From NCBI GenBank assembly GCA_031364845.1, contig JANLWX010000042.1:1-12481 (forward strand): DNA of 12,481 nt, read 5' to 3'. The notes beneath the pieces were generated by a model. That model was not told the origin of the DNA. It worked only from the letters and a program-made list of their open reading frames with translations, and searched no databases. Positions 1-12,481 of the stretch are shown piece by piece (position 1 is the stretch's first letter; every line of letters starts with the position of its first letter). This DNA is from Candidatus Eiseniibacteriota bacterium (GTDB taxonomy: Bacteria > Eisenbacteria > RBG-16-71-46). The translations under genes were made by a program, and so were the position numbers.

Positions 1-899
1 AGGCTCGCGGTCACACCGGCGCGGCGCTGCTCGCAGTAGCTTCCGAGCAGCTCGGGGATGCTCTCGTTCGCGAGCTCGACCACGAGCCGGGCGTTGACGG
101 CGTTCGAATAGGTCAGAAGGTCCTCGAGCAGCTCGTTCAGATGGCGTGCGCGGTCGAGCGCGGCTTCCAGCATGGACTGCACACGCACTCCGCCGGCCTG
201 CGCGCTGACGACCGATTCGAGCGTCGCCATGACGACCGCGAGCGGCGTGCGCAGTTCGTGATTCACGTTGCGCAGGAACTCCGACTTGAGCGCGTCGATT
301 TCCTGAAGATGCACGTTGGTCGCAAGCAGCTGCCGGTGGGCGTCGGTCATCTGACCGTGGAGGCGCGCGTTCTGAAGTGCGACGCCGACGATTCCGAGGG
401 CGGCCTGCAGAATCTGGAGATCCGTCTCGTCGTAGTCCGAGCCGCCGAGCTTGGGCCCGAGTGCGATCCATCCGAGAACTTCCGAGTGGGCGAGCATGGG
501 AGCGAACAGCACCACGTCGACTTCGTCGGTGCGCACATCGCCGGCGAAGAACGGGACCGGATTGAGCTCGAAATGCGCGAGCAGGGTCCGGTTCAAACTG
601 TCTCCCGTGCGCTTCACCGCGGCGCGATCGAATCCATGGCAGCGAATCAGGATCGAGTGCGGCGACTCGCCCTCGGGAATCAGCCACAGCGCGGCGCGGC
701 CGGTTCCGATCTGCCCCATGAGATTGAAGAGCAGCAGATCGGCGGTCTGGTGGACCCCGAGAGATACCGAGAGCTCGCGAGCGAGTTCGAGCAGCGACTT
801 GAGCGAATGCTCGATCTTGGCGATCTCGGGCCCTGCCGGCCCGGAACCCACCAGAATTTCGCGATTTTCCATGGTCTGCCCGACGCGATCCTTATCCAT
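1..899 (-). CDS. GAF-domain sensor histidine kinase (GAF + HisKA), cytoplasmic; 3'-truncated by the window edge
   Basis: Absent from the ORF track because no stop lies in the window; I translated it by hand. ATG at 899 (alternative ATG at 872) opens a frame to base 1: MDKDRVGQTMENREILVG...LKSLLELARELSVSLGVHQTADLLLFNLMGQIG...FAPMLAHSEVLGWIALGPK...YDETDLQILQAALGIVGVALQNARLH (GAF-like), then a coiled coil, then the H-box EIDALKSEFLRNVNHELRTPLAVV (His codon 258-260) and ARHLNELLEDLLTYS. No TM segment seen. The start overlaps the STAS stop (ATGGATAA). Confidence 0.92.
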   Translation of the reverse strand, partial: MDKDRVGQTMENREILVGSGPAGPEIAKIEHSLKSLLELARELSVSLGVHQTADLLLFNLMGQIGTGRAALWLIPEGESPHSILIRCHGFDRAAVKRTGDSLNRTLLAHFELNPVPFFAGDVRTDEVDVVLFAPMLAHSEVLGWIALGPKLGGSDYDETDLQILQAALGIVGVALQNARLHGQMTDAHRQLLATNVHLQEIDALKSEFLRNVNHELRTPLAVVMATLESVVSAQAGGVRVQSMLEAALDRARHLNELLEDLLTYSNAVNARLVVELANESIPELLGSYCEQRRAGVTAS

Positions 900-1254
900 T
901 CGTGCCGTCTCGCAGGACGTCGAGCGCGGCCTGCTCGTCGTCGTCGATTCCCAGGAAACGGTCGATGTTGAGCAGCGTCACCACCGCGCGCACCGCGGGC
1001 GAGATCGCCACCAGCCGCAGGCTCCCGGGGCCCTGGCGGAATTCTTCGACCAGTGCCAACAGCGCCCCGATGCCGCTCGACGCAATGAACGACACACCGG
1101 CGAGGTTCACGACCAGGCTGCGACCGTCGCGGCGGACCTGCGTGCAGGTTTCGACCAGCGCCGGCGCATTGCGCGCATCGAGTTCGCCGCGCACACGAAT
1201 GATGACGGATCGATCCGACACTGGACCGCGCTCAATGGTGAATGGAGTGATCAT
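892..1254 (-). CDS. STAS-domain anti-sigma factor antagonist (SpoIIAA/RsbV-like), 120 aa
   Basis: C-terminal part of ORF 892..1602. The true start MITPFTIE at 1254 overlaps the upstream stop as ATGA and has an SD-like GGAAGGA 8 nt upstream. Motifs: IIRVRGELDARNA, LVVNLAGVSFIASSGIGALL (phospho-acceptor-equivalent Ser codon 1078-1080), LRLVAISPAVRAVVTLLNIDRFL. Confidence 0.93.
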   Translation of the reverse strand: MITPFTIERGPVSDRSVIIRVRGELDARNAPALVETCTQVRRDGRSLVVNLAGVSFIASSGIGALLALVEEFRQGPGSLRLVAISPAVRAVVTLLNIDRFLGIDDDEQAALDVLRDGTNG

Positions 1255-3425
1255 GATGAGGTTCCTTCCCGAACGGTCGATGTGCTGCGCGGCCCGAACG
1301 TGAGCAGAGTGATGTTTCCGCGCGATGTCGCGGGGTGATAGGACACCTCGTGCATGACGCGGTGAATGATCTCGAGCCCGAGGCCGCGACCGCGTTTGCG
1401 GACTCCGGGATTGTCGAAGTCGAGTCCCTTGCGGTTCTCGGGCCGGAACGGCGTGCCGTCGTCGCGCACGACGAAGACGCCGCGCCGCGCTCGTTCGTCT
1501 GCGGGTTGTCCCGCGGTCTCTCCCGCGCGCGGCGGCTGCCACCACAGTTCGAACGTGTGCGAGCCCTGCTCGCCGAAACCGTGCTCGGCGACGTTGGCGC
1601 AAACTTCGTAGAGCGCCGAGCCCAGCAGCTGGGCGTCGGCGTCACTCAATTCGTTCAGGACCACCGTGCGCCGCATCCACTCGCGGATGGCCGGGATCGA
1701 ATCGAGCGACGACGTGAGCCTCAGCCCATGGCCCGCCTGCTCGGCGTCGGCGAGTCGCTTGAGCGCGATGCAGGACGAATCCCCGGGCTCGCACATCGTC
1801 TCGCCCGCGGGATCGAACGCATCGGCCGCGAGGGAGGCGATCAGCAGCGTCTGGTCGTCGCTCGGCGGGCCGTCGCCTTCCCAGCGACGAACGTCGTCGC
1901 TCAGGCGTTCGCAGATCGCATCGGTACCGCGCGCCGCGACGTCGGTCACACCTTTCAGTATCCGATCGAGTCCGTACTCCTCGGTGTGCGCGGCGTCGAA
2001 CGCCTCGCTGTAGCCGTCGGTGAACTGCACCATCACATCGCCGGGCTGCAGCTGAACGACTTCGTCGTACAGCATGCCGCGCGCAACGCCCCCGCGGAGT
2101 GCGGCGAGCGGAATACCCTTGGGCTGCAGGACTTCGGTGTTCTTCGTGGCGTGACGATAGAGGATCATCGGATTGTGCCCGGCGGACGTGAACACCATCT
2201 GGCCGGTCGCCGGATCGAGGATGCCGTAGAACATCGTCACGAACACGCCGGGACGCAGCGATTCGCCGAGGCGCTCATCGAGCTCCCCGAGCAGCGCGGC
2301 GGGAGAGGTGTACGTGTTGCGCAACGCGCGCAGCAGTGCCGAGAGCATGCTCATGACGAGACAGCCCGCGAGTCCCTTGCCCGAGACGTCTGCGATCGCG
2401 ATCGCGATGCGGCCGTCGGGCAATGGCAGGATGTCGAAGTAATCGCCGCCGACTTCCGCGGCCGCGCGATGGCTTCCGCGAACCGTGACGTTTCCCGACG
2501 TGACCGGGCCACGGGGCAGCAACGACTCCTGGATCTGGCGCGCGAGATCGACCTCGTGCGCGAGCCGCTCGCGCTCGATCAGCTCGACCTGGGCATCCTT
2601 GAGTCGTCCGGTCATTTCGTTCACGGCACCCGCCAGCAGTCCGAACTCAGTGCGGTCCCGAAGCTGGATCGGAGTGTCGAGGTCGCCGCGGCCCACGCGC
2701 TCGATGCCGGCGCGCAGCACGCCGACCGGATGCAGCAGTTGCGACATCATGACGAACGCCGCGGCCACGCCGAGCACCAGGAACAGGACGAGCGCGACCG
2801 CCTGCTGGCGGCGTGAAGCCGCGATGCGGCTTTCGATGTAGTGACGGTTGAGCCCGACCAGCGTGCGGCCGATCGTGCCGCCCCCCGGACCCGGAATCGA
2901 AGCGCTCGCGACGATCAACGTCGCACTGGCGGCGAGCGACTCGCCGGCCTTGACGGCGCGCCCTTGTGTGACCGGCTGCAATCCTGCCGGTGGCGCGAAC
3001 GGTGTGCCGAGCATTCGCGAATCCGCATGTCCTTGAATCCGGTCGTGGTGGTCGACCACGACCACGAACGCCAGACTCGACTCGTTCTCGAGCGTTTCCT
3101 TGACGAGCGGCTGAAGCGTCATCTCGGGGAAATCGCCGAGCAGCGCGCCCGAACTAGTGAGCGCGAGATTGCGGGCGAGCAGCAGCAGCCGCGACTCGAT
3201 CTCGCCGGTGAGCGCGGTGCGCGCGTTGCGCTCGTCGACCGTGCCGACGCTCAGCGCGGTGGCGACGGTCAGCAGTGCGGTCGCCGCGATCACGATCCAG
3301 CGGATGCTGAGGATGCGTGAAGGTGCGGCCGCGGCAGCGGCCGTGGGCGTCATGACGGTCGCTGTGGATGCCGACTCATCGACACCGTCTGCGACTTCGG
3401 CGGGTTCCTGCTCGCGTCGTTTCAT
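1251..3425 (-). CDS. Inner-membrane sensor: 2 TM + periplasmic domain + HAMP + SpoIIE/RsbU-type PP2C phosphatase + C-terminal RsbW/SpoIIAB-like HATPase Ser kinase, ~724 aa
   Basis: Start MKRREQ at 3425, 4 nt after the upstream TGA (alternative start MTPT at 3353). TM1 WIVIAATALLTVATALSVGTV; TM2 AVALVLFLVLGVAAAFVMM; HAMP LHPVGVLRAGIERVGRGDL...EFGLLAGAVNEM; linker ERLAHEVDLARQIQESLLP. PP2C motifs EVGGDYFD, IADVSGKG, SAGHNP, FTDGYSEA, DDQTLL. Kinase motifs: N-box EVCANVAEHG, G1 RDDG, G2 RGRGLGLEII. Confidence 0.93.
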   Translation of the reverse strand: MKRREQEPAEVADGVDESASTATVMTPTAAAAAAPSRILSIRWIVIAATALLTVATALSVGTVDERNARTALTGEIESRLLLLARNLALTSSGALLGDFPEMTLQPLVKETLENESSLAFVVVVDHHDRIQGHADSRMLGTPFAPPAGLQPVTQGRAVKAGESLAASATLIVASASIPGPGGGTIGRTLVGLNRHYIESRIAASRRQQAVALVLFLVLGVAAAFVMMSQLLHPVGVLRAGIERVGRGDLDTPIQLRDRTEFGLLAGAVNEMTGRLKDAQVELIERERLAHEVDLARQIQESLLPRGPVTSGNVTVRGSHRAAAEVGGDYFDILPLPDGRIAIAIADVSGKGLAGCLVMSMLSALLRALRNTYTSPAALLGELDERLGESLRPGVFVTMFYGILDPATGQMVFTSAGHNPMILYRHATKNTEVLQPKGIPLAALRGGVARGMLYDEVVQLQPGDVMVQFTDGYSEAFDAAHTEEYGLDRILKGVTDVAARGTDAICERLSDDVRRWEGDGPPSDDQTLLIASLAADAFDPAGETMCEPGDSSCIALKRLADAEQAGHGLRLTSSLDSIPAIREWMRRTVVLNELSDADAQLLGSALYEVCANVAEHGFGEQGSHTFELWWQPPRAGETAGQPADERARRGVFVVRDDGTPFRPENRKGLDFDNPGVRKRGRGLGLEIIHRVMHEVSYHPATSRGNITLLTFGPRSTSTVREGTSS
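1263..1269 (-). promoter_or_regulatory. Shine-Dalgarno-like RBS (GGAAGGA) for the STAS gene
   Basis: The minus strand reads GGAAGGA-ACCTCATC-ATG, an 8-nt spacer to the ATG at 1254. Confidence 0.6.
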
Positions 3426-3429
3426 GGCG

Positions 3430-5439
3430 TCACCGGCCCAGTCCGAGGATCTCGCGGCTGCGCGCGATCTGCTTCTGCGCGCGCGCCAGATATCCCTGTG
3501 CCCGTGCGTCGTTCGGGTCCACGCGCAGCACCTTCTCCCACATCGTGACGGCCTCCTCGAGTCGGCGTGACGCAAACGCTTCCATGCCTCGTGCCAGGTA
3601 CTCGCGCTTCAGAAGCTCACCGACTCCGCGATAGCCCGGTCGTTCCGCCCACACGTGTTCCCAGTAGCGCAGCGCGTCGTCGGGACGCTGGGCCTTGAGT
3701 GATGCGACGCCCTGCTGGTAGAGATCCTCGGCTTCGCGATCCGAAAGCGTGCTCCGTTTCGGCGTCTCGCCGCGCGCCGTGCCCGTTCCCGCGCTCGTGG
3801 CCCGCGGCGGTTTCGGAGCACTTACTGCCGCCGTGCGCGCGCGTGTGAGTGCCGACATCACGTCGTCGAAACCCGATGCACGCCGATCGAGCTTCGCCGC
3901 CAGATCGAGCTGCTCCTGCGCTTCGGCAAGGCGTCCGGCCCGGACGTCGCGATGGGCGGCGTCCACGAGATTCGAGGCGCGACGGCTCAAGGCCTGCTCG
4001 GTGCGCGCGAGCATCCGGGCGGCTTCGGTGTCGCTCGGATCCTGCTGCAACACGGACGTGAAACGATCGCGGGCCGCAGGCAGGTCCTCGGCGGCGAGCG
4101 CATCCATCGCCGAGGCGAACAGCTCGCGGATCTGCGCGGAGCGTTCCGCGTTGCGGTCGCTCTCGGCACGGCAGCGCTCGGCGCCGGCCGTGGCCGCGGT
4201 GTCGGAAGGTGCCGCAGCGCGCGCGAGATCGTATGCGGCCGCGGCCGCGGCGAAGTCCCCCGACTGCTCGAGCTGTGCGGCCTTCCCCTTCAGGCATTCG
4301 ATCTGCAGCGCCAACGCCGCTCGCGAGGTGGGATCGAGCGTCAGCACTGCTCCGATCGCGTCGAGCGCATCGTCGTAGTCGCCGCGCGCCCGGTCGTTCG
4401 CGACGCCGGTCAGGAGTTCTTCGATCTGCTGCGACTGTCGCTGCTGGAACGCCTCCGACAGCTTGCGTTCGAGTGCAGCGTCCTCGGCTTTGCGCGCGGC
4501 GAGGCGCTGCTCCTCGACCGTTGCACCGAGCCGCATCGACAGGCCGATCCGATGGGCGCTCGCGATCGGATTGTTCTCGAACGTGTAGTCCATCGACAGA
4601 TTGCGCCACAGAATTCCCGACCCGGCCGTGAGCACGCTTCCGTTCATGCCGGCGCGCAGAGCCGCAAGATTGAAGAACCGGTACTCGACGCCCGCGTGCA
4701 TCTTCGCGGGCGCGGTGCCCGGCTTCTCGAAATCCAACTCGGTCAGAAGCCCCGGTCCGTTGCCGAGCGGGATGCGGTAACCGACACCGGTCCGAATCGT
4801 CATCGGATCGGGAAGGTTTTCGCGATCGAGCCGGATCGAAGGCTGAACCAGGTTGCGCACCGCGAGCCCGAGACGCATACGATCCGCCCAGCGCGGGCTC
4901 ATCCCCACGCCGAGATCGACGCCGAGCCCATTGGCGCTCAACCCCGCGAGGCTCTGGCGCTGCAGCTTGACCGCGCCGCCCACGCTCCAGGTTTCGCCGA
5001 GCGCGCGGCCGTATCCCAGCGCCAGCTCCATTTCCGAATCGCTGATGTCCTGGCCGAGCAGCACGTTCTGGTGATCGCGGCGCTCGATGCCGTCGACGCC
5101 GAAGTGGCGGAAGGAGAGGCCCGCCGTTCCCCAACGCCAGCTCGGCAACGCGAACGCCGCGTTGGATTCCTGGAACCCGAGCCCCAGGTGTGCGGACTGA
5201 TTGAGATGCAACTCGCTGCGGCGCACCAGCCCAAGTCCCGCGAGATTCCAGTACATGGCACTCGCGTCGTCCGCGGATGCGACGAACGCTGAGCCCATCG
5301 CGAGCGCGCGCTCGCCGGCGCCGTAGGCGAACACCGACTGCGTTCCCGCGGAGTCTTCTGCCGGCGCGGTCCGCGCGAACGTCATCGCCGAAATGACCGC
5401 CACCGTGAACAGCGCGAGCTTCATCGTTCGAAGGGTCAT
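3430..5439 (-). CDS. PorV/PorQ-family (FadL-like) outer-membrane beta-barrel fused to a C-terminal coiled-coil + TPR region, 669 aa
   Basis: C-terminal part of ORF 3430..6516. The true start MTLRTMK at 5439 overlaps the upstream stop as ATGA. After a signal peptide comes the family N-terminal plug motif GAGERALAMGSAFVASADDASAMYWNLAGL, then amphipathic beta-strands (ELALGYGR, WSVGGAVK, LGVDLGVG, MHAGVEY, LSMDYTF, HRIGLSMRLG ending ~4525), then helical TPR-like motifs (e.g. YLARGMEAFASRRLEEAVTMWEKVLRVDPNDARA). Confidence 0.88.
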   Translation of the reverse strand: MTLRTMKLALFTVAVISAMTFARTAPAEDSAGTQSVFAYGAGERALAMGSAFVASADDASAMYWNLAGLGLVRRSELHLNQSAHLGLGFQESNAAFALPSWRWGTAGLSFRHFGVDGIERRDHQNVLLGQDISDSEMELALGYGRALGETWSVGGAVKLQRQSLAGLSANGLGVDLGVGMSPRWADRMRLGLAVRNLVQPSIRLDRENLPDPMTIRTGVGYRIPLGNGPGLLTELDFEKPGTAPAKMHAGVEYRFFNLAALRAGMNGSVLTAGSGILWRNLSMDYTFENNPIASAHRIGLSMRLGATVEEQRLAARKAEDAALERKLSEAFQQRQSQQIEELLTGVANDRARGDYDDALDAIGAVLTLDPTSRAALALQIECLKGKAAQLEQSGDFAAAAAAYDLARAAAPSDTAATAGAERCRAESDRNAERSAQIRELFASAMDALAAEDLPAARDRFTSVLQQDPSDTEAARMLARTEQALSRRASNLVDAAHRDVRAGRLAEAQEQLDLAAKLDRRASGFDDVMSALTRARTAAVSAPKPPRATSAGTGTARGETPKRSTLSDREAEDLYQQGVASLKAQRPDDALRYWEHVWAERPGYRGVGELLKREYLARGMEAFASRRLEEAVTMWEKVLRVDPNDARAQGYLARAQKQIARSREILGLGR
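5359..5439 (-). other. Predicted Sec/SPI signal peptide of the PorV-TPR protein
   Basis: MTLRTMKLALFTVAVISAMTFARTAPA|EDS: basic N-region, hydrophobic core, A-x-A cleavage motif. Confidence 0.75.
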
Positions 5440-5744
5440 CGTACGACCGCCAGTTTTCGCAGCAGACGGCTGCTGGTTCCATCGTCGAAGCGCACGTCCA
5501 ACTCCACGACGTAGACGCCGTTGTAGACCGTCTGCCCGCGACCGTTGCGGCCATCCCAGCGGTCGACCTGGTGGAGTCCGTTCGAGCGCGGAAGGTTCTC
5601 CAGCACGGTCGCCACACTTTCGCCGCGCGGCGTGAAGATGCGGATCGAAACCCGCGCCGCAGACGGCAGGTAGTAGACGAACGTCGTGGCTTCGCGTCCC
5701 GCGGCGAACGGGTTCGGGTAATTGGACCAGCTCGCGGCGAGCGT
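5436..5744 (-). other. C-terminal FlgD-Ig / T9SS type-A-like secretion sorting domain
   Basis: NYPNPF (5706-5723), a WDG..G..V.NGVY motif and terminal RKLAVVR match the YPNP...G.Y...K pattern of T9SS CTD and FlgD_ig C-terminal domains. Confidence 0.82.
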
Positions 5745-8700
5745 GTTCGCCGTGAGGCCCGCGGCTTCGGACCACATCGGGAAGCTCTGCCCCGCCGCCG
5801 GCTGAATTCCGACCGCGAGCAGCGCGCTCGCCGGCTGGATCACGCCGATCCCCGCCTGTTCCACGCCGATCCGGAAACCATCGGGCGCGCCGTCGGTGCG
5901 GGTCACGATCCGCAGCTCGACCTGCGTCGTCTCGCCGGGGGCGATCGCGAGCGGAGCCGCGGCCAGCAGCACTGCCGTCATCACGTCGGACGCGAGCGTG
6001 CCGCTCTCGGCCCACTTGGCACCATCGACCCACGCTTCGAGGTTCGCTGCACCCGCGCCGATCGGGAGCGGCGCATACGCGCGGTCGCCGGCGCGCAGCT
6101 CGAGCCGATCGATGTGGATCGAGCCTGCGCCAGCGGCGTCGACATTCGTGAGCGCGATCGTGGCCGCTGGGACCGAGCTGCCGTCCGCCGCGAACGCGGT
6201 CGCCATGCGGCTCGTCATCCCGACGCTCAGCGAGCGTGCCGGCGACTGGAGGCGCGCGAGGCCCGAGAGGATCGGAAGATCGCGTGCGGGTGCGGGCCCG
6301 ACGTGGACCGGCTGCCCCGAGTTCGCATCGACGGCACCAATCCCGTCGGCCGCGAGCATCAGCTCGATGCTGCCGAGTGGTGCCGCCGGGCTGATGTCGA
6401 CCGCGACTGTGATCTGCGCCGAGTCGGCAGGCTCGATCAGCAATCCCGGCAGGACGACCTTCACGCTGCCCATGCCGGGCGGGTTCGGAGCCGACGCGAC
6501 GACCGTACCGTTCCACGACACCGTGAGCCTCGAGAAGAACGCCCCCGGTGCAAACGGCCGGCGGGCCTCATCGCGGCAATCCACGCGGAGGCTGTCGAAG
6601 CGAACGCGCGACGTACCCGCGGCACCGGGATTGCGCAGCGTGACGGCGAGTGCGGGGATGCTGGTCGAACCGATCAGCACCGATGAGGTGAACAGCGGCG
6701 CTCCCCCGGCCACGAGGCTGTCCGCGCCGGCTTCGACCGTCACCCATCCACCGGCGATCGGGTTCGTGGCGTACTCCGCCCGCACACGATTGCGCGTGGT
6801 CGCATCGCGCGCGTCGAACGACGTCGTGTCGGCGAGGCGCGCCTGGAATCGACCGAAGGCGGCGGTCGCGGCGACGTCGCCTTCGATCGTCAAGTCGAGC
6901 GGTGTGTTGGCGGGGATCGTGAGCGGCGGTGAGAACGGGATCGTCAGCAGCGGACCGGATCCGCCCTCGACCAGTTGCGTGGTCACGATCTGGGCACCGG
7001 TGCGCACGCGCAACTGCCCGAGAAGCGCCGACGGGTCCGCGACCTGGGCGGCATCCGCATCGACGAGGTTCAAGGCCAGCGAATACACGCGGACATCCGA
7101 CGAGATACCGGTGACGCCCGGGTTGTCGAGGCGCAGGCGCAGCAGGGTCACGTCATCGTTTCCGCGCGCGACCCGCGAGGAGTCGGGCGCGATCAGCGCG
7201 GCCGTCACACGATCCGTCTCGGCCACGATGCGCGCGACCGCTGAGCGCAGCGGATATCCGTCCGGCATCACGGCGACCATGACGGGCGCGCCGCTGGTCG
7301 CGTCGTCGGCTTCGATCCACGAACTGTCGGGAATCGAGACCAGGAACGCGGGGACACTGGTTGCGGACGCGATGTCGAGGCGCAGCGTCAGCGTCGAAGG
7401 CTGGGCCGGATTGACGACGACGGGCGAGGCGAGCTGAAGATCGATTTCGGAGCCGGTCGCTTCGATCGCGGTCTTCACCAGATAGACGTTGGTCCCCTCG
7501 TTGACCTCGACGCGCGTGAGCAGGCTCGACGGCACGAGGCCCTGGCCGGCCGGGTCCGTGAGCCGGATCCTCAGGTGTGACAACCGCGCATCGGACGCAC
7601 CCGCGCCGCCCTGATTCGTGAGCGTGAGGCTGAACGGAACGATGCCTTCCTGTCCGCGATTCACGTTCACCGGCATCGTCTGGACCGGGATCATCGCGAG
7701 CAGGTTGGTGCCGATGAAGATCTGCTGGAGCCCCGACGATGCGAACGGTGAACGGCGGAACAGGCTGGAGACCGCTCCGGTTCCCGAAGCGTTGCCGGTG
7801 AAACGCACGTCGCCGATCGCATTCGCCGTGTAACGCCATTCGAACGTCTCGACCGCACCCGGCGCGAGTACCAACGAGGCCGGCGTCGGGCCGCTCGCGA
7901 GCGTGAGCGAGCCGCTGCCCGAGAGCGTCAATGGCGACGGGGCGACCGCGTTCACGGTTTCGGTGCTGGTGTTGCGCACCGTCATGCGAACGGTCACGTC
8001 CTGTCCGAGAGTCGTCGCGGCCGGCACCGAGATCGAAGCGAGCAGCGGGGCGCCGCTGATCAGCAGCCCGTCCGGGTTCGTGACCGGCTGATCGAGCGGG
8101 CCGTCATTGCCGGATTGGTTGTCGATGCCGTTGATCGGAATCGAGAGCTGCACGGTCACCGACTCGGCCGGCGCGCTCGAGACGTCGACGCTGATGAAGC
8201 TGCGCACCCCGGCAGCACCGATCGGCACCGAGATCAGCGGCGACTGCCATCCGCCCGACTGCGGAACCAGCGGACTGATCAGGATGTCGTCGCCGGCGCC
8301 CGTGAACACGCCGTCGCCACCGTCGCGCCACAGCTTCATCGAGGCGATGTCCGAAGGCGTCGCGTTGCCGAGGTTCACGACGCGCACGCTGCGCAGGACG
8401 TCCGACTTGTAGCCGTCAGGAGGCACGATGAAGTCGAGCGCGAGCACCGCGTCGTCGTTCGGTCCGACGGTGACCGAAGGCGTGCGCATGCTCGAGAGCT
8501 GCACCGCGGCGAATCCGTCGATCGTGAGCCGGCATCCGGAATCGAGCGGCCATCCGCCGGTCACCGCCGTCGGCTCGAGGAAGGCGAGCGCAAACTCGTC
8601 CGCAATCACGGCCGACAGCACGTCGCCGTCGGCCGCAGCGTTGGACGAGACATCGGCGGTGACGAAGATCTGGCGCGTCTGTCCCGCCGGGATGCTCCAT

Positions 8701-11700
8701 CGCAATCCCGAAAACGCCATCGTTCCGTTGGAGAAGAAACCAGTTCCGAGCACCGGATCGACCGCAGTGCTCCCGAGCACACCGTCGCGATTTCCATCGT
8801 CGCGCAACGTCACCACGCGGATCTCGTCGTCGCGTTCGGCCGCGGTGCCCGGACCGGTCGTGGTGTTGGTGATCGTGAGGTCGGACAGCGTTCGATCGGT
8901 CGAATAGCTGTTGGTGGCGACGATCTGGAGCAGCGCCTCGCCGCGGGCGCCCGGACGCACCGAACCCGAAGGCAGGGACGCGGCCGAGAACGTGACGCGA
9001 TCGAGGCTGCTGATCGTGAAGCCCCACGGTTCCTCAACGGGCCGATCCAGCGGGCCGCTGTTGCCGCTCGCCATTCCGACGCCGGCGTCCGGGATTGGCG
9101 GAATCGCGAGGCGCACCGTGCGGCCCTGGGTCGCAAACGGCGCGAGGTCCACGGTCCAGAACACGCGCAGACCACCGAGACCCACTGCCTCGGTGAGCCC
9201 GGTGATTTCCCAACGGCTGCCCGTGAAGATGAGTGCGCCGAGGCGGCGGTCGAGCGCCGGCTGGAAACTTCCATCGCCGTTGTCGGCCCATGCTTCGACC
9301 TTCGCAATGTCGTCGGTGGCAAGTGCCGAGCCTTCGTTGACGACGCCGAGACGCAGAAGCTCATCGGTGGTGTAGCCGTTGGCGGGGAGCAGCGCCTCGA
9401 GCGCAAGCTGGCGTGAGATGCCCGCGTTCAGGTTGCCCGGCCCCGTGGGCTCGAGGGCGACGCGGCTCGCCAGCATGCCGTCGACGACGAACGCTCCCGA
9501 CGGATCGACCGGCCACGACGTGCGGATCGTGACCGCGCGCGCGAACGTGAGATCGGTTTCGCCCTCGAGGCGCACGTCGAGCGTGTCCCCGACGCGCGCA
9601 AGCGCGGTCGCGCCGGCACGCAGCACCAGCTCGATGCTGTCGCGTGACGGGATTCCGACGACGAGTCCGCCGAAAGTCACCCGCCCCGAAGCGAATGAGG
9701 CCTCGTTGCCCGGCTGCTCGACTCCGCGGTGGATTGCGGCCGCGGTGATCGAGGTCCACTCCGCGTCGAGTTGAGCCGCACTGCCGGGTCCGCGTGCGAT
9801 GTTGCGGAACCTGATCGACGTCAGCGTCTCGGCCACCGCCGAGGGATTCACGAACTTCATGCGCCAGATTTCCTGGGCAGGGCCATCCGCCAGCATCGTT
9901 ACGTTTCCGCGCGCCGTCACGGTCAGGTTCAGCGACGGCCGGACCGAGAGCGTCACGGCGGCGAGATTGTTGGTCGGTTGCGGATCGGGATGATCCGACG
10001 CGGTGATCCGCACGCTCGCCGTGAGATCGGTACCGCCGGTCCCGGCGAGCACCGTGGCGCGGAGTGCGAGCGTGGCGCTGGTACCCGCGGCGAGCGCCCC
10101 CGCACTCCACACACCGGTGGCGATCGCGTAGTTGCCCTGACTCGGATTCGAACTCTGATAGCTGAAGCCCGCCGGCAGCGTGAAGGTGTTTGCGATTCCC
10201 GCCGCATCGTCGGGGCCGTGGTTGGTGAGCGTGACCGCGAACGTCACCGCAGCACCTTCGTTGGGATCCGCGAGGTCGGCGGTCATCGTGACGCCGAGGT
10301 CGGTGCTCTGCACGGTGATCGTGCGGCTCGCCGAATCGTTGGATGCGAAGTGATCGGCCTGATCGGCCGCGAGCACGTTCACCTGATGGACCAGCGCGCT
10401 GGCGCCGGTGCCGGCATCGACCCGCGCCAGCAACGTGAGCGTCGCCGTGCCCGCGGTGGCGAGTCCGCCGACGTTCCACGTCCCGGTGCCGCTCGTGTAG
10501 GTGCCCTGGCTCCGCGTCGAGTTGATGTAGGTGAGCCCCGGCGGAAGCGGGCTCGCGATCGAGATCTGCGTCGCCCCGTCCGGTCCGTTGTTGGTGAGCG
10601 TGAGCACGAACGTGAGCGTGTCGCCTTCTGCCGGCGCGGATTCGTCCACGGTCATCGCGAGCGCGAGATCGGCGAGCGGCACCGAGACCGGCACGCTCGT
10701 CGTGTCGTTGGCGGGAGCGGGGTCGGCCTGATCGGCCGCGGTGATCGACGCCTGCGTGACGAGGGTGGTTCCGCCGACTCCCGCGTCGACCGAAGCGCCG
10801 AGTACCAACGTCGCGCTCGCACCGTTCGCGAGGTCGCCGACATTCCATGATCCACTGCCGTTCGTGTAGCTGCCCTGGCTCGGCGTGGAGTTCACGAACG
10901 TGAGTCCGGCCGGAAGGGCGGCCGTGACCGCGACCGCGGTCGCCGCGTCGGGCCCGTGGTTCGTGAGCGTGAGCGTGCACGTGACCGGTGCCCCTTCGTT
11001 GGGAGCGACGTCGTTCATGGCGATCGTGATGCCGAGGTCGGTGGTCTGCACCCGCATCGACCAACGGACTGAGTTGTCCGTCGAGTCGTGGTCGGCCTGA
11101 TCCGAAATCGTGACGTAAGCGGTGTCGGCGATGATCGTGCCGCCGGTGCCGGAATCGATCGTGCAGACGAACGTGAGTGTGGCGGCCGCGCCGTTGGCGA
11201 GGCTTCCGACGCTCCATTCGCCGATCCCTGAGTCGTAGCTGCCCTGGCTCGGGGTCGCGCTCACGGCGGTGACGCCCGCAGGCAGCGCGTCCGTCACCGT
11301 GATCCCCGACGCCGCGTTCGGGCCATCGTTGGTGAGGGTCAGCGTGCAGGTGACGGTGGTCTCTTCGTTCGGAACCGCGTTGTCGAGTGCGGCCTCGAGC
11401 CGTAGATCCGCGAGCGGTACGGTCACGAATTCGCTCGCCGTGTCGTTGAGCGCGTCGTGATCGGCCTCGTTGACTGCCGTGATCGCCGTGTTGAACGTGA
11501 TCGTGCTGCCGCCGGTCGCGGCATCGACTGTGGCATCGAGCACGAGCGTGGCACTGGCTCCGATGCCGAGGCTTCCGACGGACCATTCTCCGGTGCCGCT
11601 CGCGTAGGAGCCCTGGCTCGGAGTCGACGCGGTGTACGTGAGTCCGGCGGGCAACAGTGCGCCGACCGCAATCGAGGTCGCGGCGGTTGGTCCGTTGTTG

Positions 11701-12481
11701 GTGATGGTGAGTGTGCACGTGACGCCATCGCCCTCGTTCGGGGTCGCGTCGCTCACGCTCAGACCGAGAGCGAGATCGGCGAGCGGAATCGTGACGGTCA
11801 TGCCCGCCGTGTCGTTGGCGCTGACAGTATCGCGATGGTCGGTGGCGGTGATCGTGGCGTTGTTGGGGAGCGTCGTCCCCCCGAAGGTGTCCGTGACCAC
11901 GGCGCCGAGCACGAGCACCGCACTGTCGTTCGCGGCGAGCGTGCCCACGGCCCAGACGCCGGTGGCGCGTCCATAGCTGCCCTGGCCAGGAGTGTCGTTC
12001 ATGTAATCGAGGCCGACCGGCAGACGGTCGAGCACCGTGATGCCGTTCGCCGTGTCGGGTCCGTGATTCGTGAGCGTCAGCGTGAAGTAGACGGGTGCCC
12101 CTTCGTCGGGTGCCGGATTGCTCACGCGCATGGCGATGCCGAGGTCCGCGCTCTCGACCAGCATCGACGTGGTTGTCGAGTCGTTCGCGGGATCGTGGTC
12201 CGCCTGGTCGGCCGCGGTGACGGACGTATTCATGATGAGCGTCGTGCCGCCGGTGCTGGTGTCGACGGTCGCGACGATCGTGAGCGTCGCCACGCCGCTG
12301 GCCGCGAGATTTTCGACCGTCCATTCACCCGTGCCGGTTTCGTGGTTGCCCTGGCTTGGTGACGAGTTCGCGAACGTGAGCCCGGCCGGCAGTGGCGCGG
12401 AAACCACCACGCCGCTCGCCGGATCGGGTCCGAGGTTCGTGAGCGTGACGGTGTAGGTGACCGTGTCGGTCTCGTTGGGCC
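5436..12481 (-). CDS. Giant secreted/surface multi-Ig-domain protein (DUF11 repeats + other beta-sandwich repeats + C-terminal FlgD-Ig/T9SS-like sorting domain); 5'-truncated, >=2347 aa
   Basis: The frame of ORF 5436..12410 stays open to the window edge (...PNETDTVTYTVTLTNLGPDPASG precedes the listed GTG), so the real start lies upstream. The protein is Thr/Ala/Val/Gly-rich with DL...TLTNxGP...LPAGL...SQG.Y...G.W.VG.L...ND repeats. C-terminus: SNYPNPF...VSIRIFT...WDGRNGRGQTVYNGVYVV...RKLAVVR-stop. Confidence 0.93.
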   Translation of the reverse strand, partial: PNETDTVTYTVTLTNLGPDPASGVVVSAPLPAGLTFANSSPSQGNHETGTGEWTVENLAASGVATLTIVATVDTSTGGTTLIMNTSVTAADQADHDPANDSTTTSMLVESADLGIAMRVSNPAPDEGAPVYFTLTLTNHGPDTANGITVLDRLPVGLDYMNDTPGQGSYGRATGVWAVGTLAANDSAVLVLGAVVTDTFGGTTLPNNATITATDHRDTVSANDTAGMTVTIPLADLALGLSVSDATPNEGDGVTCTLTITNNGPTAATSIAVGALLPAGLTYTASTPSQGSYASGTGEWSVGSLGIGASATLVLDATVDAATGGSTITFNTAITAVNEADHDALNDTASEFVTVPLADLRLEAALDNAVPNEETTVTCTLTLTNDGPNAASGITVTDALPAGVTAVSATPSQGSYDSGIGEWSVGSLANGAAATLTFVCTIDSGTGGTIIADTAYVTISDQADHDSTDNSVRWSMRVQTTDLGITIAMNDVAPNEGAPVTCTLTLTNHGPDAATAVAVTAALPAGLTFVNSTPSQGSYTNGSGSWNVGDLANGASATLVLGASVDAGVGGTTLVTQASITAADQADPAPANDTTSVPVSVPLADLALAMTVDESAPAEGDTLTFVLTLTNNGPDGATQISIASPLPPGLTYINSTRSQGTYTSGTGTWNVGGLATAGTATLTLLARVDAGTGASALVHQVNVLAADQADHFASNDSASRTITVQSTDLGVTMTADLADPNEGAAVTFAVTLTNHGPDDAAGIANTFTLPAGFSYQSSNPSQGNYAIATGVWSAGALAAGTSATLALRATVLAGTGGTDLTASVRITASDHPDPQPTNNLAAVTLSVRPSLNLTVTARGNVTMLADGPAQEIWRMKFVNPSAVAETLTSIRFRNIARGPGSAAQLDAEWTSITAAAIHRGVEQPGNEASFASGRVTFGGLVVGIPSRDSIELVLRAGATALARVGDTLDVRLEGETDLTFARAVTIRTSWPVDPSGAFVVDGMLASRVALEPTGPGNLNAGISRQLALEALLPANGYTTDELLRLGVVNEGSALATDDIAKVEAWADNGDGSFQPALDRRLGALIFTGSRWEITGLTEAVGLGGLRVFWTVDLAPFATQGRTVRLAIPPIPDAGVGMASGNSGPLDRPVEEPWGFTISSLDRVTFSAASLPSGSVRPGARGEALLQIVATNSYSTDRTLSDLTITNTTTGPGTAAERDDEIRVVTLRDDGNRDGVLGSTAVDPVLGTGFFSNGTMAFSGLRWSIPAGQTRQIFVTADVSSNAAADGDVLSAVIADEFALAFLEPTAVTGGWPLDSGCRLTIDGFAAVQLSSMRTPSVTVGPNDDAVLALDFIVPPDGYKSDVLRSVRVVNLGNATPSDIASMKLWRDGGDGVFTGAGDDILISPLVPQSGGWQSPLISVPIGAAGVRSFISVDVSSAPAESVTVQLSIPINGIDNQSGNDGPLDQPVTNPDGLLISGAPLLASISVPAATTLGQDVTVRMTVRNTSTETVNAVAPSPLTLSGSGSLTLASGPTPASLVLAPGAVETFEWRYTANAIGDVRFTGNASGTGAVSSLFRRSPFASSGLQQIFIGTNLLAMIPVQTMPVNVNRGQEGIVPFSLTLTNQGGAGASDARLSHLRIRLTDPAGQGLVPSSLLTRVEVNEGTNVYLVKTAIEATGSEIDLQLASPVVVNPAQPSTLTLRLDIASATSVPAFLVSIPDSSWIEADDATSGAPVMVAVMPDGYPLRSAVARIVAETDRVTAALIAPDSSRVARGNDDVTLLRLRLDNPGVTGISSDVRVYSLALNLVDADAAQVADPSALLGQLRVRTGAQIVTTQLVEGGSGPLLTIPFSPPLTIPANTPLDLTIEGDVAATAAFGRFQARLADTTSFDARDATTRNRVRAEYATNPIAGGWVTVEAGADSLVAGGAPLFTSSVLIGSTSIPALAVTLRNPGAAGTSRVRFDSLRVDCRDEARRPFAPGAFFSRLTVSWNGTVVASAPNPPGMGSVKVVLPGLLIEPADSAQITVAVDISPAAPLGSIELMLAADGIGAVDANSGQPVHVGPAPARDLPILSGLARLQSPARSLSVGMTSRMATAFAADGSSVPAATIALTNVDAAGAGSIHIDRLELRAGDRAYAPLPIGAGAANLEAWVDGAKWAESGTLASDVMTAVLLAAAPLAIAPGETTQVELRIVTRTDGAPDGFRIGVEQAGIGVIQPASALLAVGIQPAAGQSFPMWSEAAGLTANTLAASWSNYPNPFAAGREATTFVYYLPSAARVSIRIFTPRGESVATVLENLPRSNGLHQVDRWDGRNGRGQTVYNGVYVVELDVRFDDGTSSRLLRKLAVVR
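5745..7709 (-). repeat. Four diverged ~164-aa beta-sandwich repeats
   Basis: Units at ~7218-7709, 6726-7217, 6240-6725 and 5745-6239. Shared motifs: LTLTNQGGAG/LRLDNPGVTG/VTLRNPGAAG/IALTNVDAAG; RLTD/NLVD/DCRD/RAGD; ADDATSG/ARDATTR/AVDANSG. Confidence 0.72.
8052..9935 (-). repeat. Duplicated two-domain module (A-B)x2, ~320 aa per copy, with Asp/Gly-rich putative Ca-binding loops
   Basis: Matching motif pairs: GPGSAAQLDAEW/GPGTAAERDDEI; WPVD...VDGM/WPLD...IDGF; LALEALLPANGYTTDEL/LALDFIVPPDGYKSDVL; WADNGDGSF/WRDGGDGVF; SGNSGPLDRPV/SGNDGPLDQPV. Offsets are 954-963 bp. Confidence 0.82.
9936..12481 (-). repeat. Tandem DUF11-like domain array, >=7 units of 123 aa (369 bp)
   Basis: The (S/G)QG codons (+ strand gccctg) start at 12348, 11979, 11610, 11241, 10872, 10503 and 10134, each exactly 369 bp apart. 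Complete units start at 12149, 11780, 11411, 11042, 10673 and 10304. Confidence 0.92.

Follow-up and report, generated by a model that had tools for sequence, protein, structure and literature searches.

Few routes are known that carry information from the surface of a two-membraned bacterium into its cytoplasm, and the sensing of surface contact is a long-standing question. The locus described here, from a Candidatus Eiseniibacteriota bacterium, raises the question of whether a giant surface protein, an outer-membrane barrel and an inner-membrane sensor could together provide such a route. The window (the whole stretch of DNA analysed, 12,481 nt) is the entire contig C98 and carries five near-abutting genes on the minus strand (Table 1), which a first-pass annotation had described correctly. 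Its remark that no real intergenic space separates these co-oriented genes also held: counted from the giant protein gene, neighbouring genes overlap by 4, 4 and 8 nt at the first, third and fourth junctions and lie 4 nt apart at the second. A promoter and terminator scan of the locus was uninformative (promoter-like sequences, 0 versus 0.7 in shuffles; terminator-like sequences, 3 versus 5.2).

Table 1. Genes of the window and the parts assigned to their products
Feature	Coordinates	Strand	Basis or remark
Giant protein gene	12479-5436	-	2347+ aa, 5' end open
Giant, variable stalk	9948..12481	-	7 DUF11 Ig-like repeats (PF01345, 7 stretches), open at contig end
Giant, conserved base (~1400 aa)	5745..9932	-	Tandem beta-sandwich domains
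Giant, type A-like T9SS C-terminal sorting domain (CTD)	5436..5744	-	Ends RLLRKLAVVR; structural matches
PorV/PorQ-family barrel + TPR gene	5439-3430	-	669 aa
Signal peptide (by inspection), plug, 14-strand PorV/FadL-type barrel	4528..5439	-	NF033709, AF2, Foldseek
Predicted periplasmic arm (residues 308-538) and linker (539-564)	3748..4518	-	AF2 secondary structure, pLDDT
Terminal TPR module (residues 565-664), predicted sensor-binding hand	3430..3747	-	Conservation; occurrence on barrel-less proteins
sCache_3_2-HAMP-SpoIIE-HATPase_c_2 gene	3425-1251	-	724 aa
Sensor input: TM, sCache_3_2, TM, HAMP	2598..3425	-	Pfam; TM helices by inspection of hydrophobic stretches
SpoIIE/PP2C phosphatase fused to RsbW-type Ser/Thr kinase	1251..2420	-	PF07228 147.9 bits, PF13581 53 bits
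STAS gene	1254-892	-	120 aa
STAS anti-sigma-antagonist-type protein, predicted phospho-serine (FIASSG)	892..1254	-	PF01740; TIGR00377 above cut-off
HisKA kinase gene	899 to contig end (1..899)	-	Runs on into contig C114
Soluble histidine kinase: GAF-like region, HisKA; HATPase on C114	1..899	-	PF00512

The gene arrangement is far beyond chance, as it recurs in most of 62 genome and 69 metagenome loci. Only three of the five genes form the conserved unit: the giant Ig-repeat protein with its T9SS tail, the PorV barrel with its TPR arm, and the Cache-HAMP sensor. Of the five-gene operon proposed earlier, the giant base and CTD, the barrel-arm and the Cache-HAMP input proved invariant, while the PP2C-kinase, STAS and histidine kinase turned out to be one exchangeable output, with HD-GYP in its place at 20 loci. 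The sensor lay directly downstream of the barrel-arm at 59 of the 62 genome loci (absent in two, contig edge in one). The annotation had named as contradicting its proposal the case that homologous PorV-TPR genes usually lack the signalling genes, and this is not what was seen. The CTD of a giant lay directly upstream at 54 (rearranged nearby in two, contig edges in six). The pattern used to gather these loci was derived from the terminal TPR module. Reverse searches, which are free of barrel-query bias, covered 151 genomes of the same phylum and 121 of a second. A barrel-arm lay directly upstream of the sensor match at 36 of 38 sites in the former and at 66 of 71 in the latter, where 71 of the 74 matches were examined; the genomes with a sensor match numbered 36 and 63, respectively. 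The giant base and the sensor were both present in 35 of the 151 genomes, with the giant alone in four, the sensor alone in one and neither in 111. Related loci are not independent in these counts, and the taxonomic reach claimed is two phylum-level groups only. Exceptions were barrel-arms without a sensor (L092, L117 and L126) and sensors without an arm (G005:C14, L277 and L315). One apparent fusion of barrel, arm and sensor (P0130, 1259 aa) was out of frame at the junction and elsewhere and was excluded as a sequencing frameshift, and the G029 copy, apparently collapsed and lacking the arm end and sensor, was left out of the evidence.

Three enzyme classes were found beneath the same Cache-HAMP input. 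The sensor output was a PP2C-kinase at 33 genome loci, HD-GYP at 20 and PP2C alone at three, and one metagenome locus had a hybrid histidine kinase. Catalytic motifs were intact in the PP2C, serine-kinase and HD-GYP domains, with DVSGKG, TDG, DD and the N-box ExxxNxxEH all present in the PP2C-kinase, and HD and HHExxDGxGY in 20 of 20 HD-GYP genome loci. The STAS serine, presumably equivalent to SpoIIAA S58, was conserved in 59 of 60 homologues. A STAS gene was present at 32 of 33 PP2C-kinase loci compared with none of 20 HD-GYP loci, and a histidine kinase gene at 25 of 33 compared with none of 20. Because STAS tracks the PP2C-kinase loci and is absent with HD-GYP, both genes belong to the output module. 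The N-terminal part of the histidine kinase is GAF-like by inspection only, with no Pfam match there, and no response regulator lies beside the gene. No sigma factor, response regulator or protease gene was recurrent among the neighbour clusters of the 62 loci. On a tree of the arm (a quick version, unrooted), the distribution of HD-GYP required four changes, at least two of them forced by well-supported branches. Output classes are therefore swapped under one input, which indicates that the input side is what stays linked.

The N-terminus of the giant lies outside the window. A terminal open ORF on contig C33 (1758 aa, with a signal-peptide-like start and 14 DUF11 repeats) is probably this N-terminus, adding 14 DUF11 copies and a signal peptide; we infer the C33-C98 join, as an exact overlap was not found. 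Many giant homologues, like the C33 ORF, start with signal-like stretches (by inspection). Homologues carried 0-9 DUF11 copies and differing tips (CBM96, LamG or DUF7483), and the base was present in nearly all homologous loci with 30-57 % identity. An AF2 model of residues 1160-2347 was all-beta (pLDDT 91). For two base domains, structural comparison of the model gave matches to Bacteroidota sialidases, at their N-terminal domains (Z 12.5 and 10.8); Foldseek returned only generic multi-Ig chains (TM 0.07-0.16), and an Atlas search returned unnamed clusters and a BNR_assoc_N lead at 13 %. The T9SS-like tail claimed for the giant was upheld by predicted structure. The C-terminus scored 21.4 bits against a FlgD_ig/PorU-CTD-like model, below the Pfam cut-off of 27, and its predicted fold matched the solved CTDs of PorU (6za2_B; Z 11.6, rmsd 2.3, 94 aligned), PorZ (Z 9.8), mirolase (9.3) and NucA (9.1). 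This match gives the giant the C-terminal Ig-like beta-sandwich CTD of T9SS type A cargo. The CTD is basic, unusually conserved and the best-conserved block of the modelled region (0.68 versus 0.47-0.59), with an ending like [RH]K[IV][AG]V[VL][RNH] in all 36 giants inspected.

The barrel protein is a member of the PorV/PorQ family (NF033709, 110.7 bits; cut-off 90) and is not a canonical PorV (equivalog NF033710, 29.1 bits; cut-off 250). AF2 placed its 14 strands at residues 75-304, and the best Foldseek matches were to 8gl6 and 6h3i, both T9SS translocon structures, in each case to chain F, which we take to be PorV. Fold and family score thus agree with its earlier naming as a PorV paralogue. 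Two long barrel loops (119-131 and 199-213), candidates for the CTD contact that this family makes through its extracellular loops, are conserved. Unlike the barrel-only canonical PorV, the protein carries a C-terminal arm of 360 aa, predicted to be periplasmic because the number of barrel strands is even. In residues 308-538 long helices alternate with TPR pairs, and the segments hardly vary in length, although 4 of 87 aligned rows lack one or two of those that make up the rod. The linker ahead of the terminal TPR module is of low AF2 confidence and varies from 14 to 44 residues. So loose a linker argues against a rigid, FecA-like conformational relay and, together with the arms that lack rod segments, also against a strict length ruler. 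Conservation along the arm is highest in the terminal TPR module (0.57-0.68 versus 0.27-0.55 elsewhere), which occurs, whole or in part, on barrel-less proteins ahead of the sensor at three loci. Directly before the sensor it is found on a lipoprotein at L166 and on a short protein at L285; at L239 a remnant precedes the sensor. No giant is adjacent at L285 or L239. These remnants could be the gene end nearest the sensor, left over from deletions.

Of the T9SS, the genome encodes SprA and PorU (TIGR04189 and NF033707 above cut-off), with a separate PorV-family gene adjoining porU on contig C186 as a PorU-PorV pair. About 50 CTD-like matches and about 11 PorV-family genes were detected, just one of the latter matching this arm. 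Most of the PorV paralogues lie directly behind a CTD protein, so adjacency of cargo and barrel alone is ordinary in this genome. A GldM search was blank for this genome and equally blank for control genomes, and no inference was drawn from it. A second locus on contig C45 has a similar layout built from other parts, as do the more distant loci L245 and L246.

Within the sensor input, the columns of the Cache motif GDFPEMTLQPL (3105-3137) were invariant or nearly so in 87 rows. This motif and the terminal TPR module are the conservation peaks of their respective regions, and the motif may be a dimer interface instead of a partner site. sCache_3_2 domains are related to the small-molecule sensor DcuS, whose carboxylate-binding residues we take to be R107, H110 and R147. 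When the sensor profile was aligned to 3by8, only the histidine of this trio was kept and both arginine positions were hydrophobic, so that the Arg-His-Arg pocket presumed for DcuS/CitA carboxylate sensors is lacking. The pocket region (residues 136-195) is weakly conserved (0.38-0.52). Covariation between arm and sensor (mutual information with APC, 87 paired rows, effective number 77) was uninformative, the top-ranking pairs, both inter- and intra-protein, resembling phylogenetic noise.

The genes, the predicted folds, the linkage conserved in both directions, the exchange of outputs and the intact catalytic motifs form an established basis on which outside-in signalling from the cell surface by the giant, barrel-arm and sensor appears probable. 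It is likely that the T9SS exports the giant, that a PorV-type barrel of its own retains it, and that the predicted arm touches the Cache domain and so switches the fused enzyme. SprA would export the giant and pass its CTD to the dedicated barrel, where it would stay with its conserved base, while the variable tip and DUF11 stalk would meet a surface, polymer or cell. Attached through its loose linker, the terminal TPR module would dock onto the Cache domain at the conserved DFPExTLxPL patch. This docking might then respond to occupancy of the barrel, to release from the translocon or to a pull on the antenna, the arm acting more like a tether than a rigid lever. HAMP would shift the balance of phosphatase and kinase on the STAS serine, and STAS may act on the neighbouring histidine kinase or some sigma factor; at HD-GYP loci the same input would set c-di-GMP breakdown.

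Other readings of the linkage were weighed against this one. The sensor could report secretion status, its Cache domain binding the CTD of the giant still in the periplasm, with the arm serving assembly or anchoring and not signalling. The basic, unusually conserved CTD and the joint presence of giant and sensor in 35 of the 40 genomes having either are in keeping with this, as is the cargo PorA of Porphyromonas gingivalis, whose CTD, in the available part of the report, both binds PorY, a sensor kinase, in the periplasm and activates it (PMC12152298). It leaves unexplained, however, that conservation within the arm peaks in the terminal TPR module and that barrel-less TPR proteins precede a sensor without an adjacent giant (L285 and L239), and we consider it unlikely.

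Adhesin genes next to regulators are common, and the locus might be a co-regulated adhesin operon in which the giant is anchored through barrel and arm, perhaps to peptidoglycan or a motor, while the sensor independently reads a small molecule and regulates attachment. Such an arrangement would suit the kinship with DcuS, the retained pocket histidine and the few sensors without an arm. It is made improbable by the near one-to-one adjacency, in both directions and in two phyla, by a linkage that survives output swaps, and by a weakly conserved pocket region from which both DcuS arginines have been lost. Control could also run from the inside outwards, the cytoplasmic state of the HAMP protein deciding through the arm how firmly the barrel holds the giant adhesin. 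HAMP is able to transmit either way, and LapD, as far as the portion of the source at hand describes it, has a CitA-like periplasmic domain and HAMP, controls a giant adhesin and binds a protein in the periplasm (PMC3032553). This is rated the least probable of the three, since the cytoplasmic domains of LapD are degenerate receptors, whereas the HD-GYP, PP2C and kinase motifs are intact here, and no protease gene recurs in the loci.

On the favoured outside-in reading, the unit is likely an undescribed relay from cell surface to cytoplasm in uncultured bacteria; the literature search found no description of such a system, in agreement with the annotation's statement that none of this composition was known. 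We lean, by a little, towards a broader proposal, that T9SS shuttle barrels turned receptors constitute a new class of surface signalling, with an exchangeable-tip cargo antenna, a periplasm-crossing TPR arm, and a terminal module that is a portable ligand for a Cache-HAMP family with partner-switch, c-di-GMP phosphodiesterase or histidine kinase output. The predicted route is built of secretion-system parts, and through it PorV-family barrels would do more than shuttle cargo. Its predicted binding partners, the terminal TPR module and the Cache domain, are both small and soluble, and the natural swaps of tip and output point to a modular scaffold for surface sensing. Given the frequency of sensor matches in the sampled genomes of these two uncultured phyla, this may be a main sensory system of their lineages.

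Among known systems, FecA/FecR/FecI likewise encodes an outer-membrane barrel with a periplasmic extension beside an inner-membrane transducer, but no part is homologous. FecA is a 22-strand TonB-dependent barrel with an N-terminal STN domain, compared with a FadL/PorV-type barrel and a C-terminal TPR arm here, and FecR and FecI are an anti-sigma and an ECF sigma factor, compared with Cache-HAMP enzymes. No TonB-dependent/STN, FecR or ECF sigma domain was found in the five genes or in recurrent neighbour clusters of the 62 loci. The LapA/LapD/LapG system, in the part of its description available, shares a giant surface protein and a HAMP protein with a protein-binding PDC/Cache-like periplasmic domain, but uses type I export and degenerate receptors in place of T9SS-type export and intact-motif enzymes (PMC3032553); neither a degenerate GGDEF-EAL receptor nor a LapG-like protease gene is present in the cassette. 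RsbU/RsbW/RsbV and SypE/SypA resemble the output in combining PP2C, an RsbW-type kinase and STAS with a conserved serine, and SypE, in the sections at hand, also has kinase and phosphatase in a single chain (PMC8256260). Unlike those modules as there described, the output here is membrane-bound under Cache-HAMP, is followed by an orphan histidine kinase, has no sigma factor nearby and can be replaced by HD-GYP; against the SiaA model, from the kindred SiaABC system, the sensor-output protein scored 51 bits (cut-off 700). PorA-PorY-PorX-SigP of P. gingivalis also ties a T9SS cargo to an inner-membrane sensor, but in the accessible portion of that report the free CTD activates PorY independently of PorV, whereas here the predicted arm is part of the barrel protein, with PP2C/kinase or HD-GYP as output (PMC12152298). 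In the parts consulted of two accounts of the T9SS, type A cargoes all share a single PorV, type B adhesins are served by cognate PorP/SprF barrels, and a signalling arm is not mentioned (PMC12618676, PMC10994853). The cargo-shuttle pairs in these accounts have in common with the present locus a 14-strand PorV-like barrel, an Ig-fold CTD, a large repeat adhesin whose gene is followed at once by that of the barrel, and SprA and PorU in the genome; the present locus differs from them in pairing a type A-like CTD with a dedicated PorV-family barrel, in the TPR arm fused to that barrel and in its fixed linkage to a sensor.

The window is contig C98 in its full length. The five genes, all on the minus strand, run together without real intergenic space, as the first-pass annotation had stated, and abut or overlap by 4–8 nt. 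The source genome of the contig comprises 4.6 Mb at 66 % GC and contains SprA, one PorU-PorV pair, about 50 matches resembling the T9SS C-terminal sorting domain (CTD) and 12 PorV-family matches in about 11 genes. At the end of another contig, C33, is an ORF that remains open, begins with a signal-like stretch and has 14 further DUF11 repeats; this is probably the rest of the giant, which would then exceed 4100 aa in total, an exact overlap of C33 and C98 having been looked for and found absent. Past the kinase continuation (G000:C114:114059-122943) lie an acpS-like gene, identified by inspection, and a gene for a 2734-aa protein with a CTD-like end.

Genes of the cassette in the window
Gene product	Strand	Length	Remarks
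Giant protein	minus		5' end open; 7 DUF11 repeats, long unannotated stretch, CTD-like C-terminus
PorV/PorQ-family protein with TPRs (barrel-arm)	minus	669 aa	
sCache_3_2-HAMP-SpoIIE-HATPase_c_2 protein (sensor)	minus	724 aa	
STAS protein	minus	120 aa	
HisKA kinase	minus		remainder on contig C114

Conservation of gene order was examined in a forward set comprising 62 loci from genomes, retrieved by means of the barrel-arm alignment, and 69 from metagenomes; both groups were gathered with a pattern taken from the terminal TPR module and include close kin. The giant's CTD was directly upstream of the barrel-arm gene in 54 of 62 genome loci; in two (L075, L080) the giant was close by in a rearranged order, and six started at most 40 bases from the match. 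The sensor was directly downstream in 59 of 62; L092 and L117 were without it and L116 stops at the contig edge. Metagenome loci contained the sensor in 54 of 69 cases, 12 ended within 250 bases, and in three (L126, L139, L140) it was absent within 435–3424 bases. In the reverse direction, the Cache domain alone as query gave 38 matches, spread over 36 of the 151 genomes sampled from the window's phylum; all 38 were examined, with the arm's end directly upstream in 36, a 145-aa remnant in one and nothing in one. In a second phylum, sampled with 121 genomes, a sensor profile gave 74 matches spread over 63 of them, and a barrel-arm gene was directly ahead at 66 of the 71 sites examined, the remainder being a later second sensor of such an operon, one sensor behind a short terminal-module-only protein, one at a contig edge and two without an arm. 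Of the 151 genomes in the first sample, 39 had the giant's base, 36 had the sensor and 35 had both. As a control, most PorV paralogues of the window's genome were also found to follow a CTD protein, so that cargo-barrel adjacency is ordinary there; only the window's barrel-arm protein among them matched the arm profile. Candidatus Eisenbacteria, Krumholzibacteriota and Latescibacterota were the groups indicated by homologues with names and by genome records. On genomic grounds, a functional link of giant, barrel-arm protein and sensor is strongly supported. In L075, L080, L145 and L341 the giant gene has a shifted position or the opposite orientation with respect to the barrel gene but is still within ~10 kb of it, and one genome carries the cassette in two copies within 30 kb (L050-L052; G013:C1:3690000-3750000).

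The sensor's output module varied. Among the 59 genome loci with a sensor, the output was PP2C plus kinase in 33, HD-GYP in 20, PP2C alone in three and cut off in three; one metagenome locus had a hybrid histidine kinase. STAS accompanied 32 of 33 PP2C-kinase loci and a soluble kinase 25 of 33, and both were absent from all 20 HD-GYP loci. Mapped onto a quick, unrooted tree built from 87 arms, the HD-GYP output required 4 changes, at least two of them forced by well-supported branches. Since the output swaps, and the HD-GYP form goes without STAS and kinase, the proposed five-gene unit resolves into a conserved core of three input genes and an exchangeable output, of which PP2C-kinase, STAS and kinase are one of several forms. 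The STAS serine was conserved in 59 of 60 homologues; linkage alone makes the orphan histidine kinase the leading candidate for the STAS partner. A tandem cassette pair (L312; G265:C32) has HD-GYP in one copy and PP2C-kinase in the other. A large second subfamily, comprising L245:6236-20000 (G159:C20) and most of L277-L310, has PP2C alone as sensor output; in L245 the gene after the sensor encodes a kinase fused to STAS and is followed by a histidine kinase. At L311:4611-6299 (G212), a second Cache-HAMP-like protein with no recognised output domain follows STAS in the same operon.

The last 1188 residues of the giant were modelled as tandem beta-sandwiches (pLDDT 91). The modelled final domain matched the PorU CTD (Z 11.6, rmsd 2.3, 94 aligned) and also the CTDs of PorZ, mirolase and NucA; two base domains had structural matches among the N-terminal domains of sialidases from Bacteroidota (Z 12.5 and 10.8). 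A base of ~1400 aa and the CTD were constant across homologous giants, while the tips differed (CBM96, LamG, DUF7483) and DUF11 copy number ranged from 0 to 9 in 15 giants scanned.

An AF2 model of the barrel-arm protein, built on 82 homologues (pLDDT 90.7, pTM 0.60), showed a plug, 14 strands (75-304) and a 44-residue helix, then TPR pairs alternating with long helices as far as residue 538. Beyond these come a linker modelled with low confidence (541-560) and, as the last element, the terminal TPR module, which has five helices (567-664). The closest structural matches of the barrel were chain F in two T9SS translocon structures, followed by FadL-family channels. Barrels with an even strand number have both termini on the same side; because the modelled number is even, the arm is predicted to exit on the N-terminal side, into the periplasm. 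Both long loops of the barrel are placed on its outer side, and both are conserved (0.65 and 0.72). Rod segments were nearly fixed in length, and because one or two of them are missing in 4 of 87 arms and the linker spans 14-44 residues across homologues, a tether is favoured over a rigid lever or strict ruler. Two distant PorV-TPR proteins, P0182 (1442 aa) and P0190 (722 aa), have far longer arms that likewise end in separated TPR.

The physical mechanism that we infer for the cassette, for which FecA/FecR/FecI is one comparison system, is outside-in signalling through contact of arm and Cache domain, a reading we consider reasonably probable; the signal could be barrel occupancy, release from SprA, or pull. 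Across 87 paired rows, arm conservation was highest in the terminal module (0.57-0.68 vs 0.27-0.55 elsewhere) and that of the sensor's periplasmic domain peaked over residues 76-115, where DFPExTLxPL is found; this motif could alternatively be a dimer surface. In three loci the protein encoded immediately ahead of the sensor has no barrel and carries the terminal module or the end of it, namely a lipoprotein whose gene is inserted between those of barrel and sensor (L166), a short protein (L285) and a degenerate signal-peptide protein (L239). This fits the prediction of a portable sensor-binding module, although deletions would also tend to spare the gene end nearest the sensor. Covariation between arm and sensor was uninformative.

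It is unlikely that the cassette is simply an adhesin operon under co-regulation whose sensor reads a small molecule independently: conservation in the Cache pocket region is weak, and of the DcuS ligand triad, Arg-His-Arg, the His alone is retained. Sensing of the periplasmic CTD itself has a precedent in PorY, which passages of PMC12152298 describe as activated in the periplasm by a CTD without need of PorV; in the cassette such sensing seems similarly improbable. Lap-like inside-out control is less probable still. LapD is a degenerate receptor, according to part of PMC3032553, and catalytic motifs were intact in the three domain types inspected here (HD-GYP, PP2C and serine-kinase).

Related layouts were also observed. 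A second locus of the window's genome (G000:C45; L198:9142-19235, minus strand) has the same grammar with other parts: a BNR protein, a Reg_prop propeller protein with FlgD_ig CTD, a PorV-like barrel with long tail, a small TPR protein and CHASE2-SpoIIE. The barrel tail contains TPR and, by inspection, a transglutaminase-like GDCDD motif reminiscent of LapG. A distant variant, L246:3-14036 (G159:C69), encodes a different giant with CTD, PorV-TPR and a 1468-aa chain of kinase, sCache-HAMP, SpoIIE, HTH and three STAS domains. Lipoproteins sharing an unannotated N-terminal domain plus TPRs occur at L166:2083-2763 and, on the minus strand 3-7 kb downstream, at L071, L076, L087 and L111; the TPRs are a terminal-module copy in L166 and different in the other four, whose gene faces the cassette. 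Most PorV-family genes of G000 lie directly behind a CTD-type protein (C60, C186, C114, C38, C73, C208, C45), which suggests that dedicated pairs of cargo and barrel, with type A-like tails, are numerous; by inspection, a TonB-dependent-receptor-like gene is often ahead of such pairs.

In passages of PMC10994853 and PMC12618676, PorV is the common shuttle for type A CTDs, which attach to its outer loops, and type B adhesins have dedicated PorP/SprF barrels encoded downstream; the word 'signaling' has 0 occurrences in PMC12618676. Partner switching by RsbU/W/V, and the dual enzyme SypE that targets SypA, are described in part of PMC8256260. Full-text literature searches, which covered few subscription papers, found no account of PorV-TPR fusion proteins in linkage with a HAMP sensor, and the cassette is apparently undescribed as a system. 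It is a real, widely conserved system, the parts of which are each known and the whole of which falls outside every named system tested.
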